Source of the DNA: a virus
Taxonomy: Duplodnaviria > Caudoviricetes
Direction: 5' to 3' (one strand)
IMG/VR virus record: IMGVR_UViG_3300018427_002120
Span: 5,873-69,872 of that record
Length of the DNA: 64,000 nucleotides
The notes below the pieces were generated by a model that searched no databases, was not told the DNA's origin, and saw nothing but the letters and a program-made list of their open reading frames with translations. The position numbers and the translations under genes were made by a program. Every line of letters begins with the position of its first letter. Position 1 is the stretch's first letter. Positions 1 through 64,000 of the stretch are shown piece by piece.

Positions 1-10
1 TACGCATGCA

Positions 11-976
11 GTGAATTGTAATTTGGCACGATACAATAATCAGAACGAAAATTCTCCTGTATTTGATAAGTTCTTGCACGATATTACAGGAGGAGACACT
101 ACATTGCAGGAACGCATTTGGCAGGTTTTTGGGTATTGCTTGACTTCTGATAGAAATGCAAAGGCATATTTCCTGTTTCAAGGTGTTCCGGACTCCGGTA
201 AAAGTATTTTGTGTAACTTATTGGGTGATTTCTATCCGGAGGATAAGGTTTCAGGACTTAATGTACATGCATTGAAGGGAGAATTTGCAATGGGAAATCT
301 CGATTCTGTAGCACTGTGTCTGTCTCCCGACCTGCCTCCTGAGCCCCTGGACACGAAGTCTACCAGTTGTGTTAAGCAGGCAACCGGTAATGATAAGATT
401 TCTGCTGCGGTAAAGCATAAAGGAAACAAGCAGTTCCGTTTCGAAGGTAAATTTATTCTTACCACGAATTATCCTCTGGTAACGGAGGAACCTGATGATG
501 CCTTTATGAGACGTGCGGTGGTCATTCCGTTTTTCTATACGGTTCCTCAAGAAGCAAAGGACGAAGATTTGCTGGATCGTTTAAAGGAAGAGAAGCCTGC
601 TATTGCGTCTAAAGCTTTGGATGCTTATTTCAGACTGCGGGATAATCACTATCATTTTGCAGGAGACTATGCAGTGAATTCGTCTCTTTTGTATCCCGAC
701 GATCTTCTGGGAGGCTCTGAGATTACACCTCTGGTGTACAATTTTTTAATGAGTTATTTTGAGAGAGATCCTGGCGGTCAAGTAGCGATTGGAAATGCCT
801 ACGAAATATTTTCTAACGATATTTCCAACCATTTTACAGAGAAGATGTTTTCTGCATCTTTCCAGCGAATGGCTGAGGAAATCTATGGGGCCAATAAAAT
901 CCGTTCTTATCACGATGGAAAATATAAAAATGCGCGCAGTACCATTGAAGGTATCCGCTTTAAGCATATGAAATAA
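11..976 (+). CDS. P4/D5-family SF3 primase-helicase, C-terminal part (5' truncated by window)
   Basis: Walker A GVPDSGKS, motif C FILTTNYP, AFMRRAVVIPF; frame open to window start. Confidence 0.85.
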   Translation: MNCNLARYNNQNENSPVFDKFLHDITGGDTTLQERIWQVFGYCLTSDRNAKAYFLFQGVPDSGKSILCNLLGDFYPEDKVSGLNVHALKGEFAMGNLDSVALCLSPDLPPEPLDTKSTSCVKQATGNDKISAAVKHKGNKQFRFEGKFILTTNYPLVTEEPDDAFMRRAVVIPFFYTVPQEAKDEDLLDRLKEEKPAIASKALDAYFRLRDNHYHFAGDYAVNSSLLYPDDLLGGSEITPLVYNFLMSYFERDPGGQVAIGNAYEIFSNDISNHFTEKMFSASFQRMAEEIYGANKIRSYHDGKYKNARSTIEGIRFKHMK

Positions 977-990
977 AAGAATGCAAACAA

Positions 991-1016
991 GGCATCTTCC
1001 ATATTTGGAAGATGCC
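991..1016. terminator. Intrinsic terminator, probably bidirectional
   Basis: GGCATCTTCCA-tatt-TGGAAGATGCC, flanked by AAACAA and TGTTT, 14 nt after the helicase stop. Confidence 0.75.
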
Positions 1017-1338
1017 TGTTTGGATAGAGCATTTTTACAACTACTAATACCGTAGGGATTTTCAAAAACCGATGTAAAGGATAATTTTGAAAATCTTAGA
1101 TATAGTGAGTTATTACAATGGGTAGGTCTACAGTGATTTTTATTGTATCCTTTTTGATGGGAATATCCAATTGAAAATGATTTTTGCTTTACCCATTGTG
1201 CTCTATCTACCTCATAATGATAATGTGAAGGTGAAATATATTAGTATATATTGATATGTTATGATATTAATTATATATTTTGTAAAAATGAACATTATCG
1301 AGCATTCAATTCTACCCAAACGATTTTTTGATTTGCCT

Positions 1339-1647
1339 TCAGGTTAGACTGGATAAAACAAATAGTATCAAGGGATAATTATCAAGATGTGTGGGAGTGA
1401 ACTGTGTTACAATCAGAGGATACTGTGAATCAGGTAGTTTGCGGTGGGCCTGTTGAGTATATTCGTTTGAAAGAATACCTGCAGGATTGCAGATGCCTGT
1501 TTCCTGACGGATGGCATAATCATAAGTAACCTCCAGAAGGTGGTTCGTGCCGGCTATAATACACAAAGGAGCCATAGGCTGTTCGAGAAGCTTTCTATAC
1601 TTTGGTTCAGGAGCATATTCGATACTTGTATGAGAAGCTTTATACAT
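1339..1647 (-). pseudogene. Decayed partial paralog of the 1760-2437 integrase-like gene
   Basis: IIAGTNHLLEVTYDYAIRQETGICNPAGILSNEYTQQAHRKLPDSQYPLI aligns with LIAGMNRLLEVALDSVLHRGLLKDNPAADLSREYVEKTHRELPYKQFPII; shared DNA aacctccagaag. Confidence 0.6.
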
Positions 1648-1759
1648 TAGAACAGGGGCAGCCGTGAACCATATTGTGGCTCACGGCTAGATTTGTTAAT
1701 TCAAGGAAGCAGATTCAGCGTGAAATGTACTTTTGATTGCTGTGATATACTATTTCGAT

Positions 1760-2437
1760 TCATGTATCCAGCTTCATCATGAAGACTCTCTCCCCAGGCA
1801 TTAGAGGATGATCTTTGAGAGAGGGGTCGGCATCGAACCGTGGTTTTACTTCCAACTCGTCGATTAGAAAACACCGTACCAGGTTAATTCCGTCGATCAT
1901 GTCGGATCCAAGATAATGGATATTGTGAAAGAAGGGAGCATAAACATCGTAATGGGGAATTTTTTTACAGCAGTCGTCTAGCTCTTCTGGATGCATCTGT
2001 CTTGCGATAATCGGAAATTGCTTGTAAGGAAGCTCACGGTGAGTTTTTTCGACGTATTCTCTGGAGAGATCTGCTGCGGGATTGTCTTTGAGCAGGCCAC
2101 GATGTAAGACGGAGTCTAAAGCAACCTCCAGAAGTCTGTTCATACCGGCAATCAGTTTCATAGGTACCTTAAACCATTCATAAATATATTTGTAACAGCC
2201 TTTGAGTTTTTCGACGCTGAGATCCTTCAGTTCCACATTTCCGATAATGGGCATCAAATATCGGATTACATCGTCAGTGAATGCATCGTAGGACGGTCCG
2301 GTGATATGGCATTGTCGGTGGTGTGTGACGTAGTCAGTGAAGAAGGTGTTCAACGGCATCAGAGCGAATTCTTGAGGGGTTACGTTGGTCACATTGGGGT
2401 TCTTTTGCTGTTTGGAGTTTTCGTTCATTTTGGACAT
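1760..2437 (-). CDS. Tyrosine-integrase-like core-binding (SAM-like) domain protein lacking the catalytic domain
   Basis: AGGAGG RBS before ATG 2437; YLMPIIGNVELKDLS and ALDSVLHRGLLKDNPA match integrase CB patterns; catalytic G-x-R position reads GSD; no HxxR/Y motifs. Confidence 0.6.
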   Translation of the reverse strand: MSKMNENSKQQKNPNVTNVTPQEFALMPLNTFFTDYVTHHRQCHITGPSYDAFTDDVIRYLMPIIGNVELKDLSVEKLKGCYKYIYEWFKVPMKLIAGMNRLLEVALDSVLHRGLLKDNPAADLSREYVEKTHRELPYKQFPIIARQMHPEELDDCCKKIPHYDVYAPFFHNIHYLGSDMIDGINLVRCFLIDELEVKPRFDADPSLKDHPLMPGERVFMMKLDT

Positions 2438-2760
2438 AGTAGGTCCTCCTTTTATTTTTAAGAAGTGAAAACAGCTTCTCTTTATTACATTGTTCACGGG
2501 AGAGTAAAAAGCGACTAAATCGTGGGAAATGTGTTTTAATAAAGAACTGAAATTGATGCAAATATTATTGCAATAATCTGAGACGCAATTTGCAGCATGA
2601 GCACATATACTCAATTACCTTGTACTTATCAGACATATTAAGCGAGAAGAGACACCTATGTCAAAATAGCACGATATCAATTGTATATTATCTTCATAGA
2701 AACAACCGCATGGAGCTGTTATGCCCCATGCGGAATTTTTATTTTATGGAGGTAATTCCC

Positions 2761-3861
2761 TTGAAAGAAATGAGATCCTGCAGTGTCTGCGGCAGCCTGC
2801 ATCCGGTGGAGGACTTGACGGAATTTGATGACAGCTATCTTTGCTCTTCCTGTCTGCACACAGAAACCATTTGTTGTCAGCGGTGTGGTGAGCGTCTCTG
2901 GGCAGACAGTAACGCTGGTGATGATGCTACCCATCTTTGTCAGCGCTGCTATGACCGCTATTACACTTCCTGCGAAGACTGTGGCCGTGTCATTTTGACC
3001 GATGATGCTTATTACGTGGATGATGACAGTTACGAAGCCAGATGCTATTCCTGCCATTGCCGCTACGATGACAGCCAAGTAATCCATGACTATTATTACA
3101 AACCGGAACCTGACTTCCTGGGTCAGGGCAGCCGTTGGTTTGGTGTTGAACTGGAAATTGATGATGCGGGAGAACGCAACAGCAATGCTGCGAAGATTGT
3201 GAGTGTAGCTAACCAAGGAGGCGAACACATCTACTGCAAGCATGACGGTTCTCTCAGTGACGGATTTGAAATTGTTACTCATCCCATGACCATCGACTAC
3301 CATATGAACAACATGCCCTGGTCTGCAGTTCTGAATCAGGCAAAGGAAATGGGTTATCTCAGCCACCAGGCCGGAACCTGTGGCCTGCACATCCACATCA
3401 ACCGCAGTGCTTTCGGAAAAACTGAAGCTGAACAGGATGAAGTAATCGCCAGAATCTTATATTTCTTTGAGAAAAACTGGGAGGAACTGCTGAAATTCAG
3501 CCGCCGTACCCATAAGCAGCTGAAACAGTGGGCAGCCAGATATGGTTTAAAGGAGCACCCTAAGGACATTCTGAAGTGTGCTAAGGGTGATCGGGAACGG
3601 TATACCTGCATAAACCTCACTAACTACCATACCATTGAATTCAGAATTTTCCGAGGTACATTGAAACTGAATACGCTTTTAGCCACGCTGCAGCTCATTG
3701 ACAGGATCTGCGACGTGGCTCTTTATCTTTCTGACGAGGAAATCAAGGATATGTCCTGGTCCACTTTCGTAGCCGGCTGTACGCAGCCCGAGCTTGTTCA
3801 GTATTTGAAGGAGCGCAGACTGTACGTAAATGATCCAGTTGTTGCCGAAGCGGAGGTGTAA
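2761..3861 (+). CDS. Putative amidoligase (COOH-NH2 ligase, GCS2-like fold) with N-terminal CxxC zinc ribbons
   Basis: GGAGGT RBS + TTG; six CxxC motifs; FGVELEID, HDGSL, GFEIVTHP, CGLHIHI, RYTCINL, TIEFRIFRGT. Confidence 0.85.
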   Translation: MKEMRSCSVCGSLHPVEDLTEFDDSYLCSSCLHTETICCQRCGERLWADSNAGDDATHLCQRCYDRYYTSCEDCGRVILTDDAYYVDDDSYEARCYSCHCRYDDSQVIHDYYYKPEPDFLGQGSRWFGVELEIDDAGERNSNAAKIVSVANQGGEHIYCKHDGSLSDGFEIVTHPMTIDYHMNNMPWSAVLNQAKEMGYLSHQAGTCGLHIHINRSAFGKTEAEQDEVIARILYFFEKNWEELLKFSRRTHKQLKQWAARYGLKEHPKDILKCAKGDRERYTCINLTNYHTIEFRIFRGTLKLNTLLATLQLIDRICDVALYLSDEEIKDMSWSTFVAGCTQPELVQYLKERRLYVNDPVVAEAEV

Positions 3862-3863
3862 GT

Positions 3864-4787
3864 ATGTGCTGCCTGTTTGGTTTTCATGATTATGGTCACA
3901 AGCTCTCCCGAAAGCAGAGGCACCGGTTGCTGACAATTTTGTCGGCCTCCTGTGAAGAACGCGGCACGGATGCCACTGGTATTTCCTACAATTTTGAGGG
4001 AAAGCAGTATATCTATAAGCGCCCTCTGCCTGCCCATCTGATGTGGTATCGTGTGCCTCTAAGCGCAACTGCGGTTATGGGTCACACCCGAATGACCACC
4101 CAGGGTTCTGCACTGAAAAATGAGAACAACCATCCCTTCCACGGCTGGGCTGGCAATACACGCTTTGCTCTGGCCCACAACGGCATCATTTACAATGACG
4201 AACGGCTCCAGAAGAAACTGAATCTGCCCAAGAGTAGAATCGAGACAGACAGCTATGTGGCGGTACAGTTGCTGGAGCGATTCGATTCCATAGACTTCCG
4301 CGGATTACAGTTTATGGCAGAACAACTGGAAGGATCCTTCACTATTACGGCTCTGACCGAAAGGGACGAGCTGTATTTTGTGAAAGGAAACAACCCCATG
4401 TGTATTTATCACTACCCTGACGCGGGCATCTATGTATATGCCAGTACGGAGGAAATTCTGAAAAAGGCCATGCTGAAAGCATTGCTGCCTTTAGGAAAAG
4501 CAGAAAAGGTACATATGGTCAGCGGAGAAATGCTTCGGATCGATGCCAGAGGCAAAATCACCCGCAGCCAGTTTGATGACAGCAACATCTATCCCGGCTT
4601 TTCCACTGATTGGCATTACTGGGCCAACTACGATCCGGTGAGACGGCCATATGCAGATGATTCCAGCTATCTGGATGATTTGAAAGCAATTGCGGTCTTC
4701 TATGGCCTGTATCCAGAAGATATTGATGCTCTGCTTGAGGATGGCATGGATCCGATGGAGATTGAAGAGATGCTGTATTGTGGATAG
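3864..4787 (+). CDS. Class II (Ntn) glutamine amidotransferase
   Basis: N-terminal MCC nucleophile, RGTDATG, GHTRMTT, NNHPF, AHNGII, ETDSYV; starts 2 nt after the amidoligase stop. Confidence 0.9.
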   Translation: MCCLFGFHDYGHKLSRKQRHRLLTILSASCEERGTDATGISYNFEGKQYIYKRPLPAHLMWYRVPLSATAVMGHTRMTTQGSALKNENNHPFHGWAGNTRFALAHNGIIYNDERLQKKLNLPKSRIETDSYVAVQLLERFDSIDFRGLQFMAEQLEGSFTITALTERDELYFVKGNNPMCIYHYPDAGIYVYASTEEILKKAMLKALLPLGKAEKVHMVSGEMLRIDARGKITRSQFDDSNIYPGFSTDWHYWANYDPVRRPYADDSSYLDDLKAIAVFYGLYPEDIDALLEDGMDPMEIEEMLYCG

Positions 4788-4806
4788 AACTGTACCAATA
4801 GGGTAA

Positions 4807-4909
4807 ACCCATGTGAGAGGCCCCAAAAGTCTATCACATGGGTCGATTTTTGCGTTATGGGATATACCGTTCCGCTAGGGTACTTGTGAAAGTGGTATAT
4901 ATCCCATAA
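4807..4909. promoter_or_regulatory. Paired inverted repeats upstream of resolvase (res-like site)
   Basis: ACCCATGTGA 4807-4816 / TCACATGGGT 4834-4843; TTATGGGATATA 4855-4866 / TATATCCCATAA 4898-4909. Confidence 0.55.
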
Positions 4910-4998
4910 TAGAAAACCAATTTATACAGAACGGTTTGAAAGCCATTTTGACCGTACCGTATGAGTTTACTCTAAAAGAACGGTGGAGGTGGATTTTT

Positions 4999-5553
4999 AC
5001 GAAAGTAGGCTACGTAAGAGTCAGCAGTTTGACCCAGAATACGGCCAGACAGGAAGTGCTGATGCAGGAGCTGGGCGTAGAGCGAGTCTTTATTGATAGG
5101 CAGAGTGGTAAGGATACCAGCCGGCCGGAACTGAAAAGGATGATGGATTTCGTCAGAGAAGGCGATGTGGTGATCGTGGAGAGTATTTCTCGGTTTGCCA
5201 GAAATACAAGAGACCTGCTGGAGCTGGTTGAACAGCTGACGGAGAAGAAAGTGGAGTTCATCAGCAAGAAGGAGGCCCTGGACACCTCCACCCCCAGCGG
5301 CAGATTTGTACTCACGATTTTCGGAGCTGTGGCACAGCTAGAGCGGGAGTACTTACTCCAGCGCCAGAAAGAAGGGATTGCCATTGCAAAACAGGAGGGG
5401 AAGTACAAAGGCCGTAAGCCTGTAGAACGTCCGGAACTGGGCGTTGTAATTGCATCCTGGCAGAACGGAGAGATTACCGCTGTTGAAGCTATGCGCCGAT
5501 TGAAGATATCCAAAACAACCTTCTACCGAATCGTTCGGCAGAAAAAACTATAG
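4999..5553 (+). CDS. Small serine recombinase (resolvase/invertase) with C-terminal HTH; apparent ACG start
   Basis: KVGYVRVSS catalytic motif, RPELKRM, VESISRFARN, LERE...RQKEG, HTH ISKTTFYR; GGAGGT RBS 8 nt before ACG. Confidence 0.9.
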   Translation, partial: TKVGYVRVSSLTQNTARQEVLMQELGVERVFIDRQSGKDTSRPELKRMMDFVREGDVVIVESISRFARNTRDLLELVEQLTEKKVEFISKKEALDTSTPSGRFVLTIFGAVAQLEREYLLQRQKEGIAIAKQEGKYKGRKPVERPELGVVIASWQNGEITAVEAMRRLKISKTTFYRIVRQKKL

Positions 5554-5569
5554 GAAGGAAGTGAAAAGT

Positions 5570-5668
5570 ATGACGGAACTGATGTGGTTCACCCTAGGCT
5601 TTGTGACGACCCTGGCAATCATCACCATTGCAGATACCGCTGTCCGCTGCAGCGCTGCTGCAAAATGA
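5570..5668 (+). CDS. 32-aa hydrophobic micro-protein
   Basis: RBS GGAAGGAAG; MTELMWFTLGFVTTLAIITIADTAVRCSAAAK; ATGA overlap with the next ORF. Confidence 0.45.
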   Translation: MTELMWFTLGFVTTLAIITIADTAVRCSAAAK

Positions 5669-5766
5669 TTACAGCACTCACAGCCGTATTGCTGGAAGCC
5701 TTTACCCAAGGAGCAGCACTGGCTGTGAGTGTCTACCTTTTGTGGAAGCAAAAAGATCAGGAATAG
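5665..5766 (+). CDS. 33-aa hydrophobic micro-protein with basic tail
   Basis: MITALTAVLLEAFTQGAALAVSVYLLWKQKDQE; translationally coupled to the previous ORF. Confidence 0.45.
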   Translation: MITALTAVLLEAFTQGAALAVSVYLLWKQKDQE

Positions 5767-5779
5767 GAGAGGTCTGCGA

Positions 5780-6073
5780 ATGGAAAAGCTAATAGAAGTA
5801 TTACAGCAGTATTTCGCGCAGAATCCTCCTGCTTATGGAGATGCAGAATCTGTGTTGGATATGCTGTTTTGGCATTACACGGAGTATAATCAGATTGACA
5901 ATGAGAAAATCAAAACGCAATTTGCAAAGCTGAGAGACTACTTGAGCCTCCCACCTGAGGAATATGACGAAGTGTTTTACATAGTTGGCGATCTCTGCAT
6001 AGAACATAGCCGATTGGCATTTCGGGAGGGTATGCGACTGGTATTGGCGCTGCTGCAGGAGTTGAAATGCTGA
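5780..6073 (+). CDS. Small alpha-helical hypothetical protein (possibly DUF6809-like)
   Basis: AGGAGAGG RBS; C-terminal AFREGMRL resembles the F-x-x-G-x-R-L ending of the 49416 ORF. Confidence 0.6.
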   Translation: MEKLIEVLQQYFAQNPPAYGDAESVLDMLFWHYTEYNQIDNEKIKTQFAKLRDYLSLPPEEYDEVFYIVGDLCIEHSRLAFREGMRLVLALLQELKC

Positions 6074-6080
6074 TGACATG

Positions 6081-6110
6081 AATAAAACGGAGTGTGAACT
6101 CCGTTTTATT
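6081..6110. terminator. Intrinsic terminator
   Basis: AATAAAACGGAG-tgtgaa-CTCCGTTTTATT followed by T run. Confidence 0.8.
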
Positions 6111-6149
6111 TTTTGTATGGGGAGATATTGATTTGGAAAGGTGAACATA

Positions 6150-6809
6150 ATGGAACTGGGAAAAGCGGAAATCGTAAGAGGTTGGAATGGAAAAATACAG
6201 AATGTATATCGCCGGGAAGTGCTGTATCAGGAAGTCTGGAATCATCCAATTACAGAAGTAGCGAAGAAATATGCGGTTTCGGATGGCACCATCCATAAGG
6301 TATGCAGGTCCATGGAAATACCAACACCACCGGTGGGATATTGGGCCAAAAAGCAGGCAGGTCAAGCGGTCACGGTTTCACCGTTACCACCGACAAGTGG
6401 CGGCACGATGAAACTTGGCCTTCGGACAAAGGATCAAACCTCGCTGCCAATAGGGAAGGGACAGTTTGTGGCCAGTGTTGGTGTGATCACTAATACAGAG
6501 GAAGCGGATGCTGCTCTTCAAAAGCAGGAAGAGGAACGACGCGCCATGGAAGAGAGGAAAAAACGCTACAATGCAGAGGTGGCGAGAACCAAAGCCCTGT
6601 TGAATCAAGCAGAGGACTATGATACTGCCTGTAAAATCCGAGCCATGGTGGCGGCAGCAGAGGAAAGGGGCAATGCCAGTGCAGAATGGATTGCCTGGGC
6701 AAAAGCAAAAGCGGATTGGTATGATCCAATAGTTGCAGTGAAGGATGCCGCTTTTGGTAGGCGGAATCATATGGAGAGTGCTGAAAGGAAGGAATTACGG
6801 GAAAAATAG
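6150..6809 (+). CDS. Hypothetical protein with HTH-like N-terminus and coiled coil
   Basis: LYQEVWNHPITEVAKKYAVSDGTIHKVC...PPVGYWAK; RBS GAAAGGTG. Confidence 0.7.
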   Translation: MELGKAEIVRGWNGKIQNVYRREVLYQEVWNHPITEVAKKYAVSDGTIHKVCRSMEIPTPPVGYWAKKQAGQAVTVSPLPPTSGGTMKLGLRTKDQTSLPIGKGQFVASVGVITNTEEADAALQKQEEERRAMEERKKRYNAEVARTKALLNQAEDYDTACKIRAMVAAAEERGNASAEWIAWAKAKADWYDPIVAVKDAAFGRRNHMESAERKELREK

Positions 6810-6840
6810 AGGCAGAAAATTCTGGAGACATCACTATTAC

Positions 6841-6885
6841 AAAAACTCCGTGCTAATAACAATTGGTTAGTAGCACGGAGTTTTT
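6841..6885. terminator. Bidirectional terminator between convergent genes
   Basis: AAAAACTCCGTGCTA / TAGCACGGAGTTTTT. Confidence 0.8.
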
Positions 6886-6898
6886 TGAGTTCAGAGTG

Positions 6899-7690
6899 TT
6901 ATAGTTCTAATTTTATCTCGTACCGTAGTGACTTTGATAAATCTGTCAAAATGAATAATTCTTGTTTGTTTTCTTTGCTCCACCCTTTTTGAGGTGCTAG
7001 ACGATTAAAATATATTACTCCGTGTCCATGTGTTCCACTTAGGTATTCTTCGTGAATTTCGGGAGGGGGTGCTTTGCCAATACAACCTTCGATATGATAA
7101 TCGATTGCTCTCAGTTTTTCGGGTCGGAAGATATAGTGACTTTTGTAGTCCATTAAAATATCTTGGGCATCTGCAATAACGGATCTATAATCACCTTCAT
7201 ATAAAAGATATGCCAATTCTACAACTGCAGGAGGTTCGAATCCTTCCAATTGTAATGTGGCAGGGTAATTAAACGATATGGTTATTTGGAAGAGTTTTGT
7301 GTCGAAATCCCTGGATATAGTCAATGCGATGAATCGTTTGTCCTTATTTTCTTTGTCAAAAGTCATACCCTTGGCTTTATTATATGCCTCAGCGAGGAAG
7401 TAGAGGTTATCAATACAACAGTTGTGACTTTCGTTATCCATATGGTCAATAACAAAGCCTTTTTCCTTCATTTCATTGCAGATCTCTTCTCCGTACCACT
7501 TTTTCATCACATACGAGTGCAATGTCCCCAATCTAGCATTATGTGGATAACGATTCTTTTGTAATCCCCAGGTTGCGCTTTTTATTTCATCGACGTAATC
7601 GTCACGTATCGTTGCCTGAGCAATAAAATTCCACTCTGGACGGGATATATAGATGGTGTTGTCAATAACGGAAAACTTATTTTTGCTCAT
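6899..7690 (-). CDS. HNH endonuclease domain protein
   Basis: FVIDHMDNESHNCCIDNL...YNKAK HNH_3-like motif; AGGAGA RBS. Confidence 0.7.
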   Translation of the reverse strand: MSKNKFSVIDNTIYISRPEWNFIAQATIRDDYVDEIKSATWGLQKNRYPHNARLGTLHSYVMKKWYGEEICNEMKEKGFVIDHMDNESHNCCIDNLYFLAEAYNKAKGMTFDKENKDKRFIALTISRDFDTKLFQITISFNYPATLQLEGFEPPAVVELAYLLYEGDYRSVIADAQDILMDYKSHYIFRPEKLRAIDYHIEGCIGKAPPPEIHEEYLSGTHGHGVIYFNRLAPQKGWSKENKQELFILTDLSKSLRYEIKLEL

Positions 7691-7717
7691 GTTTTTCTCC
7701 TGTCTTTACCTGCGTTA

Positions 7718-9508
7718 TTATAGTTTGTCAATAATTGCCTGAAGATTATCCACAAACCAATCGCACTGGAGTTTTTGCACACAGTCCAGTTGGTGTGTAT
7801 TAATTCCTGCCTTAATACCATCACGTAACTGTATAAGCGCGTCCCTATCTGCGGATAAAAACTGACCTATATTAACAGAACGATATGTGCTGCCAAATGC
7901 ATATCGAATTTCGTCCATTTGATCCGGTGCACATGTCAGGAACATTTCAACCATCCGAGAGATATCTAGTAATGCTGCCAGTTTTCCGGTTTCAAAATGA
8001 TCCTTACTGTTTTCAAACTGCTGCCTAAATGTTGTTGCCTCATCTGGTGTATAATTGAAATTGGGAAGAAATTTATCTCCATCCAAGGCTTTTTCCATTT
8101 GATCCCTGAGTACATTGTATTCGTCTTGGAGAGATGTGTCATTACTGTGCAGTGAAATTCTGAACAGTAGGCTGGTATCTATTTCATCTCCCCTTCCGCG
8201 AAGATTTTCTACCAATAAAGATTTTGCAACGGAAATATCGATTCCATAATAATGCTTTATGTACAACAGATGAACAGCCAGTGGACCATAGTCAAAGAAA
8301 GAAATATCCGAAGGATCGGCAAGCCTTTTCTGAATAGACTCAACAGCGGATCGCAGTTGAGATTCAGAAACACAATAGTAATTCCCAATGGTGATAAGAT
8401 CTGGATCATCTGCTGTTTTGGTCTTATCGTAAAGTCGCAGTGTTTCGAGAGCTTTTTCTGCAACCGGTATCTTATCGCGTTTTACTACATGATGATGCAG
8501 ATAATCATAGCAGAAGCGGAACAGTGGATATTTCTCAGAACTTAACTCAAGGGAGAATACATCTGCTCCAGTCCAAACCATCTTCATGCCGGCTTTGATG
8601 CGCATAGAAAAATGAATGATTCCATAGAAGATGCAGGTCAGGAAATCTTCATTGTAGGTACCTTCCAGGGCCTGATAAATATCCACCGTTTTTTGGCACG
8701 CATAAATGAAGGATCTCAGATTATAGTTCTTTTGATCTCCCATAATCTGAAAGATCTCTTTCGCGTGACTATCATCCGCAAAATAATGGAGCTTTTCATC
8801 CCCAAAGGAGTCAATGATTTGCTTAATCGCAGCAATATAATCGCCACAATAAACAATGGTATCGCTGATTGTTTTTTCCTTTGTTTTTAGGTATTCCAAT
8901 GTTTCCAGAGTATATACTTTATCCTTTTTCTTTGGTTTTTCATCAATAATATCCAAAGACTCCTCGTTGCTGGTTTCAGTTGTTTCGGGTTCGTAACTCA
9001 GGATTTCCTCTTCATTTGCAACCAACAGTACCTTCACACCGTCCTGTTCTACCAGATTATTCACATAACCCATCAGTTCCATCAAGTTAATTTGGGTACG
9101 TTCAATATCTTCCAAAATAATTAATTTGCCGGAAAGATTAATTGACTGATACAGTTGCTGCCATGCACTGTCGGAGGTACCCAATTCAATCCCAAGGTGA
9201 CTGGAAACGCCCTTGATTATGGTTGTAGCGATAAGTGTTCCAGCGTTACCTATTTCTGTTTTTGGCTTTAGTACATTTATCCGAGTTTCTAAATAAATGC
9301 TTTTGCTGATATCATTTACACAGGACAAACCATACAGTGAAATGAGAATACAATCATGGTTTCCTTGTTCTTTAAGAAACGGAATTAGTTCATTTTTAAT
9401 GTAATGGCTTTTACCAGTTCCCCATTCACCAGTGAGCATAATTGCGCTTTTGGTTTTATCCATCTCAACATAGTGCTTCAGATATCTACTTAGTTCCAGA
9501 TTTGTCAT
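7718..9508 (-). CDS. KAP-family P-loop NTPase
   Basis: MLTGEWGTGKSH Walker A, ISLYGL, LIILEDIER Walker B, YLKTKEKTI; start uncertain (9508/9514/9523). Confidence 0.85.
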   Translation of the reverse strand: MTNLELSRYLKHYVEMDKTKSAIMLTGEWGTGKSHYIKNELIPFLKEQGNHDCILISLYGLSCVNDISKSIYLETRINVLKPKTEIGNAGTLIATTIIKGVSSHLGIELGTSDSAWQQLYQSINLSGKLIILEDIERTQINLMELMGYVNNLVEQDGVKVLLVANEEEILSYEPETTETSNEESLDIIDEKPKKKDKVYTLETLEYLKTKEKTISDTIVYCGDYIAAIKQIIDSFGDEKLHYFADDSHAKEIFQIMGDQKNYNLRSFIYACQKTVDIYQALEGTYNEDFLTCIFYGIIHFSMRIKAGMKMVWTGADVFSLELSSEKYPLFRFCYDYLHHHVVKRDKIPVAEKALETLRLYDKTKTADDPDLITIGNYYCVSESQLRSAVESIQKRLADPSDISFFDYGPLAVHLLYIKHYYGIDISVAKSLLVENLRGRGDEIDTSLLFRISLHSNDTSLQDEYNVLRDQMEKALDGDKFLPNFNYTPDEATTFRQQFENSKDHFETGKLAALLDISRMVEMFLTCAPDQMDEIRYAFGSTYRSVNIGQFLSADRDALIQLRDGIKAGINTHQLDCVQKLQCDWFVDNLQAIIDKL

Positions 9509-9634
9509 GGTCATGTCCCCCATGGTTAATTTGTAAGCATAATTATACCACAACAAGATTCTAAAAACAACACAAAGACAACAAATTAAATGAGACAAAA
9601 CAACAAATAAAATAACTGAATTTAAAATATATTG

Positions 9635-9663
9635 TTGCTTTCTTTGCTTACAGTGGATATAAT
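9635..9663 (+). promoter_or_regulatory. sigma-A promoter of the AAA-nuclease operon
   Basis: TTGCTT-17 bp-TATAAT, then AAGGAGG RBS. Confidence 0.65.
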
Positions 9664-9692
9664 ATACCTAGAAAGGCAAGGAGGTATTGGTT

Positions 9693-11549
9693 ATGGATAA
9701 GTGGATTACGGTAAGCGATGCTGCTGAATTTTGGGGTGTTCCAAAGCAGCAGGTAACTCGATATTGCAGAGATGGCCGGATTGAAGGTGCTAAAAAGGAT
9801 GGCCATGCATGGTTGATTCCAGCTGATACACAGAAGCCGGAAAAATTACGTAAGGGCAGGAAGATGAAGATACCAGTTAGTACAACTACAAAACGTCCAT
9901 TGCCTATTGGCGTCTCTGATTTTCGTGTTGCCTGCGACCAGTATTACTACATAGATAAAACCATGCTGATCAAGGACTTCATTGATGAGCGCCCCATTGT
10001 TTCTCTGTTTACTCGGCCTCGGCGATTTGGTAAAACTCTGACCATGGATATGCTGCGAACCTTCTTTGAACTGTCCGAGGAGGATACTTCCCGGTATTTC
10101 ACAGATAAGAAGATCTGGGCTTGTGGTGAGGCTTACAGAAGCTATCAGGGCAAGTATCCAGTGATCTTTCTGACTTTCAAGGATGTCAAATGTGAGACCT
10201 GGGAAGAAACCTATGATCTCATGACCAAGCTGATTCGCCAGGAATTCAAGCGGCATTCTGAGCTTGCCACCAGTGATGCAATCACTAATCTGGACTACTA
10301 TCAGAAGATCGTTAGCGAGCAGGCCGCAGAAAACGACTACATGCTGTCTCTCATGTATCTGTCTCAGATGCTGGATGAGCACTACGGTATTGCTCCCATT
10401 ATCATCATTGATGAATACGATACTCCCATTCAACAGGGACATGCCTGCGATTTCTATGACAAGATTATCCTGTTCATGCGGAATTTGTTCTCTGGTGGAT
10501 TGAAGGACAATAAGCACCTGTCCTATGGCTTCCTGACCGGTATTCTCCGTGTTGCAAAGGAAAGCATTTTCAGCGGTCTGAACAACCTGTGCGTCAATTC
10601 CATTCTGGACAACAAATACAGTCAGTATTTCGGCTTCACTTCTGAAGAAATCAAGGAGATGGCTGCCTATTATGGTGCACCGGAAAAGTACGAGGAAATC
10701 TGCACTTGGTATGATGGATATCGTTTTGGCAAAACAGAGATTTTTAATCCCTGGTCTGTTATCAACTATTTCTATCGGGATTGCGAACCAAGAGCCTACT
10801 GGATCTCCACTGGCAGCAACGAAATTATTGGTGAGATTCTGGCGGAGGCAGACGAAGATGTTTATGAGCGTCTGAATATGCTGCTGCAGGGCGAGTCTTT
10901 TACAACGTTGATCGATACCAGCGTCATTTATCCCCAGATTAAGAAAAACCCCTCTTCCATCTACAGTTTCCTTCTGGTTGCCGGTTATCTGAGGGTGTTG
11001 AATACTGCACCTTCCTTCAGTGGTGATTTCATGTGCGAGGTGGCTTTACCCAACAGAGAAATTGCGTATGTTTATAATAAGGAAATTCTGGAGAAACTGG
11101 ACAGCATTGTGCCCCAGTCCATTGCTATCGCAATTCAGGAGGCCATCTATACCAACAATGCTGCTGCACTGAGAAAGCAGCTTCGCAAGCTCCTGCTGGA
11201 GTCTGTCAGCTGTTATGACATTGCCGGTGAGAACTTCTATCATGGTCTTGTACTGGGTCTCTGCGCCATCACAAACAACCGGTATTACATCACCTCCAAC
11301 AGGGAATCCGGTGAAGGCAGATATGATATTCAGTTGATGCCAAAGGACGTTACCAAGCCTGGTATCCTTATCGAGCTGAAAGCTGCAAAGGATTGCTCCG
11401 GTGAGAATCTGAAAGCTTTGGCACAGACTGCACTGCAGCAGATCAATGAGAAGAAATACGATACTGATATGATGATTAAGGGTATACAAGTTATCTTTAA
11501 ATATGGTGTTGCGTTTAGCGGGAAAAACGTTGAAGTGGTGACAGTATAA
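9693..11549 (+). CDS. AAA-ATPase-like + PD-(D/E)XK nuclease (PDDEXK_9 type) with N-terminal excisionase-like HTH
   Basis: HTH WITVSDAAEFWG...YCRDGRI; LPIGVSDF, RPRRFGKTL, IIIIDEYD; SNRESGEGRYDI...IELK. Confidence 0.9.
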   Translation: MDKWITVSDAAEFWGVPKQQVTRYCRDGRIEGAKKDGHAWLIPADTQKPEKLRKGRKMKIPVSTTTKRPLPIGVSDFRVACDQYYYIDKTMLIKDFIDERPIVSLFTRPRRFGKTLTMDMLRTFFELSEEDTSRYFTDKKIWACGEAYRSYQGKYPVIFLTFKDVKCETWEETYDLMTKLIRQEFKRHSELATSDAITNLDYYQKIVSEQAAENDYMLSLMYLSQMLDEHYGIAPIIIIDEYDTPIQQGHACDFYDKIILFMRNLFSGGLKDNKHLSYGFLTGILRVAKESIFSGLNNLCVNSILDNKYSQYFGFTSEEIKEMAAYYGAPEKYEEICTWYDGYRFGKTEIFNPWSVINYFYRDCEPRAYWISTGSNEIIGEILAEADEDVYERLNMLLQGESFTTLIDTSVIYPQIKKNPSSIYSFLLVAGYLRVLNTAPSFSGDFMCEVALPNREIAYVYNKEILEKLDSIVPQSIAIAIQEAIYTNNAAALRKQLRKLLLESVSCYDIAGENFYHGLVLGLCAITNNRYYITSNRESGEGRYDIQLMPKDVTKPGILIELKAAKDCSGENLKALAQTALQQINEKKYDTDMMIKGIQVIFKYGVAFSGKNVEVVTV

Positions 11550-11638
11550 TCAAGGACGATATTGTCTTTTGGAGCTACGATCATTGGAGATGAATCCTAA
11601 ATTGAAGTGCCAGTCCATATAGAAAAAGAGGTAGTAGC

Positions 11639-12643
11639 ATGAAAATTACTGTGCAGGCAAAAACTATAGCGGCATGCAACGATTTCCTTACATTGATTTA
11701 TCAAGATAATGAATACAGCTTGGATGAATTTTCTAATGCATTTAAAGAAAAGGAATTTGACCTAGATCAGTTGCTTCCACAATGTATTATAAAATATCGT
11801 GGCGAAAAAATGAGCTACAGTGAATATGTTGCTAAGCAACGTGCGATTAGTACACGGTTGCAATTCTTTACTCGGTACCACGATGAAGTACTTCCGCAGG
11901 AACTCGGTCTTGCGATTGCAGATAAAGAATATTATCAAGCAGCCAAATTTTTAGAAAAAGCAGAAACCTGTTTGCAGACAGCACGTTATTATTTTTACCA
12001 AAGTACAGATATATTAGATTACGACTGCTGCATCAATTGGAAAGCAGGTTATCAGGCAATCTATGATATACGGTCAATGAATTTTCAGACCGCAATTATA
12101 TGGTATAATAATTGCTTTGATTATATTGTCCAAGTTGCTTTTTTAGCTTTTGGTTTATACAAGGGGATTAGGCGCTATAATGAAGGACTGTCATTTGAAG
12201 AAATACTGAAAATGTGCACATATAATGCACTTAAAGTATTACATGAGAATCAGCCAACAAATGCTGGTTTAAATCGAGTTTGGGAAATTATTGAGAATTG
12301 CAGAATAGCTCGTCAAGACTTGAATGACTGGGCCAATTACTCCAAGCATAAAGGCGGTTTGGGATTTGTTGGGTTAAAACCGGAATCTCCTCTTCAGATT
12401 TATGTGGGTACATCTGAAGACGGTTACGAATCTAGGATTAGCGAGTTTGAACCGATTACGCTTGATATGGATCAAAGTCTTGAAAAAGTTATATTGGCCC
12501 ATGATGCTTTGATAAAGTGTATGAGTGAGCTTATAGATATTATTGATTTTCCGGCAGCACAATACAGAATTAATGAACAGGGGCAATTTGTATTCCCTAA
12601 TAAAAGCACATATTGTAAAGTAAGACTAAACGATCAGGAATGA
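11639..12643 (+). CDS. Hypothetical protein, possible Cthe_2314-like HEPN domain
   Basis: AIIWYNNCFDYIVQV helix and NDWANYSKH (N-x3-KH) motif; AT-rich; ATGA overlap with MNT. Confidence 0.45.
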   Translation: MKITVQAKTIAACNDFLTLIYQDNEYSLDEFSNAFKEKEFDLDQLLPQCIIKYRGEKMSYSEYVAKQRAISTRLQFFTRYHDEVLPQELGLAIADKEYYQAAKFLEKAETCLQTARYYFYQSTDILDYDCCINWKAGYQAIYDIRSMNFQTAIIWYNNCFDYIVQVAFLAFGLYKGIRRYNEGLSFEEILKMCTYNALKVLHENQPTNAGLNRVWEIIENCRIARQDLNDWANYSKHKGGLGFVGLKPESPLQIYVGTSEDGYESRISEFEPITLDMDQSLEKVILAHDALIKCMSELIDIIDFPAAQYRINEQGQFVFPNKSTYCKVRLNDQE

Positions 12644-12948
12644 ATAAAATATATACAATAGAACAAATTAGATCTTGTGTTATGCCAATTGCAGAAAAAT
12701 ATGGTGCAAGCAGAATATATCTCTTTGGTTCCTATGCGAGAGGAGAAGCTACTGCTAATAGCGATATTGATCTTCGTATTGAAAAAGGAAAGCTGTGTGG
12801 TTTGATTGCACTGGCAGCATTACATGGAGATTTAGAGGAAGCCTTAGGTAAAAAAGTAGATTTGTTGACTACGGGAAGTTTGGAATATGAATTCTTGCAA
12901 AGAATAGCGAAAGAAGAAATCATGATATATCATAATGAGCAGCAGTAA
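12640..12948 (+). CDS. Minimal nucleotidyltransferase (MNT/MntA-like)
   Basis: IYLFGSYARGEATANSDIDL (GSx10DxD), LGKKVDLLT. Confidence 0.9.
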   Translation: MNKIYTIEQIRSCVMPIAEKYGASRIYLFGSYARGEATANSDIDLRIEKGKLCGLIALAALHGDLEEALGKKVDLLTTGSLEYEFLQRIAKEEIMIYHNEQQ

Positions 12949-13006
12949 AATATGGAAAAAGTTGATTTATATAAAAGTCTTAAAAAGTTGGGAAAACGCC
13001 GAAAAG

Positions 13007-13028
13007 TTTGACCCCAATTTGACCCCAA
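13007..13028 (+). repeat. Tandem 11-bp direct repeat, integrase arm-type site candidate
   Basis: TTTGACCCCAA x2, about 115 bp before the tRNA fragment. Confidence 0.65.
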
Positions 13029-13141
13029 CCCAACATAATCTGTTAACATGGGTCTAGGAAAACATAACTTTTATAGCAAATAAATGCGCCTAAAAGCGTG
13101 AAAATACGGCGTTTTAGAAACATAGCTGAAATCATCGATGC

Positions 13142-13186
13142 CTCATAACCCGGAGGTCGTAGGTTCGAGTCCTGCCTCCGCAACCA
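13142..13186 (+). tRNA. 3' half of initiator-like tRNA-Met(CAT), truncated; att core (attR)
   Basis: CTCATAA anticodon loop, GGTTCGAGTCC T-arm, GCAACCA end; no D-arm or 5' acceptor strand upstream. Confidence 0.85.
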
Positions 13187-13189
13187 TGT

Positions 13190-13229
13190 TTCCACCGTAA
13201 TTTTGATAGAATTACGGTGGAACTTTTTT
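13190..13229 (+). terminator. Terminator following the tRNA 3' end
   Basis: TTCCACCGTAATT / AATTACGGTGGAA then CTTTTTT. Confidence 0.8.
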
Positions 13230-13274
13230 GCTTTCGGGAGAAAATACGCAAAAACATATCAAATTTTTAATTAT

Positions 13275-13316
13275 AAATCGCTGCATCGAGATGTTTTTTT
13301 CTCGGCGCAGCGATTT
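13275..13316. terminator. Hairpin, probable terminator of the minus-strand BREX transcript
   Basis: AAATCGCTGC / GCAGCGATTT with an inner TCGAGA/TCTCGG stem. Confidence 0.55.
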
Positions 13317-13423
13317 TTTTGTTCCTCGGAAAGATTTTATTCAGTATTGTCTTTGCGTTTAACTTACTGTCATGCGTTTAACCAATAGAAATAATTATAA
13401 TTTGCAACGTAACCAGCAAAACA

Positions 13424-14356
13424 TTATTTCTTCCCTTCACGCTCGTATTCGAAGGTTGCAGGAATCTCGGTCAAACCGCATTGAAGGGCTGCATAATACC
13501 GAATGTACCCATCTTTAAGAAGGTACTTATCCTTAACCAATTCAACATATACGGGTTTGATAATTCCACCATTGCGCTGAATCGTTTCTACAGCTCGATC
13601 GATTTTGCTTTGTCTAGGAAGCGTATTATTTCGGAGTATAATTTTGCTGATTGGTATATTTTTGACTCCTGTAAACGCATTTTCCTCAAGCTGCCTCAAT
13701 CGAACTGCCTGCTTTTTAAGATTATCACAGTATTTCGGTTTGCACTGCTTTTGATACAATGGTGAATCTTTATCGCAGCATTTTCCAATCTCGTTGCAAA
13801 ACTGACATCGATCCTTGCTGGGTGATTCAGGGATGTTTTCCGGTTTTGTCAGACCCATTACATAGACAAAGTGATTATCAATACTTTTGATCTTAGATGA
13901 TGTAACGTTTTTATCAATGTATTCCATTTGACAAAGCGTACATTGCTTACGTTGTTTCCCTAATTCCAGCAACTTGCTACCACAGACAAAACAGATATTT
14001 ATGCATTGGACAGAAATATACCTTCTGCCATCGGAAGAAGATACCAATGCTTCCATCTTGGGTTTCAGTGTTTCGACATACTTGTGCCGATTTTCAGTAT
14101 CAATTTCCGTCTGCGTTCGATTATCGCGTTGAATTTTTTTAGAAGTTTTTTCATCTTCGGCATAAAACTTACAATGGCTGGAGCCGCCGCATCTGAGCAT
14201 ATAACATCCCGACCGAGGCTCTGTGCAGAAAGATGAATCATAATGAATGCACCATTTATTGAGACGACGATGGTCACTTTCTTTCATTTTGGGAGAACCC
14301 AAATGCCATGGTGTATCAGGTAACTGTTTTGGCATAATAAAACCACATCCAATCAT
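13424..14356 (-). CDS. Cys-rich hypothetical protein with C-terminal ParB/Srx-like domain
   Basis: Several Cys clusters; C-terminus KNIPISKI...IIKPVYVE...YLLKDGYIRYYAALQCGLTEIPA; ATGA overlap with the upstream gene. Confidence 0.65.
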   Translation of the reverse strand: MIGCGFIMPKQLPDTPWHLGSPKMKESDHRRLNKWCIHYDSSFCTEPRSGCYMLRCGGSSHCKFYAEDEKTSKKIQRDNRTQTEIDTENRHKYVETLKPKMEALVSSSDGRRYISVQCINICFVCGSKLLELGKQRKQCTLCQMEYIDKNVTSSKIKSIDNHFVYVMGLTKPENIPESPSKDRCQFCNEIGKCCDKDSPLYQKQCKPKYCDNLKKQAVRLRQLEENAFTGVKNIPISKIILRNNTLPRQSKIDRAVETIQRNGGIIKPVYVELVKDKYLLKDGYIRYYAALQCGLTEIPATFEYEREGKK

Positions 14357-15069
14357 CTGTGATTCAAAGTAATCCACCGCATGTTTTCTGGTGGCTGTGG
14401 CGCACTTAATGTGGTATGCAATTCAATCGCTATTATGATGCCACTTATGGACCCAGCTTCACTTGCTATCTGGACCATATCACCGACTTTGACGTTATTG
14501 GAGGCTGACAGATAGTACTCGTTGGCTCCATTGTCCAGCCTTGAAACCCTACAGAAAATGTACTGTCGATTGTCATTTTTATCGGCAACCGATGCTGACG
14601 GAGATGTGGCCGTTACTTCCGCGTGTTCACCTTTAGCTGCTTTTAGAGCCTCATTATATGCTACCCGCGTTTCATAGTCATGTGGAGACACACCATATGC
14701 ACTTCCATCCTCACAATTAAGTCTCCACGCATATCGGTTATCATTGACCTTTGCTTCACGGATTTGGCGAAATACTGGATCTTCTGGAATGTGGGGGCGG
14801 GTTGGAGCATCATCGGCATCGATATCAAATGATCCCATTGCACCCAGAAATGCTCCGGTTCGAAGAAGATCTTCAGTGCGCTTCATGCGGCCAGATGCAA
14901 TTCCCACAGCGGATACAGTATAAGGATTGATTTTTCCTTTATCTCTGTAGTGGTATTTTTGTTCCATCCGGCTGGCCACAGCTCCCATAGCAAGTCCCCC
15001 CGCCATATCGATAAGTGTATTGAGCGGTTCTGGACACTTTGTACTTTTTCTTCTTTTGCGTTTTGCCAT
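14353..15069 (-). CDS. Hypothetical protein with C-terminal SH3/KOW-like segment
   Basis: G-rich RBS before ATG 15069; VKVGDMVQI motif; 38 nt after the brxL stop. Confidence 0.6.
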   Translation of the reverse strand: MAKRKRRKSTKCPEPLNTLIDMAGGLAMGAVASRMEQKYHYRDKGKINPYTVSAVGIASGRMKRTEDLLRTGAFLGAMGSFDIDADDAPTRPHIPEDPVFRQIREAKVNDNRYAWRLNCEDGSAYGVSPHDYETRVAYNEALKAAKGEHAEVTATSPSASVADKNDNRQYIFCRVSRLDNGANEYYLSASNNVKVGDMVQIASEAGSISGIIIAIELHTTLSAPQPPENMRWITLNHR

Positions 15070-15107
15070 TTCTGCGCCCCCCCTTCTCAGGAATGTATCC
15101 AACAGAC

Positions 15108-17171
15108 TTAGTCTACACCTAGTGCTTTGAAAATTGCATCAGCGGCAGTGCTATAGAATATCAGATTAAAGCAACCAATCAAATCTGCCGGAACCATTGC
15201 CAAATCTGCTGCAGAGGTAATAGGCAATAAGACCTTCTTTGCACCGCTGTCCAGACAAACTTGCAAGGCGTTTGCAAGCTCATCAACCTTGACAAGGGTA
15301 CCACCGATGCTCATCTCACCAAGCACCACCATGGAACTCTGGACCGGCTTGGAGAGGGCGATAGATGCTAAAGCAATCAGCGTGGGCATAGCAAGTTTTC
15401 CGGTCATGCCGATCCCCTGAAGGTCCTGATAGTTGACGATATAATCTTTGGTTGTGGTACTGATGTTACCGCTGATTCTGTTGCCATTGGCTTTCAAGAA
15501 ATTAAAAGCAGTGTTGCTGGATTCGCGTGCTTCTCGATCTGCGCCCAGGCCAGTTCGTTCAAATTTACCGTTGCCAGGTAACATTTGAGATTCCAGACGG
15601 AACACGCCAAGCATGCCGGATTTACCCCGGGATACGGTATATACCTGTCCAGGGTTGCACATGCCTTCGGGAATTAGTTTGCCGCCACCTTGTTCAGGGA
15701 CAGTAACATAGCGTTCCTCAAAACTCTCGTTGTCAATATACGAGAAGTTAACGTCGTAAAATTCCATGCCGCCTAGTTTTTTCAGCTGTTCCTTAACGCG
15801 GCGTCGCATCTCAAGAGCAAGACACAGAATTTCTTCAACATCATCTTTTGTGAAGTCGCCATCGGGATAAATCAGTTTTAGATATCCGTCTACCATTCTG
15901 CGCACGGCAATGGTATCACGTTGGTTCAGATTCTTGCCAAGGCGGAAATAATGATCTAGGGCATCACCATACTGCTCCTTCCGCAATTCACGAATAAACT
16001 CAGAGAGGTAATCAGTGATGAATCCGTAATCATTGGTAAAATGCTCTGGTCTGAACTTGGGAATTTCCCAACCAGGGAGATAGCAGTGCATGCGATCCAG
16101 GAATGCGGTATCGGTACCCATTTCCGGTGGGAATGGATCAAACAAGCTGGAAGTCTTTAATAGTACATCCACACTCTGGTTGATATTGCCTACGAATACC
16201 ATGGAAGCAGAGGCAGCTTTTTCTTCTTTACCACGGGCAAAAGATCCGGAAGCCATGTAGTCCTTCATAATCTGGACACCGTCTTTATCCTTAAAACGGA
16301 TACCGGCAACCTCATCAAATGCAACGCAGTCCCAGAGACCCACTAAGCCAACGGTCTTGCGGCCCATGTTATAGAACAGGTTGGCAACAGTGGTTTGACC
16401 ACCGGAAACCAGAATGCTGTTGGGAGAAATTTCTTTATAGAGATGTGATTTGCCAGTGCTACGGGGACCCAACTCGCAAAGGTTGAAGTTGTTTTCTACC
16501 AGGGGAATCATTCTGGTGATAAGCAGCCATTTCTCACGGTAGGATAGTTCATCCGGCTCCATACCGATGGATCGGAGAAGAACATCAATCCATTCATCTT
16601 TTGTAAAAGCTTTCCTGCCGGCCTTCAATTCATCAATGTCCACGTGGGGCATTTGAATGGGGGTCAACTTCCGGATTAATATGGGGTAACCATTTTTCTT
16701 ATCTTCTTCGTTATACTCATACTCCAGTTGGACGATACACCAAATACCGCCACACAGGAGTCGGTCATACTGTTCCGGATACTCATCTGCAATCGGAACA
16801 TCGCCTAGACCGAGATTGGAGAAAGAAGCAAAAAACCGATTCTTTCGAATATCCAGGCTGACTGTAATCATATCGATGACAGTATGGCTACCGTTGCTGC
16901 GGAGTTTGGCCAGAATTTTCTGTGACTCATCCGGGCGGACAAAGTTATCCGCCAGAATGCGCTTCACATTTTGTACGCCTTTTTCAATGATTTCGTCATC
17001 ATCGGAAGAACAGTATTGCCCCAGAAGGAACTCTAAGACATAAACAGGAACATTGGCACCCTCTTTGATCTTTTTGGTAAGATCCTTACGGACGATTTTT
17101 CCATCAAAGGTTTGGCGCAGTTTGTATTTGATTATTTCTCGGGCATTATCGCCCATAATGGATTGCTCCAT
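15108..17171 (-). CDS. brxL: BREX Lon-like protein BrxL
   Basis: VRKDLTKKIKEGANVPVYVLEFLLG, ELGPRSTGKSH, AFDEVAG, C-terminal Lon-like domain. Confidence 0.95.
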   Translation of the reverse strand: MEQSIMGDNAREIIKYKLRQTFDGKIVRKDLTKKIKEGANVPVYVLEFLLGQYCSSDDDEIIEKGVQNVKRILADNFVRPDESQKILAKLRSNGSHTVIDMITVSLDIRKNRFFASFSNLGLGDVPIADEYPEQYDRLLCGGIWCIVQLEYEYNEEDKKNGYPILIRKLTPIQMPHVDIDELKAGRKAFTKDEWIDVLLRSIGMEPDELSYREKWLLITRMIPLVENNFNLCELGPRSTGKSHLYKEISPNSILVSGGQTTVANLFYNMGRKTVGLVGLWDCVAFDEVAGIRFKDKDGVQIMKDYMASGSFARGKEEKAASASMVFVGNINQSVDVLLKTSSLFDPFPPEMGTDTAFLDRMHCYLPGWEIPKFRPEHFTNDYGFITDYLSEFIRELRKEQYGDALDHYFRLGKNLNQRDTIAVRRMVDGYLKLIYPDGDFTKDDVEEILCLALEMRRRVKEQLKKLGGMEFYDVNFSYIDNESFEERYVTVPEQGGGKLIPEGMCNPGQVYTVSRGKSGMLGVFRLESQMLPGNGKFERTGLGADREARESSNTAFNFLKANGNRISGNISTTTKDYIVNYQDLQGIGMTGKLAMPTLIALASIALSKPVQSSMVVLGEMSIGGTLVKVDELANALQVCLDSGAKKVLLPITSAADLAMVPADLIGCFNLIFYSTAADAIFKALGVD

Positions 17172-17195
17172 GGATATACCTCCAGTGCGAACGGA

Positions 17196-19808
17196 TTAAC
17201 CGAAGAAATTGAACTCGTCCAGTGCAAAGGCAATATCTATCTGGAACTCCTCACGCTGTGGTGCCTGTAAACCAGATTCGTCCGCAATAATCAGATAGTA
17301 GCTGTCTCGGTTACTGTACTTTAAGCTCTTTAGATTGAAGCTGCAGCGGAATGTCCGATCCTGGGCATTGTCGCTGGTCTTGTCTGCAATGATGCGAGCC
17401 GTATCGCTAATCTGTTTCCCGGTTGTGTCTGTAAAATATAAAAGATAGTTACATACAGACCGATTGTCACCAACGGCTTCTTTTTGGAAGAAGTTCAGTG
17501 AGAAAATCATGTTACTGATTTTCCGGGTTGCAGACAGGAGACTCACTGTTACAGGTTTGGTGTCATACTTCTCGCGGTTGCGCTGATAGGTTTTGCTTGT
17601 GCTTCGGAGGAACTGATAGTCGATGACCGGAACGACCATCTCCTGGAGGCTGATGCCGCCATGAACAAAGTTCATACCACCGCCGCTCATTTTAATGCGG
17701 ACGTTCTCTCTGGGGGCAAAAGTATCCAGTCCAGATTCTTCATCCACGAAGCGGACGGGCAGCAAATAGTCAGGCTTTGCACCTTGCTGCATTATTGCAT
17801 AACGACGTCCATATTCTACATCCATACCCTGGAAGCTGGTCTTGTCTACCTTGTCATCTTCAGTCAACGGACTGTAGGTATATAAGAAACCATGGTCCGC
17901 TGTAATCAGAATTCGTGTTCCACCAAAGTCATTGACGATGACGCGGATGAGGTTTTTAATCTCTGTAATGGCATCGTCACAGGCAGGAAATACCAAATTG
18001 TCTGCGGTGTGGCTGGCCTCGTCAATTTTATCGTGGTATATGTAAACAACATCCATGCCCTTGACGAGTGCCTGCCGTTCAGCACGCTTCAGCTTGATGA
18101 TGTTCTTGTACTGAAGGGCTACGCTGGCACCGTGGGCAGTCTTGAGAACCTTATCCCGATAGGGCATTTCCGTGGAGGCTCCGTCGGCCAGTACGGAGAC
18201 ACCGCCATTTGCCTTGGTAACGACATTCAGTTTGGAGTGAGGGAGCAGTGCTGCCATGCCAAACTTGGTAATAGTGGGGAACACAGCTTGCATGCTTTCC
18301 AGAGTGACCTTGCTCTGTGTTTCTCTCCTGAGTTGTTCAGTCAGAGAAACTGCAACCTCATAACGGAGGGCATCGGAAATAATAACGTAGACACGGTTAT
18401 CCCGGGTTGCCAGCTTACTGAGGTAGAAACGCTCTTGTTGGTTAATTTCAAGGATACGACCATATTGAGCCAACTCATCTGCACATACATCAGACCAGTT
18501 GCTGCCCAATTCGGAGAGGAACCAGTTGTTATACAGGCCCTCCACCTTGTCTACCACCTGTTTGAACAGATCGTCCAATGTTTCATTAGAAATAGTTAGG
18601 CTTCGCTCAAAGCACAGATGGAACTGCCGGTAGTAGGTATCCATCTTATAATAGTCTGAGGTGTAGGCCTTCCAAATCAGCTGTGGCTGGGCCAAATGGA
18701 ATCCGGTTGCATGGTCATGGAAGAACTGCTGCATGTTGCCCACCTGAAGCAGACCTTCATAATAGCAGGACACAGCATCATACCATGCGAGTGTGCGACG
18801 TTTCTGGACGATGACAGCAATGGTGTCGATATTGATGATGTAGTTGCTGATATCTTTCATCATCAGTTTCAGAATACACTCATTGATGCAGGGGAAACAC
18901 TCGGTATCAGCAAGATCTTCGACTGTCATCTTCATGAATCGGGTACTCAGTCGTGCCTCATATTCTACAAACCGTGCGATCTCATACAGACCATGGTTGT
19001 CCGAAGACTGGAGCCAATCAGAAACCAGATCGTAGCAATAGGATTGGTGGGGAATAGAAATGAAGCTGTCCAATCCTGCCAGGAACTCGGGCCGCATAGT
19101 GCGGGTGGAGGCAGTCAGCATGATATGAGTTGCCAGACGACCCAGGTCGGAGTCATCACCCTCAGAATAACCAGTAGCCTGTGCCACCATTACCCAGAAA
19201 GCGTTATTTGCACCGTACTTCACAAAGTCCTGGTAATAGGAATTGGTATCCAGTTCCAGGGAGTGGCTTAAAACCGCACGGATAATGTTTGCCGGTTGGA
19301 CATCCTGCAGATTGCAAAGGGATGCCATCACGGCCAGATGTAATTGAGAAGCGGTGGAAATGCCTTTTGCCATGGCAGCCACGTTCTTTCGGCGCTCGAT
19401 GCTGTTGAAGAACTTACGATAGCCCTTCACCATGCGGCGAACGGTGGCATTATTAGGCAGTCCCATTTCATCCATCCAGATAGAATTGAGATCTGCCCGG
19501 AATTCCTCGCTGTACAGTTCGATGTTGATGAGCCAGTTGTCCTCCGGCCTTTCGTAGCGAAGGGGCGAATACACCAAATAGTTACTGGAGGTGTCATCCG
19601 CTGCCAGGATTTTCTTTGCGGCAAAGGTGTTATTGCCAGTTAGTAAAAGCACCTTGGCATTTTCCAGAACCAGGCTTTCCACTTTGTCCTCAAATTCCCT
19701 GTCTTCGTCATACCAGAAGATGATTCGACGGGTAAAGAAATCAGGCAACGGTGCAGCAAAGCGTCGATTCAAATCGTGTATAATCTTTTGTAAATCCATA
19801 CTAGGCAC
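17196..19808 (-). CDS. pglZ: BREX alkaline-phosphatase-domain protein PglZ
   Basis: VIISDALRYEV, PTITKFGMAALLP, ITADHGF, FVHGGISLQE. Confidence 0.95.
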   Translation of the reverse strand: MPSMDLQKIIHDLNRRFAAPLPDFFTRRIIFWYDEDREFEDKVESLVLENAKVLLLTGNNTFAAKKILAADDTSSNYLVYSPLRYERPEDNWLINIELYSEEFRADLNSIWMDEMGLPNNATVRRMVKGYRKFFNSIERRKNVAAMAKGISTASQLHLAVMASLCNLQDVQPANIIRAVLSHSLELDTNSYYQDFVKYGANNAFWVMVAQATGYSEGDDSDLGRLATHIMLTASTRTMRPEFLAGLDSFISIPHQSYCYDLVSDWLQSSDNHGLYEIARFVEYEARLSTRFMKMTVEDLADTECFPCINECILKLMMKDISNYIINIDTIAVIVQKRRTLAWYDAVSCYYEGLLQVGNMQQFFHDHATGFHLAQPQLIWKAYTSDYYKMDTYYRQFHLCFERSLTISNETLDDLFKQVVDKVEGLYNNWFLSELGSNWSDVCADELAQYGRILEINQQERFYLSKLATRDNRVYVIISDALRYEVAVSLTEQLRRETQSKVTLESMQAVFPTITKFGMAALLPHSKLNVVTKANGGVSVLADGASTEMPYRDKVLKTAHGASVALQYKNIIKLKRAERQALVKGMDVVYIYHDKIDEASHTADNLVFPACDDAITEIKNLIRVIVNDFGGTRILITADHGFLYTYSPLTEDDKVDKTSFQGMDVEYGRRYAIMQQGAKPDYLLPVRFVDEESGLDTFAPRENVRIKMSGGGMNFVHGGISLQEMVVPVIDYQFLRSTSKTYQRNREKYDTKPVTVSLLSATRKISNMIFSLNFFQKEAVGDNRSVCNYLLYFTDTTGKQISDTARIIADKTSDNAQDRTFRCSFNLKSLKYSNRDSYYLIIADESGLQAPQREEFQIDIAFALDEFNFFG

Positions 19809-19824
19809 AACAGCACCTCAATTC

Positions 19825-20769
19825 CTAGATTTTTGATGCAATCCGCGAAAGAGCAGCACCTAGTTGTTTCTCAGATTCTGCTTTTTTTCGCGCCTGTTCC
19901 CACTTTTCAAGAACCATAAAAATGCATTCTTTTACAATCGGGAAATATTCAATACAATCCTCCTCCGACAGTTCATGGATTCCTTTGCTTATAATGCCAT
20001 AAACCGTTGGATTGTTCACCAAAATATCAGGCAAATAGTCTTTGAGCATTTTTATACGCTCGGCCATTTTCTTAGGGACATACTCAGCCTCGGTAATAGC
20101 CGAGTCTGCAATTGCCATATCCTTTGCCTGATCAATGACTCTTTCAAGAATTCTTCGCAGATACACATACGAACCAACACCTATGCCCTGCGCATGAAGG
20201 CCAATAGCCCTTCGCATCTCACCCATATCTCCCTTTGACAACACTTTGCGATATTGCTTCAGTTCGGGAAAGGCAATATCAGCGACGGACGGATGCTGAC
20301 TGATTTTTACCAATTCATTTCCATCTGTAGCAATGATGATGTCCAGTTTGTGGCATTCGTTCATGCTACAGCAGAAACTCAGGGGTAAAACACGCATATG
20401 ACTTTGTATCGATGCATCATTCCAAACCCACGGTTCATTCAGTGGAGCTTGTCCAGGTGCCGGTGTTTTGGAAATTTTAACGCGAGTCTGAAACCGCACT
20501 AATTGGTCGGCCAATGTGTCTTCAACCATTCCCTTGGGTGAAGATCGCCAAACTTTTATTGTTTCCAGTGAAAATACGCGCATTTCCTGACAAGTAGTAC
20601 AATATGATTCAATTCGCACTCTTCCTGCTAGAAGATTGATTAATTGCTGAATATTTTCTTGATTTACTTCAATCCTGTCATAAAGCCCTGATTTCAGCAG
20701 AAAATCTGCAAATACATTGGGCTCATCAGGAGCTACTGTTTCTTTTGCTGCTTCGAATACATTGTACAT
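19825..20769 (-). CDS. Gene inserted in BREX, possible HEPN/DUF4145-like protein
   Basis: GVGSYVYLRRILERVID and YGIISKGIHELSEEDC; AGGAGA RBS; more AT-rich than flanking genes. Confidence 0.55.
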   Translation of the reverse strand: MYNVFEAAKETVAPDEPNVFADFLLKSGLYDRIEVNQENIQQLINLLAGRVRIESYCTTCQEMRVFSLETIKVWRSSPKGMVEDTLADQLVRFQTRVKISKTPAPGQAPLNEPWVWNDASIQSHMRVLPLSFCCSMNECHKLDIIIATDGNELVKISQHPSVADIAFPELKQYRKVLSKGDMGEMRRAIGLHAQGIGVGSYVYLRRILERVIDQAKDMAIADSAITEAEYVPKKMAERIKMLKDYLPDILVNNPTVYGIISKGIHELSEEDCIEYFPIVKECIFMVLEKWEQARKKAESEKQLGAALSRIASKI

Positions 20770-20781
20770 ACATTTGTCTCC

Positions 20782-23700
20782 TTACTTGATTTTTGCAAGG
20801 ACATCCTTGAAAATCTCGTAGTTTTTCTTGACACCATCATCCAGATCAATTGCAATGTACTGGTCGGCCAGGTGATGGATTTTTTCTTCGTAGCCTTGGA
20901 TTTCTGCTGCCTGCTCCTGCAAGGTCTTGAGCCGTTTGCTCAACTTCACACGCTCACTGGTGGATGCGGCTGCAATGCGCTGCTCCAAATCGGCAATGGC
21001 GGTGCGGTAACGAGCCTGCTGTTCATGCACATAGTCTGTACGCATACGAGCGATGGTGTCTTCTCTGTAGCGGTGCATATACACCAGTGCCTTGAAACCG
21101 TTCTTCTTGCCGGAATCAAATAGCCAGTAAATGGGGCGCTTCTGGTAAATCTTCAGATGGTCCGCATAGAAGTCGTTGAGGAAATAGCTGCGGATCACAT
21201 CACGGGGTGCGCCCTTGCCACCCAGAGCATCCGCAATAAAGCGGAGGTTCGCTTCCAGAGTGTCCTCGCCATAAACCCGCTCCACAAACTTGACGAACAG
21301 ACCGACAGCATCATCCTTGAAATATTCGTCATCGCAGATAGGCAGAATATTGTCCTTATCCGCGCAGAAGGTGGTGTACTTGGATTCGTCCCACTCACCG
21401 CCAGCATAGGCCAGGCCGGGAACGTCAAGGGAGTATCGACCGAAGATACAACCAACGGCATAGGAAATGAAGCTACGGATGTCGCGGGCGAGATTTGCCT
21501 TTCGGACAGTCACATCTTTTTCCTCTACTTCAGGAGTCAGTTCATCCTGCAGACCGTAGATGTCAATGAAGATGCGGTTCAGTTCCTCCTCGTTGGCTTT
21601 GAGTTGCGCAAATCGCTCGTTGCATTCCGCATTCCACAGGTCGTAGCATTCCGCCAACAGAATCCGACCACGGTCAAAGAATGCGCCGCCCTTGGCAATC
21701 ATATTGATTAGAGGATGGCATTCAAAATCCCAAGAGGTTTCAAAGGAATCCCAATCTGTCTTTGATAACCGGATATTATCTGAAACCAGTTCTGTCAAGC
21801 GTGAAATCATTTCATCAGAATCATACCCAAGTATAGGAAGTTCTTCGATTACGCCGCAAGTCATATTCATTGTTCCGCCACGAATTTCGTTAAGTCTTTT
21901 ATAAATTCTCGTATTCAGCGCAGCTAAAAGAGGGTATACATTATCTCCAAACAATGTTGGAGCCGCATCATTAAATGCAAATCCGGAATCACGGAACCTA
22001 AATGAGCTGGCACCCGTACCTACTTTGCCCCAAGAAATACCTGGCTTAAATAAATACTGCGTATTCTGAGGACGAGATCTGAGCTTTCCATTTTCATCAC
22101 GGAAGTTCTTTATTCTAAAGCCATCATTTTCCCAGTCCATAACATATGTGCACCCAAGATACCATTTTCTAAAACTTCCAGCCTTATCGGTGAGCACCCA
22201 TCGCTTTCCTATACCTATGTCTTTCGTAGACACTTCCCAGAACTGCTTTAGGAAGACCTCGTCATTTCGCGTTCCAACACCTTCTTTTGCCGTAAAGCGA
22301 GAACCAATCAACGGATATTTGTATAACTGAAGGAGATTATCACTTACCCAATATGCGACCGGAGCGCTTGGTAATTTTGAAAAACTTGCCTGAGAAGCAA
22401 TATAACGATTTTCTCCGCCAAGGAACATATCTTCTTTTCCTTGTTGTGTCACAGGATCAATCAGTCTGTGATACACACCCTTATATCGGTTAATATGACT
22501 CTTTCGCAAAACAAAGCTGGTTGTCTGTACTACTTCGCCTCCAATTTCTTCGAATGCACGTGCACCAAGGTGAATCATACTGGTAATATCCGTGTTTTGC
22601 ATTTTTACACGAAGCTTATCATAACTCGTCAAAAACATCCACGAGTGCATGGTTATCATGGCTTGATAACCATTATTTCGGGTCATTGATTTACATCTCT
22701 CGATAAAAACAGCAAACAAGTCAGTTTTACTGTCAGGATAATTCTTTCTAACAAATTCATTCAGCTTTCCACTACCCGCAGAAACACCCATATAGGGAGG
22801 ATTGGTAACAACCACATCATATTTTAGTGCCAATACTTCCGCCACACGAATAAAAGGCAGCAGTTCATTCTCGATTGCTAGATTGAAAATGCTGGGTTCG
22901 GAAAGTATCTCATCAAAATGCTTGTAAAGGGCTGCAAAGTCTACAGGAGTAATGTTCAGAATAGAGCCATACTCCTTGGCATCGCGCATTTCATCGATCA
23001 GGCTGTTGATTGCCTTTTTGATATCGGGGTCTCCACCAACGAAATGTTCAATAGCGCTTCTATCAAGACTGTTGCTCTCGACGATCTCGTAGACACGGGG
23101 CTGCGGAACATCCGGCTTGCCGTCCTCATCCTTCCGGGTCAGGAAACGCTTGTCATACTTCCGAGCCTTCATCATCACGGAGAAGTATGCCAACTGTGCT
23201 GCACGTTCGTCGATGTCCAGACCGTAGATATTGTTCTCTACGATGCTGCGGACAGCTTCACGAGGCGTATATCCGAAGGACTCGTAAATCTGCATCAGCA
23301 CATCAAACATATAGGCCAGGATATGACCGGAGCCACAGCAGGGATCGATACATTCGATATCTCCCGGCATCATGGATACGTAGGACTTCCGAATCTTTCT
23401 CAGCTCTGCCTGTACCTCAGGTTCATGCTCTGCCTCAAAAAGATAGTACTTCCATTTGGAAAGCAGCAGTTCATTGACATCACCAGGATACTCATCATAT
23501 TCATCTTTAGCAGTACCCGCATTCCGCTCGATCCACAGTCGGCCCAAAGAGTTTTCTACCATATAGCGTACGATCCAGTCCGGAGTAAACAGCTGGGTGG
23601 CGGCAGGGATCTCCTCTTTGGAAATCTTACCTGTCTTCTTGGCAAACACCTCTGCCTTGGGTTCGATGTTATAGAACTGATATAGCCAGCCGATGATCTG

Positions 23701-24300
23701 CACCTGATCCTTCCAGTCCTTTTCGGGAATCAGCTCGATCATCTGCTGGATCGCGCTACCCTCACGAAGGAGGTTGTCCGGGAACAGCAGCTCGGTGTAG
23801 TCAGCAATACGCTGGAACATACCCGGCATAATGGGACTCAGGGCATTGCACTGCACGATAATGAGGTACTTGAACAAGCCCTCTTTATCGTTGGCATCCT
23901 TATAGGCATAGACCTTTTCCATGTCCAGGCCATCCATTTCAAGGTCAATGGCCTCGGCAATGATCTGAGGCTCAAACTGGTTGTTCTCATCGGTGAACAC
24001 ACGGACACGGGAAGGAAGATAGCCGTTGACCTCCATGAATCGCAGAGCAGAGAAACGATTGAACCAAGTGTAGGCAACTTCCTCCATGACCTGCTTATAG
24101 CCCTTCGCCTGAATCTGAACGATCAGCGCCTGCCGCTGTGCCTTCTCGGTTGCGGACAAGACATGACCATTGATAGTATCAGCAGATGCCTGGATGATCA
24201 CATCTTCTGTGATACCATACTGCTGTGCCTTTTGGGACACGCGGGAGATCAGCTCCCGGCGCGCCCATACGGCATATTTCTTAATTGCATTTTTATCCAT
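20782..24300 (-). CDS. pglX: BREX N6-adenine DNA methyltransferase PglX (BrxX)
   Basis: MDKNAIKKYAVWAR, QLFTPDWIVRYMVENSLG, DPCCGSGHIL, VVTNPPY, LDDGVKKNY. Confidence 0.95.
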   Translation of the reverse strand: MDKNAIKKYAVWARRELISRVSQKAQQYGITEDVIIQASADTINGHVLSATEKAQRQALIVQIQAKGYKQVMEEVAYTWFNRFSALRFMEVNGYLPSRVRVFTDENNQFEPQIIAEAIDLEMDGLDMEKVYAYKDANDKEGLFKYLIIVQCNALSPIMPGMFQRIADYTELLFPDNLLREGSAIQQMIELIPEKDWKDQVQIIGWLYQFYNIEPKAEVFAKKTGKISKEEIPAATQLFTPDWIVRYMVENSLGRLWIERNAGTAKDEYDEYPGDVNELLLSKWKYYLFEAEHEPEVQAELRKIRKSYVSMMPGDIECIDPCCGSGHILAYMFDVLMQIYESFGYTPREAVRSIVENNIYGLDIDERAAQLAYFSVMMKARKYDKRFLTRKDEDGKPDVPQPRVYEIVESNSLDRSAIEHFVGGDPDIKKAINSLIDEMRDAKEYGSILNITPVDFAALYKHFDEILSEPSIFNLAIENELLPFIRVAEVLALKYDVVVTNPPYMGVSAGSGKLNEFVRKNYPDSKTDLFAVFIERCKSMTRNNGYQAMITMHSWMFLTSYDKLRVKMQNTDITSMIHLGARAFEEIGGEVVQTTSFVLRKSHINRYKGVYHRLIDPVTQQGKEDMFLGGENRYIASQASFSKLPSAPVAYWVSDNLLQLYKYPLIGSRFTAKEGVGTRNDEVFLKQFWEVSTKDIGIGKRWVLTDKAGSFRKWYLGCTYVMDWENDGFRIKNFRDENGKLRSRPQNTQYLFKPGISWGKVGTGASSFRFRDSGFAFNDAAPTLFGDNVYPLLAALNTRIYKRLNEIRGGTMNMTCGVIEELPILGYDSDEMISRLTELVSDNIRLSKTDWDSFETSWDFECHPLINMIAKGGAFFDRGRILLAECYDLWNAECNERFAQLKANEEELNRIFIDIYGLQDELTPEVEEKDVTVRKANLARDIRSFISYAVGCIFGRYSLDVPGLAYAGGEWDESKYTTFCADKDNILPICDDEYFKDDAVGLFVKFVERVYGEDTLEANLRFIADALGGKGAPRDVIRSYFLNDFYADHLKIYQKRPIYWLFDSGKKNGFKALVYMHRYREDTIARMRTDYVHEQQARYRTAIADLEQRIAAASTSERVKLSKRLKTLQEQAAEIQGYEEKIHHLADQYIAIDLDDGVKKNYEIFKDVLAKIK

Positions 24301-24795
24301 TTAAGATTCACCATTCTTTCCAAACCAATTTATGGGAGAGGTTGTCTTCCATGAATATTCTCGTTTTTGGAATCCATTATAAAATGCAAATAACTTGCAG
24401 CTATAGGTAATGTTTTGACCGATAAGCTGTAACTCCAGGTCAGTAATCCTGCGGAATGTATCGGTAAGACACCAGGTCTGTGGATGGTAATCATAGATGA
24501 ATTCATCCGTGTACCAATCCATCTCGACCAAATCACCGGGTGTAAGTGTGCTGGCAGGATCGATAGTTCTTCTGCCGGAAACTAAGCCAGCAGGATGGTT
24601 AACCAAAGTGCCTTTTTCATAGATGAACAATGGCGTGAAAACTTCCAGCAATTGAAGCTGGTTGTCTTCAACGGTCAAGTATACAGGCTTTTTGAAAAAC
24701 TGAACGAAAGCATTCTTGTTTTCATCAATTTCCATGTCGTAAAAATCAGCATTGCTGTCGATTAAAAAGTCAGAAAACAAATTTGTACTTTTCAT
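24301..24795 (-). CDS. Unknown 164-aa gene inserted between brxC and pglX
   Basis: Fills the brxC-pglX gap; its stop abuts the pglX ATG (TAAATG). Confidence 0.65.
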   Translation of the reverse strand: MKSTNLFSDFLIDSNADFYDMEIDENKNAFVQFFKKPVYLTVEDNQLQLLEVFTPLFIYEKGTLVNHPAGLVSGRRTIDPASTLTPGDLVEMDWYTDEFIYDYHPQTWCLTDTFRRITDLELQLIGQNITYSCKLFAFYNGFQKREYSWKTTSPINWFGKNGES

Positions 24796-24815
24796 AACGG
24801 ATTCCTTTGGCGAGA

Positions 24816-27800
24816 TTAGTTTAGCTTGATGCCGTCACAGCCCTGCATGAGCTGCTTCAGCTGTTTGCGGATCAGCTCCACATAGGCATCAACATCGGAG
24901 TCGTTCTCCAATTGCTTTGCGGGGAAGACGATGGATCGGTTGTAGTTCTTGATAATCTTCTTAGGTGTGGGTTTTACGGGTCCGGGAGCAACGGGCTTCA
25001 CCGGCTTGGGCGGTGTTATCTCCGGGGGGCGGACTGCATTTTCGATGCGCTGTACAGCAGAATCTTTGTACTGAAGCATCGGAGGCAGCATGCCATCCAA
25101 CAGAGCAAGGCTGGTCATGGAGGAAATACTATCCATTTTTAGCTTAAAGAAATTATCAGCCTTTGTGATGATATCCTTGGTGTCAGGATGGCCGTTAGCA
25201 GCCTGATGGATTTGTCCCATGCACTGCTGGCAGTAACCCATGAGTTCATCCCGTTTTGCAGCCAACAGACGACCATGGCCTTCCCGTACAGTGGCCATCC
25301 AACCATTGAGAAGAGGAATCTTCTTATAGTCAAAACCACCGGAAACAAAGACCACCATGCGGATCTGGTTCAGTGCAGTGTTTGCTTCAGGTTCGTGAGA
25401 CAGATAGTCCAGTTCGTTGCGCAGATCCAGTTCCAACTTGGCTGCGGCATCAAATACAGTAACCTGATTCTTGAAGAAACCTTCAACACGAACCATTGCC
25501 TCCTTGTTATCAAGCAGGTCATCCTGCCGCTTAATAATGCGGTCAATCAGCGCAATATTATCCCTCTGCTGAGAGAGAATATCGTCCACAAGCGTGATTG
25601 CTTTTTTAACAAGATCTCGGTCGGGATATTTGGCACCGGAGTTATAGCGCTGATCCAAAGCTTCATAATGGGCTTTCTGCTGCTGGAACTTATCAATTAT
25701 GAAAGCAATCAGACCATCTTCATCGGAAGGGACATCCATGACATCATAGTATTCCCGGAGGAATTCCTTAACTTCCTTCATCTTAGAGACGGACACAACC
25801 TGACGTTTGGAAATGCTGGTTTTTCCGATTTCGCTCTTCTTACGGAGCATATCGGGAAGCTTGGGGTTATTGGGCTGAATGGTATTGCCGGCATACTTGA
25901 TGGTGACCTTCTGCTCGATAATTAGTCGTGCAACGACTGCGGCAATATCAATTTCACGCCAACCGTAGGGGATTGCCTGATACCGGCTCTGAACATCGGC
26001 CATGGAGGTAGGCAGCTTTTTGCGGTGCTGAACTTCCAGGTATTCTTCCATCTTTGCTGCGGCATCCCGGTTCGGCTCAAAACCTGCGAGGATGTCCTCA
26101 TTGTTGCTCAGAATGGCAATGATATCTGCATCGGTCTCAGCGTTCTTGGTAATCAGATCCAGTTCACTGTAAACATGGGCAACAAGATACTCCAGGGCCT
26201 GATCAATTCTGGCCTTGGCATCGCCAGCCTTAATCTCCAGATGCTCGCCGGCAACATAGAATTCAGCAGCAATTATGGCTTTTCTCAGCTCGGCAGCGGC
26301 AGTGGCTTCCAAGCGGGTTGCTTCATCCTGCTGATTGCGGATAATGTCCTGCATGGACTTGGGAAGCTGTGCAACATTCTTCTGCTTGACATACTTCCGG
26401 ATCTTCATTGCCTGTTCCAGGGAATTGTAATAGTCAGTCTCTGCCAGAACAGCAATGGCCTGACCGTTGGACTCGGTCATGAGATGCAGCTTTGACTTTG
26501 TTGCGATGTCACTGGCAACAGTCAGGAATTTCAGTTTCATGCCACCTGTGATGGCACCAACAGTGACACCATCCACCATCTGATCGAAGGCAAAGTCGTA
26601 CTTTCCATAACGGTACTTTTTGGTGGTGTAGATATCTGCAAAGATCATCTGTGCGATACGCTCCACGATGGCGGCGGTGTCGACAGAGGTTTCATTACGG
26701 ATTGCCCGTTGAACATCCTGCTCTTCGTCGGTGAGGAAGTTGTAGGTTTCGCCGGTTCTGCCAATATAGTTCTGGCTCAGGAGGCGGTTCAGAGAATCGC
26801 GAACCTTTTCACGCAGAGAAATTTTGTCTGCGCGGATGTCATCAGCCATGAGGATAACGATGTTGTCCAGATTGCCGGGAATATCATTGTCGATGTAGCG
26901 GATCAGATACAGCAGTTTCAAAACATCTACATCATAGGCTTCAATGCCATCGCCTGCTTCCGCTGCACGGGCACAGCGGTCGATGACCCGGCGGATGGAA
27001 CCGTCAAGGAAGCTATGAACTGTATCATAAAAACGGAAGAAGGGAACAAGTGCATGCTCATCCAAATCCCGGACTTTCTGGGCAGCTTCCTGGAAACCGG
27101 ACAGCATGGAACGTTCGCCGCCGGAAAGGTGTTTGCCGGAATTGCCATGCTTACGAATCTCAGCAAAGACCTTCTGCATAATAATGAATTGATAGGGAAC
27201 GAAGGGGAAGTTGGTGATAAAATCGAAGGGTGTGGTGTAACCCTTGATGTCCAACTGAGCATCATTGAAGGTAAAGAGATTCCGCAGCACAGAATCATTT
27301 TTCTCATATACTTCTGTCAGAACCTGATTAGCCTCAGGAGTCTTCTTCAGGATACGCTTCTGGATGACCTCATCGACGGAGGAAGAGGAAAGAGAGAGTC
27401 GGGTCTTGAAACGGGCCTGAATACGAGAAAATTCATCAGCACGGACTTTGATAATTTCATCAATGGCAGACTGACCGGTACAAACGACCCAGACTTTACC
27501 ATCGCATTCGCTGCCGATTTTCTCGGTCAGAGACTGGAGATTCAGCAGCAGATCTGTGTCCGTGCCTGTGTACTGACCAACTTCGTCGATCATGAACAGA
27601 AGCCGGAAATTCTTCGGTTTTTGATCTACATATTCTTTGATATCGCTGACGAGCTGGGCAATGGACAGTTCAACAGCACTCTTATCACTGAACCAACGCT
27701 GGGCATCCTGTTCGCTCATATCCAGGACTTCCATCAGAGTGGGAACGATCACTTTTCCGTTAAAAGCAAAGGCACGCCGCATCTCAAGCCAGGATTTGCC

Positions 27801-28364
27801 CTTCTTTTCTGCAAAAACTCTGCGGAATTCTTCAGTCTTTCCACACTGGTCGATGTAGCGCTCCAGCATAGCGACTTTTAGGTTCTCGCCAAAGAAGCCC
27901 AAGTGGTTATAGAACATCTTGGCAAAGACACGCAGGACTGCGGTTTTGTCCTTAACGATGGAACCCTCAATATCGATGTTGAACAGAATAGTTTCTGTCT
28001 GACCTTTGGTAGCACGGTCGATCTGCATAAAGGTTGCGGGATCATCCTCAAACTTCTGCCGGAACATCTCAACAGTGGTAGTGTTTGCTACGGGTTTGTT
28101 CTCCAGAATGTAGGACAGCATTTTCAGGAAATGGGATTTACCACTTCCGAAGAAACCGGAAATCCAAACACCGACATCAGCGGTGGGGACATCAAAGGAG
28201 TCACTATAAAAATTGAAAAAGGCAGAAAAGTGCTTTCTCAGTTCTCGGGTAATAACATATTCCTTTACTTCCTGCTCGATAACATCATGAGCATCCTGAT
28301 CAACCTTAATAACGCCATTGATCTGGCGGTTGATGTCATCATGGAACATATTTTGTATTCTCAT
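24816..28364 (-). CDS. brxC: BREX P-loop ATPase BrxC
   Basis: VWISGFFGSGKSHFLK, FMIDEVGQY, RIQARF, YPFVPYQ-like FPFVPYQ. Confidence 0.95.
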   Translation of the reverse strand: MRIQNMFHDDINRQINGVIKVDQDAHDVIEQEVKEYVITRELRKHFSAFFNFYSDSFDVPTADVGVWISGFFGSGKSHFLKMLSYILENKPVANTTTVEMFRQKFEDDPATFMQIDRATKGQTETILFNIDIEGSIVKDKTAVLRVFAKMFYNHLGFFGENLKVAMLERYIDQCGKTEEFRRVFAEKKGKSWLEMRRAFAFNGKVIVPTLMEVLDMSEQDAQRWFSDKSAVELSIAQLVSDIKEYVDQKPKNFRLLFMIDEVGQYTGTDTDLLLNLQSLTEKIGSECDGKVWVVCTGQSAIDEIIKVRADEFSRIQARFKTRLSLSSSSVDEVIQKRILKKTPEANQVLTEVYEKNDSVLRNLFTFNDAQLDIKGYTTPFDFITNFPFVPYQFIIMQKVFAEIRKHGNSGKHLSGGERSMLSGFQEAAQKVRDLDEHALVPFFRFYDTVHSFLDGSIRRVIDRCARAAEAGDGIEAYDVDVLKLLYLIRYIDNDIPGNLDNIVILMADDIRADKISLREKVRDSLNRLLSQNYIGRTGETYNFLTDEEQDVQRAIRNETSVDTAAIVERIAQMIFADIYTTKKYRYGKYDFAFDQMVDGVTVGAITGGMKLKFLTVASDIATKSKLHLMTESNGQAIAVLAETDYYNSLEQAMKIRKYVKQKNVAQLPKSMQDIIRNQQDEATRLEATAAAELRKAIIAAEFYVAGEHLEIKAGDAKARIDQALEYLVAHVYSELDLITKNAETDADIIAILSNNEDILAGFEPNRDAAAKMEEYLEVQHRKKLPTSMADVQSRYQAIPYGWREIDIAAVVARLIIEQKVTIKYAGNTIQPNNPKLPDMLRKKSEIGKTSISKRQVVSVSKMKEVKEFLREYYDVMDVPSDEDGLIAFIIDKFQQQKAHYEALDQRYNSGAKYPDRDLVKKAITLVDDILSQQRDNIALIDRIIKRQDDLLDNKEAMVRVEGFFKNQVTVFDAAAKLELDLRNELDYLSHEPEANTALNQIRMVVFVSGGFDYKKIPLLNGWMATVREGHGRLLAAKRDELMGYCQQCMGQIHQAANGHPDTKDIITKADNFFKLKMDSISSMTSLALLDGMLPPMLQYKDSAVQRIENAVRPPEITPPKPVKPVAPGPVKPTPKKIIKNYNRSIVFPAKQLENDSDVDAYVELIRKQLKQLMQGCDGIKLN

Positions 28365-28375
28365 GATAGGCCTCC

Positions 28376-28933
28376 TTAGATTTCGTTAAATGCCCGGTAG
28401 TAGGCATTGGGAGTTAGCTTGTCGAACAGACGGACGTAGCTGCCGTCAAAGGTTCCCGGATACATTACCAGGATAGGAATGTCGCTAAAGTGAGGCTGAA
28501 GAGCTTCTAGTAGGGCATGAACCCGCATAAAGGGGAATACATCACCAACGCCGGTAAGCAACAGGACATCACCTGTTCTGTGAGGACAGTACTGAATTTC
28601 CTCGATGAACTCGCCTTCACCGATGGCGGAGTGGAGCTGCTCAAGCAAAAACTCTTTGCCATCCATTTCTTCCATTTCCGGAATCGCATCCATGATGTCA
28701 ATGTCCTCGCAAAGAGAGAGGAACGTTTTATATAGGTTGCATTCTACCAGATTGCAAATAAGGGTTTGGTCGGTGGTAATTTGCTCTATAAAATGACGAA
28801 CGACCATCTCGTCTTCGGCATCGTAGCAGAAGATTCTGATATTTACTTCATTGCTTAACCCTTTTCCTTCCAGGAACTCAGGTTCCTGAATGTGGATACG
28901 CAGGCTATCCAAGCGTTCTTGAATATTTGCCAT
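28376..28933 (-). CDS. brxB: BREX protein BrxB (DUF1788)
   Basis: GLSNEVNIRIFCYD, LTGVGDVFPFMR, VMYPG, NAYYRAF. Confidence 0.93.
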   Translation of the reverse strand: MANIQERLDSLRIHIQEPEFLEGKGLSNEVNIRIFCYDAEDEMVVRHFIEQITTDQTLICNLVECNLYKTFLSLCEDIDIMDAIPEMEEMDGKEFLLEQLHSAIGEGEFIEEIQYCPHRTGDVLLLTGVGDVFPFMRVHALLEALQPHFSDIPILVMYPGTFDGSYVRLFDKLTPNAYYRAFNEI

Positions 28934-28945
28934 GGTAAGCCTCCC

Positions 28946-29551
28946 TTAAGAAAAATGATTGAATGCAGGAAGAATGATATCGTCATTATTACTTCGGATA
29001 GCATTTTCCAGAATCGGATGCAAATATACAGGATTTAAAGTGGTTGAATGGATGCTGTCAAGGTATTCGGTTTCAACCAACACCCTGGCAATAACCTGTT
29101 TCAGCTTTGTGATGGTTTGCTCACTCCAGCCAGCTACAGCGTCATCTTGTTCCTGCAGTCGAAGGAAAAAAGTGTTCAAGTCTATCTTACCAAACGATGT
29201 GTCCCTTAAAACGTACTTTTCACCGATTACCGTGAGCATAAATTCCCAAATCAGTCTGCTGTTTTTCATCATTGCATACAGACAAATTTGTTTGGCGACA
29301 TCCACAGGCTGCGTGGCTATTGCGTGAATGAGCGTTTCATCGTTCATTCCTTCCAAGCGTCTGACGCATGCAGCAGCAATACGCTTAATGGTCTTCTCAG
29401 TAGGGTACTGGAAAAGGTTCTCTTCAGTAATTTTTGCGACCACTGTATCTCCGTCCATACCTTCAACCAGAAGACGCGCAGTGGCGCGCATCTCATAAAA
29501 CAGGAAAGGTTCCCGGGTAAGAGAAGCATTGTAAGGTGTGTTACTATTCAT
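28946..29551 (-). CDS. brxA: BREX protein BrxA (DUF1819)
   Basis: YNASLTREPFLFYE, ENLFQY, WSEQTITKLKQ. Confidence 0.93.
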   Translation of the reverse strand: MNSNTPYNASLTREPFLFYEMRATARLLVEGMDGDTVVAKITEENLFQYPTEKTIKRIAAACVRRLEGMNDETLIHAIATQPVDVAKQICLYAMMKNSRLIWEFMLTVIGEKYVLRDTSFGKIDLNTFFLRLQEQDDAVAGWSEQTITKLKQVIARVLVETEYLDSIHSTTLNPVYLHPILENAIRSNNDDIILPAFNHFS

Positions 29552-29559
29552 AAAGCCTT

Positions 29560-29778
29560 TTATCCTCTCTCTTTGGTTTCCGGAAGAATGTCCATCATAT
29601 CGTCAACAGTGCAATCCAGGTATCTGCAGATTCGAACGATGATATCCATGGACACAGTTTCATTTCGGGAGAATTTTGCAAGTGTATTGGGGCTGATGCC
29701 AACCTGTTTGGCAAACTCGGTTTTCTTCAGACCCTTGTCAATCAACAGCTTGAACAGTTTGTTGTAATTAACATCCAT
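29560..29778 (-). CDS. Cro/C1-type HTH regulator (HTH_26-like) leading the BREX operon
   Basis: YNKLFKLLIDKGLKKTEFAKQVGISPNTLAKF...ICRYLDCTVDD; 8 nt before brxA. Confidence 0.85.
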   Translation of the reverse strand: MDVNYNKLFKLLIDKGLKKTEFAKQVGISPNTLAKFSRNETVSMDIIVRICRYLDCTVDDMMDILPETKERG

Positions 29779-30097
29779 ATAATAAACCCCCAGCAGATGG
29801 TTTTCTTCATCATGACACAAGATATATTTGTCGCATTTTATCAACATATAGGGATTATATCACGGTCTGTTTCAAAAAGATAGACGTATATTTGTGTTTG
29901 TATAATTTTTATCCTTTAGCCCCAAATGAAAATGTGCCATATAGGATAAAAAGCCGCCAGAGTACGGTGCAGACTGCACATAGTACCCAAGCGGCTTTGG
30001 TTTTTTCTGTTATATGTTGTGCGTGATTTCCGGCATACGGGCATTACCGCATCTGGCAGGATAATGAAGAACCAGGCGCTATTGCAATAATTCCAAA

Positions 30098-30772
30098 CTA
30101 TGATATGAAGGAATCCCAGGCAGTACTGTGAATACCATAGCTTCTCAACATCCGAGCAACTTCTTCTGCGGATTTTCTACCCAGGCAAGGGATACTTGCA
30201 ATAGCCGGTTTATCCATGTACAAGAGAAGATCTGAAAGATAGTGCACATCGTTTTTTCTCAGTACGTTGTATGTTCTGACAGATAAGCCTACATCTTCGA
30301 TAGACAATGCAAGCGCCTTCTTGGGTGCAGAGCGGATATTTCCGTTCTCATCCGTTGTATGTGCGTCCAGAAAACCTTCCCGGTATCCGTCAAGATATTC
30401 CTGACGGATGAAAGTTGTTGTTACGGCGGTAACTCTGCGGGCGATATTATCCTCGATATAGCCGTCCAATCCCAGAGAAATCAAGGATAGGCTACGTTTG
30501 GAACCTAGCTTTTTGAAAGACCGTGCGATTTGCGCCCGGATAGCTTCTTTGGTAACATGATAATGCTTACCAATTTCTTCGAGAGAAAGGCATTGCTGAT
30601 AACGCATTCTCAGAACATCTGCCTCTTTTTCCGGTAGCATGGACAAGGCTGCGGCAAGACCTCTGTATTGGTCCTTGCTAAAATTCTCGGCATTCAGCAT
30701 ATTTGCATGAACTCCATCAACTCTAGATAGAAGATTGAATGGATATGCACGTTCACGAACATTTTCGCTCAT
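30098..30772 (-). CDS. Fusion of sigma-70 region 4 and RNA polymerase alpha-CTD-like domains
   Basis: LPEKEADVLRMRYQQCLSLEEIGKHYHVTKEAIRAQI; LSIEDVGLSVRTYNVLRK...IPCLGRKSAEEV; GAGGTG RBS. Confidence 0.8.
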   Translation of the reverse strand: MSENVRERAYPFNLLSRVDGVHANMLNAENFSKDQYRGLAAALSMLPEKEADVLRMRYQQCLSLEEIGKHYHVTKEAIRAQIARSFKKLGSKRSLSLISLGLDGYIEDNIARRVTAVTTTFIRQEYLDGYREGFLDAHTTDENGNIRSAPKKALALSIEDVGLSVRTYNVLRKNDVHYLSDLLLYMDKPAIASIPCLGRKSAEEVARMLRSYGIHSTAWDSFIS

Positions 30773-30812
30773 GGGTATCACCTCTCTTCTGCATAGCGAT
30801 TGATTGTGATTT

Positions 30813-31181
30813 TTACTGATGCGTGTTTTTTCGCATGGAGCCGTCCGAATACAAGCGACCACCGATACCATCACTATAATCGACCCAGCCGATGGGTCGT
30901 GGTTCAGTTATGCGGCGTTCTACAAACCAGCGTCCAAGTTTGTTTCCGGTCTGATTTGTGCTGCGCTCAAAGAACAGATAGCTTTGCTGTCCACGGATGC
31001 GGACAGTGTATCTGTCGCCCTGTCCGCCGGCTTTCATGGCTGCGGCCTGACGGATGTCCAGGATACGGTCAATTTCATATTTTTCGCCGTTCTCCCAGGT
31101 GATTTCCCGGGGGAGCATAATACCGTCTTCCCGGAAGTCAGTATTGACCTCCACGTACACTTTTATTTGCTTGCTGTCCAT
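30813..31181 (-). CDS. Small beta-rich protein of a type seen next to Y-family polymerases in Clostridia
   Basis: KVYVEV..F..DG...P..I.WENG..YEIDRILD.RQAAAMKAGGQGDRYT; family association is recalled, not verified. Confidence 0.6.
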   Translation of the reverse strand: MDSKQIKVYVEVNTDFREDGIMLPREITWENGEKYEIDRILDIRQAAAMKAGGQGDRYTVRIRGQQSYLFFERSTNQTGNKLGRWFVERRITEPRPIGWVDYSDGIGGRLYSDGSMRKNTHQ

Positions 31182-31650
31182 ATTCAACTGACCTCCAGAA
31201 CAGATCCGCTGCCATATCCATTTCGTCATTGGCATCCTCAGGAGCTTCACCGACGTTCATGTGGTCTCCACCATCACCCCAGGCACAGATGCAGTAGCCG
31301 CCATCCGGATTCATTTCGGATGTGACATACAGTTCAAATCCGCCCCGTGTACCGTAGCAGAGGTAAATTGCGCGGCAAAGCGGGGATGCTTCCGGCTCCG
31401 GCATCCCAATGCGGATGACCATGAATTTCTCGGGACCCCGGACATAAGTACGGGAATGGACGGAAAAATCTTTCACGGAATAGGGATTGGAATATCCCGG
31501 ATTGACACAAATAAATTTCTCATAAAGAGCATGAATGCACTTTTGCCTCTTGCTCATAACCGTCGCCATTAGCCGCTTGCCCTCATTATACAATGTGGCA
31601 GGCAAAAGCTTATGCTCCAGATAATACCGCATCTCAAATTCTTTATTCAT
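31138..31650 (-). CDS. Hypothetical protein
   Basis: 170-aa ORF co-oriented in the operon, 5 nt after the HTH gene. Confidence 0.65.
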   Translation of the reverse strand: MNKEFEMRYYLEHKLLPATLYNEGKRLMATVMSKRQKCIHALYEKFICVNPGYSNPYSVKDFSVHSRTYVRGPEKFMVIRIGMPEPEASPLCRAIYLCYGTRGGFELYVTSEMNPDGGYCICAWGDGGDHMNVGEAPEDANDEMDMAADLFWRSVEYGQQANKSVRGGQY

Positions 31651-31655
31651 GACTG

Positions 31656-31856
31656 TTAGCCCCTTTCCGTAAAGAATTCTGCCATGGTGATGCCTAACCC
31701 CTGGCAGATCCGTTCAATGGTGTCCACTTTCAGCTGACTGCCGCGCTGCTGCGTGTTTTTCAGTGCATTATAGGAAATGTCACACAGCATGGCCAGCTTA
31801 TACATCGTGAGGCCTCTCTCATCCAATAAATCCTCAAGTCGCTTAAACGTATTCAT
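31656..31856 (-). CDS. XRE/Cro-like HTH protein
   Basis: RLEDLLDERGLTMYKLAMLCDISYNALK...TIERICQGLGITMAEFF. Confidence 0.85.
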   Translation of the reverse strand: MNTFKRLEDLLDERGLTMYKLAMLCDISYNALKNTQQRGSQLKVDTIERICQGLGITMAEFFTERG

Positions 31857-31946
31857 ACCCAAAACCTCACAAAATTCAAAATAGGGATTTTCAGTATCCC
31901 TCGACACCTCCAGTATAATTGACTATCAGTCCAATAAACGGTACTT

Positions 31947-32765
31947 TTACAGAACCCGACCCACAACCTGGAATCCTGCGTGGGCAGAAATTACTCTGGG
32001 CTCGTATTTCTGGTTGAAGGAAATCATGACTGGCTGCATATGGACATGGCCATAACTGTCGGTAAAATATTCTGCATCGGCTTCATCCGGCTCCTGCTCA
32101 TCATAAACCTTGAGGTAGCCTTGTCCGTCATAGATAAAGATACCGACCTGCCCAACCGGAACACGCTCGCACTGCTGCACCCATACAATCTGGCCGTCAT
32201 GGTAAACAGGCTCCATACTGTCACCGGAAATCCGCAGACCGAACTCTGCTCCGGCAGGAACCGCGTTTTCTGGGAAGCTAATCATTTCAAAATTACCTTC
32301 TTCCAGAAATTCACCGGTACCGGCAGAGACGGCCAGGCTGCTGACAGGCATATCGATATATTTAATAATGCTTCGCTTGGACTGCGGTTTGTAGCGTCCG
32401 GAGGCAATCAGGTCGGCTTTATAGTCGGCCACTTTTTTTATACCTTCTTCATTCAATTCAGGCTGGTAGTTGCTGATATAGAAAGTTAGATCTTCTTCCA
32501 TATGCAGGGCCTGGGACACAGCCACCAACTGATAGCAGCTGGGGATATTCTTGCCCAGCTCCCATTTGTTGATGGCAACGGAACTGACGGAAACACCATA
32601 GTCTTCCAAAAGGTCACTGAATTTGACTAGGCTTAGTCCTGCCCGTTTACGGGCCTCGGCGATCCGCTGACCAATAATATTCATCTGCTGCTCGGCGGCG
32701 GCATTGTACCGTTTTTCAGATGCAACTTTGAACTGGATTACTTGCTGCTTGCTTTTTTCAGCCAT
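31947..32765 (-). CDS. XRE HTH + S24 peptidase (CI/LexA-like) repressor
   Basis: IGQRIAEARKRAGLS, WELGKNIP; cleavage site VSAGTG; RISGDSMEP (Ser) and YLKVY (Lys). Confidence 0.9.
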   Translation of the reverse strand: MAEKSKQQVIQFKVASEKRYNAAAEQQMNIIGQRIAEARKRAGLSLVKFSDLLEDYGVSVSSVAINKWELGKNIPSCYQLVAVSQALHMEEDLTFYISNYQPELNEEGIKKVADYKADLIASGRYKPQSKRSIIKYIDMPVSSLAVSAGTGEFLEEGNFEMISFPENAVPAGAEFGLRISGDSMEPVYHDGQIVWVQQCERVPVGQVGIFIYDGQGYLKVYDEQEPDEADAEYFTDSYGHVHMQPVMISFNQKYEPRVISAHAGFQVVGRVL

Positions 32766-32791
32766 AGTAGCACGCTCCTTCCTATGTAAAA

Positions 32792-32820
32792 ATTATATAT
32801 GGGGAAAACACGCTTGTCAA
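32792..32820 (-). promoter_or_regulatory. Consensus sigma-A promoter for the repressor
   Basis: TTGACA (32820-32815)-17 bp-TATAAT (32797-32792). Confidence 0.85.
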
Positions 32821-32854
32821 GAAAGAAATGAACTTTTAGTCCACAAATGTTCAC

Positions 32855-32884
32855 TTGACAAAAATCAAGAGTTAATGCTATCAT
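32855..32884 (+). promoter_or_regulatory. Divergent sigma-A promoter for the Y-family polymerase
   Basis: TTGACA-18 bp-TATCAT with TG extension. Confidence 0.7.
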
Positions 32885-32916
32885 TTTTCTACACGATTTG
32901 CGAAGGAGGTGAAAAC

Positions 32917-34158
32917 GTGTCCAATGACAGAGTTATCCTGCACAGTGATATGAATTCCTTTTATGCGTCCGTGGAAATGATGCTGGACCCTTCCCTCAAA
33001 GGGAAAGCAGTCGCAGTCTGCGGCGCGACAGAGGAACGCCATGGTATTGTCCTGGCAAAGTCAGACCTTGCCAAGAAGGCCGGAGTCAAAACCGGAATGG
33101 TAAACTGGGAGGCAAAGCAGCGATGTCCGAATCTGATTTTAGTACCGCCCCAGTACGATCAGTATTTGAAGTATTCCAAACTGGCCCACCAGATTTACTA
33201 TCGGTATACGGATTTGGTAGAACCCTTCGGCATGGATGAGTGCTGGCTTGATATGACCGGCAGCGGAGCCTATGGAACCGGCATGGAGATTGCGGAGAAA
33301 ATTCGCTTTGCCTGCCGGGAGGAACTGGGTCTGACCGTCAGCATTGGCGTATCTTTCAATAAGATCTTCGCCAAACTGGGGTCCGACATGAAAAAGCCGG
33401 ATGCGGTAACACAGATTACGAAAGATGATTTTCGTGAAAAGGTGTGGCCCTTGGCAGCATCCGAACTGATTTATGTAGGCCGATCCACCGAGGCAAAACT
33501 GGCCCGCCATGGAGTCCATACCGTTGGTGATCTGGCAGCGATTCCCCCGGAGATATTGCAAGGATGGTTTGGAGTGAATGGTCTGAAGCTGTGGCACTAT
33601 GCCAACGGTACAGACAGATCAAGAGTAATGCACAAAGATTTTGTAAGCCCAGTGAAGTCCATTGGCCACGGTATCACCTGTACAGCAGACTTGGAAAACG
33701 AGGAGGAAGTGTTTAAGGTGATGCTGGAATTGGCCCAGGATGTCGGTCACCGACTCCGGGTGCATGAATTATCGGCACAGGGTGTCCAAGTTTATGTCAG
33801 AGGAAATGACCTTTTAGGCTCCCAGTACCAATGTAGGCTACCCTTCAGAACCCAGCTTCCTTCCGAAATCGCCAGTGCCGGTTTTAACATTTTCAAGGAG
33901 CGATACCGATGGGGTACAAATATCCGAGCCGTATGCATCCGGGCTATTAACCTGGTACCTAAATCAGATGCCGAGCAGCTGAGTATGTTTGTAGATACAG
34001 CACGCCGGGATCGGAGGGCCAGACTGGAGGATGCAATAGAGGATCTGCGTGGCCGATACGGTAAAAAAGCCATAACCTATGCCACATTGTTGGGTGACCT
34101 GAAAATGCCGGATGACGGACGGCACAGCGTAAAGATGCCCGGTCTTATGTATCAGTGA
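32917..34158 (+). CDS. dinB: Y-family DNA polymerase (DinB/UmuC-like)
   Basis: ILHSDMNSFYASVE, FGMDECWLD, SIGVSFNKIFAKLGSDMKKPD; AAGGAGG RBS + GTG. Confidence 0.95.
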   Translation: MSNDRVILHSDMNSFYASVEMMLDPSLKGKAVAVCGATEERHGIVLAKSDLAKKAGVKTGMVNWEAKQRCPNLILVPPQYDQYLKYSKLAHQIYYRYTDLVEPFGMDECWLDMTGSGAYGTGMEIAEKIRFACREELGLTVSIGVSFNKIFAKLGSDMKKPDAVTQITKDDFREKVWPLAASELIYVGRSTEAKLARHGVHTVGDLAAIPPEILQGWFGVNGLKLWHYANGTDRSRVMHKDFVSPVKSIGHGITCTADLENEEEVFKVMLELAQDVGHRLRVHELSAQGVQVYVRGNDLLGSQYQCRLPFRTQLPSEIASAGFNIFKERYRWGTNIRAVCIRAINLVPKSDAEQLSMFVDTARRDRRARLEDAIEDLRGRYGKKAITYATLLGDLKMPDDGRHSVKMPGLMYQ

Positions 34159-34216
34159 TCTGGAATCTGCAAATTGCCACCAATGACACCACCGCTTTCA
34201 AGGAGGGAATTTGACT

Positions 34217-34408
34217 ATGCTGATTCGACAGCCCATTCGTAACAACAGCGCCATTGGAGAAAAGAAACCCCGTGTATGTGATGCTCTTTTCGATACAACG
34301 GATGGCGAGATTTATTTGGAACTGAAGTTGCCTAAACAGAAGGAAATTGTCCGGTTGTGCGACATACTTACCCAAATAGAACAGATTAGAAGACAAAACC
34401 CAAATTAG
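34217..34408 (+). CDS. Small hypothetical protein
   Basis: AGGAGG RBS before ATG; follows dinB. Confidence 0.5.
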   Translation: MLIRQPIRNNSAIGEKKPRVCDALFDTTDGEIYLELKLPKQKEIVRLCDILTQIEQIRRQNPN

Positions 34409-34493
34409 TAATCTACCCAGGGGATATTCCCCGCGACAAAAGAACAGCGTTCATCTATCGAGCCCTGGCTCCTTCCGTAAGGATGAGTGACCT

Positions 34494-34552
34494 AACTGCC
34501 GAAGTGAAGCAATGATCAGAAATGATCTGCTTTATTTCGGCAGTTATTTTTT
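34494..34552 (+). terminator. Long hairpin/attenuator upstream of the sigma-like gene
   Basis: AACTGCCGAA...GATCA-GAAA-TGATC...TTCGGCAGTT then ATTTTTT. Confidence 0.7.
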
Positions 34553-34603
34553 GCCTATTTTCTGCTCCTGCTTCACTTCTCCGTGAAGAAAGGAACAGAA
34601 CAA

Positions 34604-34990
34604 ATGAAAATCAAGTACGAATTTGCCAATGAGACCGTAGAAATCGAAGTGTCTGAAGAATGGGGAGCGATCCTCGTAGATTTGGACAGACAGGAATACA
34701 ATAACGACCATGCCCAGAGTCGCAGGCATTGTTCGCTGGATGCGTTAAACGTAGACGGTAATCTCATTCCAGCTGATGAAAATATGGAACAAACACTGAT
34801 CGATGCTGAGGAAAAGGAACGTCTGACAGAAGCCATAACGAGACTGGAGCCACGGCAGCAGCGGCTGATACAGCAAGTCTTTTTCGAGGGACGGAAATAC
34901 ACTGACATTGCCCGGGAAGAGGGCATTGACAGATCAGCTGCCAGCCATGCCATGCAGCGTGCAATAAAAAAATTAAAAAATTTTTTGTAA
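34604..34990 (+). CDS. sigma-70 region 4 (ECF-like) transcriptional regulator
   Basis: RRHCSLDAL; LTEAITRLEPRQQRLIQQVFFEGRKYTDIAREEG. Confidence 0.85.
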   Translation: MKIKYEFANETVEIEVSEEWGAILVDLDRQEYNNDHAQSRRHCSLDALNVDGNLIPADENMEQTLIDAEEKERLTEAITRLEPRQQRLIQQVFFEGRKYTDIAREEGIDRSAASHAMQRAIKKLKNFL

Positions 34991-35070
34991 CAGACCGTCA
35001 CGTTTTGGCTTTCCCGTGGCCTAACAGTGAAGGGCAACACAATACAACCCTTCAGAAAGGACAAAGAAAC

Positions 35071-35271
35071 ATGAAGCACAATTTGAAAATCAGTGTTTCC
35101 AGGGAACCCAAAACAGGTGGTGTTGTCGCTTGTCGGAATGTAACGATCCGGGATCGGCTACTGACTTTTCTTTTGGGTCCCAAGCAAAGGGTGATGATAC
35201 TTATCCCCGGTGACAGCGTGGATACGGTTTCTATCACAGAAGTAGGAGGTATGGCCTGTGAAGCTGTATGA
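35071..35271 (+). CDS. Phage hypothetical protein
   Basis: GAAAGGA RBS; overlaps the next gene. Confidence 0.7.
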   Translation: MKHNLKISVSREPKTGGVVACRNVTIRDRLLTFLLGPKQRVMILIPGDSVDTVSITEVGGMACEAV

Positions 35272-35767
35272 GGTAAATCAGTTGATCTCCAGCATTTTCG
35301 ACCAGTTGGTCAACCCGGACACCGGAGAGGTTATTCCGGACGAGGCACTGCTTGCCCAGTTGGATTCCCTCCAGATGGAACGCAGTCGTATTCTGGAATA
35401 TCTGGCCAAACTGGTGCTGAACACCAAATCTGAGGTTGCTTCCCTCAGGGAAGAGGAACAGCGGCTTCGGGATCGCCGTGGAGGTCTGGAACGGAAGATC
35501 GACCGGCTTATGGCCATCCTCGACCGGGAATGCGCCGGTGAAAAGACCAACTGCGGTGTGGCCACTGTCTGCTACCGCAAAACCACCAAGGTGGATGTGG
35601 CGGACGGTCCTGCGGCGATTCTCTGGCTGAAAGAAAACGGCTACGACAGCTGTTACAAGCAGCCTGCTCCGGAAGTCAGCAAGACCGAAGTCAAAAAGTT
35701 GCTGTCTGCCGGTAAGGAAATTCCTGGGCTCAGCTTGGTGCAGGATCTGTCCTGTTCCCTGCGTTAA
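35258..35767 (+). CDS. Siphovirus Gp157-family protein
   Basis: MKLYEV..., coiled coil, PEVSKTEVKKLLSAGKEIPG. Confidence 0.85.
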   Translation: MKLYEVNQLISSIFDQLVNPDTGEVIPDEALLAQLDSLQMERSRILEYLAKLVLNTKSEVASLREEEQRLRDRRGGLERKIDRLMAILDRECAGEKTNCGVATVCYRKTTKVDVADGPAAILWLKENGYDSCYKQPAPEVSKTEVKKLLSAGKEIPGLSLVQDLSCSLR

Positions 35768-35779
35768 GGAGGTAGTCCC

Positions 35780-36763
35780 ATGCTGAAAATTACAAACGGA
35801 AAAATCTGCCGCGCCCAGAAAGTAGTGCTGTATGGCTCCGAGGGTATCGGCAAAAGCACCCTGGCGGCACAGTTCCCCAATCCTCTGTTCATCGATACGG
35901 AAGGCGGCACTTCCCATATGGATGTCCGCCGGATCGAGCGTCCCAGCAACTGGACGCAGCTGATTTCCATCCTGAAGGAAATCGCTACTACTCCCGGGAT
36001 TTGCGGTTCCTTGGTCATCGATACCGCAGACTGGGCAGAGCAGTTGGCTGTCAGTCACATCTGCTCCAAGTTCAAAAAGAGCGGCATTGAGGACTTCGGC
36101 TACGGCAAGGGCTACACCTATCTGGCAGAAGAGTTCGCGGAATTCTTCACCGCTCTGGATGCCATCATTGCGGCCGGGATTCATGTGGTGGTCACTGCCC
36201 ATGCCAAGATGCGGAAATTTGAGCAGCCGGATGAGATGGGGGCTTATGACCGCTGGGAAATGAAACTGTCCAAGCAGGTGGCCCCTCTGTTCAAGGAATG
36301 GTGCGATATGTTGCTGTTCCTCAATTACCAGACCTATGTAATCACCACCGAAAGCAAGGTCAGTAAGGCCCAGGGCGGCAAGCGGGTCATCCATACCAGT
36401 CACCATCCCTGCTGGGATGCCAAGAACCGTCACGGTCTGGCACCTACTCTGGATTTGGACTATGCCAACCTGTCTCATCTGTTTGGAGGCACACCGGCGA
36501 TGTCGAATACTCCGGCTCCTGCCGCAGAACCGGTACCCACACAGCCTTCCGTCCGCCCTCCTCTGGAGGTGCTGAAGGACATGATGATGGAAGCGCAGAT
36601 TTCTGCCATTGAAATCCAGGAGATTGTCGGTAGCAAGGGCCATTTCCCCACTGGAATGCCCATGGAGGAATATCCCGAGGCCTTTATCACTGGATGGATC
36701 ATTCCCCATTTCCAGAAAATCGTAGAAACCATTGAAGCCAACCCGGATCGGCTTCCGTTCTAA
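35780..36763 (+). CDS. AAA_24/Sak4-like phage ATPase
   Basis: VVLYGSEGIGKSTLA, IDTEGG, LVIDTADW, GYGKGY. Confidence 0.9.
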   Translation: MLKITNGKICRAQKVVLYGSEGIGKSTLAAQFPNPLFIDTEGGTSHMDVRRIERPSNWTQLISILKEIATTPGICGSLVIDTADWAEQLAVSHICSKFKKSGIEDFGYGKGYTYLAEEFAEFFTALDAIIAAGIHVVVTAHAKMRKFEQPDEMGAYDRWEMKLSKQVAPLFKEWCDMLLFLNYQTYVITTESKVSKAQGGKRVIHTSHHPCWDAKNRHGLAPTLDLDYANLSHLFGGTPAMSNTPAPAAEPVPTQPSVRPPLEVLKDMMMEAQISAIEIQEIVGSKGHFPTGMPMEEYPEAFITGWIIPHFQKIVETIEANPDRLPF

Positions 36764-36781
36764 AAATTAGGAGGTAACTAT

Positions 36782-37294
36782 ATGAGCAACTATAACAACA
36801 ACCTGGTCATGGACTGGGATGATGCCATCGTCGATGACGGCATGGAATATGTCATCCTGGAGGAAGGCGACTACAACTTCGTGGTGCGTGATTTTGAACG
36901 CGGCCATTTCCCCGGCAGTGCCAAGCTGCCCGCCTGTAATAAGGCAATCCTGACTCTGGAAGTGGATACCCGTGAGGGAACCGCTACAGTCAAGCACGAT
37001 CTCATCCTCTGCCGCACACTGGAGTTCCGTCTCTCCGAATTCTTCCGCTGCATCGGTCAGAAGAAACACGGCGAACGGCTGGTCATGAACTGGAACAAGG
37101 TGGTCGGCTCCAAGGGGCGTGCCCATTTCAAGCCCCGTCCCTACACCAATAAGGATGGTGAGCAGAAAATGGCCAACAGTGTAGACACGTTTTGCGATTA
37201 CAATCCTGCCTTCTTCCCCGAGGAGCAGACTCCTGCATGGGTGGCAGAAGCTGAAAAGGCCCAGCCTCAGGCCTGGGAGCAGAGCGGCTTCTGA
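36782..37294 (+). CDS. Phage ssDNA-binding protein (DUF669-like)
   Basis: LEEGDYNFVV, position after ATPase, acidic C-terminus. Confidence 0.7.
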   Translation: MSNYNNNLVMDWDDAIVDDGMEYVILEEGDYNFVVRDFERGHFPGSAKLPACNKAILTLEVDTREGTATVKHDLILCRTLEFRLSEFFRCIGQKKHGERLVMNWNKVVGSKGRAHFKPRPYTNKDGEQKMANSVDTFCDYNPAFFPEEQTPAWVAEAEKAQPQAWEQSGF

Positions 37295-38874
37295 TGATGA
37301 ACCTGAGACCGTATCAGGCCCAGGCGAGAGATGCGGTCATTGCCGAGTGGGACAAAGGGCACCGGAAGACCCTTCTGGTGCTTCCCACCGGCACCGGTAA
37401 GACCGTAGTATTTTCTTCCATCGTAGGCCACCGTGTGGCCCGCGGTGGCAAGGCACTGATTCTCGCCCATCGAGGTGAACTGCTGACACAGGCGGCGAAC
37501 AAACTGCTGGCAGTTACCGGGCTGCCCTGCGGACTGGAAAAAGCAGAAAGTACCAGTTTGAACAGTAACCACAAGATCACCGTGGGTTCCGTTCAGACCA
37601 TGGCGCAGCCGCTCCGTCTTGCTAGATTTCCCAATGATTATTTTACCGACATCGTGGTGGATGAGGCCCACCATTGCCTGTCGGACAGCTACCAGCGTGT
37701 GCTGGAGCATTTTCCCAATGCCAATGTGCTGGGAGTTACCGCCACCCCGGATCGCGGCGACATGAAGAATCTGGGCCAGTATTTTGACAGTAAGGCTTTC
37801 GAATACAGCATGGGCCAGGCCATCCGTGAGAAGTACCTGTGCCCCATAAAGGCACAGATGATTCCCCTGGAACTGGATATTTCCGGAGTGAAGATCAGCA
37901 ACGGCGACTTCAGTTCCGGAGAAATCGGAAATGCTCTGGAGCCTTACTTACATCAAATCGCACAGGAAATGCTGCATTACTGCCAGAATCGGAAAACGGT
38001 TGTGTTCCTGCCCCTGGTTCATATCTCCCAGAAGTTCCGGGACATTCTGGAAACGGTGGGATTCCGTGCCGCCGAGGTCAACGGCAACAGTTCAGACCGG
38101 GAGCAGATTCTATCGGACTTTGAATCCGGAAAATATGATGTTCTCTGCAATTCCATGCTGCTGACGGAAGGGTGGGACTGTCCCTCCGTGGACTGTGTGG
38201 TGGTGCTGCGGCCTACCAAAATCCGGAGTCTCTATCAGCAGATGGTAGGCCGTGGAATGCGGCTGTATCCCGGAAAGGATCACCTGCTACTGTTGGATTT
38301 CCTCTGGTTGTCCCAACGGCATGATTTGTGCCGGCCCTCTGCGCTTATTTCCAAAGATGCGGTCATCGCTCAGATGATCGATCAGCGGATGAGCGATGAA
38401 GAAGACGGCATCGATCTTCTGGAAGCCGAGGAAGAAGCAGAAAAGGATGTTCTGACAGAGCGTGAAGAGGCACTTGCCCGGGAACTGGCAGAAATGCGGA
38501 TGCGGAAACGCAAGCTGGTAGATCCACTGCAGTACGCTGTTTCCATTGCCGCGGAGGATCTTGTGGGATATGTTCCCACCTTTGCTTGGGAGATGGCACC
38601 ACCTTCAGAAAAGCAACTTGCTTTCCTGGAAAAACGGGGCATCTTCGCAGAGTCCGTAGAGAACATGGGCAAAGCAAGCCTTCTCATTGACCGCTTGAAG
38701 CAGAGACAAAACCTGGGGCTGGCTACACCGAAGCAGATTCGCTGTCTGGAACGATACGGATTCCGTCAGGTCGGCACCTGGCAGTTCGATGATGCCAGAA
38801 AAATGATTTCCCGGCTGTCCATGAATAACTGGCGGATACCCATGGGCATCACGCCTTCTAAATATCAACCATAA
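37294..38874 (+). CDS. SF2 DEAD/DEAH helicase
   Basis: LRPYQ, PTGTGKT, DEAHH, TATPDR, QQMVGRGMR. Confidence 0.95.
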   Translation: MMNLRPYQAQARDAVIAEWDKGHRKTLLVLPTGTGKTVVFSSIVGHRVARGGKALILAHRGELLTQAANKLLAVTGLPCGLEKAESTSLNSNHKITVGSVQTMAQPLRLARFPNDYFTDIVVDEAHHCLSDSYQRVLEHFPNANVLGVTATPDRGDMKNLGQYFDSKAFEYSMGQAIREKYLCPIKAQMIPLELDISGVKISNGDFSSGEIGNALEPYLHQIAQEMLHYCQNRKTVVFLPLVHISQKFRDILETVGFRAAEVNGNSSDREQILSDFESGKYDVLCNSMLLTEGWDCPSVDCVVVLRPTKIRSLYQQMVGRGMRLYPGKDHLLLLDFLWLSQRHDLCRPSALISKDAVIAQMIDQRMSDEEDGIDLLEAEEEAEKDVLTEREEALARELAEMRMRKRKLVDPLQYAVSIAAEDLVGYVPTFAWEMAPPSEKQLAFLEKRGIFAESVENMGKASLLIDRLKQRQNLGLATPKQIRCLERYGFRQVGTWQFDDARKMISRLSMNNWRIPMGITPSKYQP

Positions 38875-38888
38875 TCGGAGGTTAAATT

Positions 38889-40895
38889 ATGAGCAACATT
38901 TTATCTGCGCTGAAGCAGATCAACCCTGGTGCGGTATCGTACCAGGAATGGATCAATGTAGGCATGGCCCTGAAAGCGGAAGGCTACGGTTGGGAGGTCT
39001 GGGATGACTGGAGCCGGGCAGACAGCCGCTACCATGCGGGTGAATGTGAGCGGAAATGGAGTACCTTCCGTGGCAGCACCTCTCCCATTACCGGGGCGAC
39101 CATCGTGCAGATGGCAAAGGACTACGGTTGGACACCTACCGGTCCTGCATCTGCCATGGACTGGAACGATGTGATCATGGATGACGGCGATAACTTCACA
39201 CAGTATGCCGCCCCGGAGAATTGGAATCCTGCAGAGGAACTGATTACCTATCTCGAAACCCTGTTCGACAAGGACGATGTTGTCGGTTATGTGACCAACG
39301 ATGTCTGGCAGGATTCGGAAGGCAGATGGGTTCCTGCCAAGGGTGTATTCTCCCGGACTGCCGGGGAACTGATTGCATCTATCCGGAAACATCCGGATGA
39401 CCTGGGTGCAACCATCGGCGACTGGAAAAAAGATGTGGGCGCATGGATCAGATTCAATGCTCTGGACGGCGAAGGTGTCCGTAATGACAATGTGACCCAG
39501 TTCAAATATGCCCTGGTGGAATCCGACAGTATGCCAGTTGCCGATCAGGATGCCATGTATCGGAAACTGGAACTTCCCATTGCCTGCCTGGTGCACTCCG
39601 GCGGCAAGAGCCTCCATGCCATTGTCAAAGTGGACGCTCCGGATTATACGGAATACCGCAAGCGCGTGGAATTCCTCTATGATTTCCTACAAAAAAACGG
39701 TGTCCACGTGGACAAGCAGAATCGTAACCCTTCCCGGCTTTCCAGAATGCCCGGTGTGACCCGAAACAGCAACCGGCAGTATTTGGTGGCTACCAATATA
39801 GGCAGAAAGAGCTGGGTGGACTGGCTGGACTTTGCCGAGGGTGTCACCGACGAGTTGCCGGACATGGTTTCTCTGGACAGTTACAAGGATAATCCCCCCG
39901 CACTTCCGGAGGAACTGATTAAGGGCATCCTTCGCTGCGGCCACAAGATGCTGATTTCTGGACCCTCCAAGGCCGGTAAGAGTTTTGCTCTTATGGAACT
40001 GAGCATCGCTATCGCGGAGGGCAAGCCCTGGCTGGGATTCCCTTGTAAAAAGGGACGTGTGCTGTATGTGAATCTGGAAATTGATCCTGCTTCCTGCATT
40101 ATGCGGTTCATGAAAATTTATGATGCTCTGAAGCTGCCCAGGAAGAACATGGACAACATTGTGGTCTGGAATCTCCGAGGTCATGCGGTGCCTCTGGACA
40201 AATTGGTCCCGAAGCTAATTCGCAGAGTCAGGGATCAGCACTTCGATGCCATCATCGTGGACCCCATCTATAAGGTGATTACCGGCGACGAGAATAACGC
40301 ATCGGATATGGCCATGTTCTGCAACCAGTTCGATAAGATCTGTACCGAGACCGGCTGTGCCACCATTTACTGTCATCACCATTCCAAAGGCACCCAGGGC
40401 AACAAGAAGGCCATGGATCGTGCCAGCGGCAGCGGTGTGTTTGCCCGTGACCCGGATGCCCAGTTGGATATGACACCTCTGATGTTGTCCGAAAGTCAGG
40501 AAACCATGCTCCGAGACGGTAACGCAACGGCATGGCGGTTGGAGTCCAATCTCAGAGAATTTGAGAATATCCGTCCAGTCAACTTCTGGTTCGAATATCC
40601 CATTCACCGAGTGGATACCAGCGGAGAATTGGAGCGCGCTTTCACGGAAGGTAGCTTTGATGCTGTCAGGGCAAAGAACAAAAAGAATACCAGTTTTGAT
40701 GAGCGTCGGGAATCCATTGAGACCGCATTCCAGGCCTGTTCCATTGAACAGCCTGTAACAGTGGCCGCGATGGCAAGCTATTTGGGTAAGTCAGAACGGT
40801 GTATCCGAGATCGTTTGAAGGAAATGAAGGACGTTTTCTGGTGCCGTCAGGGTACCGTTGGAAGGGTCGATGATGCTGATTTGACGGAAAACTGA
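38889..40895 (+). CDS. Primase-helicase (PriCT-2 + AAA_25)
   Basis: YQEWINVGMALK..W..WS; SGGKSLH; GPSKAGKS; IVDPIY; HHHSKG. Confidence 0.9.
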   Translation: MSNILSALKQINPGAVSYQEWINVGMALKAEGYGWEVWDDWSRADSRYHAGECERKWSTFRGSTSPITGATIVQMAKDYGWTPTGPASAMDWNDVIMDDGDNFTQYAAPENWNPAEELITYLETLFDKDDVVGYVTNDVWQDSEGRWVPAKGVFSRTAGELIASIRKHPDDLGATIGDWKKDVGAWIRFNALDGEGVRNDNVTQFKYALVESDSMPVADQDAMYRKLELPIACLVHSGGKSLHAIVKVDAPDYTEYRKRVEFLYDFLQKNGVHVDKQNRNPSRLSRMPGVTRNSNRQYLVATNIGRKSWVDWLDFAEGVTDELPDMVSLDSYKDNPPALPEELIKGILRCGHKMLISGPSKAGKSFALMELSIAIAEGKPWLGFPCKKGRVLYVNLEIDPASCIMRFMKIYDALKLPRKNMDNIVVWNLRGHAVPLDKLVPKLIRRVRDQHFDAIIVDPIYKVITGDENNASDMAMFCNQFDKICTETGCATIYCHHHSKGTQGNKKAMDRASGSGVFARDPDAQLDMTPLMLSESQETMLRDGNATAWRLESNLREFENIRPVNFWFEYPIHRVDTSGELERAFTEGSFDAVRAKNKKNTSFDERRESIETAFQACSIEQPVTVAAMASYLGKSERCIRDRLKEMKDVFWCRQGTVGRVDDADLTEN

Positions 40896-41048
40896 TTTTT
40901 TCCAGTTTTCCTTCCGGAAACGGAAATCTGCATTATATATAGATAACTTTCGTTCTCTATCGTTCACGCGTGTGGGAAAGGCTGATAGCCTAGCCTTTCC
41001 CCACTGCGAAACGATAACATAAAAGGTTTTCTCAACTGGAGGTACAGT

Positions 41049-41450
41049 ATGAATTTCTTTATCGCAATGACACCGCCCACCGCCACTGCCCAGGAGCGGA
41101 AGGTGCGGATTTATAAAAACAAGCCCATCTTCTACGATCCCCCTGCAGTGAAGGAGGCAAAAGCAAAGCTGTCAGCGTATCTGTCCATCAACAGACCGAT
41201 GCAATCCTACGAAGGGCCGGTATCCTTAAGAACGCTGTGGCTGTTCCCCAGAGGAAAGAGCCATCGCAACGGAGACTGGCGTTGCACCCGCCCGGATACA
41301 GACAACCTACAGAAAATGCTGAAGGACTGCATGACCAAAACCGGCTACTGGAAGGATGATGCCCAGGTTGCCCGGGAGATTATTGAAAAGCGTTGGTCGG
41401 ACGAGCCCTGTGGCATTTACATCGAAATTGAGAAATTGGAGGAGAATTAA
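41049..41450 (+). CDS. rusA: RusA-family Holliday junction resolvase
   Basis: RPDTDNLQKMLKD...WKDDAQV. Confidence 0.9.
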   Translation: MNFFIAMTPPTATAQERKVRIYKNKPIFYDPPAVKEAKAKLSAYLSINRPMQSYEGPVSLRTLWLFPRGKSHRNGDWRCTRPDTDNLQKMLKDCMTKTGYWKDDAQVAREIIEKRWSDEPCGIYIEIEKLEEN

Positions 41451-41451
41451 A

Positions 41452-41667
41452 ATGGGATATGGTTATTACAGAAATCACGAGGGTTATTATGACCCCACCG
41501 CTGGTACCGTCTTCGCCAAGCTGGAACGCGAAAACCGGAAAAAGAGAAGCGATCGCCGGAAGGCGCAGCGGAAGCGGAATGCACAGATTCGCAAGCTGAC
41601 TGCACATAGAAATCAGTACGCTACAGGAATTCGTCTTTCAGAAAGAGAGGTATCCAATGACGGCTAA
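41452..41667 (+). CDS. Small basic phage protein
   Basis: RNHEGYYDPTAG; GGAGG RBS. Confidence 0.7.
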   Translation: MGYGYYRNHEGYYDPTAGTVFAKLERENRKKRSDRRKAQRKRNAQIRKLTAHRNQYATGIRLSEREVSNDG

Positions 41668-42064
41668 AGAATACTTAGGACAGGCGTATCGGTTGGATCA
41701 GCGGATTAACAGCAAGCTGGAGCAGGTTCTTTCCCTGCGTGACCTTACCAAGAAGGCCACCGCTACCATGAGTGGTATGCCCGGTAGTTCCAGTCCCAAT
41801 GTTCATAAGATGCAGGACATCATCGTAAAAATTGTGGATCTGGAAAATGAGATCAATGCGGATATTGATCAGTTGGTAGATCTCAAGCGAGAGATGGTTG
41901 CGGTAATCAAGGCAGTAAAAAATCCGGAATTTCAAACGTTACTGGAATTGCGGTATTTATGCTTCAAGACTTGGGAACAGATTGCTGTGGATATGCAGTA
42001 TAGCACACGCAATATTTATAAGCTACATGATAGTGCCATCGCAGCAATTGTCATACCTCAATAA
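41657..42064 (+). CDS. Late transcription activator-like protein (DUF1492/ArpU-like)
   Basis: MTAKEYLGQAY, LLELRYLCFKTWEQIAVDM. Confidence 0.8.
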   Translation: MTAKEYLGQAYRLDQRINSKLEQVLSLRDLTKKATATMSGMPGSSSPNVHKMQDIIVKIVDLENEINADIDQLVDLKREMVAVIKAVKNPEFQTLLELRYLCFKTWEQIAVDMQYSTRNIYKLHDSAIAAIVIPQ

Positions 42065-42194
42065 CGCTAAACGGGCACGCCTTCTAGCAGGGAGTGCCCG
42101 TTGCTGCATATAAATGAAAAGAGGAGCCGAACTTCTCCGGCTCCCTAAGTATGCATCCGCAAATACATATCCCAATTTATATTACATTTTTTGC

Positions 42195-42256
42195 AAAAAA
42201 AGGAACCGGAGACAGGCACCGGTTCCAATAAAACCACGAAGTGATTTTTGTTCTAC
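42195..42256 (-). ncRNA. Predicted ~60-nt small RNA downstream of the Abi gene (candidate RNA antitoxin)
   Basis: Own promoter TTGACT-17-TATACT (42291-42263), hairpin AAAATCAC/GTGGTTTT, terminator GGAACCGG/CCGGTTCC + T7; no ORF. Confidence 0.6.
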
Positions 42257-42300
42257 GTTAATAGTATATGCGCGCGGACCCGAAAAGTCAACCCCCAATT

Positions 42301-43293
42301 TTAGGATAGTTTGTTCAGGATCTCCGCTACGAAGCGATAAGTGCTAATTAGACCTTGCTGCTTTGCGTAATACTCCTTGTTTTCCAGGATTCTCTCGTTG
42401 AACAGTGCTTTCGCCGTATCAAGACCCTTTTTACGGGAGGATTCCGGTACAATTTTGCAATATACAAGTAACAGTGCTAGAAAATCGTGCGTAGTTGGAT
42501 TTTGCAACTGCTGCGCCACTTTATCCGCCTTGTAGCTGGAAATTTTGTTGATTGCATTTCTAAGCTCATAGGAAGGATTGATGGATCGGGAATAAGGAGC
42601 CCGCATTTGGTTCAGCAAACAGTTGTTGTGAGCTGCTGCGTTGCGGATCATTTTAATTGCGTACAGATAACCACGGCAATCATCATCAAACTTGTTTTCT
42701 GAATAAAACAGATTATACAGATCAATGAAGGGACCGAAAGAGATGAGTTCCACGATGCTCCAGATGGCCCATGCATCCTTTCGCTTTGCAATGATCTGAT
42801 GGCAGGTAGAGGTATTAACCTTCTTTTCAATCTCGTCCTTCAAATCAGGTTGCATGGCAAAAAGTTTTCTGACAATAGCATACCCATCTTCATCGACCAT
42901 TGTGCAGTGGTTGAGCATCCGTACTTTTAAATAATGCTCCAAATCCAAGCACATATTCAGAATGATTTTTCTGAATTCCGCATCGATTTTTGAAAGATCC
43001 ACCAGATGGGCAAAATCCAAGTTAATATAGCGGTTGTCCTTTTCTGGGTCCTTATATCTGTCAAAGTTATGGGCATACGCCTTCAACTTGAAATAGTAGT
43101 TGTGCTCGGCAAGGAATGTACGCGCAGCAGTTTCTTTGTAAAGATCGAAAGCAATACCCTTCCGTTTCATGTGTTCAATTTGCTGCGGTATGGAGAGCTT
43201 CGGTGGAAGTGTAGCATGAGCATTACCTGCCGGGATTATTTCACCGATGAATCTTTTTTCCAGAAAAGACACCACCTTTCTTTGCTTAATCAT
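42301..43293 (-). CDS. Abi-family (Abi_2, AbiD/AbiF-like) HEPN protein
   Basis: YYFKLKAY, DFAHLVDLSKIDAEFR, ELISFG, IRNAAAHNN (RxxxxH); inverted relative to phage genes. Confidence 0.9.
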   Translation of the reverse strand: MIKQRKVVSFLEKRFIGEIIPAGNAHATLPPKLSIPQQIEHMKRKGIAFDLYKETAARTFLAEHNYYFKLKAYAHNFDRYKDPEKDNRYINLDFAHLVDLSKIDAEFRKIILNMCLDLEHYLKVRMLNHCTMVDEDGYAIVRKLFAMQPDLKDEIEKKVNTSTCHQIIAKRKDAWAIWSIVELISFGPFIDLYNLFYSENKFDDDCRGYLYAIKMIRNAAAHNNCLLNQMRAPYSRSINPSYELRNAINKISSYKADKVAQQLQNPTTHDFLALLLVYCKIVPESSRKKGLDTAKALFNERILENKEYYAKQQGLISTYRFVAEILNKLS

Positions 43294-43506
43294 TACATAT
43301 ATGGTAGTGCTAATGTCGAAAAAAGTCAATCATTTTATGTGGTTAGTTCTTTGCTAATATAGGTTTTATTTGCATAATCGGTGCAGTAAAATTCATTGTT
43401 TTTCAGTATAGTCCTATGGTATTATTATAATCGCCAAGAACATCAAGAGAGCCTCGTGGGAGAAATTCCACGGGGCTTTTCTTATGCCCTGACGGAGGTG
43501 TTGCAT

Positions 43507-43590
43507 ATGGGCTACCGAAAGGTTGGCTACATGGAGCAGCTCTGGTACATCTTCAAGCACATGATTAGGCGGCTGCTCCACAGGAGGTGA
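43507..43590 (+). CDS. 27-aa peptide preceding HNH
   Basis: GGAGG RBS; MGYRKVGYMEQLWYIFKHMIRRLLHRR. Confidence 0.5.
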   Translation: MGYRKVGYMEQLWYIFKHMIRRLLHRR

Positions 43591-43595
43591 ATTCA

Positions 43596-43943
43596 ATGCC
43601 CAAAAGGCCAAAACGACCCTGCTCCTATCCCGGCTGTCCCAAGCTGACAGATGGACAGTATTGTGAGGACCATGCTGCTGTTGCACGGCGGCAGTACAAC
43701 AAATACGAACGCGCCCCGGATATCAACAAGAAGTATGGTCGGGCATGGAAACGCATCCGGGATCGCCATGCCGCCCAACATCCTCTTTGTGAACGGTGCC
43801 TGGAAGAAGGGCGACTCGTTCCCATGGAAGAAGTCCACCACAAGGTGCCTGTTTCCAAGGGTGGCACCCACGCAAGGGACAATCTCATGTCTTTATGCCG
43901 TTCTTGTCACAACAAGATTCATCATGAAATTGGTGACCGCTGA
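43596..43943 (+). CDS. Terminase-associated HNH endonuclease
   Basis: CSYPGC, LCERC, VHHKVP..GG.H..DNLMSLCRSCHNKIH. Confidence 0.93.
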   Translation: MPKRPKRPCSYPGCPKLTDGQYCEDHAAVARRQYNKYERAPDINKKYGRAWKRIRDRHAAQHPLCERCLEEGRLVPMEEVHHKVPVSKGGTHARDNLMSLCRSCHNKIHHEIGDR

Positions 43944-44040
43944 CACCCAGGGGCGGGTCAGATCTCCGGAATGAAAAACCTGGGGCAGCGGCCCGGGGCT
44001 TCGTGTGAAAAATCGCAAAAGTTTTAAGGGGAATAGGCCC
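43944..44040. other. Probable cos region
   Basis: GC-rich non-coding gap between HNH and terS, the usual cos position in HK97-like phages; exact site not identifiable. Confidence 0.35.
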
Positions 44041-44062
44041 CTGACAAAGGAGGTATCGAACC

Positions 44063-44602
44063 ATGGGCCAAAGAGGACCCAAACCCGGCTCCGGTGGCAG
44101 ACCGAAAAAAGCCATCGCAGATAAAATTACGGACGGCAATCCCGGCAAGCGTCCGCTGACTGTCATTGATTTCAAAGACAGCGTGGCTGACCTGGAAGGT
44201 CAGGATATGCCCCAACCCAAGGAGTTCCTTTCTGCCAGACAGAAAGACGGCTCCACGCTCTGTGCTGCAGAGATTTATGAAAATGTGTGGAAATGGCTGC
44301 GTGACCGTGGGTGTGCCGCCATCGTCTCTCCGGACCTGATTGAACGGTATGCTCTGGCCAGTGCAAGATGGATTCAGTGTGAGTCCATTACCAGTGAAGT
44401 TGGTTTCCTAGCAAAGCATCCCACTACCGGGGCAGCGATCCAGTCTCCCTATGTTTCCATTGCCAATCAGTACATGACCCAGGCAAACCGACTGTGGTCT
44501 GAGATTTTCCAGATCGTCCGGGAGAACTGTACCGGCGATTACACTGGGGCCAGTCCCGAAGATGATGTCATGGAGCGGCTGCTCCGTGCAAGGAAAGGAT
44601 GA
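44063..44602 (+). CDS. terS: Terminase small subunit (P27 family)
   Basis: MGQRGPKP, GNPGKRPL, QSPYVSIA. Confidence 0.9.
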   Translation: MGQRGPKPGSGGRPKKAIADKITDGNPGKRPLTVIDFKDSVADLEGQDMPQPKEFLSARQKDGSTLCAAEIYENVWKWLRDRGCAAIVSPDLIERYALASARWIQCESITSEVGFLAKHPTTGAAIQSPYVSIANQYMTQANRLWSEIFQIVRENCTGDYTGASPEDDVMERLLRARKG

Positions 44603-44606
44603 TTTC

Positions 44607-45392
44607 ATGTTTGAAAAAGTAAACCCGGCGCATCCTGATAAGCTGGCAGACCGTATTGCCGGTGCTATCGTGGACATCGCCTACGAAACCCAAATCGATC
44701 CCAAAATCGCCGTGGAGGTGCTGATCGGTCATGGTGTTTGCCATGCCATCATCGAAACCTCCGCCGTTTTGAATCTGCGGAAAATCAAGGATGCCATTCA
44801 TCGCATTGCCGGCAATGTCCGTCCCAATGTGGTTATCGTTCCTCAGGACAGGCATCTGGCCCGCAATCAGGAAGAAACCGTCCGCTGCGGCGACAACGGC
44901 ATCTTCAAGGGTATGCCCATGACCCGGGAGCAGCATATGCTGTGCAGCTTCGCCTACGATATTTACAGCCGGTATCCCTATGATGGTAAGTACATCATGG
45001 ACGGAAACCGGCTTGTTATCTGTCAGAGCAACGCAGAGGCAGAGGCAATCCGCAAAACATATCCCTTTGCGGAAATCAATCCCCTGGGTGCCTGGACCGG
45101 CGGCACGGATGTGGACACCGGTGCTACCAACCGAAAGCTGGGCAGCGATATGGGTGATTCCGTTACCGGCGGTGGTCTCCACGGTAAGGACCTCAGCAAA
45201 GCAGATGTCAGTGTCAATATCTATGCGTTTCTCAAGGCCCAGGAAACCGGACAGCCTGTGGAACTGAGCTGCGCCATCGGTGATGAATTCATCGACGGTA
45301 TTCCCTACGAAGAAATCGTAGAAACGGCGAGGGGCTTCATCCATTCTATCGGTGGATTTGAGAAGTTCGCTGAGTGGGGTCTGGTATGGTAA
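44607..45392 (+). CDS. metK: Compact phage-type S-adenosylmethionine synthetase
   Basis: HPDKLADRIA, GDNGIF, DTGATNRKL, GGGLHGKDLSKAD. Confidence 0.88.
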   Translation: MFEKVNPAHPDKLADRIAGAIVDIAYETQIDPKIAVEVLIGHGVCHAIIETSAVLNLRKIKDAIHRIAGNVRPNVVIVPQDRHLARNQEETVRCGDNGIFKGMPMTREQHMLCSFAYDIYSRYPYDGKYIMDGNRLVICQSNAEAEAIRKTYPFAEINPLGAWTGGTDVDTGATNRKLGSDMGDSVTGGGLHGKDLSKADVSVNIYAFLKAQETGQPVELSCAIGDEFIDGIPYEEIVETARGFIHSIGGFEKFAEWGLVW

Positions 45393-46630
45393 TTGAAAAG
45401 AAAAATACGGCAGATCTTCTGCCTGCTGACTACAATCCCCGTAAGGATCTGAAACCCGGTGATCTGGAATACGAAAAGCTGAAACGCTCCATTGAACAGT
45501 TCGGTTATGTGGAGCCGGTCATCTGGAACAAGGCAACCGGCAGGGTTGTGGGTGGTCACCAGCGGCTGAAGGTGCTGATTGATATGGGACATTCCCAGGT
45601 GGACTGTGTCGTGGTGGATCTGTCTGAGGAAAAGGAAAAGGCACTGAATGTGGCGCTGAACAAGATCAGCGGCGACTGGGATAAGGACAAGCTGTCTCTG
45701 CTGATCGCTGACCTGCAGGGTGCCGATTTCGATGTTTCCCTCACGGGCTTTGACCCTGCGGAAATCGATGATCTTTTCAAAGACACCCTCAAGGATGGTG
45801 TCAAGGAAGATGACTTTGATGTGGATGCGGAACTGGAAAAGCCAACTATTACGAAATCCGGAGACATCTGGACCCTGGGGCGGCACCGTCTGATCTGCGG
45901 TGACAGCACCAAAGCGGAAACCTACGAGCAGCTGCTCGATGGCAAGAAGGTCAACCTGGTCATTACCGACCCTCCCTACAATGTCAATTACGAAGGTTCT
46001 GCCGGTAAGATTAAAAATGACAATATGGCCAACGATGCCTTCTATCAGTTCCTGCTGGATGCCTACACCCAGATGCATTCTGCCATGGCGGATGACGCAT
46101 CTATCTATGTGTTCCACGCAGACACTGAGGGTCTGAATTTCCGCAGGGCATTTGTCGATGCGGGATTCTATTTGTCCGGGTGCTGTATCTGGAAAAAACA
46201 GTCTCTGGTGCTGGGCCGGTCGCCCTATCAGTGGCAGCATGAGCCTTGTCTGTATGGTTGGAAGAAAAACGGAAAGCATCAGTGGTACACAGGTCGGAAG
46301 GAAACCACCATCTGGGAATTCGATAAACCCAGGAAAAATGGTGACCATCCTACCATGAAACCCATTCCGCTGTTGGCATACCCCATCATGAATTCTTCCA
46401 TGACCAACTGTCTGGTACTGGACCCCTTCGGCGGTTCCGGCTCCACCCTGATTGCCTGTGAGCAGACCGACCGCATTTGCTATACCATCGAACTGGACGA
46501 AAAATTCTGCGATGTTATCGTAAAGCGGTACATCGAGCAGGTAGGCAGTGATGCCGGTGTGACCGTGCAGCGGGACGGTGTATCCTTTTCCTATGCTGAG
46601 ATTACAGCACTGGAGGATACCAATGAGTAA
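45386..46630 (+). CDS. ParB-N + N6/N4 DNA methyltransferase
   Basis: YNPRK, VVGGHQRL; ITDPPY, HPTMKP, LDPFGGSGST. Confidence 0.93.
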   Translation: MVIEKKNTADLLPADYNPRKDLKPGDLEYEKLKRSIEQFGYVEPVIWNKATGRVVGGHQRLKVLIDMGHSQVDCVVVDLSEEKEKALNVALNKISGDWDKDKLSLLIADLQGADFDVSLTGFDPAEIDDLFKDTLKDGVKEDDFDVDAELEKPTITKSGDIWTLGRHRLICGDSTKAETYEQLLDGKKVNLVITDPPYNVNYEGSAGKIKNDNMANDAFYQFLLDAYTQMHSAMADDASIYVFHADTEGLNFRRAFVDAGFYLSGCCIWKKQSLVLGRSPYQWQHEPCLYGWKKNGKHQWYTGRKETTIWEFDKPRKNGDHPTMKPIPLLAYPIMNSSMTNCLVLDPFGGSGSTLIACEQTDRICYTIELDEKFCDVIVKRYIEQVGSDAGVTVQRDGVSFSYAEITALEDTNE

Positions 46631-48359
46631 TACAAAACTGACCCTCGGAAGCCTCTTTGACGGCTCCGGGGGATTTCCTTTGGCAGGCCTTCTCTCCGGA
46701 ATCACTCCTGTGTGGGCATCGGAAATCGAACCGTTTCCCATTCGGGTCACTACCAGGCGACTGCCTTTCATGAAACATTACGGCGACATCACTGCCATGG
46801 ATGGCGGCAGGATCGAGCCGGTGGACATTATTACCTTCGGGTCACCCTGCACCAATCTTTCTGTGGCCGGTCGCCGGGAAGGCCTTGACGGAAAACAGTC
46901 CAGTCTGTTTTTTGAAGCCATCCGAATCATAAAAGAAATGAGGTGTGCCACCAATGGCAAATACCCACGATGGATCTGTTGGGAAAATGTCCCCGGCGCA
47001 TTCTCTTCGAATGCCGGACGGGACTTCCAGGCAGTCCTCAACGCGGTCATCGGCATCGTCCAGGATTGTCCCCCAGTGCCTATGCCTGAGAAAAACAAAT
47101 GGCCCCAGTCCGATGTTTACATGGGAGACGGATGGAGCGTTGCGTACAGAACTCTTGACGCGCAATATTGGGGCCTGGCCCAACGCAGAAAACGCATCTT
47201 CCTTGTCGGCGACCTTACAGGTCAATGTGCCGGAAAAGTATTATTTGAGTCCGAAGGCCTGTCGCGGTATTCTGCGGAGGGCTTCCGCGCGTGGCAAAGA
47301 ACTTCCGGAGGTGTTGAGACTTGCGCTGGAACGACAGTCCTTGGCATAGACGGATACAACGGCACCGTTTCTCCTGTCGCGGCTACCCTTGGTGTGAATT
47401 GTGGAATGTCTACCGGAAGAAACGGTGTCGTTTTGAATGACCAAGGAGGCAACCGTATGGATGTGACCCATGAGGTTACCTGCACACTCCGGGCAGAAGC
47501 ACACCATCCTCCGGTGATTCTGGATACACCGGCAATGGTTTATGAAAATCACAGTCAGGACACCCGGTATGTGGGTCCCCTGGAAGTTGCACCTACCGTG
47601 GCCGCCACTTATGGCACCGGAGGAAACAATCAGCCGTTTGTGATCCGGGAGAACGATAATCTGCCGAAAGCATTCGGTATCTGTTCCATGGATAGCCGGG
47701 GCATGAAATCCGACAATCCCAATGTGGGATTTTACGAAGCGAAGGTAACCCGTACCATCGATGGCAACGGTGGAAATCCTATCTGCCACCAGGGCGGTAT
47801 CGCGGTGGTTTCCTACGGCATTGACAGAGCCGCTTTCAATCAGGGAAAAAACGCAAAGTACAATATCGCCGTGGAAGAAGAACTGCAGCCTACGCTGGTA
47901 TCGAAAGGCCCCGGTGCGGTGGCCGCACCAACCTACAGTGCCAGCAAATCCACATTCTTTTTGAATGTGGTGCAGGAGGCTGCAAACACGCTGGTTGCCA
48001 CGGACTACAAGGACCCGCCACTCATCAATGACGGTAATGATCCCAATTATTCCGTCCGGAGACTTACTCCCACAGAGTGCGCCAGACTGCAGGGATTCCC
48101 GGACTGGTGGTGTGCCGGCCTTGGCACGGACGATCCGACTATGGACGATATTCGTTTCTGGTACGATGTCTTTGAAACCCACCGGAAGGTTACGGGTACC
48201 TCCTCCAAGGCTAAGTCCATCCGGCAGATCACCAAATGGTTGCGAGATCCTCATTCGGATGCCGCTGAGTACAAGATGTGGGGCAACGGTGTGGCTTTGC
48301 CCTGCGTATTCTTTGTGCTGGCCGGTATTGTGTTCAATACACAATCTGACGGCACATAA
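46623..48359 (+). CDS. C5 cytosine DNA methyltransferase with long variable region
   Basis: SLFDGSGG, FGSPC, WENVPG, LDAQYWG.AQRRKR, RRLTPTECARLQGFPD, WGNGV. Confidence 0.95.
   Translation: MSNTKLTLGSLFDGSGGFPLAGLLSGITPVWASEIEPFPIRVTTRRLPFMKHYGDITAMDGGRIEPVDIITFGSPCTNLSVAGRREGLDGKQSSLFFEAIRIIKEMRCATNGKYPRWICWENVPGAFSSNAGRDFQAVLNAVIGIVQDCPPVPMPEKNKWPQSDVYMGDGWSVAYRTLDAQYWGLAQRRKRIFLVGDLTGQCAGKVLFESEGLSRYSAEGFRAWQRTSGGVETCAGTTVLGIDGYNGTVSPVAATLGVNCGMSTGRNGVVLNDQGGNRMDVTHEVTCTLRAEAHHPPVILDTPAMVYENHSQDTRYVGPLEVAPTVAATYGTGGNNQPFVIRENDNLPKAFGICSMDSRGMKSDNPNVGFYEAKVTRTIDGNGGNPICHQGGIAVVSYGIDRAAFNQGKNAKYNIAVEEELQPTLVSKGPGAVAAPTYSASKSTFFLNVVQEAANTLVATDYKDPPLINDGNDPNYSVRRLTPTECARLQGFPDWWCAGLGTDDPTMDDIRFWYDVFETHRKVTGTSSKAKSIRQITKWLRDPHSDAAEYKMWGNGVALPCVFFVLAGIVFNTQSDGT
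46954..47349 (+). CDS. Alternative-frame ORF nested in the C5 MTase (EcoHK31I beta-subunit-like)
   Basis: GAGGTG RBS 8 nt before ATG; SSLSATLQ..VPEKYYLSPKACRGILRRA..RGK.LP. Confidence 0.6.
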   Translation: MANTHDGSVGKMSPAHSLRMPDGTSRQSSTRSSASSRIVPQCLCLRKTNGPSPMFTWETDGALRTELLTRNIGAWPNAENASSLSATLQVNVPEKYYLSPKACRGILRRASARGKELPEVLRLALERQSLA

Positions 48360-48460
48360 TTCTACGGGATTTGTCCGAGAAACAAGTTGCTATTATGGGG
48401 ATGTAGAGCGAATATGTGTACTACCCGAAAGGGATAATTACATTTCCAGGAGGTTCCCAA

Positions 48461-49195
48461 ATGAAACTCGACTACAATTGCACCGGCGGCGACCGCAAGA
48501 ATCTGGTACGGCTACTCAGCGAAATCCTCAACGCTCCCTCCAAATACTTGGGCGCACCCGGGTTCAGCTACCAGGTGGACTGCATTATCATCGACAGGAA
48601 CGGTGTTCTGGACATCGATGACAATGCCGCTCCCGACTGGGTGGATGCCATCAAGGAAAAACTGGCAGAAAACGGCCATGCGTGCGTTTCCCACACCTAT
48701 GACAATCCCCAGCTGGAGCCGGACATGGAAGATGAAGGAGTTACCGAGGAATCCTCGGATACTGATTTCCACGGTATTTGCATTTCCATGCCCCGCAGCC
48801 TGTTTACCGACGGCAACCTGGAAAACCTCAAGGCCATCGTTGCTGCCAAAGGAGATCTGATCCGAAAGGCACTGGGTGTTCCGGAACTGCCCATTGAAAT
48901 TACTGACCACAAGGTTAGCTTCCCCTGGTTCCCCGGCATCCCCACACCGGAAGAAACCAATGCCTACGACACCTTCATTTGCAAGCTGTGCGATATGGCC
49001 CGGAATCAGAAACGGGTCAATGCCAAGAGCAAGGATGCTGACAACGAAAAGTATGCGTTCCGCTGTTTCCTGCTGCGGTTGGGCTTCATCGGTGACGAGT
49101 ACAAGGCCGCCCGGAAGATCCTCCTGCGGAACTTCACCGGCAGTTCCGCCTTCAAGTCCGATTCCAAGGGAAAGGAGGCAGAAGTATGCGGATGA
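48461..49195 (+). CDS. Phage hypothetical protein (often annotated virulence-related)
   Basis: NEKYAFRCFLLRLGFIGDEYKAARKILL; AGGAGG RBS. Confidence 0.75.
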   Translation: MKLDYNCTGGDRKNLVRLLSEILNAPSKYLGAPGFSYQVDCIIIDRNGVLDIDDNAAPDWVDAIKEKLAENGHACVSHTYDNPQLEPDMEDEGVTEESSDTDFHGICISMPRSLFTDGNLENLKAIVAAKGDLIRKALGVPELPIEITDHKVSFPWFPGIPTPEETNAYDTFICKLCDMARNQKRVNAKSKDADNEKYAFRCFLLRLGFIGDEYKAARKILLRNFTGSSAFKSDSKGKEAEVCG

Positions 49196-49416
49196 TTTCC
49201 AAAGAGGCCTTACAGGCCCTTCGTGAGCGTTACCCTCGGGGAACACGGGTTGAATTGGTCCATATGGATGATCCTTACAACCGGAAGCTGGTTCCCGGCT
49301 GCCGTGGTACCGTTGTGGCGGTTGACTCCATCGGCACGATCCATGTGCAGTGGGACTGTGGTTCCAGTCTGGGTGTTGCCTACGGTGTGGATTCCTGCAG
49401 AAAGGTGGCAGAGTGA
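49186..49416 (+). CDS. DUF4314-family protein
   Basis: YPRGTRVELVHMDDPY...GTVVAVDSIGTIHVQWDCGSSL. Confidence 0.85.
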   Translation: MRMISKEALQALRERYPRGTRVELVHMDDPYNRKLVPGCRGTVVAVDSIGTIHVQWDCGSSLGVAYGVDSCRKVAE

Positions 49417-49687
49417 TGGCCGGGGATATTTTGGATCGGCTGTTCCACGGTGAGATTATCCCATGGGAGAATCGCCCGGAAGAAACCGAGGCATTCAAGC
49501 AACTCAACAAACGGATGGCCCAGGTGAGCGATCAGCTGGAGGAACGGTTGGATGAAGAGTCCAAGGCATTATTGGACCGGTTGCTTGCTGACCATGCCGA
49601 CATGGAACTGCTCTACTGCTGCGACAACTTCAAAACCGGGTTTCGGCTCGGTGCGCAAATTATCCTTTCCGTGCTTAAAGTACCGTA
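49416..49687 (+). CDS. DUF6809-like protein
   Basis: DILDRLFHGEIIPWE...FKTGFRLGAQI; TGATG coupling to the upstream gene; stop at about 49686-49688. Confidence 0.7.
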
Positions 49688-49814
49688 AATACCACAGTAT
49701 TCTCCCCAAAACATTGTGTAGTTTATGCCTCTGATATAACTTGCTATTATGTGTATTCAGAGGTAATATCACAGCACCCAAAGGGAAATACACATTTTTA
49801 CGGAGGAAAACACC

Positions 49815-50135
49815 ATGAAAAACATCTGGAGCCTGAGAGATGAATTCAAGCTGATCGACCGCATTGCAATTAGCCGCCACACCTTTGAAAGCAACTTCAC
49901 CAAGACCAAGGAGCGGATCACCTTCACTTTTAACGGTTGGGATGGCAAGTCCTACGACGGCGAAAGTCGTAACGCATATGTTTACCGAACCAATGTTCCC
50001 GGTTACGAGGACGCTCGGTTTGTTAAGGTTGGTAAGGGCCTGCACTACATCGAAGAAGACCATGAGATTGTTGAGAAGGCAACCGGCATCGCACACAAGG
50101 AAGCCAGTTGGCTGGTCGATGTGCTGAAAGCATAA
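49815..50135 (+). CDS. Phage hypothetical protein
   Basis: GGAGG RBS; own promoter at 49741. Confidence 0.7.
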   Translation: MKNIWSLRDEFKLIDRIAISRHTFESNFTKTKERITFTFNGWDGKSYDGESRNAYVYRTNVPGYEDARFVKVGKGLHYIEEDHEIVEKATGIAHKEASWLVDVLKA

Positions 50136-50147
50136 GGGGGTAGCAAC

Positions 50148-50372
50148 ATGAAGAAAGAAGGCCTGATCATTATCAACGGTTGCGGCTACCGCTACCTTAT
50201 GAAGGTTTATGACGAACCCTCCCGGTACGGAATCGACGGTGGTCGAATCAGCAAACTAACCATCACCCGTAACGGTGAAACGGTATGCAACTATGACCGG
50301 GAATGGGATAGAGAGCCGATGGATGAAGATACCGCCAAGGCACTGGCAATCCTGCTCTACAGCGAAAACTGA
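50148..50372 (+). CDS. Phage hypothetical protein
   Basis: YDEPSRYGIDGGRISKL...YDREWD. Confidence 0.7.
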   Translation: MKKEGLIIINGCGYRYLMKVYDEPSRYGIDGGRISKLTITRNGETVCNYDREWDREPMDEDTAKALAILLYSEN

Positions 50373-50451
50373 TGCCCCTTGCCGGGGAAAGGGCCGTGAG
50401 GCTCTTTTCCTCGTTATTACCAATAATAATTTATAAATTTATATGTTTTTC

Positions 50452-50475
50452 AGACCCATTCGTGGGTCTTTTCTT
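50452..50475 (+). terminator. UUCG-loop terminator directly upstream of terL
   Basis: AGACCCA-TTCG-TGGGTCT-TTTCTT. Confidence 0.7.
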
Positions 50476-50502
50476 ATGCCCATTTTTAGGAGGTGACCGC
50501 AT

Positions 50503-52104
50503 ATCCGGAAACTGAAAAAGTACAAGCCTACCAGATTCCTAGCGAAGGGCTCCTACTACGATAAGAACGCTGCCGATTATGCGGTAGCCTTTATCGAAAG
50601 TCTGTGCCATACAAAAGGAACCTGGGCAAGAAAGCCTTTTGAACTGATTGACTGGCAAGAGCAGATCATCCGGGATATTTTTGGAACTCTGAAATCCAAC
50701 GGTTACCGGCAGTTCAATACGGCCTATATCGAAATCCCTAAGAAACAGGGCAAATCGGAACTGGCGGCTGCGGTGGCACTGCTTTTGACCTGCGGCGACG
50801 GCGAAGAACGCGCGGAGGTATATGGCTGTGCAGCAGATCGCCAGCAGGCATCCATCGTATTCAATGTGGCTGCGGATATGGTTCGTATGTGTCCGGCACT
50901 CTCCAAACGAGTAAAAATCCTAGATTCCCAGAAACGGCTGATTTATCAGCCAACGGGCAGTATCTACCAGGTGCTTTCCGCTGACGTCGGCAACAAGCAT
51001 GGTTTCAACACCCATGGTGTTGTTTTTGATGAGCTACATACCCAGCCGAACCGGAAACTGTTTGATGTTATGACCAAAGGCTCCGGTGATGCCCGTATGC
51101 AGCCCCTTTACTTCCTGATCACTACGGCGGGCAACGATACCAAATCCATCTGCTACGAGATCCATCAGAAAGCAAAAGACATCATCGAAGGCAGAAAAAT
51201 TGACCACACCTTTTACCCGGTGATCTACGGCGCGGATGAAGCGGACGATTGGACAGATCCTAAAATCTGGAAGAAGGCCAATCCCTCTCTGGGCATCACA
51301 GTGGGCATCGATAAGGTCAGAGATGCCTGTGAGTCTGCCAAGCAGAATCCCGGTGAGGAGAACGCCTTCCGGCAACTTCGTTTGAACCAGTGGGTCAAAC
51401 AGGCGATCCGCTGGATGCCGATGCATCTGTGGGACAAATGCTCTCTGGCCGTTTCCGAGGAGGATCTGGAAGGCCGGGTCTGTTACGGTGGCCTTGACCT
51501 TTCCAGCACAACGGACATCACGGCATTTGTGTTGGTATTCCCGCCCGGTGATGAAGATGACAAATACGTCATTCTGCCGTACTTCTGGATTCCGGAGGAC
51601 AACCTGGATCTGCGTGTCCGCCGGGATCATGTGCCCTATGATGTGTGGGAGCGGCAGGGATTCCTGCAAACCACCGAGGGCAATGTAGTCCACTATGGCT
51701 ACATTGAGCGGTTCATCGAAAGGCTCGGTGAACGGTTCAATATCCGTGAAATCGCCTTTGACCGTTGGGGTGCTGTGCAGATGGTGCAGAACCTGGAAGG
51801 CATGGGCTTTACGGTGGTGCCCTTCGGGCAGGGCTTCAAGGATATGTCTCCGCCCACCAAGGAATTGATGAAACTGGTGCTGGAGGAGCGGATCGCCCAC
51901 GGTGGACACCCGGTACTGCGGTGGATGATGGACAACATCTTCATCCGCACCGACCCTGCCGGTAACATCAAGCCGGACAAAGAAAAATCCACAGAGAAGA
52001 TCGACGGTGCCGTTGCTACCATCATGGCCCTTGACCGGGCGATCCGCTGTGGAAATGATATCGGTGCTTCGGTCTACGATGACCGGGGCATTTTCTTTAT
52101 CTAA
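50503..52104 (+). CDS. terL: Terminase large subunit, non-canonical ATC start
   Basis: AGGAGGTGA RBS; RKLKKY N-terminus; PKKQGKS, DELH, ITTAG, GLDLSST, KIDGAVA. Confidence 0.93.
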   Translation: MRKLKKYKPTRFLAKGSYYDKNAADYAVAFIESLCHTKGTWARKPFELIDWQEQIIRDIFGTLKSNGYRQFNTAYIEIPKKQGKSELAAAVALLLTCGDGEERAEVYGCAADRQQASIVFNVAADMVRMCPALSKRVKILDSQKRLIYQPTGSIYQVLSADVGNKHGFNTHGVVFDELHTQPNRKLFDVMTKGSGDARMQPLYFLITTAGNDTKSICYEIHQKAKDIIEGRKIDHTFYPVIYGADEADDWTDPKIWKKANPSLGITVGIDKVRDACESAKQNPGEENAFRQLRLNQWVKQAIRWMPMHLWDKCSLAVSEEDLEGRVCYGGLDLSSTTDITAFVLVFPPGDEDDKYVILPYFWIPEDNLDLRVRRDHVPYDVWERQGFLQTTEGNVVHYGYIERFIERLGERFNIREIAFDRWGAVQMVQNLEGMGFTVVPFGQGFKDMSPPTKELMKLVLEERIAHGGHPVLRWMMDNIFIRTDPAGNIKPDKEKSTEKIDGAVATIMALDRAIRCGNDIGASVYDDRGIFFI

Positions 52105-52122
52105 AAATTAGGGGGGATTCTA

Positions 52123-53436
52123 ATGAGCCTTTTTACCGGTCTCTTCAAATCCAGAGACAAGCCCCAAAATCGCACTACCGGTAGTGCCTACACCTTTTTT
52201 ATGGGCGGCACTACCGCAGGCAAAACCGTCACAGAACGATCGGCCATGCAGATGACGGCAGTTTACTCCTGTGTCCGCATCCTGGCAGAAGCTGTAGCCG
52301 GGTTACCGCTGCATCTGTATCGGTATAACGGAGACGGCGGCAAGGAAAAAGCCATCGACCATCCGCTGTACCGGCTGCTCCATGACGAACCCAACCCGGA
52401 AATGAGTTCCTTCGTATTCCGGGAGACCCTCATGACCCATCTGCTCCTCTGGGGCAATGCCTATGCCCAGGTGATCCGCAACGGTAAGAATGAGGTCATT
52501 GCTTTGTATCCGCTTATGCCCAACCGAATGAGTGTGGATCGGGATGATCAGGGCCATCTCTACTACACCTACTACCGTGGCCCGGACGAGGCCATCAAGA
52601 GCAAGGAATACGCGGTAACGCTGCAGCCCAGCGATGTGCTTCATATCCCCGGTCTTGGTTTTGACGGCCTGGTGGGATACAGTCCCATCGCCATGGCGAA
52701 GAATGCCATCGGTATGGCCATCGCCTGTGAGGAATACGGTGCTAAGTTCTTCGCCAACGGTGCCACTCCCGGCGGCATCCTGGAGCATCCCGGTACCATT
52801 AAGGACCCTCAGAGAGTCCGGGAAAGCTGGCAGTCCGCTTTCGGCGGTAGCGGCAATTCCAACAAGGTAGCTGTTCTGGAAGAAGGCATGAAATACACAC
52901 CTATTTCCATTTCTCCGGAACAGGCGCAGTTCCTGGAAACCCGAAAATTCCAAATCAACGAAATTGCTCGAATTTTCCGAGTGCCGCCCCACATGGTCGG
53001 TGATCTGGAAAAGTCGAGCTTTTCCAATATTGAGCAGCAGTCTCTGGAGTTCGTGAAATACACCCTGGACCCCTGGGTGGTTCGGTGGGAGCAGAGTATC
53101 CAACGCTCTCTTTTGTCTTTTGACGAAAAGAACCGGTATTTTGTGAAGTTCAATCTGGAGGGACTGCTGCGGGGCGACTATCAGAGCCGGATGAACGGCT
53201 ATGCCATCGGTCGCCAAAATGGTTGGATGTCCGCCAACGATATCCGGGAACTGGAGAATCTGGATCGAATTCCTGCAGAGGAAGGCGGCGATCTGTACCT
53301 CATTAATGGCAATATGCTTCCGCTACAACATGCGGGTGCTTTTGCAAATATCACATCGGAAGGAAAGGAGAACGAAACCAGTGAAGAACAAGAAGTTCTG
53401 GCAGTGGAAAAACCAAACAGCAGACGGCGAGTCTGA
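52123..53436 (+). CDS. Portal protein (HK97 family)
   Basis: AVYSCVRILAE, LLWGNAY, GLVGYSPI, IARIFRVPP. Confidence 0.95.
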   Translation: MSLFTGLFKSRDKPQNRTTGSAYTFFMGGTTAGKTVTERSAMQMTAVYSCVRILAEAVAGLPLHLYRYNGDGGKEKAIDHPLYRLLHDEPNPEMSSFVFRETLMTHLLLWGNAYAQVIRNGKNEVIALYPLMPNRMSVDRDDQGHLYYTYYRGPDEAIKSKEYAVTLQPSDVLHIPGLGFDGLVGYSPIAMAKNAIGMAIACEEYGAKFFANGATPGGILEHPGTIKDPQRVRESWQSAFGGSGNSNKVAVLEEGMKYTPISISPEQAQFLETRKFQINEIARIFRVPPHMVGDLEKSSFSNIEQQSLEFVKYTLDPWVVRWEQSIQRSLLSFDEKNRYFVKFNLEGLLRGDYQSRMNGYAIGRQNGWMSANDIRELENLDRIPAEEGGDLYLINGNMLPLQHAGAFANITSEGKENETSEEQEVLAVEKPNSRRRV

Positions 53437-54109
53437 GCGCGTTCTGGAACTGAACGGTACCATCGCAGAAGACAGCTGGTATGACGATGATGTAACACCT
53501 GCCATGTTCAAGGAGGAATTATTTAGCGCCACTGGCCCCGTAACCATCTGGCTCAACAGCCCTGGTGGGGACTGCATTGCTGCCAGCCAGATTTATTCCA
53601 TGCTCATGGATTACCCCGGCGATATCACTGTGAAGGTTGACGGCATTGCCGCGTCTGCAGCGTCGGTAATTGCTATGGCAGGAACAAGGGTGCTTATGGC
53701 ACCTACCGCGCTGATGATGATCCACAATCCGGCCACCTTTGCGTTTGGTGATCACGAGGATATGCGCCGCACCATTGAAATGCTGGATGAGGTGAAGGAA
53801 TCCATCATCAACGCCTATGAAATCAAAACCGGGCTTTCCCGAGCCAAACTCTCCCATCTCATGGAGAATGTAACTTGGATGAATGCCCACAAGGCTGTGG
53901 AGATGGGCTTTGCCGACGGCATTCTGGAGGATGCCAAGCGTAGCACCGATACCACAGCCTACGCATTTTCCGGCAAGTCCGTAGAAAATGCCATTCTCAA
54001 TAAGATTCGTGCAAAGGTTCCCAAGCCTCTGCCTAAATCTGGTCCCACGAAACCCATGGGGCGGTCCGTGGATGCACTTATGGATCGCCTGAATCTCATG
54101 AAATATTAA
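53381..54109 (+). CDS. ClpP-like prohead protease
   Basis: WLNSPGGD, GIAASAAS, MMIHNP, TWMNAHKAVEMGFAD. Confidence 0.93.
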   Translation: MKNKKFWQWKNQTADGESERVLELNGTIAEDSWYDDDVTPAMFKEELFSATGPVTIWLNSPGGDCIAASQIYSMLMDYPGDITVKVDGIAASAASVIAMAGTRVLMAPTALMMIHNPATFAFGDHEDMRRTIEMLDEVKESIINAYEIKTGLSRAKLSHLMENVTWMNAHKAVEMGFADGILEDAKRSTDTTAYAFSGKSVENAILNKIRAKVPKPLPKSGPTKPMGRSVDALMDRLNLMKY

Positions 54110-54127
54110 TTTTTGGAGGTAAACATT

Positions 54128-55324
54128 ATGACTATCAACGAACTGCGCATTAAGCGCGCCAAGGCATGGGAAGCCGCCAAGGCATTCCTGGATTCCCATC
54201 GCAACAGTGACGGCAAGCTGTCCGTGGAGGATGATGCCACCTATACCCAGATGGAGAAGGACGTAGCCGACCTGGGCAAGGAAATTGCCCGTCTGGAACG
54301 TCAGGAGGCTCTGGACAAGGAACTGAACGCTCCCACAAGCAAGCCTCTGACCAACAAGCCCGAAACCGCTCCCACGGCTTCCGAAAAGACTGGTCGTGCT
54401 GCCGATGCTTACAAGGATGCTTTCTGGAACCAGGTACGTAACCGAAATGGTGTATCCTATGAGGTTCGCAATGCTCTGCAGGTGGGTGTGGACTCCGAGG
54501 GCGGCTACCTGTGTCCTGATACCTTTGCCAATGAACTGGTGAAGGGTCTGACTGCCCGTAACATTGTCCGTGACCTGGCTCATGTGTTCCGCACGGAATC
54601 CGGTCAGCACAAGATCCCCGTGGTAGCCACCCGAGGTACTGCCTCCTGGATTGAGGAGGAAGGCCCCATCCCCGAGGATGATGATGTCTTTGGTCAGCAG
54701 TACATCGGTGCCCATAAGGTCGGCACTCTGATCAAGGTCTCCGAGGAACTGCTGAACGACTCTGCCTTTGATCTGGAGCAGTATTTCGTGGAGGAATTTG
54801 CCCGCCGGATCGGTAACAAGGAGGAAGCTGCTTTCCTGACTGGCGACGGCGCAGGCAAGCCCACCGGTCTGCTGAATGATGCAGAGGTCGGTGTTACCGC
54901 TGCTTCCGCTACCACCATCACTGCGGACGAGCTGATCGATCTGTTCTACTCTCTGGATGCACCTTACCGCACCAACGCGGTGTGGCTGGTGAATGATGCT
55001 ACCATGCGAATCATCCGCAAGCTGAAGGATCAGACCGGTCAGTACCTGTGGCAGAAGGCACTGCATGAAGGTGAGCATGAGACCCTGCTGGGTAAGCCCA
55101 TCTTCCATTCTCCCTTTGCTCCTCTGGCAGAGGCAGGTGCCAAGCCTGTGGCTTTCGGTGATTTCTCCTACTACTGGATCGGTGACCGTCAGGGCATCAC
55201 CTTCCGTCGGCTGAATGAGCGTTATGCCGACACCGGTCAGGTCGGCTTCCTGGCTACCAAGCGTACCGATGGCAAGCTGATCCTGCCCGAGGCCGTTAAG
55301 GTCCTGCAGATGAAGTCTGCCTAA
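54128..55324 (+). CDS. Major capsid protein (HK97 fold)
   Basis: Coiled-coil delta domain, EGGYLCP, KVSEELLND, AFGDFS, GQVGF. Confidence 0.95.
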   Translation: MTINELRIKRAKAWEAAKAFLDSHRNSDGKLSVEDDATYTQMEKDVADLGKEIARLERQEALDKELNAPTSKPLTNKPETAPTASEKTGRAADAYKDAFWNQVRNRNGVSYEVRNALQVGVDSEGGYLCPDTFANELVKGLTARNIVRDLAHVFRTESGQHKIPVVATRGTASWIEEEGPIPEDDDVFGQQYIGAHKVGTLIKVSEELLNDSAFDLEQYFVEEFARRIGNKEEAAFLTGDGAGKPTGLLNDAEVGVTAASATTITADELIDLFYSLDAPYRTNAVWLVNDATMRIIRKLKDQTGQYLWQKALHEGEHETLLGKPIFHSPFAPLAEAGAKPVAFGDFSYYWIGDRQGITFRRLNERYADTGQVGFLATKRTDGKLILPEAVKVLQMKSA

Positions 55325-55341
55325 GATGGGAGGTGGCAGTG

Positions 55342-55653
55342 ATGGAGGAACTTCTGACAAAGGTAAAACGGAATCTGATTCTGGAGCATACAGCAGATGA
55401 TGCGCTTTTGCAGAGCTTCATCACTGCCGCCGTTTCCTATGCCGAAAGCTATCAGCACATTCCAGCCGGTTCCTACAGTGACGGTGTTATGCCGCCCACT
55501 ACGGAACAGGCCGTCATCATGCTTGCCTCCCACTTTTATGAGTCGAGAGATGGCAGCACAGGCGGCTTTTTTGCGGATAATGTCCAGGCCTCCCAACAGG
55601 TCTGGACAACCGTTAACCTACTCCTGCGACTTGACAGAGAATGGAAGGTGTGA
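55342..55653 (+). CDS. Head-tail connector (gp6-like)
   Basis: DDALLQSFITAA, AVIMLASHFYESR. Confidence 0.85.
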   Translation: MEELLTKVKRNLILEHTADDALLQSFITAAVSYAESYQHIPAGSYSDGVMPPTTEQAVIMLASHFYESRDGSTGGFFADNVQASQQVWTTVNLLLRLDREWKV

Positions 55654-55655
55654 CC

Positions 55656-55991
55656 ATGAGTTTTGGAAAAATGAATGGTTTCGCTGATATTATTTCCGTC
55701 ACCGCTGCGAAAGACAGCGAAGGCTTCGCCACCTATGAAGATACCGTGGTTGCCTCTGTCCGGGTTTACCGGGAGGGGCGGCACGGGTCCCAGCGGTGGG
55801 CGAACTTGGCTACGTTTTCTACTGCTACAGATCTGTTCCGGTTCCGAACCATACCCGGCATCACGGTCACAACCGATATGTTTCTTATCAGTGACGGTGA
55901 CCGTTTTGAGATCACCTCCGTAGAGGATGTGAAGGGAAGGGGTATGTATGTGGAAGTCCTGGCAAAAAAGGTGGTGTCCACCGTTGGCTAA
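55656..55991 (+). CDS. Head-tail adaptor/closure protein
   Basis: Position and size; FEITSVEDV. Confidence 0.8.
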   Translation: MSFGKMNGFADIISVTAAKDSEGFATYEDTVVASVRVYREGRHGSQRWANLATFSTATDLFRFRTIPGITVTTDMFLISDGDRFEITSVEDVKGRGMYVEVLAKKVVSTVG

Positions 55992-56415
55992 ATGTGATGT
56001 GAAAATGCCGGAGGACTTTCTGATGCAGATCTCCCGGCTGGGTAAGGATTTCGATTCCATTGCCGAAACTGTCCTGGAAGCCGGCGGCGAAGTTGTCCTG
56101 CAAAAAGTGCAGGGAAACCTCTCCGCTGTGGTGGGCGCGGATACGAGATACGAATCCAGATCCACCGGCGAACTGGTGGGTTCTCTGGGTCTGTCTCCGG
56201 TGAAAGTCAATGCCCAGGGCAACCATGACATCAAAGTCGGTTTTGCCGAGCCTCGTAAGGACGGCGGCAGCAATGCCAAAATCGCCAACATTCTGGAATA
56301 CGGAAAGCATGGACAGCAGGCAAAGCCTTTCCTGAAACCGGCAAAGACTGCATCCCGGAAAGAGTGCATCAGCGCCATGCAGCGAACCTTTGAAGAGGAG
56401 GTGCAGAAGCTGTGA
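55984..56415 (+). CDS. HK97 gp10-like tail protein
   Basis: STGELVGS, ILEYG...AKPFLKPA. Confidence 0.85.
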   Translation: MAKCDVKMPEDFLMQISRLGKDFDSIAETVLEAGGEVVLQKVQGNLSAVVGADTRYESRSTGELVGSLGLSPVKVNAQGNHDIKVGFAEPRKDGGSNAKIANILEYGKHGQQAKPFLKPAKTASRKECISAMQRTFEEEVQKL

Positions 56416-56753
56416 GCATTCTGGAGGATATGGATCAGGTGCTAACCGATCTGAGAATCCCTTATTTTGCAGGTGTTTTTAAGGGCAAGGCTCCGGATAC
56501 CTATCTGGTGGTCGTGCCGCTGACGGATTCTTTTGATTTTCATGCGGATAACGCTCCCGGGTACGATATTCAAGAGGTGCGCCTTTCTCTGTACTCTAAA
56601 GGCAATTATGTGAAGGATAAAAACCGGATCATAGCAGCACTGCTCTCGCAGGGCTATACGATCACAGAACGCAGATACATCGGCTACGAAACCGAAACCG
56701 GCTACCACCACTATGCTGTGGATGTAGCTCATTACTATGAATTGGAGGAATGA
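56412..56753 (+). CDS. Tail completion/terminator protein
   Basis: Position before the major tail protein; YETETGYHHY. Confidence 0.75.
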   Translation: MSILEDMDQVLTDLRIPYFAGVFKGKAPDTYLVVVPLTDSFDFHADNAPGYDIQEVRLSLYSKGNYVKDKNRIIAALLSQGYTITERRYIGYETETGYHHYAVDVAHYYELEE

Positions 56754-56756
56754 CCT

Positions 56757-57359
56757 ATGGCAACAATCGGTCTGGATAAACTGTATTACGCACCCATCAC
56801 GGAAGATGCCGAAGGCAACGAAACCTATGGCACCCCCGTGCAGCTGGCAAAGGCCATGAGCGCGGATCTGTCCGTGGAACTGGCGGAGGCCACCCTGTAC
56901 GCGGATGACGGTGCTGCGGAGGTGGTCAAGGAATTCAAAAACGGCAAGCTGTCCCTGGGCGTGGATGACCTGGGTGCGACGGTTGCATCTGTTCTCAGCG
57001 GCTCCGTCATCGACAGCAACGGTGTTGTGGTCTATTGCAGTGAGGACGGCGGCACTCCCGTGGCCATCGGCTTCCGGGCAAAGAAGGCCAACGGCAAGTA
57101 TAAGTATTTCTGGCTGTATAAGGTGAAGTTCGGCATCCCCGGTACGGTGCTTGCCACCAAGGGCGACAGCATCACCTTCTCTACACCCACCATTGAGGGT
57201 ACCATTCTGCGCCGGAACAAGCCGGACGATAACGGCAAGCATCCCTGGAAGGCAGAAGTGACCGAAGGTGATGCCAACGTCACCGCTACCGTTATTACCA
57301 ACTGGTATAACGAAGTGTACGAACCCACCTATGGTGCCGTAGCACCCACTGACGAATAA
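56757..57359 (+). CDS. Major tail protein (phi13 family)
   Basis: IGLDKLYYA, LYADDG, WLYKVKF. Confidence 0.9.
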   Translation: MATIGLDKLYYAPITEDAEGNETYGTPVQLAKAMSADLSVELAEATLYADDGAAEVVKEFKNGKLSLGVDDLGATVASVLSGSVIDSNGVVVYCSEDGGTPVAIGFRAKKANGKYKYFWLYKVKFGIPGTVLATKGDSITFSTPTIEGTILRRNKPDDNGKHPWKAEVTEGDANVTATVITNWYNEVYEPTYGAVAPTDE

Positions 57360-57373
57360 GGAGGATCTGACCT

Positions 57374-57757
57374 ATGGATATGGAACGCAGTGCCGTGATC
57401 ACCATCGGCGGTGAAGAATATGCCCTGATTCTCACCACCAAGGCCACCAAGGACATCGCCGGTCGCTACGGTGGTCTGGAGAATCTGGGCGATAAGCTGA
57501 TGAAGTCCGAAAACTTCGAATTGGCCATCTCCGAAATCGTCTGGCTCATCACCCTGCTGGCCAACCAGAGTCTGCTGATCCACAATCTCCGGAATCCCGA
57601 TTCCCGTCGCACCCTGCTGACGGAGGAAATGGTGGAACTGCTGACCACCCCTGTGGAACTGGGTGATTTCAAGAGTGCCATCACCGAATGTCTGCTGAAA
57701 GGTACCAAACGGCATATCGAAAGCGAGGCAGACACAAAAAACGCGGCAGTCGGGTAA
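57374..57757 (+). CDS. Tail assembly chaperone
   Basis: Position after MTP; ends with slippery A AAA AAC. Confidence 0.85.
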   Translation: MDMERSAVITIGGEEYALILTTKATKDIAGRYGGLENLGDKLMKSENFELAISEIVWLITLLANQSLLIHNLRNPDSRRTLLTEEMVELLTTPVELGDFKSAITECLLKGTKRHIESEADTKNAAVG

Positions 57758-57945
57758 GTGACGAAGAGTTATTTACCCGACTGCTTTATTACGGCATCGG
57801 CCTGCTGCATCTTTCCTGGGAGGAAGTCTGGCTGATGCCTTTTGGCTTACTCCTGGATCTCTGGGAGTGCCACAAGCAGTATAACGGTATTGCAAAACCC
57901 AGACGGGAGGTCTTTATCGATGAGATCATCCCGCCAGGTATATAA
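57736..57945 (+). CDS. -1 frameshift extension of the tail chaperone (gpGT-like)
   Basis: A AAA AAC at 57736-57742 leads into -1 frame ...LFTRLLYYG...WLMPFGLLLDLWE. Confidence 0.8.
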   Translation, partial: KKRGSRVSDEELFTRLLYYGIGLLHLSWEEVWLMPFGLLLDLWECHKQYNGIAKPRREVFIDEIIPPGI

Positions 57946-57947
57946 AA

Positions 57948-57978
57948 ATCCCATCCAGCATGATTAGCTGGATGGGAT
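57948..57978. terminator. Terminator between the chaperone and the convergent TA module
   Basis: ATCCCATCCAGC / GCTGGATGGGAT. Confidence 0.7.
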
Positions 57979-57984
57979 GCGCGA

Positions 57985-58314
57985 TTATAAATTGTGTTTG
58001 CTTGCACGATGCTGCGCAGTTTCGTAGACCTCTTCATCTTCTCTGGCTCCAATTACCACAACAAGCATTTCCGTTTCGGTCTGGATTAGTTTGTAGATCA
58101 CCCGAATACCGGCACTCCTGAGCTTGATTTTTAAGAAACCGGATAAGTCATTTCCTCTTTTATTTCCCAGAGGTTTTCCATACCCGCCTTCCTGTGCAGG
58201 AAGAGGGTTTTCAAGAACCTTATTGATGGCTTTAACAACCATTAACCGTTGGTTTCCGGCAAGGTTTTTTAAGTCTTTTGCTGCTTCTGGTAGATAAACA
58301 AGCTTCCATTTCAT
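57985..58314 (-). CDS. RelE/ParE-family toxin
   Basis: WKLVYLPEAAKDL, GYGKPL...LSGFLKIKL, IRVIY, VIGARE. Confidence 0.9.
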   Translation of the reverse strand: MKWKLVYLPEAAKDLKNLAGNQRLMVVKAINKVLENPLPAQEGGYGKPLGNKRGNDLSGFLKIKLRSAGIRVIYKLIQTETEMLVVVIGAREDEEVYETAQHRASKHNL

Positions 58315-58634
58315 TCGATGTCTACCTCACCAATTTCATCCAGATCTGCCTGAGAGATACCCAATTCTGCATAAAGTGCATCACCGGAAATGACAGATGC
58401 AGGATTGTAGTGAGCCATACGCTCGGTAGCCATGGTAAGAAGTCTTGCATCGTTAACCTCGTCCATCAAACGAAGGTACTCATCGGGAGCAAGCAGAACA
58501 CATTCAGCGATGTTGTTTTTCATGACAACTTTTGCTCCGGTCTGCTTTACTTCTTCAAAAATTTTTCCTGCTAAGCCTCTGTTAAAAAGGGATATAGAAA
58601 CAGTATTTCTAATCGCACTTGCAATATTAACCAT
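58311..58634 (-). CDS. Phd/YefM-like antitoxin
   Basis: VSISLFNRG..KIFEEV...KVVMKNN; ATGA overlap with the toxin. Confidence 0.85.
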   Translation of the reverse strand: MVNIASAIRNTVSISLFNRGLAGKIFEEVKQTGAKVVMKNNIAECVLLAPDEYLRLMDEVNDARLLTMATERMAHYNPASVISGDALYAELGISQADLDEIGEVDIE

Positions 58635-58780
58635 AATGTTCACCTCCGCATATTCAGTATATCATAGCACGGCAAAAAGATCAATAGTTTTGCTGATAAA
58701 TTTACTGATGTTTTTGCTGCTCAATATATTATATGCGAAATAAAACCTCATGATACCAAATGCTTTAGAAGGGAGGAAAA

Positions 58781-61249
58781 ATGTCTGATTCTTTCGGCTT
58801 AAAAATCGGTCTGGAGGGTGAAAAGGAATTTAAGAAGGCCCTCACCGAGATCAACCAGTCCTTCAAAGTGCTGGGATCGGAAATGAAGCTGGTTTCCTCC
58901 CAGTTTGATAAAAATGATACCTCTGCCGAGGCTCTGGCGGCAAAGCATAAGGTGCTTTCCAAGGAGATCGATCAGCAGAAGGAAAAAATCGAAATGCTCC
59001 GTAAAGCATTGCAGAATGCCACGGAGTCCTTCGGTGAGAACGATAAGCGCACCCAGCAGTGGCAGATCCAGCTGAACAATGCCGAAGCCGCACTGAATGA
59101 TATGGAGAGGGAAATGGCTCAGACTGCGGAGGAAGCAGATGATCTGGGCGAAGAATTGGAGGAATCTGCGGACGCTGCGGAAAAGTCCGGTAGCAAGTTC
59201 GAGAACCTGGGAAAGGTTCTGAAAACAGTCGGTACAGCCATGGGCACGGTGGTTGTTGCCGCCGGTGCCGCTGCCATCAAACTGGGTACGGAAGTTGTCC
59301 AGCAGTTTGGTGAGCTGGAGCAGAATCTGGGTGGCTCGGTGGCTGTATTCGGAGAATATGCGGCAGAAATCCAGAAAACAGGCGAAGATGCCTATCGTAA
59401 CCTGGGCCTGTCCCAGAGTGAATATTTGGCCACAGCCAATAAGATGGGCGCCCTGTTCCAGGGTGCCGGTCTGTCTCAGCAGAAAAGCCTGGATCTGACT
59501 ACCCAGGCCATGCAGAGAACTGCGGACATGGCATCTGTTATGGGCATTGATATGTCCATGGCCATGGAGTCCGTTGCCGGTGCCGCCAAAGGTAACTTCA
59601 CCATGATGGACAACCTTGGCGTTGCCATGAATGCCACCAACATTGAAGCCTATGCCCTGGGTAAGGGTTTTGACTTCTGCTGGGATAAAGCGTCCCAGGC
59701 AGAGAAGGCCGAAATGGCCATGATGATGTTCCTGGAAAACACCCAGCAGTACGCTGGCAACTTTGAACGGGAAGCTACCGAGAGCATCACCGGCTCCATT
59801 GGCTTGCTCCAGGCGGCTGTCGGTTCCTTTACCGCAGGCCTCGGCAATGCCAATGCGGATATGGTGAATCTGACCCAAAATGTAGTGGATGCCTTCCAGG
59901 CTGTGGTGACCAATGTGGTGCCGATCATAGAAAATGTGATCGCCGCATTGCCCATCGCCATGGAGGGCATTCTTTCTGCCGTAAGCAGTTTGCTTCCGGT
60001 TTTACTGGAAACCGCAGGCAGCCTTTTTTCTCAGGTTCTCTCTGCGCTCCTCGGAATGCTGCCGGGTCTGATTCCCGTTGCGGTACAGGCAGTTTTAACG
60101 GTGGCAGATTCTATCGTCGGCAGTTTGCCACTCTTGGTGGAGTCGGCGGGAATGTTGGTTTTGGGCCTGATTGAGGGTCTGAACGCGGCCTTGCCGGATT
60201 TGCTGCCCTCTGCGGTACTGGCCGTGGTCACCGTGGTAGAAGGGCTGCTGGGCAGTCTCGATTTATTGATCGCGGCGGCGCTCCAGCTGATCCAAAGTCT
60301 GGCAGAGGGTCTGCTCACTGCCATTCCTGTTTTGCTGGAATCCACCCCGGTCATCATGGATTCCCTGGTGACCTCGATTCTCAGTTGTATCCCTCTGATC
60401 ATCCAGACGGGTGTCCAATTGCTCACTTCTTTGATTTCCCATCTGGATGTAATCATAGGCACCATTCTCACAGCAGTCCCGTTGATCATAGAAAACCTGG
60501 TCTCTGCCATTTTGGGCTCCATTCCACAATTGGTGGAAGCGGGAGTCAGTTTGCTGATTTCTTTGATCCAGAATCTGCCACTCATCATTTCCACCATCCT
60601 CACTGCCGTTCCTATGATCGTGGGAAGTTTAAGTTCTACCATAGTCGGCAGCAGCGGCGAAATCGTGGCCGCAGGTGTAAAATTGCTGGTTTCTCTGATC
60701 GGTAATTTGCCGTCCATTCTGGTAGAAATTCTCAAGGCTGTGCCGGTGATTCTTTCCGGTCTGGTCTCGGCATTTGGAGAGGGTGTATCTCAGCTTCAAA
60801 ATGTGGGTGCCAATCTGGTGCGTGGCCTCTGGTCTGGAATCCAGTCCCTGGCGGGGTGGTTATGGAACAAGGTGTCTGCCTGGATCAGTTCCATCTGGGA
60901 CGGCATCTGCAATTTCTTCGGCATCAGATCTCCTTCCCGTGAAATGCAGTGGGTGGGCGAAATGCTGGTGAAGGGCCTGTCTGGCTCCATTGAGGACAAT
61001 GGTGATGATGCGGTGAAGGCCGCCGAAGCTATGGCTGGCGACATCAATGATGTTATGCATGGTCTGGCTGCGGATCTGTCTACAAGCCTGCCTTCTCAGA
61101 TTGATGTGAACGGCAACATCGGTACCAACGGCATTCCCGGTACCACAGCGGCACAGACCGTGATCAACATCTATCCTCAGACTCTGGATGAGGCGACCAT
61201 CGACTATCTGTTCGTGAAATTCAATGCAAGACTGGGGGCGGCGATTTGA
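58781..61249 (+). CDS. Tape measure protein
   Basis: GLKIGLEGEKEFK, coiled coil, long amphipathic helical repeats. Confidence 0.93.
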   Translation: MSDSFGLKIGLEGEKEFKKALTEINQSFKVLGSEMKLVSSQFDKNDTSAEALAAKHKVLSKEIDQQKEKIEMLRKALQNATESFGENDKRTQQWQIQLNNAEAALNDMEREMAQTAEEADDLGEELEESADAAEKSGSKFENLGKVLKTVGTAMGTVVVAAGAAAIKLGTEVVQQFGELEQNLGGSVAVFGEYAAEIQKTGEDAYRNLGLSQSEYLATANKMGALFQGAGLSQQKSLDLTTQAMQRTADMASVMGIDMSMAMESVAGAAKGNFTMMDNLGVAMNATNIEAYALGKGFDFCWDKASQAEKAEMAMMMFLENTQQYAGNFEREATESITGSIGLLQAAVGSFTAGLGNANADMVNLTQNVVDAFQAVVTNVVPIIENVIAALPIAMEGILSAVSSLLPVLLETAGSLFSQVLSALLGMLPGLIPVAVQAVLTVADSIVGSLPLLVESAGMLVLGLIEGLNAALPDLLPSAVLAVVTVVEGLLGSLDLLIAAALQLIQSLAEGLLTAIPVLLESTPVIMDSLVTSILSCIPLIIQTGVQLLTSLISHLDVIIGTILTAVPLIIENLVSAILGSIPQLVEAGVSLLISLIQNLPLIISTILTAVPMIVGSLSSTIVGSSGEIVAAGVKLLVSLIGNLPSILVEILKAVPVILSGLVSAFGEGVSQLQNVGANLVRGLWSGIQSLAGWLWNKVSAWISSIWDGICNFFGIRSPSREMQWVGEMLVKGLSGSIEDNGDDAVKAAEAMAGDINDVMHGLAADLSTSLPSQIDVNGNIGTNGIPGTTAAQTVINIYPQTLDEATIDYLFVKFNARLGAAI

Positions 61250-62118
61250 GAAAGTTCTATATGGAAAACAATCTGGGTGTCAGACGTGCCTTAAATGGCG
61301 AGTCTGGCATTTTTCTTTCCAACCCCACAGGACTGGGCCTTTCTCTGTCGCCCTCCTTCGCAGATCTGCATAAGGGTTTTTTCCGGGCAGTCAGCGGTGA
61401 GTCCGAACCTCAGACCACGGTGGCCTGCGATCTGGTGTTCATCGGTGCCAATGCCTATGAAGATTACCGGGAGTTTGTGGACTGGTGTACCGCCTCGGAG
61501 GAACTGTTTCTGGTGTATAAGCCCTACGGAACCAAAGAGTTCTTCCGGGGCATCAAGCTGAACTATCTGACCAAGACGGAACTAACGGACACACGCTGGC
61601 TGTCCGTTCCTGCCTCCATGGCCTGCACGACTCCCTGGTATACAGCAACACCCTCCCGGATGACCATGTCTTCCGAGGAAGGCAGTGTGCTTCGGTATCC
61701 CTTCCAGTATAACTCCGCTCTGATCTACAGTTCCTCCAACGCAGGCAGCATGGCGGCAGATGTCAGTGCGGAAGGTCATATTCCGGCGGCTTTCGTGTTC
61801 ACCTATGTGGGTGGCATCATCAACCCCAAGCTGATCCTCAAGGGAACAGACTCCGGGAAAGTCTACGGCACCTGTGCTTTGAACCTCACCACAAACAGTG
61901 GCGACACCCTTGAGATCTCCACCAAGTACGGCAACAGCTATGTGACCGTAACGGATTCCAACGGCAAGGTTACAGATGCCGTTGCCTATCTGGATCTTGC
62001 TTATGAACCCTTTCCCCGGATTCCCATTGATGAGGACTGCACCTTGTACCTTTCAGCAGATGAGGCGGTGGAGGGTACGGCAACCGTCCGGGTCTATTAC
62101 TACTATCGGAGTGTGTAA
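61246..62118 (+). CDS. Distal tail (Dit)-like protein
   Basis: Position after TMP, 290 aa. Confidence 0.75.
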   Translation: MRKFYMENNLGVRRALNGESGIFLSNPTGLGLSLSPSFADLHKGFFRAVSGESEPQTTVACDLVFIGANAYEDYREFVDWCTASEELFLVYKPYGTKEFFRGIKLNYLTKTELTDTRWLSVPASMACTTPWYTATPSRMTMSSEEGSVLRYPFQYNSALIYSSSNAGSMAADVSAEGHIPAAFVFTYVGGIINPKLILKGTDSGKVYGTCALNLTTNSGDTLEISTKYGNSYVTVTDSNGKVTDAVAYLDLAYEPFPRIPIDEDCTLYLSADEAVEGTATVRVYYYYRSV

Positions 62119-62120
62119 CC

Positions 62121-63086
62121 ATGATCGCCTTTGTAAAAAGCAGAAAAAATTTCAGAACCGTTGCCGCGGCAGAGGCAGTTGCATGGGAGGTCCCTCTGGC
62201 ATCCATAGAGGACGATGTTGGCAGCATCACACTCTGCGGCACTACGGTCAGCCGGGGCAACGAGGGTGACTTCCTCATCATGGACGGCCATATTTGGCTC
62301 ATTGACCAGGTGTCTCCGGAAGAGCAGCAGACCGTGGTCAATGTTATGGATGTCCGCTGCGTCTTTGACAGACTGCTGCCTTATGCAGAAAGCGACCTCT
62401 CCATTGGCAACTATCTGGCCCGGGAACTGGAGCTGCATTACAAGGCCTGTCCGGACGATGCCTATGCCATGCCGTATTTGCAGATCAGCAATACGGACAT
62501 GACCGCATTCCTTGGCCCCACCGTAACCGATGGCCTGTACAGTCTGAAAACCTATATGCGAAAGGTCAACCGCCTCCGGGATGTCCAGGTGAAATTCTCT
62601 GTGTCCGGTGACGCTCTCATCATTCAGATTTATCACAGAGACAGACCCACTCACAACATCGTGTTTGACGATGGCAGGTCGCAGCTGATCTCCCGTTCCT
62701 ACAGCCGCTCCTCCGTGGCAAAGGTTACGGCATACCAGTTTGGTGTGGGTGTGGATTACTACCTCACGGAAGACGGTGATATCACCACTTCCGTCCCGAT
62801 CCGCAGACCGGATGGTGAATGGAAGGTGGTGGCGTTGGAAGATGAAGCGGATATGGCCGAACAGGTCAGCGACATCTTTTCCCAGAATTCCAACAGCCAC
62901 AAGATCGAGTGGCGCAGCACCCGTGCTTTTGATCTATACGACAATACCCGGATTCGTCTGGACGGAGGCCTTATGACCTCCTACATTTCCTACATCGGAA
63001 TTTCTTCTTCCGATAACCGATTCCATTACAAAAGCGGCGAACTGGCAACCACTCTGACAGAACGCCTGAAAGGAGGAAAACTGTGA
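62121..63086 (+). CDS. Tail hub/Tal-like protein
   Basis: Position after Dit; C-terminal DLYDNTRI...ISYIGI. Confidence 0.65.
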
Positions 63087-64000
63087 GCAATATTCATGGT
63101 ATTAACTTTGACAACCAGACCGTTACCGCAAAGGATCATGGACGGCTGTTCCAATGCCTGGTGACCGACGGCATTATGAGCGGCTGCGGTGTTTCCTTTA
63201 GCGGAACATCCCTGACTATTTCTCCCGGCTACTTTATTGCCGCAGGACGGCAGATGAAGCTGACCTCCAATACCACGGTCACAGTGGACGGCGGCACCAG
63301 CGGTTATGCCCGGGTGGTTTTAAAGCTGGATTTTACCCAGGTAGCCACAGCGGACACTTTTGAACAGGCAGACTTTGTGGTGGAATATGCGTCCTCCGAA
63401 GCCGCTTTTTCTTCTCTGACCCGGGAGGACATCAACGGCAGCGGAACGCAGTATGAGTTCGTATTCTGCACCCTGACCCTGGGCAGTGCGGGTATCGCTT
63501 CCATTATTTCCACGGCGGCAGAATCTATGGTGTATCTGCCCGTGATCACCAGTGACCATCTGGGCAGTGCCTGTGTGATTACCGGAAAGATCGCCAGCAA
63601 TGCTGTCACATCCGGAAAAATCGCATCCGCTGCGGTCACCACGGAAAAGCTGGCTGATGCCGCTGTCACCACGGCAAAGATTGCCGATGGCAATGTATCT
63701 TCCGGTAAAATCGCCGACGGTGCCGTTGTTGCTGCCAAAATCGGCAGCGGTGCGGTGACCACGGTGAAGATTGCGGATTTGAATGTGACCACCGCAAAAA
63801 TTGCTGCCGCTGCGGTCACCACAGCAAAGATTGCTGACGGTGCAGTGACCATCGCCAAGGGCGGTACCGGTTCCAGTAATGGTGCCACCGGCCTTGCCAA
63901 TCTTCTGGCGGCAGGCTACACGGTGCTGAGTGCCAATCAGTACGGCACCGCACTTCCCACAGCCGGTACCAAGGGCAGAATTTTCTTCAAGAAGGTGTAA
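63083..64000 (+). CDS. Upper baseplate/tail fibre protein with 10-aa repeats
   Basis: N-terminal baseplate-like domain; [10 protein letters not shown]-type repeats; TAA at 63998-64000. Confidence 0.75.
63542..63860 (+). repeat. About 10 tandem 30-bp (10-aa) repeats
   Basis: [90 protein letters not shown]. Confidence 0.9.

Follow-up and report, generated by a model that had tools for sequence, protein, structure and literature searches.

The locus considered here lies within the window (that is, the whole stretch of 64,000 nucleotides that was analysed), which belongs to an IMG/VR provirus record; the closest relatives come from Oscillibacter and Oscillospiraceae MAGs. It comprises a gene for an Abi_2 protein, referred to below as abi, and a small RNA gene directly downstream of it on the same strand; the features of both are collected in Table 1. 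To the left of abi, on the plus strand, are genes for Sak4-like, helicase, primase and RusA proteins and for a phrog_36 transcription regulator (41657-42064), while to its right HNH endonuclease and small terminase genes (43587-44602, plus strand) open the packaging block. Between the regulator of the replication module and these packaging genes abi and its RNA are inverted, as had been claimed in a preliminary description of this DNA, which placed them between the early and the late regions. The position, running from a regulator to HNH/TerS, is a typical moron slot. In several of the homologous bacterial modules described below tRNA genes occur 1-2 kb upstream (L017:741-813, L053:1762-1835, L067:2127-2364 and L080:1-51), which is consistent with islands or prophages integrated at tRNA genes.

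Table 1 Features of the abi locus and its small RNA, numbered by position in the window.
Feature	Position	Strand	Basis or remark
abi gene, Abi_2 / AbiD-F-group HEPN protein, ~320-330 aa	42301..43275	(-)	Pfam, PADLOC, fold; start uncertain
HEPN RNase motif R-N-A-A-A-H (R229..H234)	42628..42645	(-)	alignment A1
Candidate abi promoter TTGACT-17-TACCAT, 9/12	43301..43329	(-)	consensus scan
Dedicated promoter of the small RNA, TTGACT-17-TATACT	42263..42291	(-)	begins 9 nt past the abi stop
Small RNA gene, 62 nt	42195..42256	(-)	covariance model R1, fold, alignments A2 and A3
5' segment GUAGAACAAAAA	42245..42256	(-)	single-stranded until the A-run that opens hairpin 1
Hairpin 1, AAAAUCAC-uuc-GUGGUUUU	42230..42248	(-)	8 bp including one G-U
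Hairpin 2, GGAACCGG-ugccugucu-CCGGUUCC	42226-42202	(-)	followed by seven U (42201-42195); intrinsic terminator
Second terminator-like GC hairpin, weak U-tract	42122..42145	(-)	~50 nt beyond the terminator of the RNA

As regards the protein, Pfam Abi_2 (PF07751) matches residues 73-240 at 6.4e-23, scoring 82.4 bits where the cut-off is 25.6; among PADLOC models AbiD fits best (4.9e-21), and PF07751 is present in every one of the 591 homologues found in a large protein collection. The HEPN motif, which had been reported as kept, is indeed intact, and in an alignment of 26 homologues having 40-89% identity (alignment A1) residues R229, N230, A231, A233 and H234 are all invariant.

The stop codon of abi (TAA, 42303-42301, minus strand) is clear, but for the start there are several candidates, namely an ATG at 43293, GTG codons at 43275 and 43272, and a CTG at 43263. 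The ATG, which was the original choice, is in-frame as proposed; however, it lacks a Shine-Dalgarno sequence and would stand where the mRNA is predicted to begin, whereas the CTG is the counterpart of the ATG in most homologues and lies 8 nt past a good Shine-Dalgarno sequence, GAAAGGTGG, a spacing that is ideal. The two GTG codons abut GAAAGGTGG. A start that is non-canonical or weak may keep translation of the toxin low. Since the folded part of the protein begins only near residue 44, the choice between these codons has no effect on the argument that follows. The stretch that holds the candidate abi promoter is kept in close relatives only, and appears as a 'LTFFDISTTIYV' pseudo-extension in P0003 and P0021.

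More can be said about the likely relationships of the protein from its predicted fold. When an AlphaFold2 model (pLDDT 75.8) was compared with the PDB using Foldseek, the sole significant match was to 8vz6_A, 'PbAbiF dimer bound to ncRNA' (E 4e-4); VIA-align aligned 259 residues of the two structures with an rmsd of 3.9 Å and a Z score of 13.7, the next-best fold match being Cas13d with a Z score of 8.2. Searches of PDB sequences, whether with the single sequence or with the A1 profile, did not find AbiF, so that it was reached by the fold search only, and identity to AbiFCd of the C. difficile phage phiC2 is just 20%. As modelled, Abi is a HEPN protein that has the AbiF fold and whose RNase motif is intact, and the combination of a fold match to PbAbiF with no sequence match in the PDB and low identity to AbiFCd marks it as a distant, AbiF-fold member of Abi_2.

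Toxins of the AbiF family are neutralised by a bound ncRNA, in cis as well as in trans (PMC12373285; PMC13064643). In the C. difficile prophage phi027/phiC2 the ncRNA RCd22, which contains the Rfam abiF motif RF03085, binds and neutralises the AbiFCd HEPN dimer (Saunier et al. 2025, PMC12373285), while in the system from a Prevotellaceae bacterium the ncRNA AbiFr binds and neutralises the PbAbiF HEPN dimer (PDB 8VZ6; Zilberzwige-Tal et al., Cell 2025, as described in PMC12737573, PMC12373285 and PMC13064643). The premise from which the preliminary description started, that such HEPN toxins are held in check by cis-encoded ncRNA and are linked to Cas13, holds (PMC12373285; PMC12737573, citing Zilberzwige-Tal 2025).

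Turning to the RNA, the promoter that had been noted beyond the abi stop is present exactly where it was placed, with its -35 box TTGACT at 42291-42286 and its -10 box TATACT at 42268-42263, separated by a 17-nt spacer. In a consensus scan it is the top sigma-70 match within 4.5 kb (10 of 12 positions), and the pattern TTGACT-17-TATACT is unique in the window and was found in none of 100 shuffles. The predicted transcript begins with the 5' segment, 7 bases past the -10 box, and folds exactly as had been described, into an 8-bp hairpin and then, after a 3-nt linker, a GC-rich terminator hairpin with its run of seven U (MFE -19.2 kcal/mol, z = -3.3 against shuffles). The apex of hairpin 2, GGUGCCUG, is conserved in sequence. 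A search of the window with a covariance model of the RNA family (R1, see below) returned a single match, at 42192-42259 on the minus strand, with a score of 54.7 bits. No tandem or direct repeats were found flanking the abi gene, the RNA being a single downstream unit, nor was any tRNA-like fold found for the RNA. A reading of this segment as a peptide gene was set aside, since it has neither an ATG nor a Shine-Dalgarno sequence and its stems covary. The second terminator-like hairpin listed in Table 1 is retained in the 90% relatives L002-L004, where it shows compensatory changes; it may mark where the convergent regulator gene ends, or act as a back-up terminator.

A lack of conservation downstream of homologous abi genes had been named in advance as grounds for rejecting the original interpretation, but what was found is the opposite, so that this interpretation is supported. 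Homologue loci were fetched from both viral (43) and genomic (80) sources, making 123 in all, with protein identities of 31-90%. Even a plain nhmmer search using the 111-nt element found matches in dozens of these loci, just 3' of the gene and on the same strand. The layout that they have in common consists of a sigma-70 promoter, 5-8 nt, the motif G(U/A)AG(A/C)ACAAAAA, hairpin 1, 2-4 nt, a GC hairpin and a U-run; across the family, hairpin 1 is a variable, covarying inner stem clamped by an A-run and a U-run, and the apex of hairpin 2 reads GGUGCCUGCA. In 98 of the 123 loci a covariance model (R1) built for this work finds one copy (E<0.01), which directly follows the gene on its 3' side and shares its strand; matches are practically absent from the rest of about 0.8 Mb of flanking sequence. 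Most of the loci beyond these 98 have, as judged by eye, a look-alike two-hairpin element downstream.

Whether the two hairpins are conserved as structures can be judged from the pattern of base changes. In a structure-blind MAFFT alignment of 70 distinct copies of the RNA (alignment A2) AAAA is invariant and G7 and A9 are nearly so; no other block of sequence in the family is as well conserved as the 5' segment corresponding to GUAGAACAAAAA. The RNAalifold consensus of this alignment is again two hairpins, with compensatory double changes in 14 of its 16 pairs. In a second alignment of 92 sequences, fitted to the R1 model (alignment A3, with which the structure-blind A2 agrees), 93.6% of cells are paired, as against 74.5% in column shuffles and 40-56% when the partners are slid; 317 cells are changed on both sides, as against 93 in shuffles, and none of 500 shuffles reaches the observed values. 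Taken by helix, 94.6% pairing is seen in helix 1, with three of five pairs changed on both sides, and 93.1% in helix 2, with compensatory changes in all 11 pairs. Conserved and structured, the small RNA is linked genetically to abi as its partner, and the promoter and covarying two-hairpin RNA recur after some 100 of its homologues.

The promoter is conserved along with the RNA. A promoter that agrees with the consensus at 9 or more of 12 positions precedes all but one of the 70 distinct copies, its -10 box stopping 5-8 nt (mostly 6) short of the motif, as compared with about 3 in shuffles. Where the motif begins only 1-19 nt past the abi stop, leaving no intergenic room, the promoter is embedded in the last abi codons; its retention there implies that selection keeps the promoter even while constraining the C-terminus of Abi. 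In L017, L021, L028, L053, L071, L077, L103 and others the -35 and -10 boxes lie within the last ~40 nt of the abi reading frame. In the 300 nt upstream of abi, by comparison, conservation was seen only among relatives of ~90% identity and no wider element was found, which singles out the downstream RNA as the conserved non-coding partner. Judged from its promoter and terminator, the RNA is a transcription unit of its own.

These observations bear on one alternative, namely that there is no separate RNA product at all, but only the terminator of abi accompanied by a chance promoter-like sequence. Hairpin 2 with its U-run is, it is true, a textbook intrinsic terminator, and because hairpin 2 doubles as a terminator, the need to terminate could by itself account for some of its conservation. 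Against this, a promoter is held in register in 69 of the 70 copies where about 3 would be expected, termination does not require the 5' GUAGAACAAAAA segment or hairpin 1 and yet these are what is most conserved, and there are free-standing copies (discussed below) that have both promoter and terminator but no abi gene. The alternative is accordingly regarded as very improbable. Some further indication of which part of the RNA matters comes from loci L084, L099, L101, L105 and L111 (labelled Faecalibacterium, Oxalobacter sp. and Oscillospiraceae), in which a UUCG-type apex, GGCUUCGGCC, replaces GGUGCCUGCA in hairpin 2 while the 5' GUAGCACAAAAG and hairpin 1 are retained; this suggests that the functional core, the part that does not vary, is the 5' half.

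The reading preferred here, to which a probability of roughly 0.6 is attached, is that by analogy with the AbiF systems abi and the RNA form a two-part toxin/RNA-antitoxin module of a type III-like kind that serves abortive infection or addiction and that a temperate phage of gut Clostridia carries as a moron. The abi gene would be transcribed from its own weak promoter, through the RNA gene, as far as the shared hairpin 2 terminator; given that no terminator intervenes between the abi stop and the RNA unit, abi transcripts should end there, and each abi mRNA would carry one copy of the RNA in its 3' end. The strong dedicated promoter, 9 nt past the stop, would fire at about 42256 and so supply an excess of free 62-nt RNA. 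If PbAbiF-AbiFr and AbiFCd-RCd22 are a guide, this RNA would bind the HEPN dimer and block the R229/H234 active site, contact being likely at the conserved 5' GUAGAACAAAAA, at hairpin 1 and, in hairpin 2, at the GGUGCCUG apex. Were a superinfecting phage to shut off host transcription or degrade RNA, or were the prophage to be lost, the labile RNA would be expected to fall, and the RNase so freed would then arrest the cell.

One might suppose instead that the RNA regulates expression of abi without binding the protein at all, whether by base pairing (as in type I systems), by promoter occlusion or other transcriptional interference, or by stabilising the 3' end of the message. The RNA sequence does lie within the abi 3' UTR, and RCd22 of C. 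difficile has, in addition, a cis effect on transcription (PMC12373285). When each RNA was compared with the 5' part of the abi mRNA from its own locus, however, no excess of complementarity was found (mean z -0.21 over 65 loci, with 2 of the 65 below -2); in addition, a same-strand promoter downstream of the gene cannot occlude initiation of abi transcription, and a strong promoter such as is found in 69 of 70 copies would be unneeded if the RNA were a mere 3' end. On this evidence expression regulation is considered improbable.

A different alternative keeps the binding but reverses its sense: the RNA could be a required cofactor, a sensor or a guide-like partner that activates or targets the HEPN protein much as crRNA does Cas13. 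Linkage, covariation and promoter data are equally compatible with such a role, the Abi family has fold kinship with Cas13d, and the conserved single-stranded 5' segment could serve as a recognition element. Nonetheless, a cofactor or guide fits poorly with the fact that in alignment A2 the single-stranded part is the most conserved and no variable, spacer-like segment is present, while in both of the AbiF systems that have been examined experimentally the RNA acts as an inhibitor (PMC12373285; PMC12737573). The copies of the RNA found in phages without a toxin are also more in keeping with a decoy or inhibitor than with an activator. It is therefore thought unlikely that the RNA activates Abi, if somewhat less so than that it acts on expression.

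The toxin-less copies just mentioned deserve closer attention. The genome of Absicoccus intestinalis (G004) has, besides one abi-linked copy, four lone copies (L130-L133), each with promoter and terminator, adjoining prophage repressor-like, HTH and lysin genes, and a six-frame Pfam search of this genome found one Abi_2 gene only. Copies running from promoter to terminator also adjoin the integrase in two essentially complete phage genomes (L134:10346-10426, CheckV completeness 96%; L136:9149-9229, 100% with terminal repeats), in neither of which was an Abi_2 gene found, and likewise in the provirus fragment L135 (5136-5198), which has no Abi_2 gene either. Two further searches yielded small numbers: an exact-pattern scan of viral contigs gave four loci (one of which, L137, was unconfirmed by the model), the pattern being too strict for this to serve as a measure of association, and an RNA-first search of 151 genomes from one order gave two carriers, which under the strict filters used is a sparse lower bound.

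It follows from the toxin-less copies that the RNA can exist without abi and might have a function of its own. They may be decoys, in the manner of phage-borne ToxI mimics, or remnants, or examples of an RNA with an independent role, and it is from them that the main reservation about a strict one-to-one pairing of Abi and the RNA arises. Blower and colleagues are reported to have described phage-borne antitoxin mimics for ToxIN (Blower et al. 2012, cited in PMC13064643). A more far-reaching proposal can be put forward only tentatively, and is thought rather less probable than its converse: that the 'GUAGAACAAAAA two-hairpin' RNA (~62 nt, with its own promoter, placed after the toxin gene and absent from Rfam) would be the cognate inhibitor of a distinct AbiF-fold HEPN clade in gut Clostridia, recruited independently of the abiF/AbiFr motif, and that the toxin-less copies of temperate phages would be decoys against the defence.

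To our knowledge, all bench work on AbiF-type toxins concerns one type of RNA, that of the upstream abiF motif, and AbiF-type HEPN toxins with bound ncRNA are the proposed ancestors of Cas13. If the present interpretation is true, a second, unrelated, strongly covarying RNA, tied to a sister clade in the opposite gene order and equipped with a dedicated promoter, would imply that the partnership between protein and RNA is evolutionarily plastic, and if the reading of independent recruitment is true as well, the family from which Cas13 arose would have swapped RNA partners more than once. At a more practical level, a new Abi-RNA pair becomes available for structural and biochemical comparison, directed at which features of the RNA block the HEPN site; an uncatalogued RNA family of ~100 members should aid annotation of gut Clostridia and their phages; and RNA-based anti-defence could be tested directly on the lone copies found in complete phage genomes.

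As for systems already described, classical type III toxin-antitoxin modules (ToxIN, CptIN, TenpIN, AbiQ) depend on a cis-encoded RNA in excess that holds an RNase toxin, and mediate abortive infection. The logic proposed here, an RNase toxin with a cis-encoded RNA, is similar, but unlike these modules the present one has no tandem antitoxin repeats, its toxin is a HEPN protein rather than one of the ToxN/AbiQ fold, and its RNA comes after the gene, not before it. Type I, with its antisense RNA, was considered and rejected, the RNA being on the same strand as abi and its RNAduplex pairing with the abi 5' region no better than that of shuffles. Among Rfam families none reaches threshold with the small RNA, the best being RF02451 (Bacillus sRNA ncr1241) at 27.8 bits against a gathering cut-off of 60. 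The two share a generic layout, a short hairpin and then a terminator, but in B. subtilis ncr1241 is flanked by yugI and alaT and has no connection with any Abi gene (PMC2965217), and with a sub-threshold score and so unrelated a locus this identity was rejected as a chance match.

The closest parallels are found among the Abi_2 proteins themselves. The lactococcal group comprising AbiD, AbiD1 and AbiD-like proteins as well as AbiF belongs to the same Pfam family as the protein described here; the lactococcal AbiD/D1/F genes have conserved upstream sequences and are thought to be two-component Abi systems of protein and RNA (PMC13064643). Their partner is thus reported upstream, whereas here it is downstream and the upstream region is not conserved. 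With the AbiF-ncRNA systems the present locus shares a single Abi_2 HEPN protein having the Rx4H motif and the AbiF fold, together with a small structured ncRNA that lies beside the gene on the same strand, has its own sigma-70 promoter and terminator, and is prophage-borne. There are, however, two points of difference. Firstly, known AbiF RNAs sit upstream of the toxin gene, in its 5' leader (PMC12373285; PMC12737573; PMC13064643), while here the RNA is downstream of the gene in all loci with an R1 match. Secondly, in place of the RF03085 hairpin (CCCGCCAAGCC...GCUCAAAUCGGCGGG) there are two hairpins, the 5' GUAGAACAAAAA and the GGUGCCUG apex. RF03085 gave no match at E<=10 in 41500-44000, only a 10-bit match elsewhere in the whole 70-kb record, and was absent from 30 homologue loci, with no match at the gathering score in a set of 20; as a positive control it scored 37.6 bits at the phiC2 locus, with the consensus CCCGCCAAGCC...GCUCAAAUCGGCGGG, and R1 in turn found no match at phiC2. 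The small RNA having no recognisable likeness to the abiF motif in sequence or structure, the analogy with AbiF rests on the protein, and since the family and the position of the RNA both differ from those of the AbiF system as described in print, the module is better viewed as a variant of that system than as a member of it.

Follow-up and report, generated by a model that had tools for sequence, protein, structure and literature searches.

Location and parts of a reading frame enclosed in a methyltransferase gene

The window analyzed here, a stretch of 64,000 nucleotides of tailed-phage DNA, harbors a prophage C5 DNA cytosine methyltransferase gene that wholly encloses a second, out-of-frame ORF of 131 codons, and this arrangement raises the question of whether the enclosed ORF, hereafter X, is a gene at all and, if so, what its product contributes to the enzyme encoded around it. 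X is read in the +1 frame (frame b) with respect to the host gene (frame a), as given by the distance between both start positions (46954 minus 46623 = 331). The coordinates that the first-pass annotation had assigned to the 131-aa ORF, including an RBS, GAGGTG, 8 nt before the ATG at 46954, proved to be exact, and the C-terminal sequence that it quoted is present (Table 1).

The host gene belongs to the PF00145 family, with motifs I, IV (PC), VI (ENV), VIII (QxRxR), IX, and X in order and with the motif residues invariant in alignment A5. As had been pointed out previously, the host ORF has its own motifs IX (residues 479-494) and X (554-556), and X is therefore no motif IX donor. Because the main ORF is unbroken from motif I through motif X, the split layout of the M.AquI type is not found in the window. 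The ATG of the host gene overlaps the stop codon of the upstream gene (ATGAGTAA), whose ParB_N and N6/N4 methyltransferase product is genomic context and lies outside X.

The product of X, which begins with MANTHDGSVGK, would consist of two parts. The leader (residues 1-77) was mostly predicted to be disordered, with a weak β-hairpin at residues 42-60 (AF2 pLDDT 42-65), and the C-terminal part was predicted to form three helices at residues 78-90, 100-113, and 119-130 (AF2 pLDDT 72-91).

Table 1. Positions in the window of X, its host gene, and the features discussed in the text
Feature	Position	Strand	Details
Upstream partner gene, ParB_N + N6/N4 DNA methyltransferase fusion	45374..46630	+	PF01555 E 6.6e-25; PF02195 E 2.6e-4
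C5 DNA cytosine methyltransferase host gene, 578 aa, frame a	46623..48359	+	PF00145 E 1.4e-37; TIGR00675 E 2.4e-31
Motif IV Pro-Cys (P75-C76), catalytic cysteine, frame a	46845..46850	+	Invariant in alignment A5
Frame-b TGA, upstream bound of X	46939..46941	+	Made by frame-a codons ATG-AGG (Met106-Arg107)
Shine-Dalgarno GAGGTG of X	46940..46945	+	Exactly 8 nt before ATG; from frame-a Arg107 = AGG, Cys108 = TGT
Nested gene X, 131 aa + stop, +1 frame (frame b)	46954..47349	+	ATG 46954-46956; TAG 47347-47349
X residues 1-77, leader over motif VI-VIII coding sequence	46954..47184	+	Ser/Thr/Arg/Pro-rich
Motif VI Glu-Asn-Val (E121-V123), frame a	46983..46991	+	Frame-b reading of the same bases is G-K-M-S of X
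Motif VIII QRRKR (Q187-R191), frame a	47181..47195	+	Last Dcm-aligning main-chain segment ends at G196
X residues 78-131, conserved helical domain (S-x-LS-x-x-LQ..VPEKYYLSPKAC-x-GILRRA..RGKELP..L..ALE)	47185..47346	+	
Frame-a linker, residues 196-243, over the conserved domain of X	47208..47351	+	Poorly conserved
Motif IX RRLTPTECARLQGFPD, residues 479-494, frame a	48057..48104	+	
Motif X GNGVALP, residues 554-560 (GNG 554-556), frame a	48282..48302	+	

Selection acting on the nested frame

The conservation of X was analyzed in 166 related loci, of which 97 dereplicated relatives were used for the counts of stop codons, start codons, and Shine-Dalgarno sequences. The C-terminal motif of X was found in the +1 frame of all 166 loci, and the frame was open for at least 123 codons. 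Stop codons, whose frequent occurrence in this frame of homologous genes had been named as an argument against X, were looked for, and none was present between the conserved boundaries in the 97 dereplicated relatives, compared with 3.7 per 100 codons in the +1 frame elsewhere in the same genes; for 131 codons to stay open by chance, P is about 0.007 per sequence. The upstream bound of X is found at an equivalent position in 153 of the 166 loci. The nested +1 ORF is also found in Caulobacter, Mycobacterium, Vibrio, Burkholderia, Lactococcus, and P1 phages, and a search with the X profile matched 4862 representative clusters. In P1 the ORF nested in dmt is located at 1931-2410 of L170, preceded by a GGAG 7 nt upstream.

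The start codon of X was present in 95 and the Shine-Dalgarno core in 94 of the 97 dereplicated relatives, and the codons that the host gene uses at these sites are biased accordingly. The frame-a residue at codon 111 is variable (N/D/H/G), but its codon is always AAT, GAT, or CAT, which create an ATG in frame b, or GGT, which creates a GTG; thus, NAT was used in 85 of 85 cases vs. 52% elsewhere in the genes. Similarly, Arg107 is encoded by AGG in 90 of 93 Arg codons, vs. 14.6% for Arg in the remainder of these genes, and this choice yields a GAGG located 10 nt upstream of the start of X. The alternation of ATG and GTG at one fixed site, with a Shine-Dalgarno sequence 8-10 nt upstream, is the signature of an initiation site, and X is thus predicted to have initiation signals of its own.

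The variation among codon positions revealed where each frame is constrained. Along main-chain codons 1-190 the most variable position is the third base of frame a, all three positions are constrained in codons 191-200, and in codons 201-240 the most variable position becomes the first base of frame a, i.e. the third (wobble) base of frame b. In agreement with this switch, frame-b residue conservation over X residues 78-131 amounts to 0.9-0.96, whereas the frame-a residues are variable, conservation in the linker being often 0.3-0.7; the linker sequence VLFESEG, for instance, is the by-product of KYYLSPKA in frame b. Over X residues 1-77 frame a is the dominant constraint, with some positions nevertheless held for X (W57 via NTG, and L43 and L45 via CCT).

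This dominance of the host frame over the leader is what would be expected if the X ORF were a by-product of host-frame conservation from which no protein is made, since much of X is passive there (GKMSP, for example, follows from WENVPG), and there is no Pfam family for X (no match at E up to 10, 36 members). Such an explanation is, however, extremely improbable, because past motif VIII it is the host frame that is poorly conserved and frame b whose variation falls at the wobble base, because the synonymous choice of the host gene is bent to keep the start, the Shine-Dalgarno sequence, and individual residues of X, and because the pattern is conserved across phyla. The +1 frame open everywhere, the host codon choice that preserves the start and the Shine-Dalgarno sequence, and the wobble switch after motif VIII confirmed that X is a genuine protein-coding gene under purifying selection rather than a chance ORF, and they bear out the earlier proposal of a nested gene, one that is under selection and predicted to be separately initiated.

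Relation of X to the segment that follows motif VIII

The place that X might have in the enzyme was examined by comparison with E. coli Dcm. The main-chain profile aligned to Dcm residues 164-283 and ended at motif VIII, and the X profile aligned to residues 282-338, directly after motif VIII, in one pairwise comparison with a weak score (hhalign; E 0.0054, probability 6.8%). These alignments suggest that the two frames tile the canonical enzyme, the main chain reaching Dcm residue 283 and X continuing from residue 282. For the structure comparison, carried out by VIA-align, an X-fused relative that occurs naturally was modeled by AF2 and used as the query. Every C5 methyltransferase match started at model residue 78-80, mapping just past motif VIII, with Z values (3.1-5.2) under the safe level of the tool. 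The matches included M.HhaI (2uyc_A; Z 4.7, rmsd 3.8, 83 aligned residues, model 78..386 to chain 189..305), EhMeth (3qv2; Z 5.2), and Shigella Dcm (3lx6), whose alignment ran from chain residues 307/309, and the register was that of the alignment between the X profile and Dcm. Other searches with X gave only a weak PHROGs match to a 139-aa "DNA methyltransferase" family (E 0.007) and, in the ESM Atlas, viral "hypothetical protein" clusters without a Pfam family; the X profile had no match in NCBIfam or, at E up to 10, among PDB sequences, and X folded alone had no Foldseek match at E 0.001 or better. The possibility that YYLSPKAC..IL of X is a diverged motif IX (RRLTPTEC..L) was rejected because both the hhalign and the structure alignments place the segment right after motif VIII.

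The first-pass annotation had compared X with the β subunit of M.EcoHK31I, a small polypeptide whose coding sequence lies, in a different frame, wholly inside the gene of the large subunit, with activity requiring the two of them (PMC2836561; PMC3404938). The analogy holds in principle, X being likewise a small polypeptide from another frame inside a methyltransferase gene (PMC2836561). In contrast, the idea that the C-terminal motif of X typifies such β subunits was not upheld. The EcoHK31I β polypeptide is the carrier of motif IX, which α lacks (PMC2836561; PMC3404938), whereas in the window the main chain has motif IX, no motif IX was seen in X by sequence or by the profile and structure comparisons, and X resembles the post-motif VIII segment; the distinction from β is drawn from its published description.

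By profile comparison, the closest real relative of X is not EcoHK31I β but ORF14 of the Streptococcus pneumoniae phage MM1 (profile A3; hhalign probability 98%, E 2.3e-13, 133 columns). This 141-aa ORF is, like X, nested in the +1 frame (7631 minus 7480 = 151) of a full C5 methyltransferase gene, the 385-aa ORF13. ORF14 ends earlier than X and lacks the GILRRA..RGK.LP..L..AL helices, and its N-terminus starts with a QMTLF motif not present in the X of the window. X is thus a member of a type of nested ORFs already annotated in MM1. Overlapping C5 methyltransferase ORFs have also been reported for Tn5252 and for the 5093-group phages of S. thermophilus, with McDonnell et al. (2017) remarking on a "total overlap ... 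in different reading frames" (PMC5601072); no selection analysis, role, mechanism, or breadth beyond streptococcal elements is given in that report.

The way in which X is joined to other parts of the enzyme in its relatives also bears on its role. In many genomes (e.g. L004 and L005) a single reading frame runs from X into the TRD and motifs IX-X, and motifs I-VIII are located on a separate, overlapping ORF. This layout matches that of M.AquI, which is split in the variable region into an α polypeptide with motifs I-VIII and a β polypeptide with the distal variable region and motifs IX-X (PMC3404938), although the β-type ORFs of the split relatives start about 80 codons upstream, inside the α coding sequence. 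Unlike M.AquI, the main chain of the window is continuous from motif I to motif X, and only a segment of about 55 residues is detached. A third arrangement, in L172, is circularly permuted, its ORF having the order X, TRD, IX, X, and then motifs I-II; it is a natural permuted split form, whereas the circular permutants described for M.MpeI and M.SssI were built (PMC5944983). C5 methyltransferases have been shown by experiment to withstand bisection in the proximal variable region, with reassembly of the fragments (PMC3404938), but the fragment-complementation and permutation systems of monomeric enzymes (M.SssI, M.MpeI, M.HhaI) are engineered, and the pieces described here are natural, overlap in two frames, and are conserved. 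The fusions of X to the TRD and motifs IX-X, together with the two frames tiling Dcm, point to X being an integral part of the enzyme.

We consider it somewhat more probable than not that X is separately translated and supplies the post-motif VIII segment in trans. Translation of X would start within the host ORF, from a Shine-Dalgarno sequence and an ATG of its own; the first 77 or so residues would be an overprinted, largely disordered leader, and the last 55 or so a small helical domain equivalent to the segment that in single-chain C5 methyltransferases forms the passage from motif VIII to the small (target-recognition) domain. The main polypeptide, which over the same DNA would follow the other frame and serve as a passive linker, hence without this segment, would be bound by X, which would provide the segment in trans to give a two-polypeptide enzyme. 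We infer that X is probably made, bound to the main chain, and needed for activity. The previous suggestion of an accessory or specificity-modulating subunit rather than a donor of a missing piece has probably to be reversed, the canonical segment being absent from the main chain and carried by X. Several difficulties accompany the provision of the segment in trans. Ancestral segments that follow one another would have to be encoded in two frames by the same 30 or so codons, for which a single frameshift offers no simple explanation; in addition, the sequence and structure scores are weak, and the N-terminal 77 residues of this copy have no assigned role.

Alternatively, the C-terminal domain of X could be reached by a programmed +1 ribosomal frameshift instead of by separate initiation, the product being a 242-aa fusion of the N-terminal half and X in the window and a full-length canonical enzyme in the split relatives. 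A +1 shift just past motif VIII would indeed generate a complete single-chain enzyme in the split (L004, L005) and permuted (L172) relatives, many in-frame fusions of about 240 aa exist among predicted proteins, and frameshifting can be stimulated by Shine-Dalgarno-like sequences. Nevertheless, we regard this mechanism as very unlikely. The fusions of about 240 aa change frame at many different points, as with random indels or sequencing errors; in all loci frame b remains open for about 80 codons before the conserved domain is reached, an opening not needed for a shift after motif VIII; the ATG/GTG site is fixed, with its Shine-Dalgarno sequence 8-10 nt upstream; no obvious slippery run was noticed past motif VIII on reading by eye; and the product of the window would be devoid of motifs IX and X. 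Slippage during transcription or translation at the A-rich GAGAAAAACAAA (about 47090-47101), where one metagenomic fusion switches frame, was considered as well and rejected, since other fusions switch elsewhere and the run contains five A's only.

A clamp-binding-like motif in relatives, and consequences for the family

Many relatives of X start with a QLSLF motif like those that bind the sliding clamp. The motif G-Q-[MLV]-[ST]-[LI]-F-D is located at residues 4-12 in 45 distinct representative clusters, and its strict form was found in 53 of 283 N-termini vs. 0.1 expected from shuffles; the Q is invariant while the third base of its codon varies. The consensus of such motifs is reportedly of the QL[SD]LF type, and Dalrymple et al. 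are said to have described it in 2001. The N-terminus of the X of the window was searched for a β sliding-clamp binding motif (Q-[LMV]-[SDT]-[LM]-F), which is not present.

The enrichment of this motif and its invariant Q, the predicted disorder of the leader, and the weak likeness of X to the canonical segment would fit an X that is made and functional but acts as an accessory factor, e.g. a tether or regulator, and not as a structural piece of the fold. The docking site of its C-terminal domain would then be the enzyme or DNA, and a partner, in many relatives the β sliding clamp of the host, would be recruited by the leader. We find this rather unlikely, because the X of the window is fully conserved despite lacking the clamp motif, and because many genomes have X joined to the TRD and motifs IX-X and the two frames tile Dcm. 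Action as an accessory factor and action as a structural piece are compatible with each other.

A tentative proposal, to which we would give less than even weight, is that, throughout this very large methyltransferase family of phages and ICEs, X is a bipartite adaptor, whose C-terminal domain is the missing post-motif VIII segment and whose disordered leader would in many lineages bind the β sliding clamp through its QLSLF-type motif, tying phage DNA cytosine methylation to the replication fork. Such an adaptor would be the bacterial-virus counterpart of the binding of DNMT1 to PCNA, enzyme and adaptor would, owing to the overlap, also be synthesized in a coupled manner, and the copy of the window would represent a lineage that lost the clamp motif. 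If this holds true, DNA modification would be coupled to replication in bacteria by a new route.

Should X be an obligatory subunit, many "orphan" C5 methyltransferases of phages and ICEs would be two-polypeptide enzymes, and recoded or codon-optimized expression of the annotated ORF would silently destroy the second subunit. Loss of X by recoding matters for REBASE-style characterization, for methylome prediction, and for engineering phages that escape restriction. Natural cases of long-lived dual coding are rare, and this family, with partner frames that exchange their roles and pieces that are re-joined in three ways, is useful for studying the evolution of overlapping genes and protein fragment complementation. 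Nested out-of-frame genes are routinely missed in annotation; among about 60 phage records inspected under the match, the dmt genes of P1 and P7 included, no second feature was annotated, MM1 being the exception.

The nested reading frame and its distribution

The C5 methyltransferase gene of the window, which is part of a 69,872-base IMG/VR provirus record, is surrounded by a packaging-proximal phage module (see table) and contains, in the +1 frame (frame b) with respect to the methyltransferase frame (frame a), the nested ORF that the first-pass annotation had located together with its GAGGTG ribosome-binding site. The product of this ORF is called X here, and all of the findings on X are computational. 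By tblastn, X gave matches in 140 phage and 531 plasmid records, and in every case examined (Streptococcus phage Javan261, an Oscillospiraceae phage, a P1-like E. coli plasmid, Caulobacter phage DMCA, Mycobacterium phage Dallas, Vibrio phage PS10B.1, Burkholderia phage Bcep22, phage P1, and Lactococcus phage CHPC1175) the match was located in the +1 frame of an annotated methyltransferase. A profile search retrieved 4862 representative clusters at an E value of 0.001 or better.

For comparison, 160 additional related loci were taken from IMG/VR and GTDB genomes. Taking the N-terminal half of the enzyme as the reference, the C-terminal motif of X lay in the +1 frame in 166 of 166 sequences. Frame b was open in all of them, over 123-570 codons (median 136), and its upstream bound was at the same relative position in 153; the frequent stops in homologous methyltransferase genes that had been envisaged as evidence against a nested gene were not seen. 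In the 97 sequences left after dereplication at 90% nucleotide identity, the stop frequency of frame b outside the X region was 3.7 per 100 codons, a background from which the chance of 131 open codons is about 0.007 per sequence.

The dmt locus of phage P1 has the same nested +1 ORF (L170:1916-2410; ~160 codons; ATG at 1931, preceded at 7 nt by GGAG), as have P7, SJ46, RCS47, and hundreds of P1-like plasmids, and it was annotated in none of 18 P1-family phage records. The methylase of Mycobacterium phage Dallas (L167:1386-2834) is annotated as a 281-aa piece and a second, +1-frame piece of 66 aa, followed by an HNH endonuclease gene, and an X-like ORF (1558-2037) lies within the first piece. 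In the window, the gene located between the small terminase gene and the methyltransferase pair codes for a protein in which SAM synthetase is represented by its N-terminal domain only. The start of the C5 gene overlaps the stop of the preceding methyltransferase gene at 46623-46630 (ATGAGTAA), likewise in loci L001 and L002, which suggests that the two methylases may be translationally coupled.

Coordinates of the nested ORF, its surroundings, and related loci
Feature	Sequence	Position	Remarks
HNH endonuclease	window	43587-43943	
Small terminase	window	44063-44602	
SAM-synthetase N-terminal domain protein	window	44562-45392	276 aa; PF00438, E 8.9e-9
ParB_N + N6/N4 methyltransferase fusion	window	45374-46630	
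C5 cytosine methyltransferase	window	46623-48359	578 residues; PF00145, E 1.4e-37; motifs IV P75-C76, VI E121-N-V, VIII Q187-RRKR, IX residues 479-494, X G554-N-G
In-frame TGA, upstream bound of X	window	46939-46941	
Shine-Dalgarno GAGGTG	window	46940-46945	8 nt ahead of X ATG
X ORF	window	ATG 46954 to TAG 47347-47349	131 codons; +1 frame in C5 methyltransferase
Two small genes	window		between C5 methyltransferase and large terminase
Large terminase	window	50773-52104	
Portal	window	52123-53436	
Split form, two ORFs	L004	2054-2800 and 2400-3566	
Split form	L005	2613-4704	
Permuted form, first ORF	L172	2817-3347	motifs III-VIII only
Permuted form, X-led overlapping +1 ORF	L172	2992-4167	X, TRD, motifs IX and X, then motifs I-II; ends ~40 residues past motif I
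Motif-bearing X N-terminus	L004	2400-2440	
Motif-bearing X N-terminus	L172	3001-3045	
Motif-bearing X N-terminus	L255	7631-7670	MM1 ORF14
Motif-bearing X N-terminus	L167	1564-1600	phage Dallas

Predicted initiation of X and selection on the two frames

An ATG or GTG was present at the X start site in 95 of the 97 sequences, and a Shine-Dalgarno core preceded it in 94, with the same spacing in 90. At codon 111 of frame a the residue varies (Asn, Asp, His, or Gly), and the codon is always either AAT, GAT, or CAT, so that frame b reads ATG, or GGT, so that it reads GTG; 85 codons were NAT and none was NAC, whereas 52% of the Asn, Asp, and His codons elsewhere in the same genes end in T. Likewise, Arg107 was AGG in 90 of 93 sequences (AGG makes up 14.6% of the Arg codons elsewhere), and this AGG after an ATG codon yields GAGG, often GAGGTG. 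The alternation of ATG and GTG at a fixed position behind a Shine-Dalgarno sequence has the pattern of an initiation site, unlike that of a slippery site, and the codon choice in frame a indicates that X would be initiated on its own.

Selection on the frames was analyzed as nucleotide diversity per codon position along the alignment. Over codons 1-190 of the main chain (the methyltransferase polypeptide read in frame a) the third base of frame a was the most variable, which is the normal signature of frame-a selection. All three positions were constrained over codons 191-200, where the motif VIII strand of frame a coincides with S-T-L-S-Q-I-L of frame b. From codon 201 to codon 240, variability was highest at the first base of frame a, i.e. 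the third of frame b; per-column counts revealed 0.9-0.96 conservation of the frame-b residues (Y, Y, L, S, K, A, C, G, I, L, R, R, A, among others) and widely varying frame-a residues, and the sole conserved-looking frame-a string, V/I-L-F-E-x-E-G, is K-Y-Y-L-S-x-K-A read one base earlier. Therefore, the last ~50 residues of X are what selection acts on in that DNA, and the main chain need only stay open. That the ORF is a by-product is a reading which this switch of codon phase excludes, and we give it hardly any credence. In the X leader, Trp57 is held by frame-a NTG codons whether the frame-a residue is M, V, or L, and two Leu residues are held via a frame-a Pro encoded by CCT in 84-89 of 97 sequences. 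A long variable region of about 280 residues separates the linker from motif IX (window 47350-48050).

Longer relatives and the enzyme segment that X may represent

The most informative searches were those for longer proteins containing X, of which three kinds were found: frame-switched, split, and circularly permuted. In the frame-switched fusions, of ~240 residues, the N-terminal half of the enzyme passes into the X frame at many different points, and they probably reflect indels or sequencing or assembly errors. Examples are P0123, P0130, P0154, P0161, P0169, and P0206, and some clusters occur on several contigs (19 for P0161). The split form, a large class, begins exactly as X does and extends in frame through the target-recognition region (TRD), motif IX, and motif X; motifs I-VIII are encoded by another ORF, which overlaps the X-led, +1-frame ORF by 400-460 nt. 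It is the same kind of split enzyme as M.AquI, a textbook two-polypeptide C5 enzyme (PMC3404938). One split-form protein cluster has 333 member sequences. For such split forms, programmed +1 frameshifting, by which the X domain would be reached without separate initiation, would be a sensible mechanism, but the conserved start signals of X and the 80 open codons upstream of the X domain argue against it, and we consider it improbable. The naturally occurring permuted form was found at locus L172, and this permuted and split type is also seen in proteins P0282, P0291, P0302, P0313, and P0362.

In all three forms the X coding sequence overlaps that of motifs VI-VIII in the +1 frame. The main argument that free X would work with the enzyme, and not alone, is that many relatives, close ones among them, have X covalently joined to the remaining enzyme; the C-terminal sequence of one X-fused relative, P0152 (409 aa), is nearly identical by eye to that of the window.

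No match to X was found among Pfam, NCBIfam, or PDB sequences, nor any structural match with Foldseek; PHROGs gave a marginal match and the ESM Atlas only viral hypothetical proteins. In the AlphaFold2 model of X, built with 46 sequences, the N-terminal residues 1-40 are disordered (pLDDT below 50), residues 42-60 form a weak hairpin, and three helices follow (78-90, 100-113, and 119-130); across residues 91-131 the pLDDT is ~72-91. The main-chain profile aligned to residues 164-283 of E. coli Dcm, an ordinary single-chain C5 methyltransferase, ending at motif VIII (E 2.4e-8). The X profile aligned to Dcm 282-338, with an E value of 0.0054 for the single comparison and a probability of only 6.8%, placing S-T-L-S-Q-I-L ... 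V-P-E-K-Y-Y-L-S-P on V-T-L-A-Q-L-L ... V-E-A-K-Y-I-L-T-P. In the model of P0152, the X domain and the C-terminal part were confident and the TRD was not. Every C5-methyltransferase match to this model started at model residue 78-80 and mapped to the matched chain just after motif VIII (M.HhaI from residue 189, Z 4.7, rmsd 3.8, 83 aligned; EhMeth from 189, Z 5.2; Dnmt2 from 196; Shigella Dcm from 307-309). Structure and sequence alignments share one register, X Thr-Leu on Dcm Thr309-Leu310; however, the scores are weak, and neither line is fully independent of the other. These data provide moderate evidence that the helical domain of X may be the canonical segment from motif VIII into the small domain, which is missing from the main chain of this family.

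A possible subunit in trans and the N-terminal motif

On balance, we lean slightly towards X being translated separately and supplying the post-motif-VIII segment in trans. Translation of X would begin at the internal start, and the C-terminal domain of X would complete the small domain by docking next to motif IX of the main chain; the resulting enzyme would be a heterodimer of main chain and X. Much of the data would also agree with a purely accessory role of X, as a tether or regulator, which could coexist with the subunit model; we regard this role as rather unlikely. As to its history, a frameshift after motif VIII may have split the ancestral gene, and a start located upstream, in the new frame, may have rescued it, giving the split form. 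Another frameshift, beyond the segment, may subsequently have re-joined the two large parts, leaving the segment alone in X, as in the window. A stretch of ~30 codons in which both frames seemingly encode consecutive ancestral segments does not fit neatly with a single frameshift.

M.EcoHK31I is likewise a textbook two-polypeptide C5 enzyme (PMC2836561, PMC3404938). The suggestion of the first-pass annotation that the C-terminal motif of X typifies its beta subunit was not supported, and X is not a beta subunit of this type: X has no motif IX, whereas the main chain carries its own motifs IX and X, as that annotation had recognized. Overlap of C5-methyltransferase ORFs is itself already known: McDonnell et al. 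(2017) described, for S. thermophilus 5093-group phages, two such ORFs in "total overlap ... in different reading frames", and referred to the same arrangement in pneumococcal phage MM1 and Tn5252 (PMC5601072). The MM1 record annotates ORF14 (7631-8056, +1 frame) within ORF13 (7480-8637), and ORF14 is homologous to X (hhalign E 2.3e-13). What we believe to be new is the evidence for selection on X and its apparent separate initiation, its breadth across phyla including P1 dmt, the three architectures, the proposed assignment to the post-motif-VIII segment, and a putative clamp motif.

This last lead concerns the N-termini of many X proteins, free or fused, which carry G-Q-[MLV]-[ST]-[LI]-F-D or I-Q-L-S-L-F-G at residues 4-12, a motif that we take to match the bacterial beta-clamp-binding consensus reportedly described by Dalrymple et al. 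in 2001. Such motifs usually sit at a disordered terminus, as does the candidate motif in X. In X of the window (M-A-N-T-H-D-G-S-V-G-K), the motif is missing apart from a degenerate remnant at the aligned position, and the clamp idea therefore does not account for this copy; in many relatives the motif is a putative beta-clamp binder. It occurs in 45 distinct clusters among the collected sequences, and in its strict form in 53 of 283 N-termini, many from one clade, versus 0.1 expected from shuffles. The Gln is invariant and the third base of its codon variable, and variants include Q-L-D-L-F in Mycobacterium phage Dallas, Q-L-S-L-F in Lactococcus phage CHPC1175, and Q-M-T-L-F in MM1 ORF14.
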